A stretch of DNA of 64,000 bases, taken from positions 24,238-88,237 of the forward strand of contig CAVUQT010000006.1 of the NCBI GenBank assembly GCA_963743645.1, given 5' to 3'. How positions within the stretch are numbered: the first letter of the stretch is position 1; each line of letters starts with the position of its first letter. The translations under genes and the position numbers were made by a program. A model generated the notes under the pieces. That model was not told the origin of the DNA. It saw only the letters and a list, made by a program, of their open reading frames with translations, and did no database searches. Below are positions 1-64,000 of this stretch, piece by piece. This DNA is from an uncultured Solirubrobacterales bacterium (lineage in GTDB: Bacteria > Actinomycetota > Thermoleophilia > Solirubrobacterales > Solirubrobacteraceae).

Positions 1-1138
1 GGAACTTGCCCAGGGCGGGATCTTTGAGGACCTCCAGGGTGCGCTCGGCGCACTGCTCGGCGCTCGACACGAGATAACCGGTGACGCCGTCCTCGATCTG
101 CAGCGGGATGCCGCCGACGTTGCCCCCGATGAACGGCTTCGCCTTCCAGATGGCCTCGCTCACCGTCAGGCCGAACCCCTCGCGCGTGGACTTCTGGACG
201 ACCACGTCGGCATGGGACTGGAACGCGTTGACCTCGATCGCGCCGACGTTGTTGAAGTTGTTGAGGATGTGCACGTCCGGGTCGCCGTCGGCGTGGGCGA
301 TGGTCGCGTTGAAGAAGTCCCAGCCCTCCGGGTCGTCTGAGGCCATCGAGCCGACGAGCGCCAGCTGCACGTCTCCCATCGTCTGCTTGACCACGCGGTA
401 GGCGTCGATCACGCCGAGCGGGTCCTTCCAGGGATCAAAGCGCGAGACCTGGCACATCAGCGGGCGATCGACGTCGATCCCGAACTGGCTGCACACGAAC
501 GACGCGTCTTCGGGCGACAGGGCCATGTTCTTGGGCGTCAGCGGGTCGATCGCCGGGGGCACTACGTTGACCGTGCCCCCCATCCCCTGGGGCACGTACT
601 CGCGCATGTGAAACAGCGTCTCGGGATAGCTTTCGATGTACGGGAGCAGCTGGGCGATCGTCTGGGGGTTGGGCGTGGACAGGTCGATATGACAGCGCCA
701 CACCCAGCCGGCGGCCTTCTCCGGCACCAGGCTGTACAGCGCCGCGGGCTGGGGGTCGTGGATCAGGCACACGTCCCAGCCGCCGGACAGCTCGCGGGCG
801 TTCATCTCGTTGTACTGACGCCACGTCGCCCACTGTTCCTCGTCGAGGTCCTGCGGGGCGCCCTGCAGGGCGTTGTGCATCAGCTTGGTCGCGTTGAAGA
901 ACTCCTCGCGGCCGTAGATCACCTGCCACTCGCAGTCCAATCCGACGTCGCGCATCAGCGGCACCAGCGTGTACAGGATCTCCGACACGCCCCCGCCGAA
1001 CGCGGTCGCGGAGATGTGCACGACCCGCCGGCCCTTCAGCGGCTCGGCCAGCTCGCGGATCTCCTCGATCAGCTCGCGCCCGCAGATGTGCGTGTAGTCG
1101 GCGAGCGTCTTATTGCCTACGGCCACGGGCTGGAGCAC
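1..1138 (-). CDS. treT: Glycosyltransferase family 4, trehalose synthase TreT-like (3' end runs off window)
   Basis: Manual translation from GTG at 1138: MLQPVAVGNKTLADYTHICGRELIEEIRELAEPLKGRRVVHISATAFGGGVSEIL..., later QVSRFDPWKD and EGFGLTVSEAIWK. Absent from the ORF track because there is no stop in the window. TATCGT lies 6 nt upstream (leaderless). Confidence 0.8.
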   Translation of the reverse strand, partial: MLQPVAVGNKTLADYTHICGRELIEEIRELAEPLKGRRVVHISATAFGGGVSEILYTLVPLMRDVGLDCEWQVIYGREEFFNATKLMHNALQGAPQDLDEEQWATWRQYNEMNARELSGGWDVCLIHDPQPAALYSLVPEKAAGWVWRCHIDLSTPNPQTIAQLLPYIESYPETLFHMREYVPQGMGGTVNVVPPAIDPLTPKNMALSPEDASFVCSQFGIDVDRPLMCQVSRFDPWKDPLGVIDAYRVVKQTMGDVQLALVGSMASDDPEGWDFFNATIAHADGDPDVHILNNFNNVGAIEVNAFQSHADVVVQKSTREGFGLTVSEAIWKAKPFIGGNVGGIPLQIEDGVTGYLVSSAEQCAERTLEVLKDPALGKF

Positions 1139-1211
1139 GCGCGCACGATACCCGACGGTGGGTTTTTGTATTACGAGCCCGCCCGCGGGGCGAGTTACTG
1201 TCTATCGGGAC

Positions 1212-3032
1212 ATGCTCAACGGACGCATCTACCGCGCGGCGTTCGCCCCGTTCGTGATCGCGCTGGCCATAGCCGCGTTCTCGTTGACCGCGCGCCCGGC
1301 GCCGCTGCGTTCGACGCTCGCGCCGGACGCGTTCGACGGTCAGCGGGCGTTCGCCGAACTGCAGCACCTGGCCGGCGAATTCCCCCAGCGACGCCCGGGC
1401 AGCGCCGGCGATGACGCGCTGGCCGAACGCGTCGCGCATACGATCGTCGGGCTGGGGGGCAGCGCCGGAGGAGGGTTCTCGGTGCACGTGAGGCAGGTGC
1501 GCGCGCAGACGATCGACGGCGAGCGGACGCTCCAGACGGTGATCGCTCAACGTCCGGGCGCCACCAGCGAGAGCCCGATCGTGATCGTCGCCCATCGCGA
1601 TTCCGCGACACGTGGATCGCAGGCGCAGCTGTCGGGGACCGCGGCGCTGATCGAGCTCGCGCGCGTGTTCGCTGCACGCGAGACTCGCCGCACGATCGTG
1701 CTCGTTTCGACCAGCGGCGGCTCCGGCGGAGACGCGGGCGCTGCCGACTTCGCCACGCAGGTGCGCGGGCATGCCGCGCCAGGGCCGGTCGACGCGGCGA
1801 TCGTGCTCGGCGACCTCGCCTCCACACACGTGAGCACGCCGCTGGTCGTGCCCTACTCCGACGGATACGGCGACGCCTCCGATCAGCTGCAGCGGACGGT
1901 CGCCGACGCGATCTCACACGAATCCGGCATCGATCCGGGAGCCCCCAGCGCGATCGGACAGCTCGCCCACCTCGCGTTCGGGCTCGCCCCGGGCGAGCAG
2001 GGCGTGCTCGCGGCGGTGGGGCTGCCGGCGGTGCTGGTGCAGGCCTCAGGCGAACGCGGTCCCGGCTCGCGCGCGCAGGTGAGCGCCGAGCGCATGGAAG
2101 GCTTCGGCAGGGCCACGCTCAGCTCGGTGGACGCCCTCGATGTCGCCCCCGACGTCGAATCGGAGCCGCAGACCGGTCTCGTGCTGGCGCGCCAGATCGT
2201 GCCGGGGTGGGCGCTGGGGCTGCTGATCGCCACGCTGCTGATCCCCCCGGCGGTCGTCCTCCTCGACGGCCTCGCCCGTGCGCGCCGGCGGCGCGAGCCG
2301 CTCGGGCGCTGGACGGCATGGGCGCTTGCGTGCGCGCTGCCGTTCATGGCGTGCGCGCTGTTTGCGTTTCTGCTGGGCGCCCTCGGCGCGCTCTCCGCCA
2401 CTCCGCTGGCCCCGCTGCTCGCCGACGCGATGCCGTTCGGCGCCGCCGCGACGGCGGTGCTGTCGTGCGCGCTCGTGCTCGGGCTCGCCTGGCTGGCATG
2501 GCCTGTGCTCGTGCGGCGGCTGGGTCTCGCGGTACGCCCCGCGCCCGAGGCGCCCGGCGCCGATGTCGCCGGGATCGCGACGCTGCTCGTCCTCCTGCTG
2601 GTCGCGTGCGTGACGTGGGCGGTCGACCCGTATGCCGCCCTGCTGGTCGTGCCGGGGCTGCACCTGTTGCTGCCCATCGCCTCGCCCGAGCGCCGCCCGC
2701 GTCCGATCGCGGGGCTGGGGCTGCTCGTGCTAGCGCTGGTCCCGCTCGGGCTGCTCGTCGCGTTCTTCGCGCACCAGCTTGGCTACGGTCCGGGTGGGGT
2801 CGCTCAGACGGCGGTGCTGCTTCTCGCCGGTGGCCACGTCGGCCTGCTGACGGCGGCGGTATGGAGCATCGCGTTGGGCTGCTGCGTGGCGATCGCGCTG
2901 GTCGCGCTCACACCGCCCGCGGACCCTGTCGCCCTCGGCCCGGACGATCGCCCGGAGATATCCATCCGCGGACCGCTGTCCTACGCCGGTCCGGGATCGC
3001 TTGGAGGGACCGAGTCGGCTCTGCGACGATAG
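1212..3032 (+). CDS. M28 peptidase-like membrane protein (N-terminal TM, degenerate M28 domain, about 8 C-terminal TM helices)
   Basis: VAHRDS and SGTAALIELAR match M28 motifs, but GADDN and EE are lost. Hydrophobic C-terminal third. Start placed at ATG 1212. Confidence 0.7.
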   Translation: MLNGRIYRAAFAPFVIALAIAAFSLTARPAPLRSTLAPDAFDGQRAFAELQHLAGEFPQRRPGSAGDDALAERVAHTIVGLGGSAGGGFSVHVRQVRAQTIDGERTLQTVIAQRPGATSESPIVIVAHRDSATRGSQAQLSGTAALIELARVFAARETRRTIVLVSTSGGSGGDAGAADFATQVRGHAAPGPVDAAIVLGDLASTHVSTPLVVPYSDGYGDASDQLQRTVADAISHESGIDPGAPSAIGQLAHLAFGLAPGEQGVLAAVGLPAVLVQASGERGPGSRAQVSAERMEGFGRATLSSVDALDVAPDVESEPQTGLVLARQIVPGWALGLLIATLLIPPAVVLLDGLARARRRREPLGRWTAWALACALPFMACALFAFLLGALGALSATPLAPLLADAMPFGAAATAVLSCALVLGLAWLAWPVLVRRLGLAVRPAPEAPGADVAGIATLLVLLLVACVTWAVDPYAALLVVPGLHLLLPIASPERRPRPIAGLGLLVLALVPLGLLVAFFAHQLGYGPGGVAQTAVLLLAGGHVGLLTAAVWSIALGCCVAIALVALTPPADPVALGPDDRPEISIRGPLSYAGPGSLGGTESALRR

Positions 3033-3045
3033 ATGCGTGTCCAGG

Positions 3046-4050
3046 ATGTTCCGCACGTCCAGATCGCGCGCCGGCCAGGTCTCCGACGGCGAGGATGCCG
3101 TCCGGATCATCGACGAGCATAACGGCCAGATTGTCGTGCGCCAGCTAGCACCCCCGCGCCCGCGCGAGCGGCGGCCCGACCTCCGGACAGGCCAGTCACG
3201 GCCAGCCGCACGACGACCCGGATCCGCCGGCGCACGGCGTGGCGGGGGCGGCAAGCCGGCTCGCGCGCTCGCGTACCTGCTGATCGCCGCCGGCGCGCTC
3301 GCCGTGGTCGACGCCGGCGTGACGCTCCTGTGGCAGGAGCCGGTCACCGCGCTGTACGCGATGTTCCGCCAGGACCGCCTGGGTGGCGATCTGCGCGCGA
3401 TCGAACACGCCGCTCCCACCCTTCCCGAGCAGCGCGCGCTGGCGAGCCTGCCCGACGAGCGCCGCCGGGTCGCGTTCCTCGCCCGCCGACTGGAACACGA
3501 CGCGGGCCAGGGCGGCGCCGTGGGACGGATCGTGATCCCGCGGATCGGCGCCAGCTACGTGGTCGTCAAGGGCACCAGCACCGAAGATCTCAAGAGCGGC
3601 CCCGGGGTCTACCCGGAAACAGGGTTTCCCGGCATCGCCGGCACGACCGCGATCGCCGGGCACCGCACCACGTATCTGGCGCCGTTCCGTCACATCGACG
3701 CGCTGCGCGCCGGCGACCACATCCTGCTGAACATGCCCTACGCCCACTTCACCTACACGGTGATCGACCAGCGCGTGGTCCTGCCCACCGACGTCCTCGC
3801 CGCCGTGTCGCAGGTCGGGTACTCGCGGCTGGTGCTGTCGGCGTGCACGCCGCTGTTCAGCGCCGCCCGGCGACTGCTCGTGTACGCGCGCCTGACCAGG
3901 ACCGTGCCCATCGGCGCCGCCCGCGTGCTGCCCGGGCATCCGACGATCCAGCCGATCGAAGCGCCGCTGGGGCGACCGGCGGCGCAGCGTGGCGCGCTAC
4001 CAACTGTGTTCGAATCCCTGCAGCCGCACGTCGTTGCCCCGCCCGTCTGA
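3046..4050 (+). CDS. Class E sortase
   Basis: N-terminal TM, then [17 protein letters not shown] (His), LVLSACTP (Cys) and a downstream Arg. The 3' end overlaps convergent thiL by 54 bp. Confidence 0.9.
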
Positions 4051-4995
4051 CAGACGTACGCCCGGGGCGCCCGCCGCTGGTCTGACCTGGCCGATCCAGG
4101 TGATGCCGACGTCCGAGACCTCGTTGACTGCGTCCTGCGCGCGCGTGCGCGAGTCCGGCGGGACACACACACACAGCTCGTAGTCTTCTCCGGCTCCGGC
4201 CGCCACCTGCCAGGGGGCCACCCCCAGCTCAGCGCAGATCTCCGCGACACCCTCCTGCAGGGGCAGCGCACGCAGGTCGATCTCCAGGCGCACGCCACTT
4301 GCGCGTGCAATGTGACCGGCGTCTGTGGCAAGCCCGTCGGAGAGATCGATCATCGCATGAACGCCTGCGCCTGCCAGTGCATGGCCCTCGGCCAGTCGCG
4401 GCGACGGGCGGCGCGCCCGCATGAGCATGGCCTCGGCGTGGCGCGAGCGCGTGGCGCGCCCTCGCATCACGGCCAATCCTGCTCCCGCTCCGCCCAGCGA
4501 GCCCGTCACTCCGACGAGATCGCCATCGCGCGCTCCGTCGCGCCCAACCAGCTCCTCGACATCCCGCGCCCAGCCGACGACCGTCACGCTCGCGATCAGG
4601 TTGGGCGCACTGACCACGTCCCCGCCCGCGAGCACGGTTTCCGTCGCGATGGCCAGCTCCAGCGCGCCGCGCACCAGCTCGAGCGCTCGCCTCTCGCCAA
4701 ATCCGGGGGGCAGGCCGAGCGCGAGATACGCCTCGCCCGCGCGCGCCAGGCCCATCGCCGCGATGTCTGACAGCGCGCTCGCCAGCGCGCGATGTCCCAC
4801 CTCCGCAGGGGTCGACCAGCCCTCGTCCAGGCGAAAGTGCACGCCCTCGACCATCGTGTCCACGGAGGTCACACACAGCTCCCCTCCCGAGCGCACCACC
4901 GCGGCGTCATCGCCCACCCCGCGCACGATCCTCGACGTCGCCGGCCGTGAGCGCGCCAGCTCGGCTGCGATGGATTCGATCAGGGAGCGCTCCAT
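3997..4995 (-). CDS. thiL: Thiamine-monophosphate kinase
   Basis: [31 protein letters not shown] and GEDYEL motifs. Confidence 0.95.
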
Positions 4996-5011
4996 GTTCG
5001 ATCACAAAGTT

Positions 5012-5206
5012 GAGGCAGCCGTTCCGTGGATGAGATACCGATTGAAGATCGACGAGATCTTCAATCGGCCAGCACGCATGCGCAGGCGTGCTACCGATCG
5101 TCCTGGATCGGCCAGCACGTCGAGCACTGCGGACCGATCGTAGATCATCAGGATCTCCGATCGTCCAGCAGATCGCCGCTGGCCGTCTTCGTCGGTCGGC
5201 TGCCTC
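5012..5206. repeat. Structured intergenic element: three hairpin units (ACCGAT...ATCGGCCAGCA) enclosed by a 10-bp inverted repeat
   Basis: GAGGCAGCCG at 5012-5021 pairs with CGGCTGCCTC at 5197-5206. Perfect 13-bp stem at 5038-5050/5056-5068, with further stems at 5071-5092, 5094-5111 and about 5134-5163. Confidence 0.7.
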
Positions 5207-5425
5207 TCAGCGGTGCCGGTAGACGATCCGGGCGCGGTCCAGGTCGTACGGTGAGAGCTCGCAGCGGACGCGATCGCCGGGAAGGATCCTGATCCGGAAG
5301 CGGCGCATCTTGCCGGCGACATGCCCCAGCACGACGTGGTCGTTGTCGAGCTTGACCCTGAACATCGCGTTCGGCAATGCCTCGATGACCTCGCCCTCGA
5401 ATTCGACCTTGTCTTCCTTTGCCAC
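5207..5425 (-). CDS. infA: Translation initiation factor IF-1
   Basis: 72 aa, [19 protein letters not shown]...[16 protein letters not shown]...SPYDL. Confidence 0.98.
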
Positions 5426-5478
5426 AGATCTAACCTACCAGCGCATGGCATTTGCCGGTTCTGTGCTCGTCGCGACGC

Positions 5479-7653
5479 TCACGGCTGCGGTTCGGCGCCG
5501 CCGGTCGGGGCGGGCACGGGCGCCTGCCTTTCGACGGGCGGCGCGGGGGTCGCAGGTTCGCTCGGTTCGTGGCTGGGCGGCGTGACGGCTTCGGGGGCTT
5601 CGTTCGCGCCCCCGTGAGGAGTGGTGTGATGAGGGGTCGCCTTCTTGGTCTGACCTGGTTCGGGCGATTCTTCGCTTGACTGTTCGTCTCCCGACGAGCG
5701 CCCGGTGCTCGCAAATCGCCCGAAGAACGGCTCATAGGAGATCGATTCTTTGGGCTGCGGGAATTCGACGCACGGCTTGCCTTCGGTCACGGCGGCCATA
5801 TACGCGTGCCAGATTTCCGCCGGCAGGTAGCCGCCCTGCTGGGGCTCGCCGTGGACGTCGGTCATCGACACGCGCCGGGTCGGGTAGCCCATCCACACGA
5901 CCGTCGAGTAGTTGGGTGTGTAGCCGTCGAGCCAGGCGTCGACCAGTTCGCTGGTGGTGCCCGTCTTGGCGGCCGTCGGGCAGCTGATCGCCGAGCGCGT
6001 GGCGGTCCCCGAGTGGACGTTCTGCTCGAGGATCTTCGTCTCCTCGCCGGTGACGCCTTCGGAGAGGACCTTCACGCGGTGTGGCCTGCCCCAGTTGGTG
6101 TCGGCGTGGCCGTCGGGGAACACCACCTTGGTGATCGCGATCGGCGTACTGCGCCAGCCGCCATCGGCGAGGGTCGCATAGACGTCGGCCATTTCCAGCG
6201 GCGTGACTCCGAGCGTGAGCCCCCCGAGCGCCTCTGCGGGATAGCTGGAGAGATGGGTTTTGACACCCATCTTGTAGGCCGTCTGGGTGACCGTTTCCTC
6301 ACCGAGATCGGCCGCGAGCTGGGCGTAGATGGTGTTGTCAGAGGTGAGCGTCGCGTTGACCAGGTTGAGCGACTTGTTCAGCGAGGTCCCCTCGAACGTC
6401 TTGACTTCATACGTCGGATACCCGTGCAGCCAGCCGGGCGCAAGCGTGTGCGATAGGTAGTAGGTGCTGTTCGGGTCGATCCCGCGTGAGAGCGCGTCGG
6501 CGAGGTCGATCGCCTTGAACGTCGACCCGGGCTGGCGGTGTCCGTCGGCGGCGAGGTTGTACTGGGACTTCTCATAGCTCTCGGACTCGGCCATCGCCTC
6601 GATGTCGCCGTTGTGCGGGTCGATCGTGACGATCGCCGAGGCGGGGTCTTCGGGCTCGTCGAGCACTTCCGCGATCGCCTTGCGCGCGAGCCGCTGCATG
6701 TTCAGGTCGATCGTCGTATACACCCTCAGCCCGCCCTGCTCGACGGTTTTCTTGCCGTAGCGGTGTTCGAGCTGCTCGCGTACGTATTCGAAGAAGAAGT
6801 CCTCCCGACGCTGGCGATAGAACGTGCCGAGATGCACCTCCAGCGGCGCGTGCTCGGCCGCGGAGGCCTGCGCGGGGGTGATGTAGTGCAGTTCGGCCAT
6901 CTTGCCGAGCACCTCGTTGCGCCGCTGCCGGGCCACGCCCTTGTCGCGAAACGGGTTGTACTGCGATGGCGCCTGCGGCAGGCCGGCAAGCAGCGCCGAC
7001 TGCTCGAGGTTCAGCTGAGAGGCGGGCCTGTCGAAGAAGATACGCGCCGCGGCCTGCACGCCGATCGCGGTCTGCCCCCCGACCGTTCCGTAGGGGACGC
7101 TGTTGAGGTAGCTGGTAAGGATCGAGTGCTTGGTGTGGTGTTTCTCATAGTCCAGCGCCAGCTTGGCCTCGACGATCTTCTGCTTGAGCGTGTGCTGGTC
7201 GCCCCCGAGGTAGAGGTTGCGCACGAGCTGCATGGTGATCGTCGAGCCTCCCTGCAGGGCGGCGCCGTGGGTGAGATCCTTGACGGCCGAGCGAAATATG
7301 CCGGTGAGGTCGACGCCGTCGTGTTTGTAGAAGCGCTGGTCCTCGATCGCGATCGTCGCGTTCTTGAGATCTTCGGGGATTTCCGACCAGCCGACAGGGC
7401 TGCGCAGGTCGTCGGCCTGGATGAAACCCAGGCGCGTGCCGTCGGCGGCGAACACCTGCGAGGAGCCGCTTGACAGGATCGGATGCAGCGCGCCGAGCGC
7501 GGGCGCGGACTGGGCGACATGCAGAACGTAGCCGACCGCCGCGATCGTGCCGAGTACGAGCACGGTCGCGAGCGCGCCGCCGCCGACGAGCAGGATGCGT
7601 GTCGGGCCGGCGCGGTTGTGCCTGCGCCGACGTTGCCTTGCTTGCCTGGACAT
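5479..7653 (-). CDS. Class A penicillin-binding protein (transglycosylase/transpeptidase)
   Basis: EDQRFYKHDG, GGSTITMQL, STFK (SxxK), SDN (SxN), KTGT, and an N-terminal TM. Confidence 0.95.
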   Translation of the reverse strand: MSRQARQRRRRHNRAGPTRILLVGGGALATVLVLGTIAAVGYVLHVAQSAPALGALHPILSSGSSQVFAADGTRLGFIQADDLRSPVGWSEIPEDLKNATIAIEDQRFYKHDGVDLTGIFRSAVKDLTHGAALQGGSTITMQLVRNLYLGGDQHTLKQKIVEAKLALDYEKHHTKHSILTSYLNSVPYGTVGGQTAIGVQAAARIFFDRPASQLNLEQSALLAGLPQAPSQYNPFRDKGVARQRRNEVLGKMAELHYITPAQASAAEHAPLEVHLGTFYRQRREDFFFEYVREQLEHRYGKKTVEQGGLRVYTTIDLNMQRLARKAIAEVLDEPEDPASAIVTIDPHNGDIEAMAESESYEKSQYNLAADGHRQPGSTFKAIDLADALSRGIDPNSTYYLSHTLAPGWLHGYPTYEVKTFEGTSLNKSLNLVNATLTSDNTIYAQLAADLGEETVTQTAYKMGVKTHLSSYPAEALGGLTLGVTPLEMADVYATLADGGWRSTPIAITKVVFPDGHADTNWGRPHRVKVLSEGVTGEETKILEQNVHSGTATRSAISCPTAAKTGTTSELVDAWLDGYTPNYSTVVWMGYPTRRVSMTDVHGEPQQGGYLPAEIWHAYMAAVTEGKPCVEFPQPKESISYEPFFGRFASTGRSSGDEQSSEESPEPGQTKKATPHHTTPHGGANEAPEAVTPPSHEPSEPATPAPPVERQAPVPAPTGGAEPQP

Positions 7654-7765
7654 CGCTCGTTGCAGCCGAGATTAGCGCGCATCGGGCAGGCTCATGTCCG
7701 GTGCAACGCACGCTTCGCTGTGTCACTCCCATCGCGGCGGCCCTCTACGCTCCGTCCCACACGTG

Positions 7766-9241
7766 ATGAGCCCGGACACCGCCGAGATGACGATCGTGGA
7801 CGCAGAGTCGGCCCGGGCGGCCCCGTTCGGCGTTCCTCCGACCCCCGGTACGCGTGCCCCTGCGCCGGCGCGCGACACGGTGTGGCGGCGCCGGACGCGC
7901 CCGACGATCGCGCCCGCGCGTGCGGCACCGGCATGGGGATGGTGGACGCGCCTGCGGGCGGACCCGGCGCGGATGGCGGCCGTGCGTGAGACCTGGCGCG
8001 CACTGTGGATCTCGCGACTGCTCGTGTGGCTCGTGGGCGCCGGCACGGTGGCGACGCTCGGGTTCGGTCCCATCCGCAACGCCTTCGACCCCCCCGGGGT
8101 GACGCGGGGATTTGGCTGGCTGGGCGACCTGCTCGCAGCGCCTGCGGCGCGCTGGGACTCGTCGTGGTATCTGGTGATCGCACACTACGGATATCACCCC
8201 GAGCTGGGCGCGTTCACGTCCGCACGGGACGCGTTCTTCCCGCTGTACCCGCTCGGACTGCACGCGCTGTCGGACCTCGGTCTGCAGGCGGTGCTCGCGG
8301 GTGTGCTGTTCTCGCTGGCGGCGTTCGGGCTGGCGCTGTACGGCATTCACCGCCTGACCGAGCTGGAGCTGGGCGGGTCCGGACGGCCCGGCGGTGGCGA
8401 TGTCGCGAGGCTGGCTGTGCTCGTGACGGCGCTTGCGCCGATGGCGTTCTACTTCTCGGCCGTCTACTCCGAGTCGCTGTACCTGGCGCTGTCGGTCGGG
8501 CTGTTCTGGTGTGCGCGCCAGGGCCGCTGGGCGTGGGCGGGCGTGCTCGGCGCGCTGGCGACCGCGACACGCAGCACGGGCCTGGTGCTGGCGCTGCCCG
8601 TGCTGATGCTCTACCTGTACGGACCGCGCGAGGACCGGATACCCGACTTCGCGCGACGGCTGCGTCCCCGCTATCGGCTGCGCCCGAACGTGATGTGGCT
8701 TGCGCTGCTGCCGGCCGGGCTCGGTCTGTATGCGGCCTATCTGGGACTCTCCGGCGGCGACCCGCTGGCGCCGTTCCACGCCCAGGACGTCTGGGGCAGG
8801 CACTTCGCGGGGCCCTATCTCGGCGTGTGGGATGGCACGAAGGCGGCGCTCGAGGGCGCCCGCCAGCTGCTCTCGGCCCAACGCGCGCACGTGTACTTCC
8901 CGGTTGCCGGGGGCAGCCCGTTCGTGAGCGCCGGGCACAACCTGATGCTGCTCGCGTTCCTGCTCGCCTCCCTGCCGCTGTTCGTCATCGCCCTGCGCGC
9001 GCTGCCGCTTGCCTATGGGGTGTACGCGATCGCCGCGCTTGCGCTCCCGCTCTCATACCCGGTGGCGTCGCAGCCGCTGATGTCGCTGCCGCGGTTTCAG
9101 GTCGTGCTGTTTCCGCTGAGCATGGCCCTTGCCGCGTGGCTGGCCGCGCGCCCGCGAGCGCGCATGCCGGCGCTCGCGGTCTCCGCGCTGCTGATGGCGT
9201 TCTTCGTCGCCCAGTTCGCCACCTGGCATTGGGTCGCTTGA
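7766..9241 (+). CDS. GT-C mannosyltransferase, PIG-V (GPI mannosyltransferase 2)-like
   Basis: RWDSSWYLVIA, AFFPLYP, YSESLYL and SLPRF motifs in a polytopic membrane protein. Start is uncertain. Confidence 0.8.
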   Translation: MSPDTAEMTIVDAESARAAPFGVPPTPGTRAPAPARDTVWRRRTRPTIAPARAAPAWGWWTRLRADPARMAAVRETWRALWISRLLVWLVGAGTVATLGFGPIRNAFDPPGVTRGFGWLGDLLAAPAARWDSSWYLVIAHYGYHPELGAFTSARDAFFPLYPLGLHALSDLGLQAVLAGVLFSLAAFGLALYGIHRLTELELGGSGRPGGGDVARLAVLVTALAPMAFYFSAVYSESLYLALSVGLFWCARQGRWAWAGVLGALATATRSTGLVLALPVLMLYLYGPREDRIPDFARRLRPRYRLRPNVMWLALLPAGLGLYAAYLGLSGGDPLAPFHAQDVWGRHFAGPYLGVWDGTKAALEGARQLLSAQRAHVYFPVAGGSPFVSAGHNLMLLAFLLASLPLFVIALRALPLAYGVYAIAALALPLSYPVASQPLMSLPRFQVVLFPLSMALAAWLAARPRARMPALAVSALLMAFFVAQFATWHWVA

Positions 9242-10290
9242 TGGACGACATGAGCACTCCGCCAGTCGACCAGCCGTCGGGCCCTTGGCCGGACCCGCAC
9301 CGGCTGGACGAGCCCGCGCAGGACAAGCCTGCGGGGGACAAGCCTGCGGGGGACAAGCCTGCGCAGGACAAGCCTGCGGGGGGCGAGCCTGCGGGGAGCG
9401 AGCCCGCGCAGGACGGGACCGGCGCCGTGCAGGCTCGGCCGGGCGACCCCAGGCGCTCCCCGGATATGGGCTGGTCGCCGTGGACGGCGCCCGCGGCGCT
9501 GATCGGCGGGCTCGTGCTGGCGGCGGTCGGCGGCCTGATCGTGGACCTGCCCGCGACGCTCGCGTTCGGCGTGAAGATCTCGACGTCGCACACGCCGCCC
9601 GGGATCGAGATCGTCGACACGGTCGTGCAGGACCTTGCGTTCGTGCTGGCGGCGGTGTTCTGCGCGCAGATCGGTGGACGCGTCGTGCATGCGTGGCAGT
9701 TCGGGCTGCGTCCGCCGGGCGTCGGCTGGAGATCGGCCACGGGACTGTTCGTGCTCCTGCTGCTCGCGTTTCTGCTGCTCAGCGTCATCTGGTCGGCGGT
9801 GTTTCATCCGAGCAAAGAGAAACTGCTCGAACAGCTGGGCGTCAACGAAAGCACGGTGCTGCTGCTGCTCAGCGCGGGGCTGACGTGCGTGGTGGCGCCG
9901 GTCTGCGAGGAGTTCCTGTTCAGGGGGTACGTGTTCACCGCCCTGCGCAGCTGGCACGGAACGTGGCCCGCCGCGGTGATCACCGGAGTGGTGTTCGGCG
10001 CGGTTCACGCCGGATCGGCGCCCGCGTTGGATCTCGTGCCGCTGGCGGGGCTGGGCTTTGGGCTGTGCCTGCTGTATCGATACACGGGCTCGCTGTACCC
10101 GTGCATCGTGGCGCACTCGCTGAACAACTCGCTCGCGTTCGCCGCACTGGAGGGATGGGGCTGGCAGGCGCCCGTGCTGATGGCCTGCGCGCTCGCGACG
10201 ATCGGCGCGCTCGTGCTGGCGGGTAAGCGCATCGGCGTGATCTCACCCGAGATTGCCGCCGTGCCCGCAAGCCCGATCGCGGGGCTCTGA
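9241..10290 (+). CDS. CPBP/Abi (CAAX prenyl protease type II) intramembrane metalloprotease
   Basis: EEFLFRG, FGAVH and HSLNN motifs. ATG overlaps the upstream TGA. Confidence 0.9.
   Translation: MDDMSTPPVDQPSGPWPDPHRLDEPAQDKPAGDKPAGDKPAQDKPAGGEPAGSEPAQDGTGAVQARPGDPRRSPDMGWSPWTAPAALIGGLVLAAVGGLIVDLPATLAFGVKISTSHTPPGIEIVDTVVQDLAFVLAAVFCAQIGGRVVHAWQFGLRPPGVGWRSATGLFVLLLLAFLLLSVIWSAVFHPSKEKLLEQLGVNESTVLLLLSAGLTCVVAPVCEEFLFRGYVFTALRSWHGTWPAAVITGVVFGAVHAGSAPALDLVPLAGLGFGLCLLYRYTGSLYPCIVAHSLNNSLAFAALEGWGWQAPVLMACALATIGALVLAGKRIGVISPEIAAVPASPIAGL
9307..9411 (+). repeat. In-frame 15-bp tandem repeat, about 7 copies (DKPAG/DKPAQ)
   Basis: GACAAGCCTGCGGGG-type units in the N-terminal tail of the CPBP gene. 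Confidence 0.85.
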
Positions 10291-10338
10291 GCGACCCTGA
10301 GAACATCCGCCGTCGCCCCGAGCACGTAGGATCGGGAT

Positions 10339-11433
10339 ATGTCCATATCCAGTCGCCCAGCCGGTCGTTTCGCCGTCGCGCCCTTGGTGTTGCTGTGTGT
10401 GATCGCTGCCGCGCCCGCCTCCTCCATGGCCGCCGCGCCGCCCGCGCCGCCCGCGCCGCCTCCGCCCGCGCCCGGCGTGCCGACATCGCCGCCGCCCGCC
10501 GCCCCCAGCCCGGTGGCGGGGAAGCTGAAGCTGGTCCTGCAGCACGTCGGCGGCAGCCCGCCGTTTGCGCTGCTCGGCCAGCGAATCGTGGTGCGGGGCA
10601 TCGTTACGCCATATGCGGGCGGGCAGACGGTGAAGGTCAGCTTTTATCGCGACGGGCACAAGGCTGCAGTGAAGACGGTCACCGTGCAGGCGATCGGCAA
10701 CGGCGCAGGTCAGTTTCACATCGACTATGTGAGTGGCTTTCCCGGGCTGGTGCAGGCGCGCGCGGCCCACTACGCGACCGCGCAGCAGGGTGCGTTCAGC
10801 GGCCGCTCGCCCAGCGTGCAGTACGTGACTGCGACGCTCGGGCCCGGCGGGCAGGGGCCGTCCGTGCGCCTGTTGCAGTCCGAGCTGGACGTGCTGCACT
10901 ACGCGGTGCCGCTGACGGGCGTGTTCGACGAAGGGACCGGGCGCGCGCTGATCGCCTATCGCAAGATGACCGGCCTTGCGCGGGTGCCGTACGCCGGCGC
11001 GCAGGTGTTCAGGCTGCTGCAGCGCGGGGCGGGCGGCTTTCACGTGCGCTACCCGCGCGACGGCAGGCACGTCGAGGCGGACCTGACCCGGCAGGTGCTC
11101 GTCGAGATCGAACCGGGCGGGCGCGTGCGCACGATCTACACGATGAGCTCGGGCAAGCCCTCGACACCGACCGTGATCGGACGCTTTCAGGTGTACGAGA
11201 AGAGCCCGGGCGTCAACAGCGAGGGCATGGTCGACTCGAACTACTTCATCCGCGGATACGCGATCCACGGATACGCAGAAGTCCCGACGTACGCCGCCAG
11301 CCACGGCTGCCTGCGCGTGCCGATTCCGGACGCGCCCGCGATCTACTCGTGGGTGCGGACGGGCACGCCGGTCGATGTGTACAACGAGTACGGTGGCGGC
11401 AGCCGCCATGTGCTGAGCAACGCGGGTCCCTGA
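10339..11433 (+). CDS. Secreted L,D-transpeptidase with peptidoglycan-binding domain
   Basis: Signal peptide, Pro-rich linker, PG-binding motif (VRLLQSEL...GVFDEGT), and AIHG...SHGCLR. TAGGAT lies 6 nt upstream of the ATG. Confidence 0.9.
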   Translation: MSISSRPAGRFAVAPLVLLCVIAAAPASSMAAAPPAPPAPPPPAPGVPTSPPPAAPSPVAGKLKLVLQHVGGSPPFALLGQRIVVRGIVTPYAGGQTVKVSFYRDGHKAAVKTVTVQAIGNGAGQFHIDYVSGFPGLVQARAAHYATAQQGAFSGRSPSVQYVTATLGPGGQGPSVRLLQSELDVLHYAVPLTGVFDEGTGRALIAYRKMTGLARVPYAGAQVFRLLQRGAGGFHVRYPRDGRHVEADLTRQVLVEIEPGGRVRTIYTMSSGKPSTPTVIGRFQVYEKSPGVNSEGMVDSNYFIRGYAIHGYAEVPTYAASHGCLRVPIPDAPAIYSWVRTGTPVDVYNEYGGGSRHVLSNAGP

Positions 11434-11459
11434 ACCTGTTTCAAATTTGAGACAGCCTC
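11432..11459. terminator. AT-rich 28-bp imperfect palindrome between convergent genes
   Basis: GAACCTGTTTCAAA|TTTGAGACAGCCTC, 11 of 14 positions complementary. Confidence 0.45.
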
Positions 11460-11462
11460 TAA

Positions 11463-13076
11463 GCCTGGATCCACCGGTGTTGTCCGGGTTGGGGCGTTGA
11501 ATGACCTCCTGAATCGGGCTTGGTAGCGACAGATTGAGGCTGTCGCGGCCCGGGATCAGGAGGTCACTCGTATGGTGCAGGATGACGAGCGGGTCGGACT
11601 GGACGGTGTGCGGGTTGTTTTTGACGATGATCGTGTGGTTTCGGACGCGGGGATCGCGTTGGTCGCGACGCTCGCGGGGCGGCTCGGGATCGAGGCTCTC
11701 GTGGGCCGGTTCGTGAGGCTTCGTCGTGACCGGCCGGGCGCGACGAACGCTGGCAGGAAGGTGATGGCGCTCGTGTTCGCGATGCTGCTAGGCGCTGACT
11801 GCATTGATGATTGTGATGTGCTGCGGGCGGGCCGCACGCGCCGATTGCTGGGTGGCTGGCTGCCGGCACCGTCGACGTTGGGGACGTTTTTGCGGGCGTT
11901 TACTTTTGGGCATGTGCGCCAGCTCGACCGGGTGCTCGCAGAGTCGTTGACACGCGCGTGGTGGGCGGGTGCCGGCCCGGGCGTCGAGCGGCTGATCGTT
12001 GATGTGGACAGCTTCATCGGGCAGACCTACGGCAACCAGAAGGAGGGTGTCGGTTTCGGGTACACCAAACAGCGCGGGTATCACCCGCTGCTCGCGAGCC
12101 GCGCAGGCACTGGCGAGGTGCTGCACGTTCGGCTGCGCAAGGGACAGGCGAATACGCAGCGCGGCGTTGTGCGCTTCGCCGAGGAGCTAATCGCGCGCGT
12201 CAAACGAGCAGGCGCTGCCGGCGAGAAGCTTTTCAGGGCCGACTCGGGGTTCTGGAACCGCAAGCTGATCGCGAGGCTCGAGCAGGCGGGCTGGCTCTAC
12301 TCGATCAGTGTGCGCCTGCAGTTCTGGGTTCCCGCCGCGATCAAACAGATCCCGGAGTCGGCGTGGCAGCCCTTGGAGGACTACTCCCAAGACGGCGAAG
12401 CGCAGATCGCTGAGACGACCACTCACGGACGACGGCTGGTCGTGCGTCGCACCCGACTCATCGGCGCGCAAGCAGAGCTGTGGCCGGACTGGCGGTATTT
12501 CCCGTTCATCACCAACCGCACCGAGGCGTTGGGGGTCGTGGAGGCTGAGCACCGCCAGCACGCCGTCGTGGAGCTCACGATCCGCGACCTCAAAGACCAG
12601 GCGCTCGCGCACTTTCCCTCCGGCCAGTTCAACGCGAACAGCGCCTGGACAGTGATCGCCTGCATCGCGCACAACCTGCTGCGCTGGACCAGCGCGATCG
12701 GGCTCTCCGGCGAGACCGTGCGCGTCGCGCGCACCATGCGCCGCCGGCTGCTCCAGATCCCGGGCCGGCTGACCCGCACGGGACGCCAATGGACACTTCA
12801 CCTTCCCGCTCGATGGCCATGGCAACACGACTTCACCAGTGCGCTCGCCCGCATCCGCGGACTCCCAGAACTCACCTGAGCGCAAACCGCCGCGATCAGA
12901 GAACCAGCTGAGCCGCCACTCAACACCGAAGGCTCAGTGCTGCCCAAAACACGTTGCCAGGGGCCTCCAAAAGGACGCCATCGCTCCCACACACCGACCA
13001 ACACCAGCACGGCACCCGAAAACCACGCCAACGACACCAATCACCCACAACCAGGTCATCCCGCGGTGGATCCAGG
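11463..13076 (+). mobile_element. IS1380-family insertion sequence
   Basis: Terminal IR GCCTGGATCCACCG at 11463-11476 and 13064-13077. CTAA direct repeat at 11459-11462 and 13077-13080. Ends are uncertain by 1 bp. Confidence 0.9.
11572..12879 (+). CDS. IS1380-family DDE transposase
   Basis: VSDAG, PAPSTLG, IVDVDS, GYHPL, RADSGF, HAVVELTIRDLK and F.AN.AW motifs. Confidence 0.93.
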   Translation: MVQDDERVGLDGVRVVFDDDRVVSDAGIALVATLAGRLGIEALVGRFVRLRRDRPGATNAGRKVMALVFAMLLGADCIDDCDVLRAGRTRRLLGGWLPAPSTLGTFLRAFTFGHVRQLDRVLAESLTRAWWAGAGPGVERLIVDVDSFIGQTYGNQKEGVGFGYTKQRGYHPLLASRAGTGEVLHVRLRKGQANTQRGVVRFAEELIARVKRAGAAGEKLFRADSGFWNRKLIARLEQAGWLYSISVRLQFWVPAAIKQIPESAWQPLEDYSQDGEAQIAETTTHGRRLVVRRTRLIGAQAELWPDWRYFPFITNRTEALGVVEAEHRQHAVVELTIRDLKDQALAHFPSGQFNANSAWTVIACIAHNLLRWTSAIGLSGETVRVARTMRRRLLQIPGRLTRTGRQWTLHLPARWPWQHDFTSALARIRGLPELT

Positions 13077-13442
13077 CTAAACCCGTACTCGGATGAAGCG
13101 CACGAAAAAGGCCACGCCGAAGCCGTACACGAGCAGGGCCAGGACCGTTCTGACGATGTGCACGACCCATTCGCTGTTCGATCCCGACACGACGCCGGCA
13201 AACGGTGAGGTGAGCGTGTCGGAGGCTTCGTCGAGCGTGCGGTGCACCGTGCTCTCGCGCTTGGGGTCAGGCGCGCTCGATTTCGCTTTCGGCCCTTCGC
13301 TGACCTCGTTCTGCTGGCGAGTCGAGGCGCTGCTGGTCTGATTGACGACGAACACGACGAACGCGGCGATCACGATCAGGCAGACGATGCGACTCGCCAG
13401 CAGCAGCAGGCCGGCAAGAGAGGAAGACGGGCGCGAGGTCAT
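13077..13442 (-). CDS. Hypothetical 2-TM membrane protein
   Basis: 121 aa with two hydrophobic segments. TAATCT lies 6 nt before the ATG. The stop codon lies in the IS target duplication. Confidence 0.75.
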   Translation of the reverse strand: MTSRPSSSLAGLLLLASRIVCLIVIAAFVVFVVNQTSSASTRQQNEVSEGPKAKSSAPDPKRESTVHRTLDEASDTLTSPFAGVVSGSNSEWVVHIVRTVLALLVYGFGVAFFVRFIRVRV

Positions 13443-13573
13443 GGAGCTAGATTAGACTCGGACATGGACGCCCTGGCCGAACGTATGAGCGCCCGAGGCA
13501 CTGGCGTACGGGCGAAATACGATGGTTCGTCTGGTCAGACCGGCGACCGTGCAAGGATATGCTGCTCGTGAAT

Positions 13574-14155
13574 ATGACGACCATGACCACACCCCGCGCT
13601 AGCGCAGATCAAGAAGCCCTCATCAGACTCCTGGCTGAGTTTGCTCTGGAAAAGGGCGAGTTCACGCTAAGCAGCGGAGCTCGGGCGAAATACATAGTCG
13701 ACGCAAAGCGGGTCGTGATGCGTTCGGATGGCTTTAGAGTCATCGGTCGGCTGATCGCCGATCAGATCGCTGAGCATGGAGCAACCGCGGTTGGTGGTTT
13801 GACGCTGGGCGCCGATCCGATTGCATATGCAGCCCTGGCAGCGGGCGCGGACGTTAAGGCGTTTGTCGTTCGTAAGGAGCCCAAGGAGCATGGGCTTCAG
13901 CAGCAGGTCGAGGGCCGTCTGCTTGACACAGCAGATCGGTGTCTAGTCGTAGACGACGTTGTCACGACAGGGAAATCGACCATCACCGCTATCAACGTGC
14001 TTAGCGAGATGGGTCTCACGATTTGTGGCGTGGTCAGCCTGCTCGACCGGCTTGCGGGGGGTGCCGATGCAATCCGTGAAGCCATTGATGGCGCCCCGTA
14101 CATAGCGCTAACCACGATCGACGACGTGTATCCCAAACGGCCTGATCGCGACTGA
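13574..14155 (+). CDS. pyrE: Orotate phosphoribosyltransferase
   Basis: GEFTLSSG, GGLTLGADP, VRKEPKEHG, and the PRPP motif VVDDVVTTGKS. Confidence 0.9.
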   Translation: MTTMTTPRASADQEALIRLLAEFALEKGEFTLSSGARAKYIVDAKRVVMRSDGFRVIGRLIADQIAEHGATAVGGLTLGADPIAYAALAAGADVKAFVVRKEPKEHGLQQQVEGRLLDTADRCLVVDDVVTTGKSTITAINVLSEMGLTICGVVSLLDRLAGGADAIREAIDGAPYIALTTIDDVYPKRPDRD

Positions 14156-14176
14156 CGCCGCGGACGGGGCGTCGTA

Positions 14177-14710
14177 GTGGACTCAGCGCGACGTTCCGAG
14201 TCGGCAGGGGGTTCCGTGCCGGCGGTAGTACGCCCAGCCGTGCGGGATGACGTGCCGACCCTGCTCGGCCTGTTCGGCGAACTGGCCGAGTATGAGCACC
14301 TAACGCACGAGCTACGCGCCACCGAGCCCGGGCTGACGGCGGCCCTGTTCGGCGAGCGACCGGCCGCCGAGGCGCTGGTCGCCGAGCGTGACGGCGAGGT
14401 GCTCGGGTACGCGCTGTACTTCCCGACATTCTCCAGCTTCCTGACCAGCACCGGAGTGTGGCTCGAGGATCTGTTCGTGCGCCCCGCGCACCGTGGCGAG
14501 GGCGTGGGCGGGGCGCTGCTGTCCGCGGTCGCCGCGCGCGTGCGCGAACGCGGCGGCGAGCGCCTGGAATGGGCGGCGCTCGACTGGAACGAGCTCGCGC
14601 TCGGGTTCTACCGCCGGCTCGGGGCCGAGACGATGGGCGAGTGGATCACGCACCGATTGGACGGCGCAGCGCTCGAGCGCGTGGCCGGCGGCGGCGATCG
14701 GGGCTCCTAA
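14177..14710 (+). CDS. GNAT N-acetyltransferase (diamine/SSAT-like)
   Basis: ELAEYE, WLEDLFVRPAHRGEGVG and LDWNELALGFY motifs. Confidence 0.9.
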   Translation: MDSARRSESAGGSVPAVVRPAVRDDVPTLLGLFGELAEYEHLTHELRATEPGLTAALFGERPAAEALVAERDGEVLGYALYFPTFSSFLTSTGVWLEDLFVRPAHRGEGVGGALLSAVAARVRERGGERLEWAALDWNELALGFYRRLGAETMGEWITHRLDGAALERVAGGGDRGS

Positions 14711-14719
14711 GATCGAACG

Positions 14720-16219
14720 GTGAACGCATCGCCAGCACGGCCGGCAGACGCGAGCGCCGGCATGGGCGGCGAGCTGCCTCGCGGCAGGCGCAAGCTGGTG
14801 CTTGCCATCTGCTGCATGAGCCTGCTGATCGTCGGGCTGGACAACACGATCGTCAACGTCGCGCTGCCGTCGATCGGCCGCGAGCTGGACACATCCGTCT
14901 CGGGACTGCAGTGGACGGTGGACGCCTACACGCTCGTGCTCGCCAGCCTGCTGATGCTGTCCGGGTCGATGGCCGACCGGTTCGGCCGCCGGCGCGTGTT
15001 CGAGACGGGGCTCGTGCTGTTCACACTCGGCTCGCTGCTGTGCAGCGTCGCGCCGAGCCAGGGCTGGCTGATCGCCTTTCGCATGCTCCAGGCGGTCGGC
15101 GGCTCGATGCTCAATCCAGTCGCGATGTCGATCATCCGCAACGTGTTCACCGACGCGCGCGAGCGCGCACAGGCGATCGGCATGTGGGGGGCGACCGTCG
15201 GCATCAGCCTCGCCCTCGGCCCGGTGGTGGGCGGGGCGCTCGTGCAGTCGGTCGGCTGGCGGTCGATCTTCTGGATCAACGTCCCCGTCGGCCTGGCCGC
15301 GCTGGCGCTGACGATGCGATTCGTTCCCGAGTCGCGCGCGCCGCATCCGCGACGCCTGGACCCGGTCGGCGAGCTGCTCGTGATCGTCTTGCTCGGCTCG
15401 CTGACATACGCGATCATCGAGGCGCCCTCCGCGGGCTGGGCCTCGGACCAGAGCATCGCTCTGTTCGCGCTCGCCGCCGCCGCGCTTGTCGCCCTGATCG
15501 CATACGAGTCCAGGCGCGTGGAGCCGCTGCTGGAACTGCGCTTCTTCCGCAGCGTCCCGTTCTCCAGCGCGAGCGTAATCGCGATCTGCTCGTTCGCCGC
15601 GCTGGGCGGGTTCCTGTTCCTGAACACCCTCTACCTGCAAGAGGTCCGCGGGCTGTCGGCGCTCACGGCCGGGCTGTACACCCTGCCGATCGCGGTGATG
15701 ACGCTTCTGTTCGCTCCGCTCTCAGGCCGCCTGGTCGGCCGGTACGGACCCCGCATCAGCCTGGTCGTCGGCGGGATCGGGATCATGCTGGGAGGACTGC
15801 TGATGACCGGACTGGGCCCGCGCACGTCCCTCGCGTCGCTGCTGCCCGCCTATTTCATCTTCGGGATCGGCTTTGGCATGGTCAACCCACCGATCACCAA
15901 TACCGCCGTGCTCGGCATGCCCGCCGAGCAGGCCGGTGTGGCCGCGGCCGTCGCATCGACCTCCCGTCAGGTCGGCCAGACGCTGGGAGTGGCCGTGGTG
16001 GGCGCCGTGGCGGCGGCGGGCGCGTTCGTGATCGGCCCGGGGTTTGTCGCGGCCAGTCACACGTGCTGGTGGATCATCGCCGGCTGCGGCCTTGTGGCCC
16101 TGCTGCTCGGCCTGATCAGCACGACCGCCGGCGCGAACGCCAGCGCGCGGCGGGTCGCGGACGAACTGGGTGGGGGCGATACCGGTGGGGTTCTCGAGGT
16201 CGAGGCCGCTCGGGCTTGA
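14720..16219 (+). CDS. DHA2-family MFS efflux transporter
   Basis: LDNTIVNVALP, DRFGRRR, LGPVVGG and WRSIFWINVP motifs, with about 14 TM. Confidence 0.92.
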   Translation: MNASPARPADASAGMGGELPRGRRKLVLAICCMSLLIVGLDNTIVNVALPSIGRELDTSVSGLQWTVDAYTLVLASLLMLSGSMADRFGRRRVFETGLVLFTLGSLLCSVAPSQGWLIAFRMLQAVGGSMLNPVAMSIIRNVFTDARERAQAIGMWGATVGISLALGPVVGGALVQSVGWRSIFWINVPVGLAALALTMRFVPESRAPHPRRLDPVGELLVIVLLGSLTYAIIEAPSAGWASDQSIALFALAAAALVALIAYESRRVEPLLELRFFRSVPFSSASVIAICSFAALGGFLFLNTLYLQEVRGLSALTAGLYTLPIAVMTLLFAPLSGRLVGRYGPRISLVVGGIGIMLGGLLMTGLGPRTSLASLLPAYFIFGIGFGMVNPPITNTAVLGMPAEQAGVAAAVASTSRQVGQTLGVAVVGAVAAAGAFVIGPGFVAASHTCWWIIAGCGLVALLLGLISTTAGANASARRVADELGGGDTGGVLEVEAARA

Positions 16220-16322
16220 CGGCCGGGCTCGGCTGTGTGCCATGCGGCCGGAGCGGATGCTGGCGCGGTCGTCGCTGGATGGCGCCTGTAGCCTTCTCTG
16301 AAATCCCGTTCTGTGTGGACTC

Positions 16323-16394
16323 GCCCTCGTAGTCCAATGGATAAGACGACCGCCTCCTAAGCGGTAGATCCAGGTTCGACTCCTGGCGGGGGCA
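16323..16394 (+). tRNA. tRNA-Arg (anticodon CCT)
   Basis: Acceptor stem GCCCTCG/CGGGGGC, anticodon arm ACCGC-CTCCTAA-GCGGT, T arm with TTCGACT loop. CCA is not encoded. Confidence 0.95.
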
Positions 16395-16641
16395 CTACTT
16401 CGAATGGCCTGCAATCGGGCCATTTCCCTGTCTAGGGCGCTCGCAGTGAGACGCTTACGGTCGAGACTGACATAGCTTTGGGCGAGGTCAGTCCAAAGCT
16501 TGTGTACGCGCACGCGCTGATCGTCTGCAACGACCAGCTCAACTGGCCGAACCCCGATCGCGTGCGCGGAATCAACGACGCAATGTACGTGCAGCCCTAG
16601 CAAATCCGACAGCGGCCGGAGCGCCGCGTAAAGTCGTCTGC

Positions 16642-16875
16642 GAGGCTCAATTTCCCTCGCTGAAGGCTAAGAAGCTCCTGCGCGTCCTCAAAGCTCAGCC
16701 TCTCGGCTACCGGATCGTTCGCCAGAACGGTTCGCACCGCAAGATGGAAGCGCCGAACCGCCCCACGATCACCTTCGCCTTCCACGACAGTCAGACGATC
16801 CGTCCATCGACCGTCAAGGACATTCTCTGCAACCAGGTCGGCCTTGCCGAACGGGATGCGCTCGCGCTACTCTGA
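16642..16875 (+). pseudogene. hicA: HicA mRNA-interferase toxin lacking a canonical start codon
   Basis: Manual translation: (E)AQFPSLKAKKLLRVLKAQPLGYRIVRQNGSHRKMEAPNRPTITFAFHDSQTIRPSTVKDIL... with the GSH motif. The first codon is GAG, 7 nt after TAAAGT. Confidence 0.8.
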
Positions 16876-16882
16876 GGAGGCC

Positions 16883-17080
16883 ATGACCGTGCGCGTGCTC
16901 TATCGCCAGGACGAGGACACCTGGGTCGCCTCCTCGCCCGACGTGCCGCGCTGGACCGTGATCGCCGATACCTATCCCGAGGCGCACCAGCTCGCCGAGG
17001 ATGGCGTGCGCTTCGCTCTTGAGCGCGATGACCTGACGGTCGAGCACTACGTTCCCGCCGGCGTCGCCGTCGCCGCGTAG
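16883..17080 (+). CDS. hicB: HicB-family antitoxin (short, no DNA-binding domain)
   Basis: WVASSPDVPRWTVIADTYPEA motif, RBS GAGGAGG, directly after hicA. Confidence 0.8.
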   Translation: MTVRVLYRQDEDTWVASSPDVPRWTVIADTYPEAHQLAEDGVRFALERDDLTVEHYVPAGVAVAA

Positions 17081-17203
17081 CAGCCCCATCGCGACAGCGC
17101 TGAAGACCTCGGCTCTGTATCTGCCAGTGGGCGTTTGCCACTGCCGGATAGCAGTCCCCTCGGGGTATCAGCGGGGTGCTCGCGCGTGGCCGAGCGCATC
17201 AGA

Positions 17204-18705
17204 GAGGTTGTCCCGTCTGGCGTAGAACTTGAGGTGGCGGTCCTCCCGCCCTCGTCCGCTCCGGTTGGGAGCGTGTAGGGCGATTCAAGTCCATTTGTCG
17301 GAGTTCCAGCTCCGGCGACGAGAACAGGAGGAACCGCCATGCAGACCGTATCGCGACCTGAGGTCGTCACTGCGCGGGAGGCCGTCGAGGAGCCGCTCCC
17401 GGCACGGATCCAGGAGGCGCTTGGGCAGCTCGTCGGGGCAGCGAAGGAGGGGTTGCTCGCGCTCAGCGTCGGTGTCGGGCTGGGCGTGTTGGAGGAGTTA
17501 ACGAGCGAGGAGGTCGAGGAGGTGTGCGGCCCATTCGGCAAGCACGACCCGGGCCGCAGCGCGTACCGGCACGGCAGCGATGAAGGAGAGGTCACGCTCG
17601 GCGGGCGGCGCGTGCAGGTCCCCCGGCCGCGGATGCGCACCAAGGATGGCAGCGAGGAGGTGCCGGTGCGGACCTACGAGCACTTCGCCAGCCGTGATCC
17701 GCTCTCGCGGGTCGTGCTGGAGCGGATGCTCGCGGGTGTCTCGACGCGCCGCTACCGCCGGCTGCAGGAGCCGGTTGGCGAGCAGGTCGAGCAGCAGGCC
17801 CGGTCGACGTCGAAGTCAGCGGTATCCCGCACGTTTGTCGCGCGCACCAGGGAGGCGCTGCTGGATCTGATGGCTCGTCGCTTGGAGGACGTGCGCCTGG
17901 CGGTGCTGATGCTCGATGGGATCGTCTTGAAGGACCACACGAACGTCGTGGCGCTCGGGATCACGACCGAAGGAGTGAAGATCCCGCTTGGCTTGTGGGA
18001 GGGCTCGACCGAGAACAAGACGGTCGCGACCGCGCTGCTCGCAGACCTCGTCGATCGCGGCCTTGATGTCGAGCAGGGCGTGCTGGTCGTGATCGACGGT
18101 TCCAAGGCGCTACGGGCTGCGGTGAACGCGGTGCTCGGACCACGAACCCCGGTCCATCGCTGCGTCAGGCACAAGGAGCGAAACGTCCTTGAGCATCTGA
18201 GCGAGCGCGACCGGCCGGCCGTCAAGCGCAGGCTGCGCGCTGCCTGGGCCAAGGACGACCACCGCCAGGCACTCGGCGAGCTTCAGGCGCTCGCGGCAGA
18301 ACTCGAGCGCTCACATCCCGGCGCCGCCGCGTCGCTCAGAGAGGGCATGGTCGAGACACTGACCGTCACCCGCCTGGGTGCCCGCGGCGCGCTCAAGCGC
18401 ACGCTGCAGAGCACAAACCCAATCGAGTCGATGATCGAGTGCGTCAGGCGCAGCTCACGAAACGTGAAGCGCTGGCAGAACGGGGAGATGTCCTTGCGCT
18501 GGACCGCCGCCGGGATGCTCGAGGCCGAACGGCAGTTCCGGCGCATCGTCGGCCACAAGGACCTCGCCAAACTCGCCCTCGCCGTCGAACGCGAGATCAC
18601 CCAGCCCGCCGTCACACACTCAACCCAGGAAACCACTACGCTCATCACCGCCTAAAAGATTCACCCGGGCCGCCGCCGAAGTTCCACGCCGACCGGGACA
18701 TCCTC
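17204..18705 (+). mobile_element. IS256-family insertion sequence
   Basis: Imperfect IRs of about 36 bp (GAGGTTGTCCCGTCTGGCGTAGAACTT... / ...AAGTTCCACGCCGACCGGGACATCCTC). No target duplication. Confidence 0.88.
17339..18655 (+). CDS. IS256-family transposase
   Basis: GVSTRR, LMLDG, VIDGSKAL, RCVRHKERN and STNPIES motifs, with RBS AGGAGG. Confidence 0.95.
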   Translation: MQTVSRPEVVTAREAVEEPLPARIQEALGQLVGAAKEGLLALSVGVGLGVLEELTSEEVEEVCGPFGKHDPGRSAYRHGSDEGEVTLGGRRVQVPRPRMRTKDGSEEVPVRTYEHFASRDPLSRVVLERMLAGVSTRRYRRLQEPVGEQVEQQARSTSKSAVSRTFVARTREALLDLMARRLEDVRLAVLMLDGIVLKDHTNVVALGITTEGVKIPLGLWEGSTENKTVATALLADLVDRGLDVEQGVLVVIDGSKALRAAVNAVLGPRTPVHRCVRHKERNVLEHLSERDRPAVKRRLRAAWAKDDHRQALGELQALAAELERSHPGAAASLREGMVETLTVTRLGARGALKRTLQSTNPIESMIECVRRSSRNVKRWQNGEMSLRWTAAGMLEAERQFRRIVGHKDLAKLALAVEREITQPAVTHSTQETTTLITA

Positions 18706-18934
18706 GCGCGCTGCTGGTTCGAACCCAGGCGGGCGCTTGAGGAGGCCGAGATCTCGATCGAAAGCAATCGCATACTGGGCAACGAGATCGAGGTCGCAAA
18801 GTGCGACGCCGCCCGCTGCATCGCCCTGGCAAAGCTAGGTGATCTGGAGGCTGGCTATGAAGCGGCACTCGACTCCCGCTTGAGGGCGGAACGGATCGGA
18901 TACCCGGCTGGAGCTGCCTTCGCGATCCAGGCTA

Positions 18935-20177
18935 GTGGACGCGTCCGCAAGTCTTGCGGATTATCGGGAGGGATAGCGCCGGGAGCACAGAATTGTGTGT
19001 TGTGCCCCGGAGCAGCCAGCATGTGATCGAACTCTCTGAGGAGGAGCGTGCTGAGCTTGAGCGGCGGGCTTGCACGGTCACGATGCCGTTCCGTGTGGTG
19101 CAGCGGGCGAGAGTGATCCTGTATGCGGCGGAGGGGATGCAGGACATCGATATCGCCGCCCGGCTGGATTGCTCGCCCGACAGCGTTTCTCGGCGAAGAT
19201 CCCGGTTCTGCGCTGAACGGCTGGATGGGCTTGAGGATCAAGCGCGGTCGGGTCGACCGCGTCGTTTTCCCCCCGGAACAGGTCGCCGAGGTCAAGGCGA
19301 TCGCGTGCGAGCTGCCGCGCATCCACGAGCTGGCGCTCTCGCGCTTCTCCCGGGTTGAGCTGCACCGTCTGGTGATCGAGCGCGGCGTCACTGAGGCGTC
19401 GGCCTCGACGATCTGGCGCTGGCTGCACGAAGACGCAATCAAGCCGTGGCAGACACGCTCCTGGATCTTCCCGCGCGACCCCGATTTCGCCGAGAAGGCC
19501 GCCCGCGCGCTGGACCTCTACGCCCGCACCTTCGAGGGTAAGCGGCTGCGACCCGACGAGTACGTGATCTCGGCCGACGAGAAGACCCAGCTGCAAGCGC
19601 TCGGCCGCCATCATGAGACGATCGCCCCGGGCCCGGGGCGCCCCGGGCTGGTCGAGTTTGAGTATCTGCGCGGTGGAACGCTCGCCTACCTCGCTGCGTG
19701 GGATGTGCATCACGCCAACCTGTTTGACCGGATCGAGCAGACGACCGGGATCGTCCCGTTCGGCCGGCTCGTGGACCAGGTAATGAAGGTCGAGCCCTAC
19801 CGGTCGGCCCGCACCGTCTACTGGGTCGTGGACAACGGCTCCAGCCACGCCTGCAAGACCTCCGTCAAGCGGATGGCCGAGGCATACCCAAACGCGAGGC
19901 TGATCCACCTCCCCGTCCACGCCTCCTGGCTGAACCAGATCGAGATTTACTTCTCGATCGTGCAGCGCAAGGCGCTGACCCCCAACGACTTCGCGACGCT
20001 GCCCGAACTCGCCAGACACCTGATGGACTTCGGGCAGCACTACCGCACGTTCGCGCGACCATTCGAGTGGACCTTCACCCGCACCAAGCTCGACGCCGTC
20101 ATCGACAAGATCACCCGCCACGAACCCCAGCCCCTGGCGCTCGCCGCTTGAGCCGCATCACTTCCGGACACGTCCAC
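18935..20177 (+). mobile_element. IS630-family insertion sequence
   Basis: IRs GTGGACGCGTCCGCAAGT / ACTTCCGGACACGTCCAC. TA duplicated at 18933-34 and 20178-79, in a CTAG context. Confidence 0.92.
19002..20151 (+). CDS. IS630 transposase split into two frames (HTH orfA, DDE orfB) at TTTTCCCCCC
   Basis: orfA ends ...RSGRPRRFP. orfB has SADEKT, VDNGSSH and ASWLNQIEIYF. Junction at 19265-19274. Confidence 0.88.
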
Positions 20178-20196
20178 TAGGGCAAGCTTGAAAGGT

Positions 20197-20328
20197 CTAC
20201 TTGTGCTCCGATCCGCCCCTCTTCTCCAGGTTGAAGATCGTTTTGGGAAGCTTGGGAACCGATCCTGGCGCCGGCGCGTTACCAGGCTTGGGAAGCGAGG
20301 ACGGAGTGCTGATAGGACGGTCTGCCAT
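20197..20328 (-). CDS. Putative 43-aa Pro-rich micropeptide
   Basis: ATG lies 2 nt after the stop of the 3-TM gene: MADRPISTPSSLPKPGNAPAPGSVPKLPKTIFNLEKRGGSEHK. Confidence 0.4.
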   Translation of the reverse strand: MADRPISTPSSLPKPGNAPAPGSVPKLPKTIFNLEKRGGSEHK

Positions 20329-20330
20329 AG

Positions 20331-20807
20331 CTATGAGGCTAGCGCAGCTGCGGCGGCAAGACCAGTGGTCTCCAGAACGAGTGCGGCGAGCGCCGCACCC
20401 AAGAACCAAACCAGTCGCCTGACTGCCTTCGTGTTCGCCTCCCGTTGCTCCTCGAATGCGTCCGCAAGTGCGAGGTCGACCATGGGCTGTTCGAGTATTC
20501 CCTTGTCCCAGAGCGCTCGATAGGCAGCTGGCGCGTTGACGCTAAAACCGAGCTCGTAGGGTCGTAGCAGCAGCACGACGTTGAGGAGAAGGCCGCCTGC
20601 CCCGAGCAGCCCGACGACCGTCGCAAGCATCTCCAGGACATCATTTGGGTGTCCGCCATGGAAGACAGGCTTGGCCAGCAGGGACGCAATCACGGCACCA
20701 GCGGCGAGCAGCGTCGATCCTCGGCTTCGGACCTCGGCGACTTGGCGCTCCTGTTCAGCAAGAGCCTCCGATCCGAGTTGGTATACGCGCTCCTCGAAGC
20801 TGGTCAT
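20331..20807 (-). CDS. 3-TM membrane protein, topology like Pycsar PycTM effectors
   Basis: Helix-TM1-TM2-'LRP'-loop-helix-TM3 layout in 158 aa. Confidence 0.65.
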   Translation of the reverse strand: MTSFEERVYQLGSEALAEQERQVAEVRSRGSTLLAAGAVIASLLAKPVFHGGHPNDVLEMLATVVGLLGAGGLLLNVVLLLRPYELGFSVNAPAAYRALWDKGILEQPMVDLALADAFEEQREANTKAVRRLVWFLGAALAALVLETTGLAAAAALAS

Positions 20808-20849
20808 CGCGACGACAGAATGCCTGCTATGTCGGATGCCTACACGCCT

Positions 20850-21000
20850 GATGGGTATCCGGTTTACTCCGGGAAGCCGCGTGAGTGGGAGATGAGTCCC
20901 GGTGGGGATGCCCGAAATTGCCGCCCAGTGGGTGTGGAACCCCTCAATGGTGCGATTTCAAGGGCATCATCCCATCAGACGGAGCTAACCGGATACGCAC
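20850..21000. mobile_element. 151-bp MITE with imperfect ~21-bp TIRs and 9-bp target duplication
   Basis: Left end GATGGGTATCCGGTTTACTCCG matches the reverse complement of the right end, GTGCGTATCCGGTTAGCTCCG. TACACGCCT occurs at 20841-20849 and 21001-21009. Confidence 0.8.
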
Positions 21001-21161
21001 TACACGCCTTGTCGATGTTTGGAGCAGGATTGCCCGGTGTGTGTGCGCGTCGGACCGGCGCGGCGCAGTGCTCCCGCACGGTCGGGTGATACGGACGCAG
21101 ACCACTGATCGAAAGAACGACTTATGTGCATCAGCTGGAATATTCTTGTAGGCTCGCTGCC

Positions 21162-22643
21162 GTGGCGACGGTGGTGGAATCGATTCCAAACGGCTCTGAG
21201 CCCGAGGGATGGCGACATGCGCGCCTGATCCCCACGTTTGGCACCCGCACCCAGCAAGAGCAAGAGCAGCGCGCTACGTCTTGCCTGCTCGCCGTCATGC
21301 ATGGGGTCCCGGAGTTTGGGCATGCGCTCCTGAAAGAGCTTGGCGCGCCGAAGTCGCCGAGCATTGAAACCTTTGCAGAGGTCCGGTTCAAGGATGCTGC
21401 TGGCAAGACAGTGATTCCAGACGGCGCGATCGTCTGTCGTCGAGGCAAGAAAACCTGGACGTGTTTCGTCGAGGTCAAGACCGGCTCGGCCCACCTTAGA
21501 GAGGAGCAGGTGGCAAGCTACCTTGACGTCGCGCACGAAAACGGTTTCGACGGGGTCCTCACGATATCGACCGAGATCACCGCCTCATCTGATGAATCGC
21601 CCGTTACGGTTGGCGGTCGATTCAAGCTGCGCTCGACATGTCTATGGCACTTCTCGTGGTGGAGGGTTCTCACTGAGGCTGTTGTGCAGCAGCGCTACCA
21701 CGGCATCTCTGATCCCGACCAGGAGTGGGTCCTGCGCGAGCTGATCCACTATCTGAGCAGCGAGGCCTCGGGTGCGGTTGGCTTCGAGGATATGGGCGAG
21801 AACTGGGTAACGGTCAGGAAGTCCGCTCACGACGGAACGCTGCGTGCTGGAAACCCCGCGACACGTGATGTAGCGGAGCGCTGGGAGCAGTTCACGAACT
21901 ATCTTGCCCTGAGTCTTTCACAGGAGCTGGGTGCCTCGGTGATCGCTCATCGTCCTCGCACGCAGAGCATGTCGGCACGTCTCGAAGAGACCGTTAGATC
22001 TCTTGGCGAGTCGGGTGAGCTGCGCTCGACGTTACGCATCCCCGACGCCGTCGGGCCTCTTGAGATTTACACGGACCTACGATCCCGCCAGACCACAATA
22101 AGCGTCGCTATCGATGCCCCTCGCGAAGGGAAGCAGAGGGCGCGCTTCAACTGGCTGATCAAACAACTCACTGATGCTCCCGACGACCTCCGCGTGGAAG
22201 CGGCTTTTCCTAACGCTCGGGTTACAACGGCTGCTTTGCTTGGCAGTGTCCGCAAAGACCCGACGGTGCTCTTCTACCCACCCGACCCACAGCGAGAGCC
22301 TCGTGCCTTCGTCTTGGCGCACTCCCGTCCAATGGGACAGAAGCGGGGACGCGCAGAAGGATCATTTGTGCGCGAGACTAGTACCCAGGCGGTCGAGTTC
22401 TACCGCGACCTTCTCCAGAATCTGAAGCGTTGGACCGCACCTGCGCCAAAACTGCGTGCCGAGCCCGAGAGCACCGAGCCAAAAGGCACCGAGCTAGCCA
22501 TCGTCCCCGTCTGGGTCAGTGAGTCTCCCGTCGAGGACCAGGCTGATGGCTTGAGCGCGACGCCACTACCTGCTAATTCGGCGGAGAGTCCGACCATGGA
22601 TCCCCTGCCCGGATCGACCCCATATAACGGACACACGTCGTAA
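21162..22643 (+). CDS. PD-(D/E)XK nuclease-like protein (actinobacterial family often labelled stress-response/TerD-associated)
   Basis: ARLIPT..EQEQRATSCLLAV and PDGAI...FVEVKT motifs. TAGGCT lies 7 nt before GTG 21162. Confidence 0.7.
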   Translation: MATVVESIPNGSEPEGWRHARLIPTFGTRTQQEQEQRATSCLLAVMHGVPEFGHALLKELGAPKSPSIETFAEVRFKDAAGKTVIPDGAIVCRRGKKTWTCFVEVKTGSAHLREEQVASYLDVAHENGFDGVLTISTEITASSDESPVTVGGRFKLRSTCLWHFSWWRVLTEAVVQQRYHGISDPDQEWVLRELIHYLSSEASGAVGFEDMGENWVTVRKSAHDGTLRAGNPATRDVAERWEQFTNYLALSLSQELGASVIAHRPRTQSMSARLEETVRSLGESGELRSTLRIPDAVGPLEIYTDLRSRQTTISVAIDAPREGKQRARFNWLIKQLTDAPDDLRVEAAFPNARVTTAALLGSVRKDPTVLFYPPDPQREPRAFVLAHSRPMGQKRGRAEGSFVRETSTQAVEFYRDLLQNLKRWTAPAPKLRAEPESTEPKGTELAIVPVWVSESPVEDQADGLSATPLPANSAESPTMDPLPGSTPYNGHTS

Positions 22644-22832
22644 CATTCTCCGCAGCATGGGAGCGCTCCAAGGGCTGGCGCTGATCTGGATGTCGAGGAG
22701 CGCACGTTGCGCCGGGCTGCCTCTCAGGGCACTCTGCGCTCCACCCGGAGTGGGCCGAGGCAAGCTGCGCCTCGGGCATCGTGCTGGTAACGTGCGCCAG
22801 CACATCACAGGCTGAGATCCGGGGGGACAAGT

Positions 22833-24095
22833 ATGTCGCGTTTGTGCGTAACGTTCGTGTGTGCAATGGCCATGTCGTTGCTAGGTGTCTGCCCGGCTTT
22901 GGCGGATGGCCCTGAAGGCATGCCCGGAATACCGGGAGGCGCGACGATCGAAGGGGCCCCTCTGCCGCAGTCCGGTGCGGTGGGCAGCACTGCGAGCGGT
23001 ACTGGTGGCAGTAAACCGGGCGCTTCGACCGGCCAGCCGGGTCCATCGGGCCCGGGCCAGTCGGGAAAAGGTCAGTCGGGTGGGCCCGGCCAGGCGGCTG
23101 CTCCGGCAAAGACTGTGCGGCTGACAAAGCGCTGTCGCTGGTCTCGCGGGCACCATGGTGGCACGAGGACCTGCCGTTACTATCACGGAAAAAAGCTCGT
23201 TAAGACCTGCGTCAAGAAGCCAGAGCATCGGGAACGTTGCAAGTTTGCGCACGCAGCGCCCGCCGCGGGCAACAAGACGCACGCCAAGGCTGCTGGCACG
23301 AGAGTCAATTCGGGATACGTCGAACCGCCCAGCGGCACGGTGGTCCGTATCTACTGGCGGGTCACAAATCCGAGCAGCCATCTGGAATACGGGGAGAGCT
23401 GCTCGGGCTCGGTGATCGCCCGTGGGCTGATTCTCACGGCAGGGCACTGTGTTTTCTCCAACCAGCACGATGGGACTCCACACTCTGGCTTTGTCAATTA
23501 CTACGACCTCACCACCTACACCGTCGTTCCCGATAACACATTGATCAATGGTGTGAACTCGGCTCCTTACGGGGGATGGTCTGTGAAAAACATGTGGACC
23601 ACGAGCGACTATGCGTCCAGCGGCGGCGTGGGCGGCGACTGGGGAATCATCGAGGTCAACCCGAACGCCCAGGGGCAGTATCCGGGCGATGTGGTCGGCA
23701 ACCTGGTTGCGACGTGGAATCAGCCGACGATCGATCAGCTGTATTCGACGGGCTATCCCGCGTCGTTCGGGTTCGCGCTCGCGCAGTATGGCGGAGGCGC
23801 GCTCCAGTACTTCTGCGACGACGTCTGGTCAGAAAAAGAAGACCATGAGTCATCGGCCGAATTCGGCACGTACTATGCGATGCTGATCAAACCCTGTGAG
23901 GAGACCGGCGGAGCGAGCGGGGGTCCGGTGTTGACCGACACATCGACCGGCTGGACGGTCATAGGCGTCAACAACCGAGGGCCTGAACCCCCGAGCCAGA
24001 ACGCGTTTGGCACGTACATGCTGTCCTTTTATCTCGAAGGCCGGTTCGGAGAATTCTGGGACTCGGTCGTCAACCAAGTCAACTCGGGCGCTTAG
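22833..24095 (+). CDS. Secreted trypsin-like (S1) serine protease with Gly/Pro-rich and Cys/basic N-terminal region
   Basis: Signal peptide, and the triad motifs LTAGHC, GDWG and GASGGP. Confidence 0.85.
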   Translation: MSRLCVTFVCAMAMSLLGVCPALADGPEGMPGIPGGATIEGAPLPQSGAVGSTASGTGGSKPGASTGQPGPSGPGQSGKGQSGGPGQAAAPAKTVRLTKRCRWSRGHHGGTRTCRYYHGKKLVKTCVKKPEHRERCKFAHAAPAAGNKTHAKAAGTRVNSGYVEPPSGTVVRIYWRVTNPSSHLEYGESCSGSVIARGLILTAGHCVFSNQHDGTPHSGFVNYYDLTTYTVVPDNTLINGVNSAPYGGWSVKNMWTTSDYASSGGVGGDWGIIEVNPNAQGQYPGDVVGNLVATWNQPTIDQLYSTGYPASFGFALAQYGGGALQYFCDDVWSEKEDHESSAEFGTYYAMLIKPCEETGGASGGPVLTDTSTGWTVIGVNNRGPEPPSQNAFGTYMLSFYLEGRFGEFWDSVVNQVNSGA

Positions 24096-24769
24096 CTCTC
24101 GTCTGTTGCGGCGTCAGCCTCCTCCTCGCCAGCCTCCTCGCCAGCTTCCTCATCGTCCTCCCCTGCGTAAAGCGACTCTTGCGCGAGCTCCTGCCCTTTG
24201 CCTCCAAACAGCTTGATCTCGAGCAGGTCTCCCCGATAGTCATCCGGCGCGATCAGCGTGAACCGCTCCTCGATCAGTTCGCACTGATCGACGGCCAGGT
24301 CGGCCAGCTCCGCGGTGGCGACGCGCCCGCCGGCGAGCAGCGGGCGGCCCCAGACGAGCGTCATCGCCGCGACCGCGCCGGAGTGTCCGCGCCAGGAGCC
24401 GATCGGCTCCTCACATAGGTCGAGCGTCCAGTCGGGGTTGCGCTCGGCGGTCTCGTCGGTGAAGTCGGCGTGAGCGTAGAAGTCGGTCGGGTCCTCGCCC
24501 TCGGCGGCTGCGATAAAGCGGACGTAGCCGAACAGCTCGTACCCGCGTGAGGTGATCGTGCTCGCGGGAACGTACGTGCGTCCATGCCAGGTGCGGTCCG
24601 GGTACCACGCGATGTCCCCGGGCTCGCCGAGATCCTCGCCGTCGTCGGTGAGCGTCAGGCACGCCGCGAGAAACTCTGCGCTCAGCCGCTGCGCCCAGCG
24701 ACCGTACGGCAGGTCCTCCTGCGGGGGCTCGGCGGCGAAGCGTGGCAGGAAGCGTTCCTCGGGAGCCAT
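24092..24769 (-). CDS. Acidic hypothetical protein
   Basis: 225-aa ORF with host-like codon usage, operonic with galT. Confidence 0.75.
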   Translation of the reverse strand: MAPEERFLPRFAAEPPQEDLPYGRWAQRLSAEFLAACLTLTDDGEDLGEPGDIAWYPDRTWHGRTYVPASTITSRGYELFGYVRFIAAAEGEDPTDFYAHADFTDETAERNPDWTLDLCEEPIGSWRGHSGAVAAMTLVWGRPLLAGGRVATAELADLAVDQCELIEERFTLIAPDDYRGDLLEIKLFGGKGQELAQESLYAGEDDEEAGEEAGEEEADAATDES

Positions 24770-24784
24770 TCGCCGTCAGCCTAT

Positions 24785-25762
24785 CTACGCCTCGCGCAGC
24801 AACGCCGCGGCGTGCTCGGGCGCGACGATGTTCAGGTTCAGCCCCGTGGACAGCTCCAGCCCCGCGAGATGGGTCAGCCGTGGCGCGATGTCGATGCGCC
24901 AGCAGAACTGCTCTACGCCGCGCGGCGCCGTGCGCGCCCACAGGTTCAACGGCGGGCTGGAGCCGAGCAGGCGCGCGAGCCGACGCAGCCCGTCGTGCAG
25001 CAGCGCCGCGCCGGCCGTGTCGGCCTCGAAGCGCGCGCAGGGCCTGCGCGGGGCGAGCATCAGCTGAAACGGCAGCCGCGACGCGTACGGCGCGAGCAGC
25101 ACGGCCTCGTCGTCGATCGCGACGATCCGCTCACCGCGCCGGACCTCTTCGGCGACGAGGTCCTCGACCAGGTCGTGGCCCATCGTGCGCGTCGTGTACG
25201 CGCCGGCGCGCTCGCGCTCGCGGGCGACGTCGGCGGGCACGAAGTCCAGCGCGTACAGCTGGGCGTGGGTATGGGGCAAAGACGCGCCCGCCTCACGGCG
25301 CTCGTTGACGATCAGCTGCACGTACGCGTTGTCTGCGTGCGCCCGCATGCGTGCGCGCCACACGTCCACCGCCGCGGCAGCCTGCTCGGCGGGCAGGTCG
25401 GCGAGCGACAGAACGGACTGGGGCCCGTTGACGATCACCTCGTGCGCGCCGACCGCGGGCCGTGCGAGAAACAGCTCCGAGCCCTCATGCCTCTCGGGCT
25501 CGGCCGCGTCGGGCGCGAGCGCCGGATACAGGTTGGGCACCACCCGGACGGTCCATCCGGGCGAGTCGGCCGGCCCGCCTCCGGGACGCACCGCATACAG
25601 CTCGGGCGGGGTGCGGTCCTCGTGGCCCTCGGCAAACGGGTCGCGCTCGACGTCGATCGGCTCGGGCGGGTCACAGCGCGGCTCACCGCCCGGACGGCGC
25701 GAGCGCTCGCCGGCGACGATCGTGCGATGCCCGCTCAGCGGGTCTATACGGATCTCGGGCAT
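24785..25762 (-). CDS. galT: Galactose-1-phosphate uridylyltransferase family protein
   Basis: EIRIDPL, RVVPNLYPAL, GAHEVIV and GASLPHTHAQ (HxHxQ). Confidence 0.9.
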   Translation of the reverse strand: MPEIRIDPLSGHRTIVAGERSRRPGGEPRCDPPEPIDVERDPFAEGHEDRTPPELYAVRPGGGPADSPGWTVRVVPNLYPALAPDAAEPERHEGSELFLARPAVGAHEVIVNGPQSVLSLADLPAEQAAAAVDVWRARMRAHADNAYVQLIVNERREAGASLPHTHAQLYALDFVPADVARERERAGAYTTRTMGHDLVEDLVAEEVRRGERIVAIDDEAVLLAPYASRLPFQLMLAPRRPCARFEADTAGAALLHDGLRRLARLLGSSPPLNLWARTAPRGVEQFCWRIDIAPRLTHLAGLELSTGLNLNIVAPEHAAALLREA

Positions 25763-25791
25763 ACCTGCGGTTCAGGTCTATGGCTGCGGGT

Positions 25792-26400
25792 TCAGGTCTG
25801 CTGCTCGTCCAGCGCGTAGCGCCGAACGTCCAGCTCGAGTCTGGCGGAGCTCGGGTAGGGGCCTTGGTGGATGTACTGGTGGCCGGCGCGATCGTAGAAC
25901 ACGGTGACGGGCGTAAACGTCGAATCGACGACAGCCGCGCCGAGCCGGCCGCTCTGGTCGTAGTAGCTCGGGTAGCCGACGGGTACGGCGCGCAGGAACG
26001 CACGCCCGTCGGTGAGGCTCGTGTCACCGGAGTCGATCCCCAGAAACGCGACCGTGCGCCCCAGCGACACCGATGCCTGCTGGAACGCGGCGCGCTCGCC
26101 CTGGCAGGGGATGCACCAGGACGCCCACTTGTTGATCACCAGCGGGTACCCGTGCAGCGCGGCCAGGCGCGCATGCAGGGCAGACGCGCCGCCGGCCAGG
26201 ATCTGGCCGGCCTGGGCGTGCAGCGCGGCCAGCGGCGCGGGCGAGTCCGCCAGCCGCGCGTCCAGCTGTGAGAGCGTCAGCCGCGACCCGTTCGAGGAGG
26301 ACGGGGAGCCCGCGAGCTGAACCAGGCCGACGATCAGAATCGCGATGACGGCGGCGATGGCGACCGTCGCGAGCAGGCGGGCGGGGGTGATCCCGGTCAT
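25792..26400 (-). CDS. TlpA/ResA-like membrane-anchored thiol-disulfide reductase
   Basis: N-terminal TM, NKWASWCIPC, and cis-Pro motif TPVT. Confidence 0.88.
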   Translation of the reverse strand: MTGITPARLLATVAIAAVIAILIVGLVQLAGSPSSSNGSRLTLSQLDARLADSPAPLAALHAQAGQILAGGASALHARLAALHGYPLVINKWASWCIPCQGERAAFQQASVSLGRTVAFLGIDSGDTSLTDGRAFLRAVPVGYPSYYDQSGRLGAAVVDSTFTPVTVFYDRAGHQYIHQGPYPSSARLELDVRRYALDEQQT

Positions 26401-26634
26401 CGCGGGTAAGGGTCGCAGATCGTCGAAGCTCCTCCGCCGGCGACCGCGACCGCCGGAACTGTTCATCGTCGGGACCCCTTCAATTCCCCCCCGACGTGCT
26501 ATATGCTGAGGAGCACGTCAGGCCGGTTCGCTGTGAGCATCCGGCGACGTCGCCGGCCAGGCGCCGGCAAGTAATGAGTTCCGCCGAAAGCCACTACGTG
26601 CGGCGGGCTCCGTCTCGAAGTCCAGAGCCCTTAG

Positions 26635-29553
26635 ATGGCCGAGTCCACTTCAGTGGCCCTCGCGGCCGCGCCAACGCCTAGCTCCGCCGATATCAAACGC
26701 GCGGAGAAGTTCGTGCGCGATCGATTCCTGCACGAGGGCGAGGACGCCGCGGTCGCGCTGGCGCCGGGCTCTCCACGCAGGCGTGCGCTGGAGCAGGCCC
26801 TGACCGAGCTGGAGACGGGCGCCAAGCACCCGTCGACGGAATGGCGCAGGGACTACTCGCTGCTGCTCGGCTTGGAGCGGCTGCTGTCCGACGACGAGCC
26901 GAAGCTGGCCGACGGCACCGTGCTCTCGGCGCACCAGGTCGACGCGCTGTCGGGCACGCTGACGGCGCTGCTGGCGGAGGCGCAGCGGACCAATGGGAAC
27001 GGCAACGGCAACGGCAGGGCCGGGGCATCGCCGGAGCTGCTGGCTTCAGCCGCGATCCTCGGCCCGGACGAGGCGCCTGGGAAGGACACCGCCGGCGGGG
27101 ATGCCCGGGATGCCGGCGCGACCGCTGCCGCGGAGGCGACGGGCGCAGGGAGTGCGCCCACCGATGATGGATACGACGAGGACGAGCCCGCAGACACAGA
27201 CGACGAGGACGACGATGACGATGAGCTCGGCCCCGTCCAGCGCGCCGCCCCCGACGAGGACGATGAGGACGAGGACGATGAGGACGACGAGCTGGACGAC
27301 GATGACGATGAGCCGGAGGAGCTCGAAGCGGACACGGACGCCGAGGAGCCCCGCGACTGGGTCGACGAGGACGAGGACGAGTCATCGCTCGCCGAGCAGC
27401 CGGAGGACCCGAACGCGGCTAAGCGTTTCTGGTTCGAGCACGCCACGGGCGCGGGCAAGACGGTCGCGGCGCTCGGGTTCGTAGAGGCGTCACAGACCGG
27501 CGGGATCCTGATCCTCACGCACAGACGCAACCTCGTCGACCAGTTTCACGGCGAGCTGCGCGAGCGCGGGTACTCCAAGCGCATCTCCAGGCCGCTGCTG
27601 CTGGGCGAGGACTCGGTCAAGGGACCGGTAACGGTCGAGACCTACCAGTGGTTCGTACGCAACGCCGGCCGAGTCTCGGGCGCGTACACGATCGTGATCT
27701 GCGACGAGGCGCACACCGCGCTGGGGGAGAAGACCAGCGGCGCGATCCGCAAGTGGACGGGGCCGATCTTCATCGGCATGACCGCCACGGGCGCGCTGAT
27801 CGCGCGGCACGTGACCGACCTGTTCCCGACGCAGACCTCGCGCTTTGACCTCGCCCAGGCGGCGCGACGCGGTGTGATCTCGCCGCTGCGCTGCGTGCGC
27901 ATCTCACCGGGGGTGGGTGTGCGCACGATCGCCAACGTGCCGCTGCGGCGCGGCGAGGTGGACACCGAGTTCGACCAGGACGAGCTGGCGAAACTGCTCG
28001 ACCAGCAGCCGTTCAACATGGCCGCGGCGAACCTGTACAAGACGCGGTTCAACGGTGTGCCGGGGGTGGTGTACGCGGCGGGCGTGCAGCACGCGTACAA
28101 CCTCGCCGAGGCATTTCGCGCGGAAGACATCAAGGCACAGGCGGTCTCCGGCGAGACGCCCAAGCGCGAGCTGGCGGAGGTCCTGGCGCGCTACGAGCGC
28201 GGGGACGTCGACGTGCTGATCAACGCCCAACTGCTCGCCGAGGGCTGGAACTCGCCGCGGGCGACCGTCTGTGTGCACCTCGCACCGACGGCCTCCAAAC
28301 GCATCTACCAGCAGCGCGTCGGGCGCGTCACCCGCCGGCATCCGGGCAAGGAGGCAGGGCTGGTCGTGGACTTCGTGCACCCGGCGACCAAGAACGACGA
28401 TCCGGTCGTGACGCTGCACTCGCTGCTGGACCGCGACGTGTACCGGGGCGGCGCGATCGTGGTCGGTCCCGTCAGGCGCGGACGCGGGCGGCGGATGCGC
28501 GTGGAGCGCCGGGTGCTGCCGGTGTGCGCGGAGGAGGAGCGGCGGATCGCGGTGTTCGAGCGCGAGCTGTGGCGGATCGCCGTGGAGAACCTCGACTACG
28601 GCGAGCAGCACGTGTGGGCGGCGCTGGCGGGCGCGCGCGTCGCGCCGGCGGGCTGGCGCAGGGCGCGGGCGATGCTGCACTTCGACCGCGGCGGCGAGCT
28701 GAAGAGCCGCTTCTTGATCACCGCGGTGCAGCGCAACAAGAGCCCGCAGCTGCGCCTGCGCGCGCTGGCGGACATCGCCGCGTTGCGCGACCCGGACGCG
28801 TTTGACACCGCGATCGACATCATCGGCGGCTGGCCGCGCGAGGAGCGCAGGGAGGCGACCAAGATCATGCTGCGCGCGATGGTCGAGCGCCGGATCGGCC
28901 GCCGCGACCAGGCCAACGCCTGGATCTGGCGCCTGGCGGAGTACACGCGCGAGGTGCACGAGGAGTACGCGGTGCAGCGCTGGCCGGAGACCAAGCGGCT
29001 GCTGGGGCTGCTGGTGAACTCCTCCGGGGGCGCGCACGCGCGCAACGCCAGACGGCTGATCCATGCCGCGCGCAAGCAGGACCGGCGCCTGGCCGCCGCG
29101 CTGCTGGCCGCGGCGCTCGCACACACGCCCGAGGCGGAGGAGGCGCTGCGCGGAGCCCGTACGCGGATGGCGCGCAAGCCGCCGGCGCTGGCGCGCGAGC
29201 TGTTGCGCAACTTCCCCAAGCGCCGCGCGCGCAACAACCGGCGCAGACGCAAGGGCGCCGCGAAAGGCCCGGCAGCCGCGAACGGCTCCGCGAAGCAGGC
29301 GGTCGCAGCGGACGCCGATCGCAAGGACGGGACGGACGGCGCCAGAGACAAAGCGCCGCCCAAGGCCGCTGGCCGGCGTAGCTCGGCGGGCAGGCGCGGC
29401 AAGCGGGCGCAGGCGCCCAGCGACGCCGTCCTGGATGAGGCGCTGGCGAGCGAGACAGTGAAGCCCGCAAGCGAAAACGGCGGACTGGCTCCGGCACAGG
29501 AAGGCAAGCTGGAGCGCAACGTCGCCGAGGCGCTGGAGCACGCCGAGGAGTAG
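26635..29553 (+). CDS. Superfamily II DEAH helicase with large acidic insertion and basic tail
   Basis: HQVDAL (Q motif), ATGAGKT, DEAH, MTAT, LAEGWN and QRVGRVTR motifs. Confidence 0.9.
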   Translation: MAESTSVALAAAPTPSSADIKRAEKFVRDRFLHEGEDAAVALAPGSPRRRALEQALTELETGAKHPSTEWRRDYSLLLGLERLLSDDEPKLADGTVLSAHQVDALSGTLTALLAEAQRTNGNGNGNGRAGASPELLASAAILGPDEAPGKDTAGGDARDAGATAAAEATGAGSAPTDDGYDEDEPADTDDEDDDDDELGPVQRAAPDEDDEDEDDEDDELDDDDDEPEELEADTDAEEPRDWVDEDEDESSLAEQPEDPNAAKRFWFEHATGAGKTVAALGFVEASQTGGILILTHRRNLVDQFHGELRERGYSKRISRPLLLGEDSVKGPVTVETYQWFVRNAGRVSGAYTIVICDEAHTALGEKTSGAIRKWTGPIFIGMTATGALIARHVTDLFPTQTSRFDLAQAARRGVISPLRCVRISPGVGVRTIANVPLRRGEVDTEFDQDELAKLLDQQPFNMAAANLYKTRFNGVPGVVYAAGVQHAYNLAEAFRAEDIKAQAVSGETPKRELAEVLARYERGDVDVLINAQLLAEGWNSPRATVCVHLAPTASKRIYQQRVGRVTRRHPGKEAGLVVDFVHPATKNDDPVVTLHSLLDRDVYRGGAIVVGPVRRGRGRRMRVERRVLPVCAEEERRIAVFERELWRIAVENLDYGEQHVWAALAGARVAPAGWRRARAMLHFDRGGELKSRFLITAVQRNKSPQLRLRALADIAALRDPDAFDTAIDIIGGWPREERREATKIMLRAMVERRIGRRDQANAWIWRLAEYTREVHEEYAVQRWPETKRLLGLLVNSSGGAHARNARRLIHAARKQDRRLAAALLAAALAHTPEAEEALRGARTRMARKPPALARELLRNFPKRRARNNRRRRKGAAKGPAAANGSAKQAVAADADRKDGTDGARDKAPPKAAGRRSSAGRRGKRAQAPSDAVLDEALASETVKPASENGGLAPAQEGKLERNVAEALEHAEE

Positions 29554-29616
29554 CGGTCCCCGACCGGGACGGTCGCCCGACCGTCCTGACACCCGGGCGC
29601 CCCAGCGCGAGGCAGG

Positions 29617-30330
29617 TCAGGAGCTCAGCCGCAGGTGGACCTCGCCGGCGTCAAGCGTCGTTTGACCGCCGCCGTCGAGCGCGACCACGAGCCGCCCCTC
29701 GTCGTCGATGCCCTCGGCGCGGCCCTGTTCGAGTCCGCGTGCGGAGTCGCGCCCTCCCCAGGAGATCTCCCGCCCGCGCAGGGCGTCGCGCGCACGCCAG
29801 GCGTCGAGCACGGCCTCCGCCGGCTGCGCCAGCCGCCGCGTGAGCGCGACGAGCAGACGCGCGAGCGTGGGCTCTATCTGCGCGGGCGACTCACCCAGCG
29901 TGGCGGCGGTATCCCGCAGCTCCGCAGGCAGGTCCTCCAGCCGCACGGCGACGTTCAACCCGATGCCGATCACCGCCCAACCGTCCTGGGGGCGTCCCTC
30001 GGCGAGGATCCCCGCGAGCTTGGCCAGTCCGGCGGGTCCGACGAAGACGATGTCGTTGGGCCACTTGATCTGAGCCTCGCCACCGGCGACGTCGCAGACG
30101 GCGACGGCCGCGATCAGCGGCAGCAGCGGCGGTGCGGAGCGCAGCACGAGCGACATCAGCAGCGAGCTGTCCGGCGGCGCCGACCAGCGACGGCCCTGCC
30201 GGCCGCGCCCGGAAGTCTGCTGGGAGGCGGTGACGAGCGTTCCGTGCGGCGCTCCTGAGATCGCCAGCGCACGGGCGCGATCGTTGGTCGAGTCCAGACT
30301 ACGCAGGTGCAGGCGAGGATGACCGAGCAT
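29617..30330 (-). CDS. birA: Biotin--acetyl-CoA carboxylase ligase
   Basis: DSTN, QTSGRGRQGRRW, KWPND, KLAGIL and GIGLNV motifs. Confidence 0.95.
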   Translation of the reverse strand: MLGHPRLHLRSLDSTNDRARALAISGAPHGTLVTASQQTSGRGRQGRRWSAPPDSSLLMSLVLRSAPPLLPLIAAVAVCDVAGGEAQIKWPNDIVFVGPAGLAKLAGILAEGRPQDGWAVIGIGLNVAVRLEDLPAELRDTAATLGESPAQIEPTLARLLVALTRRLAQPAEAVLDAWRARDALRGREISWGGRDSARGLEQGRAEGIDDEGRLVVALDGGGQTTLDAGEVHLRLSS

Positions 30331-30351
30331 CGTGCACACGCACCAGTGCTA

Positions 30352-33135
30352 TCACCTCGTACGGCGTACCTCTTTGGTCGCTCGCCCATCCGCGGATGGC
30401 TGTGAGGTTGATGACTCGGCACTACCCTCCGCCGGTATGGACTCAAACCCGCTCCTGTCACCGGGTGTGGACCGCGCTTCGAGCCCGACCGACAGGTCCG
30501 GGAGCTCCTGGGTCAGGGTGAGCAGCGGCTCGAACAGGTCGCCGTGGCGCTCGACTCGCTTCATCAGCGCGCTCGGCTCGGCGCTGAGCTCGGGCTCGCG
30601 CCTGCCGCGCAGCGCTCGCTCGACCTCCTCCCAGATCAGCGGGGTGGAGATCGTGGGACGCTCGCGCGCGCGCAGCGAGTAGACGCACACTGTCGTCTTG
30701 TGCGGGTCGTTCTGGCTCCAGTCGATCAGGACCTTGCCCGTCCGCTGGTCCCTGGCCATGCGCGAGACGACGTGTCGTGGGTGATGCTTGCCCAACAGTT
30801 CGGCGACGGCGCGAGCGAACGGCTTGGTCTGCTCGTAGCCGACCCGGGTGTTGAGCGGCACATAGACCTGCAGGCCCTTTGAGCCGGATGTCTTTGCGAA
30901 CGACCGCAGTCCGAAGGTGTCGAATATCTCCTTGACCCACAGCGCGACGCGGCAGCACTCCTTCAGGCCCGCGGGCGCGCCCGGGTCGAGGTCGAACACG
31001 ATCGCGGTCGGCGTGTCCATGTCGCGTGCACGAGAGAGGCTCGTGTGCAGCTCGATGTCGGCCAGGTTGGCGGCCCAGACCAGCGTCGGCAGGTCTTCGA
31101 CCACGCAGTAGTCGATCGTCCTCCTCGATGCGCTCGCTCCAGATCGGGGCGGTGCTGACCCACGACGGGCGGTGCGTCGGGCAGCGCTTCTCGTAGAAAT
31201 ACGGCTTTCTCGACACCGTCCGGATAGCGCTTGAACGTCAGTGGCCGTCCGGCGAGATGGGGCAGCAGCACGGGCGCGATCGCCGCGTAGTAGTCGATCA
31301 GCTCGCCCTTGGTGAAGCCCGCGCGCGGGTACATGACCTTCTCGCGGTTGGTCAGCCTGAGCGTGCGCCCCTCGGCCTCGATCTCCATCGCGCGGGCGGT
31401 CTCGCGCAGGATCTCGTAGGGCCTGTCCTCCTGGGGCTTGTCCTCCTGGGGCTTGTCGCCCTGGGGCCTGTCCCCCCGGGGCAGGTCGCGATCGGATCGT
31501 CGTCCGTCTCGTCTGTGCGCTCCGCTCAGCGGCGCCGCCTTGCCGGGCGTCTTGCCTGTCCGCTTACCGGCCTGCTCAGCCGGGGCGGGGGTCTCCAGCC
31601 GTACCTTCCGCGGCGGCTTGTCCTCGCGCAGTCCCTTGTAGACGGAGTGGCGCAGGATGCGATCGCGCGTCCACTGTCGAAACTCGATCTCGGCCACGAG
31701 CTCGCGGCTCGACGAAGCGGGACTCGCGCGGCGGCTGGGTTCCCGTGAAGGGACTGGTGTCGCGCGCGCGCGCGGCCAGCTCGCCTGCCAGACGCTCGAG
31801 CTCGCGCTCGTCAAAGCCGGTGCCCACGCGACCGGCGTAGCGCAGCACCAGCGAGCGAGAGCCGTGGCCGGACTTGCCCTCGGGCTGTCCGCCGGGCTCG
31901 TAGTAGCCCATCAGCAGCGCTCCCAGCCGCCCCGCGCGAGCCCCCTTGCCGGGCAGCCAGCCGCCGATCACCAGCTCCTGGCGGTTGACGTTCTTGATCT
32001 TCAGCCAGTCGTCCGTGCGCAGGCCCGGCCGGTAGCGCGAGTCCAGGCGCTTGGCGAGCACCCCCTCCAGCCGGTGCTCGGCGGCGGCCGCCAACAGCTG
32101 GCGTCCTCTCCCCTCCGTGGTAGGCGGGTGTCTGCCAGGAGGGCCCTCTCAGCTGCAGCTGCTCGAGCAGGACGCGCCGCTGCCGGTAGGGCAGCCCCAT
32201 CGTGGCGCGACCTTCGAGATACAGCAGGTCGAAGATCACGTAGCTCACGGGCACTTCGCCCGACAGTCGCCGGATGGCGCTCGGCGAGGTGACGTGCATG
32301 CGCCGTTGCAGGCGCTCGAAGCTGGGCAGGCCCTGCTCGTCGAAGGCGACGATCTCTCCGTCGAGCACCGCCTCGCGCGAGCCCAGCTGGAGCCCGAGCG
32401 CACGCAGCTCGGGATAGCGCGCGCTGACGTCGCTGCCGTTGCGGCTCTCGAGTCGCAGTCGCCCCGACTGCCAGTAGATGATCGCCCGAACGCCGTCCCA
32501 CTTGACCTCGAACGCCCACTCCTCTTCGTCGGACAGGCAGCCGGGCGGCGCTCGCCGGCATCGGGACGAGGTGCTCGGGCATCGCCTCGCGTCGCGCTGT
32601 CCTGCGGCGGGTCCATGCGGTGGATCATCCAGTTCTTGCCGTCGGTCTGAAACAGCGCGTACTTGCCCTGCACGCGCTCGCCATGGAGGGTGACGATCAC
32701 CTCCTCGTCGCGGAACTTGTGACAGTCATAGGCGCCGGCGTCCCAGATCTGCACGCTGCCGGCGCCATAGCTGCCGGCGGGGATCTCGCCCGCGAAGTCG
32801 ATGTAGTCCAGCGGATGATCCTCGACGTGCACCGCCAGGCGGTTGGTCTTCGGGTCGAGTGGGATGCCCTTGGGAACGGCCCACGACACGAGCACCCCGT
32901 CGCGTTCGAGTCGCAGATCCCAGTGCAGGCTGCGCGCATGGTGCTCCTGCACCACAAATCGCCCTCCTCCCTGCCGGCCCTTGTCGTTCTGTCGCTTAGA
33001 CGGTTTGTCGCGCTGCCCGGCCGGTTTGCTGCGCCGCTCAGACGGTCTGTCACGTGGCCCGCCGGGCTCGGGGGTGCTGGCGAAGTCCCGTTTGGCGTCG
33101 TACTCACGCAGCGGCCGCGCGGGCATCGCGCTCAA
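30352..33135 (-). pseudogene. ligD: NHEJ DNA ligase D (phosphoesterase-ligase-polymerase), broken by six single-base frameshifts as sequenced
   Basis: PE domain: FVVQEHHARSLHWDLRLE, SWAVPKG. Ligase: EVKWDG, LDGEIV, EGVLAK, WLKIK. Polymerase: KRYPDG, FDLDPG, KTSGSKG. The domains span seven consecutive frame segments. Confidence 0.85.
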
Positions 33136-34728
33136 CGCTCGTGTCGGGTGGCGTCGCAGAGCAGCGCCCGGATCACCCCGTCGACGTCGTGAGACTCGGC
33201 CTCGAGGTGTGGCTTCAGGCCGTGCTCGCGCAGGGTCTCGCTCGTGACCGGCCCGATGGAGACGATCCGTGTCTCAGGCGAGATGCCGGCGGCGCCGGTC
33301 GCGTCGAGGAAGAAGCGGACGGTGGAGGACGAGGTGAACGTGATGTAGTCGGCCTGACGGGCGGCCATGAGCGCGCGCTCGTCGAGCGGCTCGGCGACGG
33401 TCTCATACAGCGCCAGCACGTCCACCCGCGCACCGCGCGCGCGCAAGGCGTCTGGAAGCACGTCGCGCGCCTGCAGGGCGCGCGCCACGAGGGCGTGCTG
33501 TACCGGCACGTCGACGAGCGCCGCCACGAGCGCCTCGGCGACGAAGCGCTCGGGCAGGATGTCCGCGAGCAGCCCGCGCTCGGCCAGCGCGCTTGCCGTG
33601 CCGGGGCCGATTGCCGCCACGCGCGCGCCCGCCAGCGCGCGTGCGTCGCGAGGGGGGCGATCCGCTTGTGAGAGGCGCTCGAACAGCGCGGCGACCGCGG
33701 TGGGGCTGGTGAGACAGACCAGGTCGTACGGCGCCAGGTCCGGCGCGGGTCCGGGCAACGGCACGGTGCGGATCGAGGGCGCCTGGACGACGCTCGCTCC
33801 CAGCTGCGCAAGACGGCGCGCCAGCCCGCTGGCCTGAGACCGTGCGCGAGTGACCGCGACGGTGCGTCCGGCGAGCGGCTGGGGAGCCAGCCACCGCAGG
33901 CGCTCGCCGAGCTCGACGACCGGCCCCACGACGGTGATCGAGGGGGGCGTACATCCTCCCGGCGGGCCAGCTCGGCGATGTCGTGCAGCGTCCCCGTCAC
34001 GGTGCGCTGGCCGGGGAGCGTGCCGTGTTCCACGACCGCCACGGGCTCTGAGGGGAGCGTCCGGCGGCGATCAGCGACTCCGTGATGTGCGGGAGCTGGC
34101 GCACCCCCATGTAGAACACGAGCGTCCCGGGAAACGCCGCCAGCGCAGGCCAGTCCAGCGAGGACTCGGCGCCGTCCTCCCGAGTGTGCCCGGTCACCAG
34201 CGCCACGGCGGTCGCACGACCGCGATGGGTCACGGGTATGCCGGCGTACGCCGCCGCGGCCACGCCGGATGTCACGCCGGGGACCACCTCGAACGCGATA
34301 CCGGCCTCGCGCAGCGCCAGCGCCTCCTCGCCGCCGCGTCCGAACACGAACGGGTCTCCGCCCTTCAGACGCACCACGTTCAGCCCGGCGCGGGCGCGAG
34401 CCAGCATCAGCGTCTCGATCTCCTCCTGGGGGACCGACGGACCGTTTCCCTCCTTGCCCACGAACAGCACCTCGCACCCAGCCCGCGCGCCGTCGAGCGC
34501 GGCGGCGGGGATCAGGCGGTCATAGAGGATCACGTCGGCCGCGGCGATCAGCTCCAGCGCGCGCGCGGTCAGCAGGGCGGGATCGCCGGGGCCGGCGCCC
34601 ACGAGGTAGACGCGACCCTGGTCGCCGTCCGGCCCCGAATCGCCGTCCGCGCTATCCGCGCCATGCGCGCTATCCGCGGGGGCGATCGGCGAAGTCGTGC
34701 GCTGTCCCCTCAGCTCAGATCCCGGCAA
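33132..34728 (-). CDS. cobA: Fused uroporphyrinogen-III C-methyltransferase / uroporphyrinogen-III synthase (two apparent frameshifts near 34055 and 33945)
   Basis: VYLVGAGPGDP, RLKGGDPFVFGRGGEE and VPGVTS, followed by HemD motifs VAVTRA, FTSSSTV and IGPVT. Confidence 0.88.
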
Positions 34729-35710
34729 CGGACGCCGTCTCCTCCGCGCGCAGCAGCAGCTCGCGCGCGCCCGCGGCGCTCAGGCGCTCGGCGACGCGCT
34801 GGCCGAGCGACGTCGGGTCATAGAAGCCGCCAAGCAGCTCGTCCGCCACCCAGGCCGAGCCGTCGGGCAGCCCGACCCAGGCGCGCAGCATCAGGCAGCC
34901 GCAGCCCGCGGGCGACGCGTGCGCGCCGAGGGGGGTGTGGCAGCTCGCGCCCAGCGCGCCGGCGAGCGCGCGCTCGGCGAGCAGGCAGGCGAACGTGTCG
35001 GCGTCGGTGATCGCCGCGACCGCCTCGCAGACGCGCGCGTCCTCTGTGCGTGCCTCCAGGGCGAGCGTGCCCTGTCCCGGCGCGGGGACGAACCGCGCCG
35101 GATCGAGCTCGGCGCCGATCGCGTCCTCACGACCGAGTCGCTGCAGCCCGGCGCGCGCCAGCACGATCGCTTGGAAGTCGCCCCGCGCGAGGATGCGCAG
35201 GCGCGTGTCGACGTTGCCGCCCATCGCGACCACATCCAGATCCTCGCGCGCTGCGCGCAGCTGGGCAGTGCGGCGAATGCTGCTGGTGCCCACGCGCGCG
35301 CCCGGTGGCAGGTCGTCTAGGCTGCTCGCGCCGCACAGCACGTCCTCGGCGCGCGCGCGCGCGGGCGCGCCCGCCAGCCTCAGCCCATCGGCGAGCTGGC
35401 CCGGGACATCCTTGGCCGAGTGCACGGCCAGGTCGATCGTGCCCGCCAGCAGCGCGTCCTCGATCGCGTCCACCCAGCGGCTCTTGTCGTCACCGCCCCC
35501 GGATGTGACGCCCGCGGCCCTGGTGTCGGACCCGGTGTCGTCAGTCCCCCGGTCGTCGGGGCCTGCGGGAGGCGCGTCGCCGCTGACGCGCATGACCACG
35601 GTCTCGACCTCCAGGCCGGAGCGCCGCTGGCCGAGCAGGGCGGTCACGTGCTCGGCCTGAGCGAGCGCGAGCGCGCTGCCGCGAGATCCGATGCGCAGTA
35701 GCCCGCTCAT
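34715..35710 (-). CDS. hemC: Hydroxymethylbilane synthase
   Basis: GSRGSALALAQ, AVHSAKDVP, GTSSIRR, GNVDTRL and PAPGQG motifs. Confidence 0.95.
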   Translation of the reverse strand: MSGLLRIGSRGSALALAQAEHVTALLGQRRSGLEVETVVMRVSGDAPPAGPDDRGTDDTGSDTRAAGVTSGGGDDKSRWVDAIEDALLAGTIDLAVHSAKDVPGQLADGLRLAGAPARARAEDVLCGASSLDDLPPGARVGTSSIRRTAQLRAAREDLDVVAMGGNVDTRLRILARGDFQAIVLARAGLQRLGREDAIGAELDPARFVPAPGQGTLALEARTEDARVCEAVAAITDADTFACLLAERALAGALGASCHTPLGAHASPAGCGCLMLRAWVGLPDGSAWVADELLGGFYDPTSLGQRVAERLSAAGARELLLRAEETASVAGI

Positions 35711-35722
35711 CGTGCTCCGGGG

Positions 35723-37114
35723 TCAGGACGAGCCCGAGCCGCCGGCGCGAGTGCGACGTGCGAACGGGCGCACGTTGTCGGGCACCTCGCCCATGTCCGC
35801 AGCAGGTCCGGGACGTGCGTCGAACATGTCCTCGTCGCGCAGCCCGAACAGCTCGCGCACGAGCTCGATGCTCGCGTGACCGCGCACCTCGCCGTGCGAG
35901 CGCAGGCGGATCGTGGGCTCGTGCAGCAGCCGGCTCATCACCGCCCGTGCGATCGCCTCCACGCGTGCGAGGTCGCGCGGCGAGGCCGACTCCCAGCGGC
36001 CCTCGTTCTCGGCGAGCACCTGCTCGACGAGCGCGACGCCGTGTTCGCGCAGCGCCGTCACCGTCGGCAGCACGTCGAGCTGGCCCAGCCAGCGGGCGAA
36101 GCGCTGGATCTCTTCCTCGACGATCTCCTGCGCGCGCGGGATCTCACCTGCGCGCGTGTCGAGGTTGCGCGCGACGACCGCCTGCAGGTCGTCGATGTCA
36201 TACAGGCTCACCCCCTCCAGCTCGCCGCAGCCGGGTCGATGTCGCGCGGGACGGCGATGTCGATCAGCAGGAGCGGCCCGCCGGGCGGGCGGGCGCTTAT
36301 CATTGCGATCGCGCATCACCTGGGCGAGCTCCTCGCGGCCCACGATCGGATGAGGCGAGGCGGTCGAGGAGAGCACGATGTCGGCGAGCGCGAGCTGCTC
36401 GGGCAGGCCGTCCAGGCCGACGACCGACCCGCCGAAGCGCTGGGCCAGGCTGAGCGCGCGGTCGGCGTGGCGGTTGGCGACGAAGATCGTGCCCGCGCCC
36501 TGCTCGGCGAGCGCGCGCGCGGTCAGCTCGCTCGTCTCGCCGGCGCCGAGGATCACGACGTGGCGGTTCTCCAGCGCGCCGAGCACGCTCAGCGCGAGTT
36601 CGACCGCGACCGACGGCACGCTCGCGCGGCCGGCGCCGATGCCGGTCTCCGAGCGCACGCGCTTGCCGGTCGTGAGCGCCGCGGCGAACAGCCGGTTGGA
36701 CAGCGGCCCGGTGCAACCGCCCCGCAGCGCGGCCTCGTGTGCGCGCCTGACCTGGCCCTGGATCTCGGCCTCGCCGACGATCATCGACTCCAGGCCCGCC
36801 GTCACGCGGTAGAGCTGGCGTGCCGCGTCGCAGTTGCGCGGCGAATAGATCATCTCCGCGAGCTCGGTCGGGCGGATGTCGGCGCGCTGGGCGAGCAGGC
36901 CGAGCACGTCGCCCTCGGCGCGCACCGAGTCTCCGACCACCAGGTAGATCTCGGTGCGGTTGCACGTCGAGATCACGACCGCCTCGCGCACCTCGATGCT
37001 CGCGAGCGCGGATTCGGCGAGCTCGCGCGCCTGCGGCTCGGTGAACGCGAGCCGCTCGCGCAGCGCGACGGGCGCCGTCTTGTGTGAGACGCCGAGCGCC
37101 AGCAGCTCGCTCAT
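35723..37114 (-). CDS. hemA: Glutamyl-tRNA reductase (compensating indel pair near 36235-36290)
   Basis: GVSHKTAP, STCNRTE, GEAEIQGQV and GAGET motifs. The conserved LIDIAVPRDID is present only in an alternative frame. Confidence 0.93.
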   Translation of the reverse strand: MSELLALGVSHKTAPVALRERLAFTEPQARELAESALASIEVREAVVISTCNRTEIYLVVGDSVRAEGDVLGLLAQRADIRPTELAEMIYSPRNCDAARQLYRVTAGLESMIVGEAEIQGQVRRAHEAALRGGCTGPLSNRLFAAALTTGKRVRSETGIGAGRASVPSVAVELALSVLGALENRHVVILGAGETSELTARALAEQGAGTIFVANRHADRALSLAQRFGGSVVGLDGLPEQLALADIVLSSTASPHPIVGREELAQVMRDRNDKRPPARRAAPADRHRRPARHRPGCGELEGVSLYDIDDLQAVVARNLDTRAGEIPRAQEIVEEEIQRFARWLGQLDVLPTVTALREHGVALVEQVLAENEGRWESASPRDLARVEAIARAVMSRLLHEPTIRLRSHGEVRGHASIELVRELFGLRDEDMFDARPGPAADMGEVPDNVRPFARRTRAGGSGSS

Positions 37115-37345
37115 GCCGGTCTCGCGCTCCCTGGCCTGTCGCTCGGGGGTCTGCTCCGGCGGTGAGGGCTCGTCACGGGCGCGCAGCTCGTGCAGCCGGC
37201 GTTCCACGCGGGTGAGGCGGATCGCCATGATCGCCACGTAGACGAGCACGATCACCAGGAACACGATGTACGCGGCGGCCACGTACCCGGAGCGCCCGTA
37301 TCGGACGGGAGGGTGCTCGCGGGCTGGGGCGCGAGCGAGGGTCAT
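37111..37345 (-). CDS. ccmD: CcmD-like small membrane protein (in frame with hemA as sequenced)
   Basis: YVAAAYIVF... single TM plus charged tail. ATG overlaps the ccmC stop. Confidence 0.6.
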
Positions 37346-38034
37346 CGGTAGCCGAGGATCCTGCTGCGGGACTTGAGCATGATGCGCGTGCGCTTGGCGG
37401 CCAGCTCGTATGAGCACAGCGTCGCGAACAGCAGCGCCATGGCGACGAGCGACACGAAAAACGTCAGCCGCATCGGGCCGGGCAGGTTAGAGGAGCTGCC
37501 GAGCACGCGCGGGTGCAGGTAGGAGGTGGACAGGCGCACAGCGAGGAAGTTCAGCGGCACGAACGCGCCGGCGACGATCGCGAACACCGACGCGTAACGG
37601 GCCTGGCGCTCGGGGTCCTCGATCGCGAATCGCAGCGGCTGGTAGGTCGCGTACAGCAGCATGACGATCAAGAACGACACGAGCGTGGGCTCGCTCCACA
37701 CCCACCAGTGCCCCCACGAGCCGCGAGCCCAGATCGAGCCCGTCAGCAGCACGGCGACGCCGAAGATGAGGCTCATGTGGATCGTCACGTACGAGCGCAG
37801 GTCCCAGCGCGCCTCGCGCGTGCGCAGGTGCGCGACGGCCATGATCCCGCCGAGCACGAACCCGCACAGCGACACGATCGCCAGAGGCACGTGCAGGTAG
37901 AAGATCTTCTGCAGAAACCCTTCTTCGAGTTCGATCGGCGCGTAGAAGAACACCAGCGCAAGCGCGAGGCCCATGATGGCGACCGTGGCGAAGCTCAGTG
38001 AGCGCAGGCTCCGTCCGTTCAGTGGGACTCTCAA
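37342..38034 (-). CDS. ccmC: Heme exporter / cytochrome c biogenesis protein CcmC
   Basis: IFYLHVP, Trp-rich TGSIWARGSWGHWWVWSEP, and LHP motifs. Confidence 0.9.
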   Translation of the reverse strand: MRVPLNGRSLRSLSFATVAIMGLALALVFFYAPIELEEGFLQKIFYLHVPLAIVSLCGFVLGGIMAVAHLRTREARWDLRSYVTIHMSLIFGVAVLLTGSIWARGSWGHWWVWSEPTLVSFLIVMLLYATYQPLRFAIEDPERQARYASVFAIVAGAFVPLNFLAVRLSTSYLHPRVLGSSSNLPGPMRLTFFVSLVAMALLFATLCSYELAAKRTRIMLKSRSRILGYR

Positions 38035-38036
38035 GG

Positions 38037-38711
38037 TCAGTCCTCCAGCAGGAAGTCGAACACGGCGTAGGCGATCAGCCCGAACACCAGATCATAGAGC
38101 CCCAACAGCGCCAGCCAGCGCCCGCCGAGACTCCCCGCATGGCCGGCGGCCAGCAGCGGCGAGCTGGCGCGGGCGGCGCCGATCACGACCGGCACGAGCA
38201 GCGGCAGCGCCAGCAGCGGCCCGAGCAGGTCGCGCGCGCGGGTGCGGACCGCCAGCGCCGCGATCAGCGTGCCGATCAGCGCGATCCCGATGTCGGCGAG
38301 CACGAGCACCGCCAGCAGTCCCGGCAGCGCCTGGCCGAGCGGCGGCCCGAGCAGCAAAAGGCCGAACGCCGGCACCGCGACCAGCTCCAGCACCGCGAGA
38401 TAGGCGAGCAGCGCGAGCGCCTTCGACAGCAGCATGGCGGTGCGGTCCACCGGCGCGAGCAGAAACCCGTCGAACCCGCCCTGCTCGGCGTCGGCGACGA
38501 ACAGCCGGTTGACGCCGAGCATCGCCGCGAACAGCAGCGTCACCCACAGCACCCCCGCGGCCAGGTCGCCGTCCACCGTGGCTCGCTGCAGGGCGAAGTG
38601 AAAAACCACGAGCGTGCTGACCGCGAACAGCGACATCCCCGGGACCGACTCCAGCGTGCGCAGCTCGACCAGCAGCTCCTTGCGCAGCAGCGCGCCGACG
38701 GTGCGTCTCAC
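38037..38711 (-). CDS. ccmB: Heme exporter permease CcmB
   Basis: KELLVELR, GVLWV and LPLLVPV motifs, with 6 TM. Confidence 0.9.
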   Translation of the reverse strand: MRRTVGALLRKELLVELRTLESVPGMSLFAVSTLVVFHFALQRATVDGDLAAGVLWVTLLFAAMLGVNRLFVADAEQGGFDGFLLAPVDRTAMLLSKALALLAYLAVLELVAVPAFGLLLLGPPLGQALPGLLAVLVLADIGIALIGTLIAALAVRTRARDLLGPLLALPLLVPVVIGAARASSPLLAAGHAGSLGGRWLALLGLYDLVFGLIAYAVFDFLLED

Positions 38712-39442
38712 CGGTACAGCTCTGCGATCTCATCGGAATCGACGTCGGCGGCGGCACGTAGCAGCGCCGGCCGCCCGTCACGCAGGCCGAGCACGACATC
38801 GGCCTCGGCGAGACCGCCCGTCGGGTCGTGGCTGGAGATCACACGAGTGCGCTCCGAGCTGCGGCCGATCAGCGGATCGACCAGCTCGATCGCCGCCGGA
38901 TCGAGGTTCGCTCGAGGCTCGTCCAGCAGCAGCAGCGCCGGGTCGTGCAGCACCGCGCGGGCGACCGCCACACGTTGGACGATTCCGCGCGAGAGCGTTC
39001 GCAGGGGCTCGTCCGCGCGGCCGTCGATCCCGACCGTCCGCAGCAGCTCCTCGACCCGGTCCGGCTCGACACGGTGCAGACGGGCATGAAACCGCAGGTT
39101 CTCGCGCGGTGTCAGCTCCCGGTACAGCAGCGGCTCGTGCCCGAGCAGGCCGACCCTGCCACGCACCTGCCAGGCATCGTCGGGCAGGCTCCTGTCAAAG
39201 ATGCGCACGCTGCCCGAGTGCGGGCGCAGCAGTGTGGCAAGCACGCGCAGCAGCGTCGTCTTGCCCGCGCCGTTCGGGCCGAACACGACCAGCGTCTGGC
39301 CCTTTTCCAGCGACAGCGACACGTCGGCCAATGCCTCACGTTCGCCATAGGAGCGCGCGAGCCCTTCGGTCCGCAGCACCTCGCCCGACGTTCGTCGGCC
39401 GGGCTCGGCGCTGATCGTCGTCTGGCCGGCGCCGTCGGTCAT
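38708..39442 (-). CDS. ccmA: Heme exporter ATP-binding protein CcmA
   Basis: GPNGAGKT, LGHEPLLY.ELT..ENL, LSRG and LLLDEP motifs. Confidence 0.88.
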   Translation of the reverse strand: MTDGAGQTTISAEPGRRTSGEVLRTEGLARSYGEREALADVSLSLEKGQTLVVFGPNGAGKTTLLRVLATLLRPHSGSVRIFDRSLPDDAWQVRGRVGLLGHEPLLYRELTPRENLRFHARLHRVEPDRVEELLRTVGIDGRADEPLRTLSRGIVQRVAVARAVLHDPALLLLDEPRANLDPAAIELVDPLIGRSSERTRVISSHDPTGGLAEADVVLGLRDGRPALLRAAADVDSDEIAELYR

Positions 39443-39459
39443 GAGGATGGTCCGCGGAC

Positions 39460-40131
39460 TCAGGCGCTGACGGTCGCGGGCGCGTGCTCGCGTTGCGCCT
39501 GTGCGATCAGCTCGCGCACCGCCCGCTCGTCATCGGCGCGCAGCAGCTCGATCGGGTCGGGGGCTGCGCCGACGATCGACTCGAAGAACTCCTTGCGGTC
39601 CTGGTAGGTCGGCAGCGTCGCCTTGGCCCAGCCGCGTACCTCGTTGAGCAGCACTGCCAGTCGCGCGTACGGCTCACCGTACTGGCCGGCGATCTCGCGC
39701 TTCATCCGCTTGGCCAGCGCCGGCGACGCGCCCGCCGTGGATATGGCGATCGCCAGCGGCCCGGTGCGCACGATCGCGGGCAGGATGAAGTTGCACAGCG
39801 GCGGCACGTCCACCACGTTGACGAGCATCGCGCGACGCTCGGCGTCGTCGTAGACGGCGATGTTCACGTCCGTGTCGTCGGTCGCGGCGATCGCCATGAA
39901 CACGCCCTCCAGGTCCTCAGGCCCGGCGTATGAGCGCTGCTCCCAGCGGATGGATCCCTCGCGGGCGTAGTCGGCCAGCGCGGGCAGCGCCCGGGGCGCG
40001 ATCAGCGTCACCGCGCCGCCGCACGCCAGCAAGCCGTCGACCTTCTCCAGCCCGATCTCGCCGCCTCCCACGACCACGCACCGGCGCCCGCTCAGCCGCA
40101 GGCAGGCGATGTAAAAGGGGGTGTCGAGCAT
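39460..40131 (-). CDS. Precorrin-2 dehydrogenase / sirohydrochlorin ferrochelatase (CysG N-terminal, SirC/Met8)
   Basis: [23 protein letters not shown] and ISTAGASP motifs. The real start is ATG 40131. Confidence 0.92.
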
Positions 40132-40334
40132 GCCCTGGACGCAGCTCTGGTCGCAGATGTCGCGACGCAGCTGACACACACACTCCTTGCCGGCGTAGGC
40201 CTGGGCTGGCATGCGCTCAAGGTTAGCCGTCCTCGTGTTTGGGTCGCATGTCTGACCACGATGGGCCACGCCAAGAAGCTCGGGGTGTGCTGAAGGGGAT
40301 GGGGCCGCATGCTTTACAAAAGCTGATGGTCTGG

Positions 40335-40477
40335 GCCTCGCCGCATGCGGCGAGGCAGGCAGGGTCGCATGCGACCCTGCCTCGGGGGCGCGCATGCGCG
40401 CCCCCGCCGTTGGCGCATGCGCCAACGGCTGACGTGCCGCATGCGGCACGTCACGGGGCTGTACATGTACAGCCCCG
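40335..40477. repeat. Array of six abutting perfect palindromes (22-26 bp) with variable arms and constant RCATGY core
   Basis: Units at 40335-40356, 40357-40382, 40383-40406, 40407-40428, 40430-40453 and 40454-40477. Each was checked base by base as its own reverse complement. Confidence 0.97.
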
Positions 40478-40611
40478 GACAACATCAAGCCTAATCAGCA
40501 TGCGCGGCACACTGCTTCAGCGGGGCGCATTCGGAGCTGCATGTGCGGCTCTGCCGGACACGCGACTACTCTGGGGGGCGATCAGTTCGTCGTAAGCTCA
40601 GGAGGAGGACA

Positions 40612-41139
40612 ATGGCCGACTGGAGCCAAAACACGAACAAGTTGCGCGAGCTGATCCTGTTCATCGCGGACAGCTGCGCTGACGAGCTGGTCGGTGACAT
40701 CTATCTGAACAAGGTGCTGTTTTTCTCTGATGCTTTCGCCCTGCAGCATCTGGGCGAGCCGATCACGGGCGCCCGCTATCAAAAGCTGCCCTTCGGTCCT
40801 GCGGCACGGGCGCTTGTGCCTCTACGCAATGAAATGATCGCGGACGGCGATGTCGCGATTGAGATGATCGGCAAACGTCGGGTTACGCGCGCTCTGCGAA
40901 AGCCCGATACATCGCTCTTCTCGGCTGACGAGATCGAGATGGTCGAACGCGTCATGGATCTGTTCCGTGGGTACTCCGCGACTGTGGTGAGCGATGCGTC
41001 GCACGATCTGTCGCCTGGGTGGAATCTTGTCGAGATCGGCGAGGACATTCCACTGCAAAGCCAGCTCATCTCCACGGCTCCTCCATCTCAAGAGGTTTTG
41101 CGGCGTGGACGTGAGCTGGCCGAGAAGTTCGACTGGTAG
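40612..41139 (+). CDS. Panacea-domain (DUF4065/SocA/GepA-like) antitoxin
   Basis: KLRELILFI...LNKVLFFSD...G.PITG..Y.KLPFGP...SH...W motifs, with RBS AGGAGGAGG. Confidence 0.85.
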   Translation: MADWSQNTNKLRELILFIADSCADELVGDIYLNKVLFFSDAFALQHLGEPITGARYQKLPFGPAARALVPLRNEMIADGDVAIEMIGKRRVTRALRKPDTSLFSADEIEMVERVMDLFRGYSATVVSDASHDLSPGWNLVEIGEDIPLQSQLISTAPPSQEVLRRGRELAEKFDW

Positions 41140-41148
41140 GCGGCCCTC

Positions 41149-41472
41149 GTGCTACGCCGCTGGGTCGTGACATACGGCCCCGAGTTCGATAGCTCGAAGC
41201 GAGCATGTGACGTTCCGCCAGATCGACTCAGATTGCACCTTGAAGCGTTCGAGCTCGATCTGGAAAGAGACCCCCTGCGCTACTCCGAACCGTTCGCGGG
41301 CGAGTCACGCCGGGTCATCGAGACGACGGACTACACCGGAGACGGATTTGTTCTAACGGCATACGTCGTCCTCTATGGGAACTTCACCGCTGAAATCAAG
41401 TGGATCGAGAAGACGCCGCTCTCCGACGAAGACATCGAGGAAAGTGATCCCGACGACCGTGATCCACGCTGA
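41149..41472 (+). CDS. Putative cognate toxin, RelE/ParE-like size and layout
   Basis: 107 aa, 9 nt downstream of the Panacea gene. Layout is WVVTYGPEF, helix, LERDP, then three beta strands. The fold is inferred. Confidence 0.55.
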   Translation: MLRRWVVTYGPEFDSSKRACDVPPDRLRLHLEAFELDLERDPLRYSEPFAGESRRVIETTDYTGDGFVLTAYVVLYGNFTAEIKWIEKTPLSDEDIEESDPDDRDPR

Positions 41473-41534
41473 TCAGGTCTACTGGCGTGACGGTACGCTC
41501 GCACGACAACCCGAAGTCGGTCTGCAGGCGTTCC

Positions 41535-43268
41535 CTACCGCGGCAGCCCCCGCCCCAGCATGCGCGCTCGTACGCGCACGAGCGCGGGGCCGCCCTGTCG
41601 CCATGCGCGCCCGCGATCGCCCTTGCGCGAGGAGCGCAGCCGCGCGACCGCCCGCGCCGCGCGGACGGTCGTCTCGTCGTAGGGCCCCCACCACAGGCCG
41701 CGCAGTCCTGGCGGGCTCCACGCGATCAGCTTCTCCTGCGCGCACGCGCGCAGCCCGCTCTCGCCGAGCGTCTTGCCGAGACCGCCCCCGGCCGCGGCCC
41801 CCCACGGCCCGCGCGCCAGGGTGGGCCCGGGCAGGTGGTCGTTGCACCACACCATGCCCGCCTGCAGCTCGCGCGCGATCCGCATCCCGCGGTAGCGATC
41901 GGCCGTCCACACCGACGCGCCCAGCCCGTAGTCGCAGTCGTTGGCCAGCGCGATCGCGTGCTCGACCGAGTCGACCTCGACGACCGCCAGCACCGGTCCG
42001 TCCAGGGGCTCGCGCATGAGTCGCATGTCCTGCCTGACGGATGTGATCACCGCCGGGGCGTAGAACGCCCCCGAGCATCCCGGCGGCGCGTCGATCGCGC
42101 CGCCGCAGCGCAGCTCGGCGCCCTGCGCGACCGCCTCGCCGACCAGCTCGGTCACGTGCTCGCGCCGGCGCTCGGATGCCAGCGGCCCCACCTGCACGCG
42201 CGGATCGGCGGGGTCGCCAACCGACAGCCCGCGCGCACAGCTCACCAGGCGCGCCACGAACGGCTCGGCCACCGTCCGCTCGACGTACACCCGCTCGACC
42301 GCCCCGCGCGCCTGCCCCGCGCCCGCGCATCCCGCCCACAGGGCGCCGTCCACGGCATGCCCCAGGTCGGCGTCGGCGAGCACGAGCATCGCGTCCTTGC
42401 CGCCCAGCTCGACCGTCACCTCCGTCTCGCGCGACACACATTCTCGCGCCACCGTCCGTCCGATCGCCGGCGAGCCGGTGAACAGCACCTTGCCGACGGG
42501 CGCCCGCGCGAGCGCGACGCCCACCCGTGCGCCGCCGTGCGCGATCGCCACCAGCCCCTCGGGCAGGCCCGCCCGACCCAGCACTCGCATGATCGCCTCG
42601 CCCGCCAGGCAGGCCCGCCGCGCGGGCTTGACGACGACCCCGTTGCCCGCCAGCAGCGCTCCCGCGATCTGTCCCAGCGGCTGCGCAAACGGCGCGCTGC
42701 CCGCTCCGATGACGCCGATCGTGCCGTACGGCTCGTATGCGATCCGCGTGCGCTTGCCGATCGCCGGCGAGCGGCTCAGCAGCGGCATGCCGATTCGCCG
42801 GCCGCCAAGCATCTCGCCGCCCTCCTCGGCGATCCAGCTCAGCGCGTCGATCGCCGCCAGCAGCTCGAGCGTCGCGATCTCCGCGCGCGGGCGGCCCTGC
42901 TCGCGCGCGATCTCCGCCTCCAGCGTGTCGAACTCGTCCACGATCGCCTGCGCCATCCGGCGCATGTACCTGGCGCGGTCCACCACCCGCAGCAGGGCCC
43001 ACAGCGGTTGCACCTGCGCCACGCCCGCCACGACCTCGTCGATCCGCTCCGGCGGGGTTGCCTGCACCTCGCCCAGGATCGCGCCCGTCGCGGGATCGCG
43101 GGCGAGCAGCGTGCGCTCGTCGCGCGCCTCGTCGGCGATCCCGTCCGGTCTCACGGCCCCGCCTGGTCCCGGGGCCCCGTCTGGTCCCACGGCCCCGCCT
43201 GGTCCCGGGGCCCCGCCTGGCCCCGGGACCTCGGCCGGGGCGGCGTGCCTGTCTGCCGCTGTGCTCAT
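41535..43268 (-). CDS. Aldehyde dehydrogenase-family protein lacking catalytic Cys/Asn
   Basis: FTGS, ELGGKD and YGLGASVWT are retained. GQARGA replaces GQxC and GAGSAP replaces PWNxP. Confidence 0.85.
   Translation of the reverse strand: MSTAADRHAAPAEVPGPGGAPGPGGAVGPDGAPGPGGAVRPDGIADEARDERTLLARDPATGAILGEVQATPPERIDEVVAGVAQVQPLWALLRVVDRARYMRRMAQAIVDEFDTLEAEIAREQGRPRAEIATLELLAAIDALSWIAEEGGEMLGGRRIGMPLLSRSPAIGKRTRIAYEPYGTIGVIGAGSAPFAQPLGQIAGALLAGNGVVVKPARRACLAGEAIMRVLGRAGLPEGLVAIAHGGARVGVALARAPVGKVLFTGSPAIGRTVARECVSRETEVTVELGGKDAMLVLADADLGHAVDGALWAGCAGAGQARGAVERVYVERTVAEPFVARLVSCARGLSVGDPADPRVQVGPLASERRREHVTELVGEAVAQGAELRCGGAIDAPPGCSGAFYAPAVITSVRQDMRLMREPLDGPVLAVVEVDSVEHAIALANDCDYGLGASVWTADRYRGMRIARELQAGMVWCNDHLPGPTLARGPWGAAAGGGLGKTLGESGLRACAQEKLIAWSPPGLRGLWWGPYDETTVRAARAVARLRSSRKGDRGRAWRQGGPALVRVRARMLGRGLPR
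43155..43226 (-). repeat. In-frame 18-bp tandem repeat x4 (PGPGGA)
   Basis: GGCCCCGCCTGGTCCCGG-type units. Confidence 0.85.
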
Positions 43269-43308
43269 AGGTATCCCATCGGCCCGATTATGGCCCACCC
43301 GTAGCGCA

Positions 43309-44775
43309 TCATCGTCCGCGCATCCGGCGCACTTCCTCCAACCGCCGCTGCAGTTGCACTTCCGCTTCGCCGGGCACGTAGAAGCGCGCCCCGACGACGC
43401 TCTCGGGCAGCAGCTCCTGCGGCGACACCTGCCCCGGATGGTCGTGTGGATAGTCATAGCCGCCGACCTCCTGCCCGGGCCGCGCGCCCGGGCGCAGCCA
43501 ACCCGGCACGGGCGCCGCTCCGTGCTCGCGCACGTGTCTCTGTGCCGCGCCCAGCGAGCTGCCGGCGGCGTTTGACTTCGGCGCCAGCGCCAGGTAGACG
43601 GCCGTCTGCGCGAGCGCGAATTTGGCCTCCGGCATGCCCACGTGCTCGACCGCGTGCGCAGCCGCGACCGCTACCGAAAGCGCGCCCGGGTCGGCGTTGC
43701 CGATGTCCTCGGAGGCGAGGATCACCATCCGCCGCACGATGAACCGCGGGTCCTCGCCGCCCTCGAGCATCACCGCCAGGTAGTACAGCGACGCATCCGG
43801 ATCGGACCCGCGCGTGGCCTTGATCCACGCCGAGATGCAGTCGTAGTGGCGGTCGCCCTGTTTGTCATACAGCACCGCCTTGCGCTGCAGCGCGTCCTCG
43901 ACCCGGGCGATGCCCACATGTCCCTCGCCGAGCTCTCGGGCCGTCTCCAGCGCCAGCTCGAGCGCGTTCAGGGCAGTGCGCGCGTCACCTGCGCTGCGCG
44001 CGGCCAGGAACTCGATCGCCTCCTCGTCCACCTGCACCGCGGCGGCGGGCGTCGCGTCGCCATGGCGCCCGTCCCGGGCGTCCGTCCCGTTGTCGGACCG
44101 TCTCGCGCGCGCCTGCGTCGCGTCGCCATGGCGCCCATCCTGGGCGTCCGTCCCGCTGTCGGACCGTCTCGCGCGCGCCTGCGCCGCGTCCCGGTCCATT
44201 GCGCGGCGCAGCACGGTCGCCACCTCCTGCGCGGTGAGCGCCTGCAGCGCATACACCCGCACGCGCGACAGCAGCGCGCCGTTGACCTCGAACGCGGGGT
44301 TCTCGGTCGTCGCGCCGATCAGCGTTATCAGCCCGTCCTCGACCGCCGGCAGCAGCGCGTCCTGCTGGGCCTTGTTGAAACGGTGGATCTCGTCCAGGAA
44401 GAACACCGTTCGTGTTCCGCTCGCGCGCCGGTGCGCGGCGCGCTCGATCACCGCGCGCACCTCCGCACGTCCCGCCTGCACGGCGCTCAGCTCCTCGAAC
44501 GCCGCGTTCGAGTTCGTGGCCACCATCCGCGCCAGCGTCGTCTTGCCAGATCCCGGCGGCCCGTACAGGACCATCGAGTGCGGCTTGCCCTGCTCGATCG
44601 CCGTGCGCAGCCCCGAGCCCTCGCCCAGCAGGTGGCCCTGCCCGACGAACTGCTCCAGCTCCGCCGGGCGCATCCTCACCGCCAGCGGATGCGCCTCGGA
44701 CGGCTCATCGGCCTGAGCGCGTGACCGGGGGCCTGATCCGGGAGCGGCGGGATCGTCCTCGAACAGGGTCTCCAT
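43309..44775 (-). CDS. rarA: Replication-associated recombination protein A (MgsA)
   Basis: PLAVRMRP, GPPGSGKTT, DEIHRFNKAQQD, GATTENP, ASEDIGNADP and YDYPHD motifs. Confidence 0.95.
   Translation of the reverse strand: METLFEDDPAAPGSGPRSRAQADEPSEAHPLAVRMRPAELEQFVGQGHLLGEGSGLRTAIEQGKPHSMVLYGPPGSGKTTLARMVATNSNAAFEELSAVQAGRAEVRAVIERAAHRRASGTRTVFFLDEIHRFNKAQQDALLPAVEDGLITLIGATTENPAFEVNGALLSRVRVYALQALTAQEVATVLRRAMDRDAAQARARRSDSGTDAQDGRHGDATQARARRSDNGTDARDGRHGDATPAAAVQVDEEAIEFLAARSAGDARTALNALELALETARELGEGHVGIARVEDALQRKAVLYDKQGDRHYDCISAWIKATRGSDPDASLYYLAVMLEGGEDPRFIVRRMVILASEDIGNADPGALSVAVAAAHAVEHVGMPEAKFALAQTAVYLALAPKSNAAGSSLGAAQRHVREHGAAPVPGWLRPGARPGQEVGGYDYPHDHPGQVSPQELLPESVVGARFYVPGEAEVQLQRRLEEVRRMRGR
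44049..44190 (-). repeat. In-frame 66-bp duplication inside rarA
   Basis: DAAQARARRSDSGTDAQDGRHG / DATQARARRSDNGTDARDGRHG. Confidence 0.85.
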
Positions 44776-44937
44776 GGCAATCAGTATTCCGCGCCGCGCC
44801 CGCGGTGCCGGCTCGCGCAACAGGCGCGTACGCGTCGAATGCGGCTTCAGGTTCTTCAGGAGGTTGCCGACGAGTACGTGTCGAACCTTGTACCCGGTGT
44901 TTCATGTGGTGACCAAACTGCGGGACGGAGCCTCCCG

Positions 44938-45924
44938 ATGAGCGTCGGCGCGGCCGAGCTGCTGCCGGGCGCGGGTGGACGCCTGGACAACCGCCTCGAC
45001 GGTGCGGGCGGGATCTCGTACGTCGCGCGCTCGCCCCTGCAGCTGTTCTGGCGGCGCTTTCGCCGCGATCGCGTGGCGCTCGTCTCGCTCGGGTTCATCG
45101 TGGGGCTGATCGTCGTCGCGATCGCCGCGCCGCTGGTCGTCTCACTGCTCGGCCTGCCCGGCCCGAACGTGCAGAACCTCAACCTGACGAACTCGTTCGG
45201 CAGCCCGCTCGGGCCCAGCTCGGCCCACCCGTTCGGTGTGGACCCGCTCGGACAGGATGTCGCCTCGCGCGTGATCTACGGCACGCGCGTGTCGCTGATC
45301 GTGGGCATCGTCGGCACGGGCATAGCCACGGTGCTCGGCACGATCGTCGGCCTGCTCGCCGGCTACTACCGCGGTTGGACCGACACCCTGCTCTCGCGCA
45401 TGGTCGATGTCGTGCTGGCGGTTCCGGTTCTGCTGCTCGGCCTCGGTCTGGGCGCCGCCTGCGAGGTGCGCGGCTGTCTCGGGGGCCACGTCCAGTCGGG
45501 CCTTGGCGTGATCATCTTTCTGATCGCCCTGGTCAACTGGACGTACATCGCGCGCATCGTCCGCGGTCTCGTGCTGTCGCTGCGCGAGCAGGAGTTCGTC
45601 GAGGCGGCGCGCTCGCAGGGGGCGTCGGACACGCGCATCATGGGGCGCGAGATCCTGCCCAACCTGTTCGCGCCGATCATCGTCTACGCGAGCCTGCTGA
45701 TCCCGCAGAACATCCTGCTCGAGGCGGCTCTGTCGTTTCTCGGCGTCGGCGTGCGCCCGCCCACCGCCAGCTGGGGCCAGATGATCGCCGCCGCGACGCC
45801 GATCTTCAGTACCGCCTGGTGGTACATGGTCTTTCCCGGCATCGCCCTGCTGTTGACCGTGCTCGCGTTCAACCTGCTCGGCGACGGCCTGCAGGACGCT
45901 CTCAATCCGAGGCTCGCGCGATGA
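44938..45924 (+). CDS. Oligo/dipeptide ABC permease (OppC/DppC)
   Basis: HPFGVDPLGQD, YGTRVSL, EFVEAARSQG and EAALSFLG motifs. Confidence 0.93.
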   Translation: MSVGAAELLPGAGGRLDNRLDGAGGISYVARSPLQLFWRRFRRDRVALVSLGFIVGLIVVAIAAPLVVSLLGLPGPNVQNLNLTNSFGSPLGPSSAHPFGVDPLGQDVASRVIYGTRVSLIVGIVGTGIATVLGTIVGLLAGYYRGWTDTLLSRMVDVVLAVPVLLLGLGLGAACEVRGCLGGHVQSGLGVIIFLIALVNWTYIARIVRGLVLSLREQEFVEAARSQGASDTRIMGREILPNLFAPIIVYASLLIPQNILLEAALSFLGVGVRPPTASWGQMIAAATPIFSTAWWYMVFPGIALLLTVLAFNLLGDGLQDALNPRLAR

Positions 45925-45965
45925 CGCGATCCGCCACATACAGGCCACATACAGGAGGGGTATCA

Positions 45966-47765
45966 GTGTCTGAGTCAATCAGCAGGTCAGTGTCGGCCGC
46001 GCTCGTCGGGGGCGCGCTCGTACTGTTTGCGCTCGGGCTTACCGCGTGTGGCTCCAGCGGCGCCGCGGCTCCGAGCTCCAGTGGCATCAGCGCGCCTCCC
46101 GGGGTCCAGACTCCAGTGAGCGAGTCCCAGAGCGGGGGCGTCCGCGGTGGCACGCTGACGGTGCTCAACCACGAGGACTTCGAACATCTCGACCCGGGCC
46201 AGGCCTATTTCTCGATCGACTACGAGGCGATGTACGCGACCCAGCGCCCGCTGTACTCGTACAAGCCCAACACGTTCGCCACGCCCACCCCCGATATGGC
46301 TTCGGGCCCGCCGCAGATCTCATCCGACCGTAAGACCGTCACGGTCCAGATCCGCTCGGGCGTGCACTTCAGCCCGCCTGTCAACCGCGAAGTCACATCG
46401 GCGGACGTCGCCTACGCGATCGAGCGCGGCGCGAACCCGAACGTGCCCAACCCGTATTTCTCCACTTACTTCGGCTCGCTGGAAGGCGCGAGCAAGGCCA
46501 AGGGCGGGCCGATCCCCGGTATCACCACGCCGGACAGTCATACGATCGTGTTTCACCTCACAGAACCCAAGGCGCCGATCCTCGCCGCTGCGCTCGTGCT
46601 GCCGCTGAGCGCGCCCGTGCCCGAGGAATTCGCGAAGAAGCACGACGCGCACAGCCCGACCGAATACGGCAACTACCTGGTCGCGACCGGGCCGTACATG
46701 TTCAAGTCCAACAGCGAAGGTCGCGTGCTGGGGATCGGATATCAGCCCGGCAAGTCGGCGACGCTCGTGCGCAACCCCAACTGGAGCGCCTCCACCGACT
46801 TTCGCCCGGCGTACCTGAACCAGATCAACATCCAGATCGGCGGTGACACGAACATCATCGGCCGGCAGGTGCTGGAAGGCTCACACATGATCGAGAACGA
46901 CGAAGTCGCGCAGGCGACGGTCCAGCTCGCGTATGAAAAATTCCGCTCTCAGCTGGAGATCTCTCCTGGGGCCGGCACGAACTACATCGCGGTCAACAAT
47001 CACCAGGGCCCGTTCGCCAACGTAAACACGCGCAAGGCGTTGTGGGCGGCGCTGAACCGCGTCGCGATCAACAAGGCCCGCGGTGGCGAACTGGTGACGA
47101 ACGTGATGACCCACTTCATCTATCCCGAAATCCCCGGCTTCGAACAGGCCGGTGGCCTCGCCGGCCCGCGCGTGGATTACAACGACTATCCGACGGGCAA
47201 CGCCCAGGTGGCGGCCAAGTACATGCGCCTGGCCGGCTATCCCAGCGGCTCCTATACGGGCAATGCCACGCTGCAGATCGTCGGCGCCACCGGCAGCCCG
47301 ACCGCCGAGGAAGCGGAAATCGTCAACCAGACGCTCAAGAGTCTGGGCTTCAAAACGAAGCTCAGCCTCGTCGACAAGTCGGTCATGTACTCGAAGTTCT
47401 GCGGCACCCCGTCGGAAGAGATCGACGTCTGCCCCAACGTCGGCTGGGCCGCGGACTTCGGCGACCCGCAGGCGGTGCTCGACGTCCCGTTCAACGGCAC
47501 GCACATCGAATCCACCAACAACTCCAACTGGGGTCAGGTGAACGATCCGACGATCAACCGGCACATGGCCGCCGCCGAACTGGTCGTGGGCACGCAGGCG
47601 CGCGCGGCGGCATGGGCCGCGATCGACCGCGAACTGGTCGCTCAGGCCGCCGCGATCCCGTTTGCGTGGGACAAGCAGCCGAACATCGAGGCCCACGACG
47701 TGGCCGGCGTCGGCGATGTATGGAACCTCGGCGCGTGGGACTACAGCTATACGTCGCTGAAGTGA
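45966..47765 (+). CDS. Peptide ABC transporter substrate-binding lipoprotein (family 5)
   Basis: Lipobox LTAC, LDPG, VTSADVAYAIER and ATGPY motifs, with RBS AGGAGGG. Confidence 0.92.
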   Translation: MSESISRSVSAALVGGALVLFALGLTACGSSGAAAPSSSGISAPPGVQTPVSESQSGGVRGGTLTVLNHEDFEHLDPGQAYFSIDYEAMYATQRPLYSYKPNTFATPTPDMASGPPQISSDRKTVTVQIRSGVHFSPPVNREVTSADVAYAIERGANPNVPNPYFSTYFGSLEGASKAKGGPIPGITTPDSHTIVFHLTEPKAPILAAALVLPLSAPVPEEFAKKHDAHSPTEYGNYLVATGPYMFKSNSEGRVLGIGYQPGKSATLVRNPNWSASTDFRPAYLNQINIQIGGDTNIIGRQVLEGSHMIENDEVAQATVQLAYEKFRSQLEISPGAGTNYIAVNNHQGPFANVNTRKALWAALNRVAINKARGGELVTNVMTHFIYPEIPGFEQAGGLAGPRVDYNDYPTGNAQVAAKYMRLAGYPSGSYTGNATLQIVGATGSPTAEEAEIVNQTLKSLGFKTKLSLVDKSVMYSKFCGTPSEEIDVCPNVGWAADFGDPQAVLDVPFNGTHIESTNNSNWGQVNDPTINRHMAAAELVVGTQARAAAWAAIDRELVAQAAAIPFAWDKQPNIEAHDVAGVGDVWNLGAWDYSYTSLK

Positions 47766-47895
47766 CGTGCAGAGCTGCGAGATTCCGATGATCAGGCATT
47801 GCGACGATGGTGATATATGAGTTAAAGGAGACGTCCCGGGGAACGGCTCTCGTCGACTCGCGCGGGGATGCGCGGTATCCACTGGAACCGGCGAC

Positions 47896-48858
47896 ATGAC
47901 CCAGTACATCGTCAGGCGCATCCTGTGGGGCGTGCTGCTGCTGATCTTGGTGTCGGCGTTGACGTTCGTGCTGTTCCGGATCCTGCCCACCGCCGAACCG
48001 GCACGGTTGCGCGCCGGGCACAACGCGAGCCCCAAGGTGATCGCCGAGCTGCGGGTGGACCTCGGGCTGAACAAGCCGCTGATCACGCAGTTCTGGCTGT
48101 ATATGAAGGGCTTGTTCCTGCACTTCGATCTCGGCTACAGCTACACCAGCGGCGCGTCGGTCAAGAGCCTGATATTCGACCGCCTGCCCGCGACGCTGTC
48201 GCTGACGCTGGGGTCGGCGATCATCTGGCTGGCGATCGGGCTGCCGCTCGGGATCGTCTCGGCGCTGCGCCGGCGCACGCGCACCGATCGCGCCTCGATG
48301 GGGGCCGCGCTGCTGTTCATATCGGCGCCGGAATACTGGTTGGGCCTGATCGTGCTGTACCTGTTCGCCGCGGACATCGGCCAGATCAAGGTTCTGCCCG
48401 GGGCAGGCTCCTACGCCGGCCTGACCGCCGATCCGTCGAAATGGCTGACCTCGCTGATCCTGCCCTGGCTCGTGCTCGCCGCCGGGTTCGCCGCCGTGTA
48501 TGCGCGGCTGATGCGCGGCAGCCTGATCGAGACGATGGGCCAGGATTACATCCGCACCGCCCGCGCCAAGGGCCTGCCCGAGCGCCAGGTCGTCCTGCGC
48601 CACGGTGTGCGTCCGGCGATCACGCCGATCCTGACGATATTCGCGCTCGACGTGGGCGTTCTGCTCGGCGGCGCGGTGCTGATCGAGACGGTGTTCCAGA
48701 TCCCGGGTATCGGCCGCCTGAACTACGACGCGATAACTCACGCCGATTTTCCGATCATCCAGGGCACGGTGCTGCTCGCCGCGCTGTTCATCATCGTCGC
48801 GAACATCCTCGTGGACATCGCGTATGCCTATCTCGACCCGCGGGTTCGCTTTTCGTGA
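47896..48858 (+). CDS. Oligo/dipeptide ABC permease (OppB/DppB)
   Basis: DLGYSY, RLPATLSL, DYIRTARAKGL and ETVFQIPGIG motifs. Confidence 0.94.
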   Translation: MTQYIVRRILWGVLLLILVSALTFVLFRILPTAEPARLRAGHNASPKVIAELRVDLGLNKPLITQFWLYMKGLFLHFDLGYSYTSGASVKSLIFDRLPATLSLTLGSAIIWLAIGLPLGIVSALRRRTRTDRASMGAALLFISAPEYWLGLIVLYLFAADIGQIKVLPGAGSYAGLTADPSKWLTSLILPWLVLAAGFAAVYARLMRGSLIETMGQDYIRTARAKGLPERQVVLRHGVRPAITPILTIFALDVGVLLGGAVLIETVFQIPGIGRLNYDAITHADFPIIQGTVLLAALFIIVANILVDIAYAYLDPRVRFS

Positions 48859-48979
48859 TCATCTCGTCACCCCTGGCTGTGTCCTCAGTCGCTCGCGTAC
48901 CTACGCCACGCTCCCTGCGTCCTTGCCAGGAACGACGATCTGACCCCGAAAAGGGTCTCTGTGAAGGATCGGTCTCACC

Positions 48980-50104
48980 GTGAGTCCCGAGCGTGAGCCT
49001 CTGCTGCGCATCGAAGACCTGCGCGTGTCGTACGCCACCGAAGACGGAGTGGTGCGGGCCGTGGACGGGATCTCCTATGAGCTCGGACGCGGGCGCACGC
49101 TCGGGATCGTCGGCGAGTCCGGGTCGGGAAAGACCGTGGCCGCGCTCAGCGTGCTGGGGTTGACGCGCGCGGAGGGGGCGACGGTCAGCGGGCATGTCTG
49201 GTTCGAGGGCCGTGATCTGCTGGCGCTCGCAGAGCCCGAGCTGCGGGCCGTGCGCGGCAATGAGATCGCGATGGTGTTCCAGGACCCGCTGTCGGCGCTG
49301 CATCCGCTGTACCGGGTCGGCGCGCAGATCGTGGAGGCGATTCGCGCGCATCGGAGCATCGCCAAGGCCAGGGCGCGCACGCAGGCGATCGAGCTGCTCG
49401 ACCTCGTGGGCCTCCCCGATCCGGCGCAGCGCGTGGACGCCTATCCGCACGAGCTGTCCGGCGGCCAGCGCCAGCGCGCGATGATCGCGATGGCGCTGGC
49501 CAACGAGCCGAAGCTGTTGATCGCCGACGAGCCCACGACTGCGCTCGACGTGACCGTGCAGGCGCAGATCCTGGCCCTGCTCTCGCGGTTGCAGCGTGAG
49601 CTGGGGATGGCGCTCGTGCTCGTGACCCACGATCTGGGGGTCGTTGCCGAGATGGCCGATGAGATCGCCGTCATGTACGCGGGGCGGATCGTCGAGAGCG
49701 CTCCCGCCGAGCGCGTGTTGACCGCGCCCGAGCACCCGTATACGTGGGGTCTGCTGCGCTCGATTCCCACGCTCGACGGCCCGCGCGAGGAGCTGCTCAC
49801 GCCGATCTCCGGCAGCCCCCCGAGTCCGCTGGCCCCCCCGTCGGGCTGTCGCTTTCACCCGCGCTGTCCCTACTCCGAGCCCGAGCACGCGCGCACCGAC
49901 CCCGACCTGCTGGCGGTCGCAGGCCAGCCCGACCACCGGGTCGCATGCCTGCTGGAGTCCGGCGCGCGCCGGCGGCTGTGGGCACAGCTGCGCGACGGGC
50001 ACGGCAGCGGCAGCACTTCCCAGCCGGCCCTCGCGACGATCGCGCCCGGCGGCGCGGCGGCCGATCCGGGGGAAACACCGGCCGAGCCGGGGAGGACGCC
50101 ATGA
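48980..50104 (+). CDS. Peptide ABC ATPase (OppD/DppD)
   Basis: [33 protein letters not shown] and GCRFHPRC motifs. Confidence 0.95.
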
Positions 50105-50931
50105 GCTCGGCCGAGCCGCTGCTGCGGGTGAAGGGCCTGGTCAAGGAGTTCTCGATCGGCCGCGGTGTCGTGCTGCGGCGCAACGTCGGCGCGGTGAAAG
50201 CGGTGGACGGCATCGACTTCGATGTGCTTTGCGGCGAGACGTTCGGAATCGTCGGGGAGTCGGGCTCGGGCAAGAGCACGACCGCGCGCCTGATCGCGCG
50301 CCTGCTGGACCCAACTGCCGGTGAGGTGTGGTTCGACGGGCGCGACATCACGGCACTGCGCGGATCGCGCCTGAAGCAGGTCAGGCGCGACGTGCAGATG
50401 GTGTTCCAGGACCCGTACTCCTCGCTGAACCCGCGCCGGACGATCGGCTCGATCGTCGCCGAGCCGCTGGCGATCCATCGCGTCGAGCCCGATCGGGCCG
50501 CGCGCAGGCGGGCGGTCGCAGAGTTGATGCAGACGGTCGGGCTGAACCCCGAGCACTACAACCGCTACCCGCACGAGTTCTCCGGCGGCCAGCGCCAGCG
50601 CATCGGCATCGCGCGCGCGCTTGCGCTGGGACCCAAGCTGCTGATCGCCGACGAGCCTGTCTCGGCGCTGGACGTCTCGATCCAGGCGCAGGTGCTCAAC
50701 CTGCTGCGCGACCTGCAGCGCCGGCTGGGCCTGACGATGGTGTTCATCTCCCACGACCTGTCGGTCGTCAGACACATGTGCGACCGCATCGCGGTCATGC
50801 ACGACGGGCGCATCGTCGAGCTGGCGTCCAACGACGAGCTGTACAGCTCGCCCCGCGATCCGTATACGCGCGAGCTGCTCGCGGCGGTGCCGGGCGCCCG
50901 CCGGGTGCGGCAGCGTACGATCTCCGCATGA
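50101..50931 (+). CDS. Peptide ABC ATPase (OppF/DppF)
   Basis: GESGSGKS, FQDPYSSLNP, FSGGQRQR and DEPVSALD motifs. Confidence 0.95.
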   Translation: MSSAEPLLRVKGLVKEFSIGRGVVLRRNVGAVKAVDGIDFDVLCGETFGIVGESGSGKSTTARLIARLLDPTAGEVWFDGRDITALRGSRLKQVRRDVQMVFQDPYSSLNPRRTIGSIVAEPLAIHRVEPDRAARRRAVAELMQTVGLNPEHYNRYPHEFSGGQRQRIGIARALALGPKLLIADEPVSALDVSIQAQVLNLLRDLQRRLGLTMVFISHDLSVVRHMCDRIAVMHDGRIVELASNDELYSSPRDPYTRELLAAVPGARRVRQRTISA

Positions 50932-52387
50932 GCGATGGAGCACCGGGAGCACCGGGAGCACCGGGAGCCGCCGCGATGCCGGCGGGTGAGACGCCCCGAG
51001 CAAGCTCTGACCTGGCGGGTGAGACGCAGCGACTGCTGCGGGACCTGATTCGCTTCAACACGGTCAACCCTCCCGGCGCCGAGCTCCCCGCACAGGAACA
51101 CCTCGCCGCGCACCTGGCGCAGGCGGGCTTTGAGTGTGAGCTGCTCGGCGCCGAGCCCGGGCGGCCGAATCTCGTGGCACGCCTGCGCGGAGAGCGGGAC
51201 GGTCCGACGCTGTGCTACCTGGGCCATGTCGACACGGTGCTCGCCGACCCGCAGGAATGGAGCCACGACCCCTGGTCGGGGGATATCGCCGACGGGTACA
51301 TGTGGGGGCGGGGCGCGCTGGACATGAAGTCCCAGGTCGCGGCCGAGATCGCCGCGGCGGCGACGCTGGCGCGCTCGGGCTGGCGCCCGCGCGGGGCGAG
51401 CTGCTGATCGTCGCCGTGGTCGACGAGGAGACGGGGGGCTCGCTCGGCGCGGAGTGGATCACGCAGACGCACCCCGACGTCGTGCGCTGCGACATGCTCG
51501 TCAACGAGGGCGCGGGGTGCGTGTTCGAGTACGGCGGCACACGCCGCTACGGGGTGTGCTGCGCCGAGAAGGGCGTGTTCCGGTTCACGCTCACGACCAG
51601 CGGCGTGGCGGGGCACGCGTCGATGCCGAGCATGGGCGAGAACGCGCTGCTGAAGATGGCGCCGCTGCTGGAGCGCCTCGGCGCACGGCGGCCCTCCTAT
51701 GAGCTGACGGACGAGCCGCGCGCGTTTTTGAGCGCGATCGGCGAGGACCCTGACGATCTCGCGGGCTCGGTCGCGCGCCTGCGCGCCGCCGACGAGCGCC
51801 TGGCGACGATGTTCGAGCCGATGCTCGGCGTCACGTTCGCGCCGACCCGGATCAGCGCGTCGGAGAAGATCAACGTCATACCCAGCCGCGCCGTGCTGCG
51901 GGTGGACTGCCGCACGCCCCCCGGCCTCGGCGAGGCGGAGGTCAGGCGCGCGATCGCGGAGGTACTTGGATCCAACCTTCCCGGATCCAACCTTCCCGGA
52001 TCCAACCATCCCGGATCCAACCATCCCGGATCCAACCATCCCGGATCCAACCACCCCGAAGAGGGCTTCGCGGTCGAGTTCACCGAGCGCGTGGTCGGCA
52101 ACCGCTCACCCGTGAGCTCGCCGCTGATGGATGCGATCTCCGATTGGGTCTCAGAGCACGACCCGGGCGCCCGAACCGCGCCGACGATCCTGCCCGGGTT
52201 CACCGACTCGCGCCACTTTCGTGCCGCGTTCGCGGAGTGTGTCGCGTACGGGTTCTTCCCCCAGCGCCACCAGTCGCTGCTGGAGACGGCGCCCCTGATC
52301 CACGGTGCGGACGAGCGCATCGACGTCCGTGACCTGGCGTTCGCGGCTGAGTTCTTCAGGGACCTCGCGCTGCGTGTGCTGGGGTGA
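50928..52387 (+). CDS. M20/M25/M40 metallopeptidase (one apparent frameshift near 51395)
   Basis: GHVDTV and GRGALDMK in one frame; DEETGG, NEG, GHAS, GFTDS and IHGADE in the next. Confidence 0.88.
51968..52057 (+). repeat. In-frame 15-bp tandem repeat x6 (GSNLP/GSNHP)
   Basis: GGATCCAACC(A/T)TCCC units with no spacers. Confidence 0.95.
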
Positions 52388-52420
52388 GCTGGAGGGCGCC
52401 GAGCCCGCACGGGCGGCGCC

Positions 52421-52449
52421 CGATCGGAGATCGACGGGATCTCCGATCG
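52421..52449. repeat. REP-like hairpin / possible terminator
   Basis: CGATCGGAGATC-GACGG-GATCTCCGATCG, a perfect 12-bp stem related to the hairpins at 5038 and 5134. Confidence 0.7.
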
Positions 52450-52655
52450 ACCGCGCAGTGACCGCGGCCGCGCGCGTGCGTGGTCATGCGACGATTTCAA
52501 GACCTGTCCTGCTGAGCGGAGCAGGCGGCCGGTGGCCGGTAGCCTCACGACTCGTGCCGATCCCATGGCCGATCGCCCCACAACTCGTGCCGATCCCGCA
52601 TAATGGTTGTCAGCCGGGTGCATCAGCCATGGGTGGCGACAGCTAGGGAGCAAGG

Positions 52656-54305
52656 ATGACGACGGTGACGGCGACGTTCGTGCAGGAAATTCAGAACTGG
52701 GCCTACAACTGGTCCCCGGTCGTGATGATGTTGTTCTTCGGGGCGCTGCTGTATCTGATGTGGCGCACCCTGAAGGTGATGCCGCGGATCAAGCCGCAGC
52801 AGATCAAGCCGGCGTCGGACCAGTCGGTGTCGTTCGCCGACATCGCCGGTGTGGACGACGCCAAGGGCGAGCTGCAGGAGATCGTCGAGTTCTTGCGCGA
52901 CCCGGCCCGGTTTCAGGCGCTGGGGGCGCAGGTGCCGAAGGGCATCCTCCTGCACGGGCCGCCGGGGACGGGCAAGACGCTGCTGGCGAAGGCCGTCGCG
53001 AACGAGTCCGGCGCGCAGTTCTTCGCTCAGTCGGCGGCGTCGTTCGTGGAGATGTTCGCCGGCCTGGGCGCGGCGCGCATCAGGCAGCTGTTCGCGATCG
53101 CCCGCAAGCACGAGCCCGCGATCATCTTCATCGACGAGCTCGACGCGGTCGGCGGACGGCGCGGGATGGACGTGTCCGGGGAGAAGGACCAGACGCTCAA
53201 CCAGCTGCTGGTCGAGATGGACGGGTTTGCGACGAGCGGGCGCGTGGTGGTGATCGCCGCGTCGAACCTGCTGGACAAGCTCGACTCGGCGCTGTTGCGT
53301 CCCGGGCGCTTCGACCGCCAGGTGTTCGTGGTGCCGCCCGATGTCGCGGGGCGCGAAGGCGTCCTGGCCGTGCACACGCGCGACAAGCCGCTGGGAGAGG
53401 TCGACCTGGGGCTCGTGGCCAAGCAGACCAGCGGCCTGACCGGCGCGGACCTGGCGAACATCTGCAACGAGGCGGCCATCTTCGCCGCCCGCCGCGGCGC
53501 GAGCGCGATCGACGACGCGGACTTCGACAGCGCGCTGGAGCGCGTGATCGCGGGCGTGCAGTCGCGGCGCGTGCTGAACGCGCACGAGAAGCGGGTCGTC
53601 GCGTTTCACGAGGCCGGCCACGCGCTGTGCGGCGAGCTGCTGCCGTCGGTGGACCGCGTGCACCGCATCTCGATCGTGCCGCGCGGGCGCGCGCTCGGCT
53701 ACACGCTGAACCTGCCCGCCGAGGACCGCTACCTGAAGACGCGCGAGGAGCTGCTCGACTACATGACGGTCCTGCTCGGGGGGCGTGTCGCCGAGCAGGT
53801 CGTGTTCGGCGCGATCACGACGGGCGCGTCGGACGATCTCAAGCGCGTGGCGGACATCTCACACTCGATGGTGCACGACTTCGCGATGGTCGGCGGCGGC
53901 GTCGGGCGCGCTCCGGACGGTGACGTGCGCCTGTCGGAGACGACGCTGCGCATCCGCGACGAGGAGCGCCAGGACCTGATCGAGGAGGCCAGGCGCGCGG
54001 CTCAGAAGATGGTCGTCTCCCACCGCCATCACCTGGACGCGCTCGCGCGCGAGCTGCTCGAGCACGAGGTGCTGGACCGCGACGCGATCGAGCGGATCAT
54101 GACCGGCGTGCCGCGCCTGGAGCGCGCCCCCGGCGTCGGCCTGCGCGTGGTCGCCGCGGCCGCGCCTCACGATCCTCCGGCCGGCTCCGCGGCGATCGAC
54201 CCGCCGCCAGCCGCCGGGATGGGGTCGTCTCCGGCGGTCCGAGCGCCGGGGACCGGAGCGCCGGGGACGACCCCGAGCGAGGGCCGAGAAACCCGCCGCC
54301 GATAG
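52656..54305 (+). CDS. FtsH-like AAA+ zinc metalloprotease (short, single TM)
   Basis: [44 protein letters not shown] and GASDD motifs. Confidence 0.92.
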
Positions 54306-54315
54306 ACTGCCCGGC

Positions 54316-54729
54316 GTGTTCGACCGTATCGACCATGTCGGCGTGGCCGTCGAGGAGATCGACGCAGCGCTCGAGCTCTATCGCGACCTGTTCGAGCTGG
54401 ATGTCGCCCACCGCGAGATCGTGCAGGAGCAGGGCGTGGAGGCTGTGCTGCTGGACATCGGTGAGAACCATGTCGAGCTGCTCGCGCCGCTCGGTCCCGA
54501 CACTCCGGTCGGAAAGTTCCTGGCCAAGCGCGGCCCGGGGCTGCACCATGTCGCCTACCAGGTGACCGACATCGACTCCACGCTCGCCGTGCTCGGACAG
54601 GCCGGGTTGCAGTTGATCGACAAGCAGCCGCGCGTGGGGATCGGCGCCACGCGGGTCGCCTTTCTGCATCCCAAGGCGATGGGCGGCGTGCTGGTCGAGA
54701 TCGTCCAGCCCGCGGCAGGAGCCCACTGA
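54316..54729 (+). CDS. mce: Methylmalonyl-CoA epimerase
   Basis: IDHVGVAV, VELL, GLHHVAY, AFLHPK and GVLVE motifs. TAGACT lies 7 nt before the GTG. Confidence 0.93.
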   Translation: MFDRIDHVGVAVEEIDAALELYRDLFELDVAHREIVQEQGVEAVLLDIGENHVELLAPLGPDTPVGKFLAKRGPGLHHVAYQVTDIDSTLAVLGQAGLQLIDKQPRVGIGATRVAFLHPKAMGGVLVEIVQPAAGAH

Positions 54730-54944
54730 TGGCGGCGCTGCGCCGCATAAGCATCGGGTTTCAGGGCGGCCAGGTGCTTGCGCTGCGCGTCAGCGAGGCC
54801 CAGCTGAAGGGGCTGTACTCAGCGCTGCAGGACGGTGGCTGGCACGAGCTGGAGACCGAGGACGGGCCCGTGCGGCTGTATCTCGGGCAGGTCGTGTACG
54901 TGCGCGCGGAGGATGAGGACTCGCGCGTCGGCTTCGGTGCGTAG
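54729..54944 (+). CDS. Small hypothetical protein (DUF3107-like)
   Basis: 71 aa, translationally coupled to mce, ends RVGFGA. Confidence 0.7.
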   Translation: MAALRRISIGFQGGQVLALRVSEAQLKGLYSALQDGGWHELETEDGPVRLYLGQVVYVRAEDEDSRVGFGA

Positions 54945-54948
54945 TCCT

Positions 54949-55497
54949 GTGGGCTCGCTGGACGATCGGCTGCTGTGCATCGCGCGCACGCGCGGCCATG
55001 GCGATCCACGGGTCGAGCGCGACGTTGCCCGATTCTCGCGGCTGGGCCAGCACGGGGGAATCTGGCTGGCGATCGGCGCAGGCGGCTGGGCGCTCGATCT
55101 CCCGCGCGCGGCGGACTGGCGCAGGGCGACGGTCAGGATCGCGGGCGTATATGCGCTGAACACGGCGATCAAGCTTGCCGTCCGCCGCCGCCGCCCGGAG
55201 CTGCCGGGGTTGCCCGCGCTGACGGACACCCCGACGCAGCTGAGCTTTCCCAGCGCTCACGCCTCGACCTCGTTTGCCGCAGCGCGTCTATACGCGCGCC
55301 TGGGACTGCCCGCCGCACCCCTGTACGCCCTGGCGGTGGGGCTGTCCCTGTCGCGGCTGTACCTGGGCGTGCACTACCCCTCCGACGTGCTGGGGGGAGC
55401 TGTGCTGGGCACAGTGGCGGGGGCGAACCGCGCCGAGCTAACGCTGCTCGTCGAATCCAGGCCAGGCAGGGTCGATGTCCTCGCTGCGAAGCAATGA
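54949..55497 (+). CDS. PAP2-family phosphatase
   Basis: K-x6-RP, SFPSAH and SRLYLGVHYPSD motifs. Confidence 0.9.
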   Translation: MGSLDDRLLCIARTRGHGDPRVERDVARFSRLGQHGGIWLAIGAGGWALDLPRAADWRRATVRIAGVYALNTAIKLAVRRRRPELPGLPALTDTPTQLSFPSAHASTSFAAARLYARLGLPAAPLYALAVGLSLSRLYLGVHYPSDVLGGAVLGTVAGANRAELTLLVESRPGRVDVLAAKQ

Positions 55498-55559
55498 TGC
55501 TTCGATGGCAAGGACATCCTCGACGCCATGATCCTTGCCGAGGACATATCCGTCGGGAA

Positions 55560-56183
55560 TCAGTCGCTCCAGCCGGCCGTTCTTTTCATGAGGTTGTATA
55601 TCTCGTCGTGTAGCCATGGTGGCTTTCCAGATGCTTTTCGTTGACGGCGAGCGATCAGCAGCGCGTATGTCTCGGCTATCAGCTCGTGCGTATAGTTGTG
55701 ACGACGATACGCCGCTGAGCGGATGACCTCGCGAACCCCAGCCGGGGCGAGGTCCAGGAGCCTGTTGCCTGCGCTCACGTCCTCGGGCGAGCACCGCACG
55801 AGGCTCAGCGCGTGGCCCCACTCGTGCCATGCGATGCGCGCGATGAACGCTTCCCGCGTGCGCTCGTCCAGAGCGGTGAGTCGGGGATGGCCCACATCTA
55901 CGAGAACGATCCGTAGCTTTGGGATCCATACGCCCAGCGCGTGATCCAACCCGCTTCGAGTCGAGCGCGTGAGCGCGGATTGCCCGGCCGAGCGCAGAAA
56001 CCCATCGACCGCCGCGCCGAGCGGCCTGTCGACCGCCTGCCACTGCGATGCTCCGATCTCTTCCAACAGCTCGCGGTGATCGCACGGCAGGCTCAGCCAC
56101 GCAGACCGCAGCACTCGATCCGCCCGCTGAGATGCGGCCTTGCTCAGACGTCCGCCGCGCTGCGTGCCATCGCGCTCGGACAT
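55560..56183 (-). CDS. Hypothetical HExxH zinc metallopeptidase-like protein
   Basis: AWHEWGH plus downstream ELIAETY, with atypical codon usage. Confidence 0.6.
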   Translation of the reverse strand: MSERDGTQRGGRLSKAASQRADRVLRSAWLSLPCDHRELLEEIGASQWQAVDRPLGAAVDGFLRSAGQSALTRSTRSGLDHALGVWIPKLRIVLVDVGHPRLTALDERTREAFIARIAWHEWGHALSLVRCSPEDVSAGNRLLDLAPAGVREVIRSAAYRRHNYTHELIAETYALLIARRQRKASGKPPWLHDEIYNLMKRTAGWSD

Positions 56184-56425
56184 CACACGGTTCGAAGCGG
56201 ATCGGCGGATCGTCCGGAGAATCGGCCTGGCGGCATGAGACGTGGAGTTCTCACCACCTCCTCTTCCGACAGACCTGCCCTCGCGGGACACCGCGTAGAA
56301 AACTTTGCGGTGGGATCGAGACTGTGTCGAGAGGACCCTTCGGCCGCGTCTGCGCCCGGGTGCGTATCGTCTCGCTCCGATGGAGGGAGCCTCGAGATGA
56401 CCGCACCGGATAAACGGGTGCGCGG

Positions 56426-57520
56426 GTGAGCACCAGGATCGGCATCGTGGGGATGCCCAACGCGGGGAAGTCCTCGCTGTTCAACGCACTCACCAAAGCG
56501 GGGGCGGAGGCGGCGAACTACCCGTTCACGACGATCGAGCCGAACGTCGCGGTCGTGCCCGTGCGTGACGAGCGTCTGCAAGAGGTTGCGCGGACCGTCG
56601 GGGCCTCGGAGATCGTGTGGGACACGATCGACTTCCATGACATCGCGGGGCTTGTCGCTGGCGCCCATCAGGGCGAGGGGCTGGGCAACCGCTTCCTGGC
56701 GAACATTCGCGAGACAGATGCGATCGTGCACGTCGTGCGGGCGCACTCAGACGAGGGGGTCGTGCACCCCGAGGGCAGGGTCGATCCGCTGGCGGACATC
56801 GCGACGATCGAGACCGAGCTGGCGCTTGCCGATCTGGAGCAGGCCGAGCGCCGGATCGAGCGCGTCGCCAAACAGGCGCGGGGCGGGGACAAGGTCGCGG
56901 TCGCCGAGGAGGCGTGGCTGGCAGAGGCGATCGCCGCGCTTGGAGCCGGCAGGCCCGTGCGCACCGTTCCATTGCCCGAGGAGGCTCCGCACGCCGCGCG
57001 CGACCTCGGCTCGCTGACGGCCAAGCCGGTGTTGTTCGTCGCCAATGTGGACGAGGGCTCGGACGGGGTGCCCGCCGAGATCGCCGCTCACGCAGAGACG
57101 CAGGGAGCACGCGCGGTGGCGGTGAGCGCGCGCATCGAGGCCGAGCTGGCCGAGCTTGACGACGAGGATGCGAGCGCGATGCGCGCAGAATTGCTGGCCC
57201 ATCCGCCGGGCGAGTCAGGCCTCGAGCGTGTCGCGCGCGAGGCGTTCGCGCTGCTTCAGCTGATCGCCTTCTTCACCGCCGGTGAGGCCAAGCCCGCCCA
57301 GTCTTGGCACCTGCGCGAGGGCCTGACTGCATGGCATGCCGCCGGGGAGATCCACACGGACATCCAGCGCGGATTTGTGCGCGCCGAAGTGATCGGCTGG
57401 CGCGAGCTGGTCGATGCGGACGGTTATGCCGGCGCGCGCGACCGCGGGACGTTGCGGCTGGAGGGCAGGGACTATGCGATGGCCGACGGGGACGTGATCA
57501 CGGTCAAGTTCACGCCGTAG
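56426..57520 (+). CDS. ychF: Ribosome-binding ATPase YchF
   Basis: GIVGMPNAGKS, ANYPFTTIEPN, DIAGLV, GEGLGN.FL..IRE and EGRDY motifs. Confidence 0.96.
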   Translation: MSTRIGIVGMPNAGKSSLFNALTKAGAEAANYPFTTIEPNVAVVPVRDERLQEVARTVGASEIVWDTIDFHDIAGLVAGAHQGEGLGNRFLANIRETDAIVHVVRAHSDEGVVHPEGRVDPLADIATIETELALADLEQAERRIERVAKQARGGDKVAVAEEAWLAEAIAALGAGRPVRTVPLPEEAPHAARDLGSLTAKPVLFVANVDEGSDGVPAEIAAHAETQGARAVAVSARIEAELAELDDEDASAMRAELLAHPPGESGLERVAREAFALLQLIAFFTAGEAKPAQSWHLREGLTAWHAAGEIHTDIQRGFVRAEVIGWRELVDADGYAGARDRGTLRLEGRDYAMADGDVITVKFTP

Positions 57521-57611
57521 GGCGGCGGGCTGAACAGCAGCGGATCGGGCAGCGGATCGCGGCTCGGTGGCAGCGATCCGGCGGGCGACTGTGGGTCGCC
57601 TCGCGGCGAGC

Positions 57612-57696
57612 CGGACACATAGGCACGGACACATAGGCATAGAAGTTGGACGCACAGAGATAGATGTTGGACGCACCGGGTGGTATCCTGGACGCA
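57612..57696 (+). promoter_or_regulatory. Direct-repeat-rich promoter of the MNT-HEPN operon
   Basis: CGGACACATAGGCA x2 (57612-57639), ATAGAWGTTGGACGCAC x2 (57639 and 57660), and -10 TATCCT 6 nt before the ATG. Confidence 0.6.
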
Positions 57697-58268
57697 TGGG
57701 ATGGGTGCTGGGCAAATCGGCGGACAGGATCGGGTGCAGCGAGCGCACGCTGCGCCGGTACATCAACGTAGGCCTGCTGCATGGTCGCCGGGTGGCCGGC
57801 GGCCAGCTCGAACTGTCACACGCGGAGGAGGCCTATCTACGCGGTCACTGGACGCTGCTCAGCAAGCTGATGGGAGCGCTGCGCACGGAGCGCGACGTGC
57901 GCCTGGCGGTCCTGTTCGGCTCGACCGCAACCGGCGAGGACACTCCGGTCTCGGATGTGGACCTGCTGATCGTCCACCGCCGCACTGAGGTGATGGCGCA
58001 GGTGGATTTGCGTATGCGTCTGCGGCGCGCGCTGGGCACGCCTGTGGATGTCGTCATGCTGGAGCAGGCCGAGATGCAGCCCCCGCTGCTCGCCGATGTC
58101 CTGCGCGAGGGGCGCGTGTTGATCGACCGTGACGATCTCTGGGGCTCTCTCCAGCAACGTCGCGACGAGATCCTGGCGGCGGGCGCCCACGAGGACCAGC
58201 TGATCATGGCCCGTGCACACGCGACGCTCGCTGCCGCCAGCGAAAGATTGGCGCAGGCGCAGGTGTGA
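57696..58268 (+). CDS. HTH-fused minimal nucleotidyltransferase (MntA-like antitoxin)
   Basis: N-terminal HTH (ADRIGCSERTLRRYI), GS-x10-DVD and PVDVV motifs. Confidence 0.85.
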   Translation: MGWVLGKSADRIGCSERTLRRYINVGLLHGRRVAGGQLELSHAEEAYLRGHWTLLSKLMGALRTERDVRLAVLFGSTATGEDTPVSDVDLLIVHRRTEVMAQVDLRMRLRRALGTPVDVVMLEQAEMQPPLLADVLREGRVLIDRDDLWGSLQQRRDEILAAGAHEDQLIMARAHATLAAASERLAQAQV

Positions 58269-58765
58269 GCGCGGCCGGCGTGTCCAAGGGCCAGCGCCGG
58301 ATCGCCGCCATCCTCCAAGAGATCCCCGCTGCGCGCGAGCAGTTGCTCGTGGCGATGGACGGGTTTGGACCGGACTTTGCGGAGGAGGGGTTTGTCGCTG
58401 CCGCGCAGTCGCCGGATGCGCACGAGCGCAACCGGGTGGCGATCGTCGAGCGCGAGTACGAGGTGTTGCTCAATTGGCTGGGAGAGCTTGCGGCGCGTGG
58501 GCTTGCAGAGGGACAGCGCCTTGGGGTGGTGGACAAATCTCCCGGCCGTTTCTGGGAACGACTCGCCACGCTCGGCGTCATCTCGCATGAGTCCGCCGCG
58601 CGCCTGCAAAAAGCCAAGGAACTGCGTGACATCCTCGGCCACGCCTACCCGCTCGCCAATTGGAAAATCCTGCACGAGGGCGTCCTTATCCTCGTCGACG
58701 AGCTCGATCCCTATCTCGACAGTCTCAAACGTTGGATATCCAAGGAAGAGATTCTCCCGGCCTGA
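58265..58765 (+). CDS. HEPN RNase toxin (HepT-like)
   Basis: RDILGHAY matches Rx4HxY. GTGA overlap with the MNT gene. Confidence 0.85.
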   Translation: MSAAGVSKGQRRIAAILQEIPAAREQLLVAMDGFGPDFAEEGFVAAAQSPDAHERNRVAIVEREYEVLLNWLGELAARGLAEGQRLGVVDKSPGRFWERLATLGVISHESAARLQKAKELRDILGHAYPLANWKILHEGVLILVDELDPYLDSLKRWISKEEILPA

Positions 58766-58772
58766 GCAGCTG

Positions 58773-59651
58773 TCAGCTGTGCTTGCCCGCCAGCTCCTCC
58801 AACCGCTCGGCCAGACGCGCCATGCCCAGCTCACGCGCGGCGCTCGCACCGGCGAGGAAGTCCGTGACATGGTCGGGCGGCCGTCGAACATCCATGTGTA
58901 CGAGCGTGGCGATCTCCTTGAAGACACGCAGCAGCTCGGCGTTCTCACGCAGCGCAGCGGTGGCCCGCGGACGAATGTGTCGGTCGTCCGATTCGGCGGC
59001 CGCCAGCACGCCCTCCAGTGAGCCATGGCGCAGCAGCAGTTCGGCCGCCGTCTTCACACCGACGCCCGGCGCGCCCGGCAGGCCGTCGGAAGGGTCGCCG
59101 CGCAGCGCGATCAGGTCGGGTACCAGCTTGGGACCGATCCCGTGATATCGCTCACGCACCTGCGCCGGTCCGATCTCGCCCGCGAAGCGTCCTTTGGCCA
59201 GTTGAGCGATCGTGACGTGTTCATCGACTGCCTGGAACAGGTCGCGGTCGGCCGTCAGCAGCAGGGCCTTGCCGCCCGCCTCCGCCTCCACGCGCGCATG
59301 GGAGAACATCGCGTCGTCGGCCTCCAGCTCGCCCGCGTCGCACACCGTCCAGCCCAGGCTCTCCATCAGGGCCGGCGCCTGCACCCACTGCGCGCGCAGC
59401 TCGGCCGGCATCGGCTCGCGGTGGGCGTGATACGGCGGGTACATGCGCACTCGGTAGACGGCATGCTCGGCGCCGACACACGCCACGACCGCGCGCGCCG
59501 GGCGCTCTTGCATGACGGTCAGCAGCGCGTTGACCATTCCCAGCAGCGCGTTCACGGGCCGTCCCTCGCTGTCCACGATCGACCGGGGCAGCCCGAAGAA
59601 CGCGCGATACAGCAGCCATGGCACGTCGGCGATCAGCAGCGGGTCGGGCAC
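58773..59651 (-). CDS. Standalone 5'-3' exonuclease / flap endonuclease
   Basis: YRAFFGLP, EADD, ADRDLFQ and ALRGDPSDGLPG..GVG.KTA motifs. Confidence 0.92.
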   Translation of the reverse strand: MPDPLLIADVPWLLYRAFFGLPRSIVDSEGRPVNALLGMVNALLTVMQERPARAVVACVGAEHAVYRVRMYPPYHAHREPMPAELRAQWVQAPALMESLGWTVCDAGELEADDAMFSHARVEAEAGGKALLLTADRDLFQAVDEHVTIAQLAKGRFAGEIGPAQVRERYHGIGPKLVPDLIALRGDPSDGLPGAPGVGVKTAAELLLRHGSLEGVLAAAESDDRHIRPRATAALRENAELLRVFKEIATLVHMDVRRPPDHVTDFLAGASAARELGMARLAERLEELAGKHS

Positions 59652-60734
59652 TTATTCCGACAGTGTGCCGCCTGCCGGGCTGGGCTGCGTCCCACCCGGC
59701 GCCCGGGCCCCGCCCTGTGGCCCCGTCGGTGTCGCGGGGGTGGCGGGAGTGGTGCTCGCGGCCGGGTTCGCCGCGGGAGATCGTCCGCTGCGATCGGGTT
59801 GCGGCTTGACGGGACCTCTGCCGGAACGGACGCCGAAGAACGCCCAGGTGTCCTGCAGCCCCAGCCGCGCCGCCAGCTCCGGTCCGCCGACTCGGGTGCT
59901 GCCCGCCGAGCCGAGGATCGCGGCGGTCAGGATTCGAGGCGAGTAGCCGCGTGTGAGCACTTCGATGCCGCGGAATCCGCCCTTGACAAGCCCTCGCAGG
60001 CGGGCGGCGGCGGCGGCGAAGCTGAGGCTGAGCTTCCAGTCGAACTGCGAGCCCGAGTCGTAGGGGTCGGGCACGCCGCGCAGCCACGGCTGCGGTTCGG
60101 AGCCGGGGAACGCGTTCTGGACGTCCTCGGTCATCCCGCCGGAGCTGGCGAAGAAGTAGGTGATCGCCGGTCGGCCCGCATAGGTGACGATCTGCCCGGC
60201 GGTCGCGGCGACTGCGGCATTGGTCTGCGCCGTTTCGGCGGCGACGCCGCGATAGACCTGCGAGCGCGTGTCGGCGTACACGTCGAACTGCTGGCCGATC
60301 TTCGATCGGTCGCCGGCGTGTGCGGTCAGCGCGTAGGTACGGCTCGCCACCGCCTGCGCCTCGAGTGCCGCGAGCGGCCATTCGGCGGGGACCTCGGCTG
60401 AGACGACGCCGCGGACGTACCGTTCGAGCGGGATCCGTTGCACGTGCCCGCCGATCAGCACGCGTACGATCGCGCCGGCAGGCGCCTGCCCGATCGTGGT
60501 GGCGGTGTAGTAGTGACCCAGGATCGCCTGGTAGGTCCAACCGTGCCTGGCGTAGCCATACGCCCCGTCCTGGCTCATGCCGACGCCGTGGCCGTCGCCT
60601 GCGCCCGTGATCACGAGCGTCGCGGCGCGCGCGGGGGATATGGGGACGACCGAGAGGGCGAGCGCGGCGAGCGCGCTCGTCAGCAGGGCGGGTAGGCGTG
60701 GGGGGCGGTGATAGGTTGATCCGATGGCGAGCAT
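59652..60734 (-). CDS. SpoIID/LytB-domain secreted protein
   Basis: GHGVGMSQ, YVRGVV.AE, AQAVASRTYA and SQVY motifs. Start is uncertain. Confidence 0.88.
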   Translation of the reverse strand: MLAIGSTYHRPPRLPALLTSALAALALSVVPISPARAATLVITGAGDGHGVGMSQDGAYGYARHGWTYQAILGHYYTATTIGQAPAGAIVRVLIGGHVQRIPLERYVRGVVSAEVPAEWPLAALEAQAVASRTYALTAHAGDRSKIGQQFDVYADTRSQVYRGVAAETAQTNAAVAATAGQIVTYAGRPAITYFFASSGGMTEDVQNAFPGSEPQPWLRGVPDPYDSGSQFDWKLSLSFAAAAARLRGLVKGGFRGIEVLTRGYSPRILTAAILGSAGSTRVGGPELAARLGLQDTWAFFGVRSGRGPVKPQPDRSGRSPAANPAASTTPATPATPTGPQGGARAPGGTQPSPAGGTLSE

Positions 60735-60838
60735 CCGTGCTCAGAGCAACACAGCCGGTCAGCCGTGGTCGTGGTCGGTGGTCAGATGTCGTATGGGCTC
60801 TTTCTCGGACGTTGCGCTCGGCGCATGAGCGTTGCACG

Positions 60839-62305
60839 ATGACTGGCGCGGTCACCGAGCGAGCAGTCCTGGAGCAGGTTCCGAGGGGCCTGTACATCGG
60901 CGGCGAGTGGCGCGATGCGACGGGCGGTGGGACGCTGCCGGTCGAGGACCCCTCGACGGAGCGGACGCTGGTCGAGGTGGCCGACGGGCAGGTCGCCGAT
61001 GCGCTGGCGGCGTTGGGGGCGGCGGCGGACAAGCAGGCCGAGTGGGCCACGACCGCGCCGCGCGAGCGGGGGGAGGTGCTGCGCCGGGCCTATGAGGCGA
61101 TCGTCGCCCGCGCCGACGAGCTGGCGCTGCTGATGACGCTGGAGATGGGCAAGGCGCTGGCCGAGTCACGCGCCGAGATCGCCTATGCCGCCGAGTTCTT
61201 TCGCTGGTTCTCCGAGGAGGCCGTGCGCGTGCACGGCCGCTACATGGTCAACACGACGGGGGCCGGGCGCATCCTGACGATGCGCCAGCCGGTCGGCCCG
61301 TGCGTGTTCGTGACGCCGTGGAACTTCCCGACGGCGATGGGCACGCGCAAGATCGCCCCGGCCATCGCGGCGGGGTGCACGATGGTCGTCAAGCCCGCCC
61401 AGCAGACGCCGCTGTCGATGCTCGCGCTCGCGCAGATCCTCGAGCAGGCCGGGCTGCCGGGGGGAGTGCTGAACGTGATCACGGCTCGACACTCGGGCGC
61501 CGTGATCGAGCCGCTGCTGCGCGATGAGCGCACGCGCAAGCTGTCGTTCACGGGCTCGACCGAGGTCGGGCGCACGCTGATCCGGCAGTCCGCCGAGCAG
61601 GTCCTGCGCGTGTCGATGGAGCTGGGCGGCAACGCGCCGTTCATCGTGTTCGACGACGCCGATCTCGACGCGGCCGTCGAGGGCGCGATGACCGCGAAGA
61701 TGCGCAACGTCGGCGAGGCGTGCACCGCGGCCAATCGCTTTCACGTGCACGAGTCGGTCGCGGATGAGTTCGCGCGGCGTCTGGCTGAGCGGATGGGAGC
61801 GCTGACCGTTGGCCGGGGCACCGAGCCGGATGTGGACGTCGGCCCGCTGATCGACTCCGCGCAGCGGGGCAAGGTCGCGGAGCTCGTCGACGACGCCGTG
61901 GCGCGTGGCGCGCAGCTCGCGCTCGGCGGCAGCGCGCTGGCCGGAGGGGGCTACTTCTACGAGCCGACCGTCCTCACCGGGGTGCCCCCGGGCGCGCGCG
62001 TGCTGGCGGAGGAGATCTTCGGGCCGGTCGCCCCGATCGCGACGTTCTCGACCGAGGCCGAGGCGCTGGACGCGGCCAACCGGACCGAGTACGGGCTCGT
62101 CGCCTACGTCTACACGCGCGACCTGTCGCGCGCGCTGCGCGTGTGTGAGGGGATCGAGTCCGGCATGATCGGCCTCAACCAGGGGATCGTCTCCAATCCG
62201 GCCGCCCCGTTTGGCGGTGTCAAGCAGTCGGGGTTCGGGCGTGAGGGCGGGTTTGAGGGGATCGGGGAGTATCTGGAGACCAAGTACGTGGCCGTCGGGT
62301 TGTAG
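60839..62305 (+). CDS. gabD: NAD(P)-dependent succinate-semialdehyde dehydrogenase
   Basis: TPWNFP, RKIAPA, FTGSTEVG, ELGGNAP, GEACTA, EEIFGP and GGVKQSG motifs. Confidence 0.9.
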   Translation: MTGAVTERAVLEQVPRGLYIGGEWRDATGGGTLPVEDPSTERTLVEVADGQVADALAALGAAADKQAEWATTAPRERGEVLRRAYEAIVARADELALLMTLEMGKALAESRAEIAYAAEFFRWFSEEAVRVHGRYMVNTTGAGRILTMRQPVGPCVFVTPWNFPTAMGTRKIAPAIAAGCTMVVKPAQQTPLSMLALAQILEQAGLPGGVLNVITARHSGAVIEPLLRDERTRKLSFTGSTEVGRTLIRQSAEQVLRVSMELGGNAPFIVFDDADLDAAVEGAMTAKMRNVGEACTAANRFHVHESVADEFARRLAERMGALTVGRGTEPDVDVGPLIDSAQRGKVAELVDDAVARGAQLALGGSALAGGGYFYEPTVLTGVPPGARVLAEEIFGPVAPIATFSTEAEALDAANRTEYGLVAYVYTRDLSRALRVCEGIESGMIGLNQGIVSNPAAPFGGVKQSGFGREGGFEGIGEYLETKYVAVGL

Positions 62306-62400
62306 GGCAGGAGTCGCCGGGCTGATGTCGCCGGGCTGATATATCGCTGACGCGCCTACGCGGCGGCGCGCGAGCGCTTCACTGGGACGCTTCCCGACGC

Positions 62401-62649
62401 CTACTCCTCCTCCTCGTCAGGTCGCCCGCCGACGCTTCGAAGCATCATCGCCTCGGCCATGCGCAACAGCCCGATGGTGGTGTGAGGGCGCGCTTCGCTC
62501 GAGCGCACGGACACGCTGGAGCCATGCGGTCCGATGACCTCGACGATGGTGCAGACATCGCCGACCTCGCAATCGTCGCCGAAGCGGGATTCGAGCGCCT
62601 CCATCTGTTCGGCCACGACCCGGCCCATCTTCGACTGATCAAGCGTCAT
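62401..62649 (-). CDS. Small hypothetical protein
   Basis: RBS AAAGGAG before ATG 62649, 82 aa. Confidence 0.7.
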   Translation of the reverse strand: MTLDQSKMGRVVAEQMEALESRFGDDCEVGDVCTIVEVIGPHGSSVSVRSSEARPHTTIGLLRMAEAMMLRSVGGRPDEEEE

Positions 62650-62787
62650 CGGTGCTCCTTTCGGTTGGGTGGTCCGAGAGCTCGTCGTGCGGCGGATCGT
62701 ATGGTTGCGCAAAGGCAGGGCGATGCCCGCAGCGACGCCGGCGTCGAGGACGGGGCGGATGTTGCCGAGCGCGGCAGGGGCGGATCC

Positions 62788-62906
62788 GCAGCGGGCCCGG
62801 ACGCAGCAGCAGCGGGCCTGGCAGTAGCGGGCTCGGATGCCGCAGCGGGCCTGGCAGCAGCAGCGGGCCTGGCAGCAGCAGCGGGCCGGACGCAGCAGCG
62901 GGGCCC
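62788..62906. repeat. Degenerate GCAGCAGCGGGCC tandem repeats (intergenic)
   Basis: About 7 copies of GCAGCGGGCC-like cores downstream of the lipoprotein gene. Confidence 0.7.
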
Positions 62907-62916
62907 CGGTCGGGGA

Positions 62917-63627
62917 TCAGTGCCCGGCGTGCTGCAGCTGGCTGAGGTCGATCGCGTTTGCCGGAGCCGACAGCGGGACGGGCTGGTTCCAGTTGGTGAA
63001 GGTGACGTGCCCGGTTTCGGAGCCGCGCTTGACTATTTCGATCGGGTAGGGCTGACCGGTCGTGGCGACGAACAGGGAGCCGTTCTCGGCGGTGTCCTTG
63101 AGCTCGATGACAGGCTGCCCGGAGATGGTCGTGGTGGGACCCTTGGCGAGCGTGGTGTGGCCCGCGAGGGCCTGGTCGAGCAGCCGGCTGAGGTCCGTCA
63201 GCGAAGCGAGCGTCGCCAGTTCGCCGCTGGTGGCGGATGCCTTCAGCCACTTGCCCTGGAACAGCTGTGCGGCGGCGGGGCCGCCGAAGTGACTGTAGAA
63301 GGTGGGGTTGCCTTTGATGTAGGCGGTGCCGCCGACGACGATCAGTTCGAAGGACAGGCCCCCCTCGGAGAGCTGACCGCGGCCACCATGGCCGGCGACG
63401 AGATCCAGGTTGAGCGTGATCGGCGATCCGGCGCTGCTGAGCGCGCCCGCGACGTGCACGGAGCTCGCGCTGTCGGCGGCGGCCTTGGTCGCGGCGAGGA
63501 TCTCGCTGGGCGTTTTGGACGCGATCCCGTTGCCCGAAGAGGAGCTGCTGCCGCAGCCGGCGATCGCGACGGCGATCAGCGCCGGGAGCAGGACAGCGAG
63601 CAGGGGGCTGGTGGTGCGGCGGAGCAT
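62917..63627 (-). CDS. Lipoprotein (LppX/LprAFG/LolA-like)
   Basis: Lipobox IAGC, beta-rich body with GKWLK and FTNWNQPV...P. TACGCT lies 8 nt upstream. Confidence 0.75.
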   Translation of the reverse strand: MLRRTTSPLLAVLLPALIAVAIAGCGSSSSSGNGIASKTPSEILAATKAAADSASSVHVAGALSSAGSPITLNLDLVAGHGGRGQLSEGGLSFELIVVGGTAYIKGNPTFYSHFGGPAAAQLFQGKWLKASATSGELATLASLTDLSRLLDQALAGHTTLAKGPTTTISGQPVIELKDTAENGSLFVATTGQPYPIEIVKRGSETGHVTFTNWNQPVPLSAPANAIDLSQLQHAGH

Positions 63628-64000
63628 TGCGGCGCAGCGTAGCCGACCAGGTGGACGCCGGCCGCCTTCGGGAGCACCCGGAGACAGCCCAGCCCGCCGC
63701 CCGCGATCGTGAGATCGCAGGCTTGAGCATTTCAAATCCCACAATCTATTTCATGGCGTGCTCTATGCGCCGAAAGCGCGAGTGCGCGGCTCAAGTCCGA
63801 TGCGGGAGATGCCGAACGCGAGATTGGACCGGTGCGCGATGGAGCCCATAAGCAAATGAACGGTGCGATCCAGCTCGACACGAGGGCGCTTCGTGCGCGC
63901 GAAGCGGTCATTCGTCGTCTCCAGACGGGCGTACGCGCGTGGACCGGAGGGGTGGTTAGGAAACTGGAGAAGACGGGTAGGGTCGATCGGATGAACGTCG

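Follow-up and report, generated by a model that had tools for sequence, protein, structure and literature searches.

The window, by which we mean the whole 64,000-nucleotide stretch of DNA analysed, belongs to genome G000 (3.23 Mb in 10 contigs) and carries an array of six palindromes at positions 40335–40477. These had been described as mismatch-free in the initial annotation, and they proved to be real: they are 22–26 bp long, the gaps between them are 0–1 nt, and their centres are 24, 25, 23, 24 and 24 bp apart. Unit 1 (40335–40356) is a perfect palindrome of 22 bp, with a 9-bp stem and a CATG loop. Unit 2 (40357–40382) is a perfect palindrome of 26 bp and of the GGCAGGGTCG type, an arm type that is common throughout the repeat family described below, and the 24 bp of unit 3 (40383–40406), also perfectly palindromic, occur four times in identical form in the genome. 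Unit 4 (about 40406/7–40428/9; 22–24 bp), unit 5 (40430–40453; 24 bp) and unit 6 (40454–40477; 24 bp) are perfect as well, and none of the six units is assigned to a strand. The core was confirmed as CGCATGCG in five of the six and as TACATGTA in unit 6, where the YR closing pairs have been altered by transitions on both arms.

The array is bracketed by two terminal modules. The left module (40300–40334, plus strand) consists of a half-unit, GGGGCCGCATG, an AT-rich mini-hairpin, GCTTTACAAAAGC, and then TGATGGTCTG; the right module (40478–40510, minus strand) is an inverted, more diverged copy, GACAACATCAAGCC..CAGCATGCGCGG. When window 40296–40514 was folded as RNA, the right module paired with the left one and closed the six hairpins inside a module–module stem (−146.8 kcal/mol, z −10.7). 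The flanks of the element are AACAACATCAGC-like. Between the left module and the start of a sirohaem-synthase gene (40212) lies the left outer part (40234–40299, no strand assigned) of an insert of ~1.3 kb. It holds more degenerate RCATGY half-sites, aligns at about 80% with sequence from a related genome, G058, and may be part of the repeat element.

On the other side of the array, and outside the repeat element, is a gene for a Panacea-domain (SocA-like) antitoxin (40612–41139, plus strand), as the initial annotation had proposed; a PF13274 match at E 9e-15 confirmed the domain. It is followed by a 107-aa ORF (41149–41472, plus strand), also outside the element, which is a putative toxin partner. 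This ORF had no match in Pfam, PADLOC or NCBIfam. One homologue (31% identity, E 6e-5) was found in G019, where it immediately follows the closest Panacea gene. The ORF may encode a toxin from a family that has not been described. The GC content of the Panacea cassette is 0.58–0.60 versus 0.70–0.79 in its flanks, and the toxin–antitoxin (TA) part of the query matched no DNA at this locus in any of 60 congeners. Panacea homologues with 31–44% identity were present in 10 of the 60, all except that of G059 at other loci. G000 itself has a second Panacea-domain gene (contig C9:25651–26175), about 34% identical to the one in the window, with the nearest array about 3.8 kb away.

The two closest relatives, G023 and G003, lack the sequence corresponding to window 40234–41533. 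Since about 20 bp separate the stop codon of the aldehyde-dehydrogenase gene from the start of the sirohaem-synthase gene in both genomes, this part of the window is an insert. A 3-bp sequence, CCT, flanks the 1.3 kb insert on both sides, which may be chance. At the identical junction, G058 has the repeat element without the cassette, and arrays are also found at this junction in G005, G015, G019 and another MAG. The same spacer in G059 holds a degenerate unit and a different Panacea gene (38% identity; loci L147 and L153), which marks it as an insertion hot spot and argues that the array is not a TA element. Across the genus this spacer appears as an insertion hot spot, with other small genes in G070 (L134) and G013 (L132) and an unrelated tandem-repeat block in G045 (L137). 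A separate AT-rich perfect palindrome, GTATAACCATGGTTATAC, lies upstream of the sirohaem-synthase start in G015 (L143), and a related imperfect palindrome was seen at the corresponding position in G005 (L140); these may be an operator site with no relation to the repeat family.

Several known kinds of element were considered for the array. A search of window 39000–42000 with the covariance models of Rfam 15 gave no matches at E values up to 1, and a blastn search of reference plasmids and phages with the element gave none. When the element was scanned for T-tract terminators and sigma-70-like promoters, none was called. A canonical intrinsic terminator was ruled out by the absence of a T-tract from the arrays. 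CRISPR was rejected because there is no constant repeat beyond the 8-bp core, there are no spacers and the units are self-complementary. The initial annotation had stated that the array is not CRISPR and not a classical REP cluster, and both statements were upheld.

We then analysed the CATG sites of the whole genome. Among the 9709 such sites in G000, the number of complementary pairs per 24-bp frame was bimodal, with 152 sites at 12/12 pairs, 25 at 11/12 and a background mode at 4–5. The arm length showed a sharp peak at 12 for CATG, which was absent for eleven other 4-base palindromic cores. Perfect pairing around CATG is far beyond chance. The 152 perfect units comprised 117 different 24-mers. 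A structure-based scan, in which 10-bp stems around any 4-nt loop were chained at 21–27 bp, found about 41 arrays of 2–6 units, with about 190 units on 7 of the 10 contigs, so that the initial view of an array special to the Panacea locus was not borne out. The unit centres were 24 bp apart in 93 cases and 23 or 25 bp apart in 39. Two of 136 internal spacings fell outside 22–26 bp, showing that decayed units are rare inside arrays.

Outside the arrays, the core 8-mer CGCATGCG was not enriched (153 occurrences versus 126 expected), which rules out a HIP-like iterated 8-mer. Avoidance of a CATG-specific restriction system was ruled out, the 9709 CATG sites comparing with about 9700 expected from base composition. 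Other short words in G000 do deviate. From base composition, 126 occurrences of GCGATCGC would be expected, and 830 were counted; GATC is in excess by about 3-fold, and CTAG (1585 sites) and CGCTAGCG (25 versus 126) are strongly depleted. The excess of GCGATCGC is reminiscent of the cyanobacterial HIP1 8-mer, but may merely reflect codon usage.

The anatomy of the unit was characterized on a conservation set of 127 arrays with 521 units from genomes other than G000. The unit is 24 bp long and consists of a 10-bp stem and a CATG loop. The loop was CATG in 503 of the 521 foreign units, and the closing positions −4/−3 were CG in 453, CA in 39, TG in 21 and TA in 4, all changes being transitions that the opposite arm always mirrored. 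Entropy was 1.1–1.8 bits at each of the eight outer arm positions, and 420 distinct arms were found among 666 units. Stem mismatches in the foreign arrays were concentrated (118 of 134) at the unit boundaries, in the two outermost pairs. In the inner eight pairs of the stem there were 16 mismatches among 4168 pairs in the foreign arrays and 22 among 5648 (0.4%) with G000 included; since the units had been detected by their pairing, this apparent perfection is inflated, and the count of aberrant internal gaps is a partial control. The 22 inner mismatches were A.C in nine cases, G.T in six and others in seven, and thus there is no tolerance of G.U-type pairs. The loop variants CAAG, CGTG, CACG, CTTG and CTAG were asymmetric while their stems remained paired, as would be expected if the central four bases are unpaired. 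The units thus behave as the initial annotation had supposed, namely as hairpins with a stem of about 10 bp and a 4-nt CATG loop, in which pairing is kept and the arms vary.

The terminal module could be described more generally from other copies as a CATG-ending half-unit and an AT-rich mini-hairpin (GCTTnnnAAGC), followed by TGATGnTGTy. The consensus CCGCATG-CTTnnnAAAAGCTGATGnTGTy was found at 18 array ends in G000 and exclusively beside arrays, and where an array had a module at both ends, the two copies were inverted. Modules at both ends were seen in the window copy and a few others. Among the 127 foreign arrays, 14 had strict terminal modules and 113 had no recognisable module. G000, about 1 Mb of foreign loci and the five genomes richest in arrays were searched for inverted pairs of modules 1–3 kb apart and for an autonomous parent IS with the modules at its ends; neither was found. 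In places the module is duplicated locally: on contig C7 of G000 (973572–973835), five tandem copies of a segment made up of the terminal module and a broken unit, with a period of ~59 bp, directly adjoin a six-unit array, and similar duplications of the module were seen at L069 and L076.

To describe the distribution of the family, we used a pattern of three cores at unit spacing. This pattern was present in 46 of 61 genomes of the window's GTDB genus, and a reversed-pattern control gave 0 everywhere. The number of pattern matches per genome ranged from 0 in some single-contig genomes (e.g., G059) to 137 in G023. The complete genomes G009 and G014 likewise had none, and G003 and G000, like G023, each had over 80. 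Among 201 genomes sampled from the order, the pattern occurred in 12 of 56 genomes of one family and in 0 of 144 from five other families; within the positive family it was found in the window's genus and two sister genera. A pattern match in G251, also from the order sample, was not palindromic. When one genome per prokaryotic species was scanned, almost all matches came from uncultured soil MAGs of the Solirubrobacterales/Solirubrobacteraceae. Two IMG/VR contigs and one Clostridia MAG were false positives, with plain direct tandem repeats containing CGCATGCG. A description of this repeat family was not found in the literature searched.

The arrays are intergenic. In G000, 35 of the 41 arrays face the 3′ end of at least one gene, often 4–25 nt past the stop codon. 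The nearest coding frames were identified by a flank-walking GC3 call, an earlier caller having been too strict (53% coding). By this method, 26 of the array-bearing spacers in G000 were tandem, 9 convergent and 5 divergent; the window copy, which is divergent, was scored as tandem since the low-GC Panacea gene was not called coding. Because they mostly lie just past stop codons, the arrays would be in 3′ untranslated RNA. By analogy with REP/BIME and BOX elements, their likely effect in the cell is to protect or terminate transcripts through a stable 3′ structure.

Comparison between species showed that whole elements as well as single units are gained and lost, and many sites were filled in several species. 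Fifty-six foreign arrays had both flanks syntenic in G000, where 28 of the sites were filled and 28 were empty, the empty sites being clean spacers. No target-site duplication was visible at seven pairs of filled and empty sites, with a flank identity of about 80–92%. The mobility of the element is inferred from such presence and absence only. The 50% occupancy is far above the ~1–2% of spacers that we estimate to bear arrays (about 41 of roughly 3000). The array at the same site was the best match among the 41 G000 arrays in only 3 of the 28 cases; at the other 25 syntenic sites, the G000 array resembled the foreign array no more than a random array does. At a flank identity of about 80%, arm turnover may be too rapid for orthology to be traced; alternatively, the sites have been hit repeatedly, and the shared sites could reflect repeated insertions into hot spots rather than inheritance.

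To follow the evolution of individual stems, syntenic pairs with a flank identity of at least 85% were aligned over the whole region, and intact units in the second genome were not required. All loops were in register in 12 pairs. In these, 321 inner pairs were unchanged, 51 were compensated on both arms, 8 were changed on one side and 3 fell in other classes. The mean stem-pair divergence was 14.6%, compared with 9.9% in the mostly coding flanks, and it was very uneven across pairs, ranging from 0 to 44%. Adjacent compensated changes came in runs; between L046 and L104, for example, ACC had become GAG, with the change mirrored on the other arm. Clean losses of single units were also seen, in steps of about 24 bp, one of them as a 22-bp deletion. 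The three arrays that were demonstrably orthologous to G000 arrays had 99 unchanged, 10 compensated and 3 one-sided pairs. A first orthologue count of 342/85/5 was discounted, as the units had been pre-filtered for pairing and most same-site arrays were not demonstrably orthologous. The unfiltered alignment of all 22 pairs (535/123/82/21) was inflated by out-of-register units, and the in-register subset was used in its place.

The phenomenon itself, palindromes that stay perfect while their arms vary freely around a conserved centre, is real and unusual. We think it likely that the array in the window belongs to a dispersed, intergenic family of multi-hairpin repeats that is non-autonomous and specific to one lineage, an uncultured genus of Solirubrobacterales; the family is similar to REP, BIME and BOX elements, and its symmetry would be kept by hairpin-templated correction, by selection or by both. 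The element is modular, with 2–6 abutting 24-bp hairpin units, and a minority of copies are bracketed by inverted terminal modules that could close the whole element into a multi-branch structure. The hairpins would fold when the nucleic acid is single-stranded, be it DNA at the replication fork or RNA. The strict Watson–Crick symmetry would stem mainly from a DNA-level process rather than from RNA-level selection alone, because one-arm intermediates are very short-lived and the pairing is Watson–Crick on both strands. Template switching is well documented as a source of mutations; it produces perfect stems and carries changes, including multi-base ones, from one side of a stem to the other (PMC8794818). 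During replication it may act as a hairpin-templated correction, in which a change on one arm is copied to the other, and it would fit the multi-base, event-like pattern of the changes; selection probably assists by clearing broken units. Template switching explains neither the conserved centre nor the fixed unit size, however, so something must read YRCATGYR or the loop, and the conserved YRCATGYR centre would be the part read by some factor. Event-like replacement of units would explain the uneven divergence and the adjacent changes in runs just as well as template switching does. Indeed, the data are compatible alike with template switching, strong selection, whole-unit replacement by ectopic conversion, or an enzyme that nicks the centre and leads to fold-back synthesis.

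A stronger form of this reading, which we regard as possible but hold only tentatively, is that of a self-symmetrising DNA element. Here, one arm would be rewritten from the other by highly efficient template switching or by a factor acting at the RCATGY centre; the arms would drift at or above the neutral rate while pairing is kept, and only the centre would be read. If true, this would be a natural, genome-wide case of mechanistically driven “compensatory” evolution that operates without a RAYT-type partner. The family would in any case offer a natural test bed for how stems stay paired while they evolve, as the hundreds of independent, syntenic units per genome could separate template-switch correction from selection.

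In another explanation, the family is a selfish element, and a lineage-specific nuclease or transposase nicks the RCATGY centre, after which fold-back synthesis resets each unit to a perfect palindrome, so that the sequence is constrained at the centre alone. Such an enzyme would account for the restriction of conserved letters to the centre and closing pairs (CATG in 503/521 units, YR transitions only), for strict Watson–Crick pairing with no excess of G.T, for the burst-like range from 0 to about 140 pattern matches between complete genomes of one genus, and for whole units appearing and vanishing in ~24 bp steps. No candidate enzyme was found, however: Y1/RAYT genes occur in only 2 of the 61 genomes, the richest not among them, and no autonomous element bears the terminal modules. 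Moreover, the low-copy arrays in the sister genera are still perfect, which fits a host-wide process better, with the caveat that these matches were selected for intact cores. We consider the selfish enzyme rather unlikely. Still less probable, in our judgement, is a phased array of duplex-DNA binding sites, in which a dimeric nucleoid, segregation or regulatory protein sits on YRCATGYR every 24 bp and the palindromy of the arms is secondary. The 8-bp palindromic core and the constant spacing of 23–25 bp would suit such a protein, and REP/BIME elements are known protein-binding sites (PMC2817692). This model gives no reason, however, why eight non-conserved arm positions should stay complementary (22/5648 mismatched); the asymmetric loop variants with paired stems (CAAG, CGTG, CTTG) fit an unpaired loop and not a duplex site, and the core 8-mer lacks enrichment outside the arrays (153 versus 126 expected).

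The remaining two explanations concern the window copy itself. The initial annotation had suggested that the array could be coupled to the adjacent TA pair as a cis element, i.e., a processed array of antitoxin or guide RNAs, a decoy or a phage sensor, and the array does lie 135 bp upstream of the Panacea start codon. This coupling found no support, and we now regard it as very unlikely, since the distribution of the arrays already contradicts it. Such a neighbour is absent from about 40 other arrays in G000; the 11 other Panacea loci all lack an array within 1.5 kb, where 4.6% would be expected by chance; G058 carries the element alone at the same junction; and the cassette is low-GC, foreign and without a DNA match at this locus in the 60 congeners. 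The Panacea cassette is separate, horizontally acquired DNA beside one copy of the array. Similar units are thus scattered genome-wide with no Panacea association, the pattern that the initial annotation had itself named as evidence against its proposal, yet they do not make up an “ordinary” REP family. As for an assembly or synthetic artefact, Logan short-read contigs from four soil runs covered both flanks, but none spanned the array and one stopped at 40334; short-read contigs break at the edge of the array and neither bridge nor contradict it. Against this, arrays built in the same way but with different arm sequences are present in more than 100 contigs of MAGs that were assembled independently in several projects, often at syntenic sites, so that an artefact can be excluded with near certainty. 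The arrays do break short-read assemblies of an abundant soil lineage, and they are easily mistaken for locus-specific regulatory or defence elements, which makes them an annotation hazard.

REP, BIME and BOX repeats shape bacterial transcripts and genomes, and the preferred reading, a dispersed multi-hairpin repeat, can be compared with each of them. In the BOX elements of Streptococcus pneumoniae, end modules bracket a variable number of internal modules. Like the family described here, BOX elements are dispersed and intergenic, have predicted stable RNA folds and are without a transposase of their own; the sequence of their modules is conserved and is not a perfect palindrome, and they have no sequence relation to the present family and come from a different phylum. 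The family resembles MITEs in being small, non-coding and present or absent between relatives, and some copies have inverted terminal modules. Unlike MITEs, it showed no target-site duplication and had no autonomous IS sharing its ends among the sequences searched, and most copies are module-less.

The likeness to REPs and BIMEs, which are known from Enterobacteria, Pseudomonas and Stenotrophomonas, lies in short, GC-rich palindromic units in high copy, which are intergenic, often at gene 3′ ends, clustered and species- or genus-specific (PMC3333891, PMC2817692). In both systems, the copy number differs strongly between relatives. The palindrome of a REP is imperfect, and its sequence and GTAG-type foot are conserved, whereas the present units are perfect and symmetric, with variable arms and a conserved loop. 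The REPs of a BIME alternate in orientation and are joined by linkers, while the units here have no orientation and abut with 0–1 nt between them. REPs also depend on a REP-flanked RAYT (Y1) transposase gene, and no RAYT was found here: of the 61 genomes of the genus, 2 had a PF01797 match above the cut-off, and the genomes with the most arrays, G000 (80% complete), G003 and G023, had none, while the positive control gave matches in 6 of 14 control genomes. A REP–RAYT system was ruled out, as far as tested, by this absence. The family is thus intergenic, high-copy and lineage-specific, as REPs and BIMEs are, and does not have their conserved imperfect units, alternation or RAYT.

Template-switch (quasipalindrome) mutation accounts for perfect stems, multi-base compensation and missing intermediates, but it has been described in RNA genes and mutation hot spots, not as the defining feature of a dispersed repeat family (PMC8794818). 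The units also resemble ordinary terminator hairpins, which are perfect inverted repeats with a 4-nt spacer just past stop codons (PMC13155455). In a bacterial survey of such repeats, the spacers took more substitutions and the arms were conserved (PMC13155455). The family described here reverses this pattern, in that the loop is conserved and the arms vary, and it forms tandem arrays of up to six or more units with no T-tract. Known repeat families keep their sequence and tolerate imperfect stems; in this family, the sequence is free, the pairing is near-perfect and the loop is conserved.
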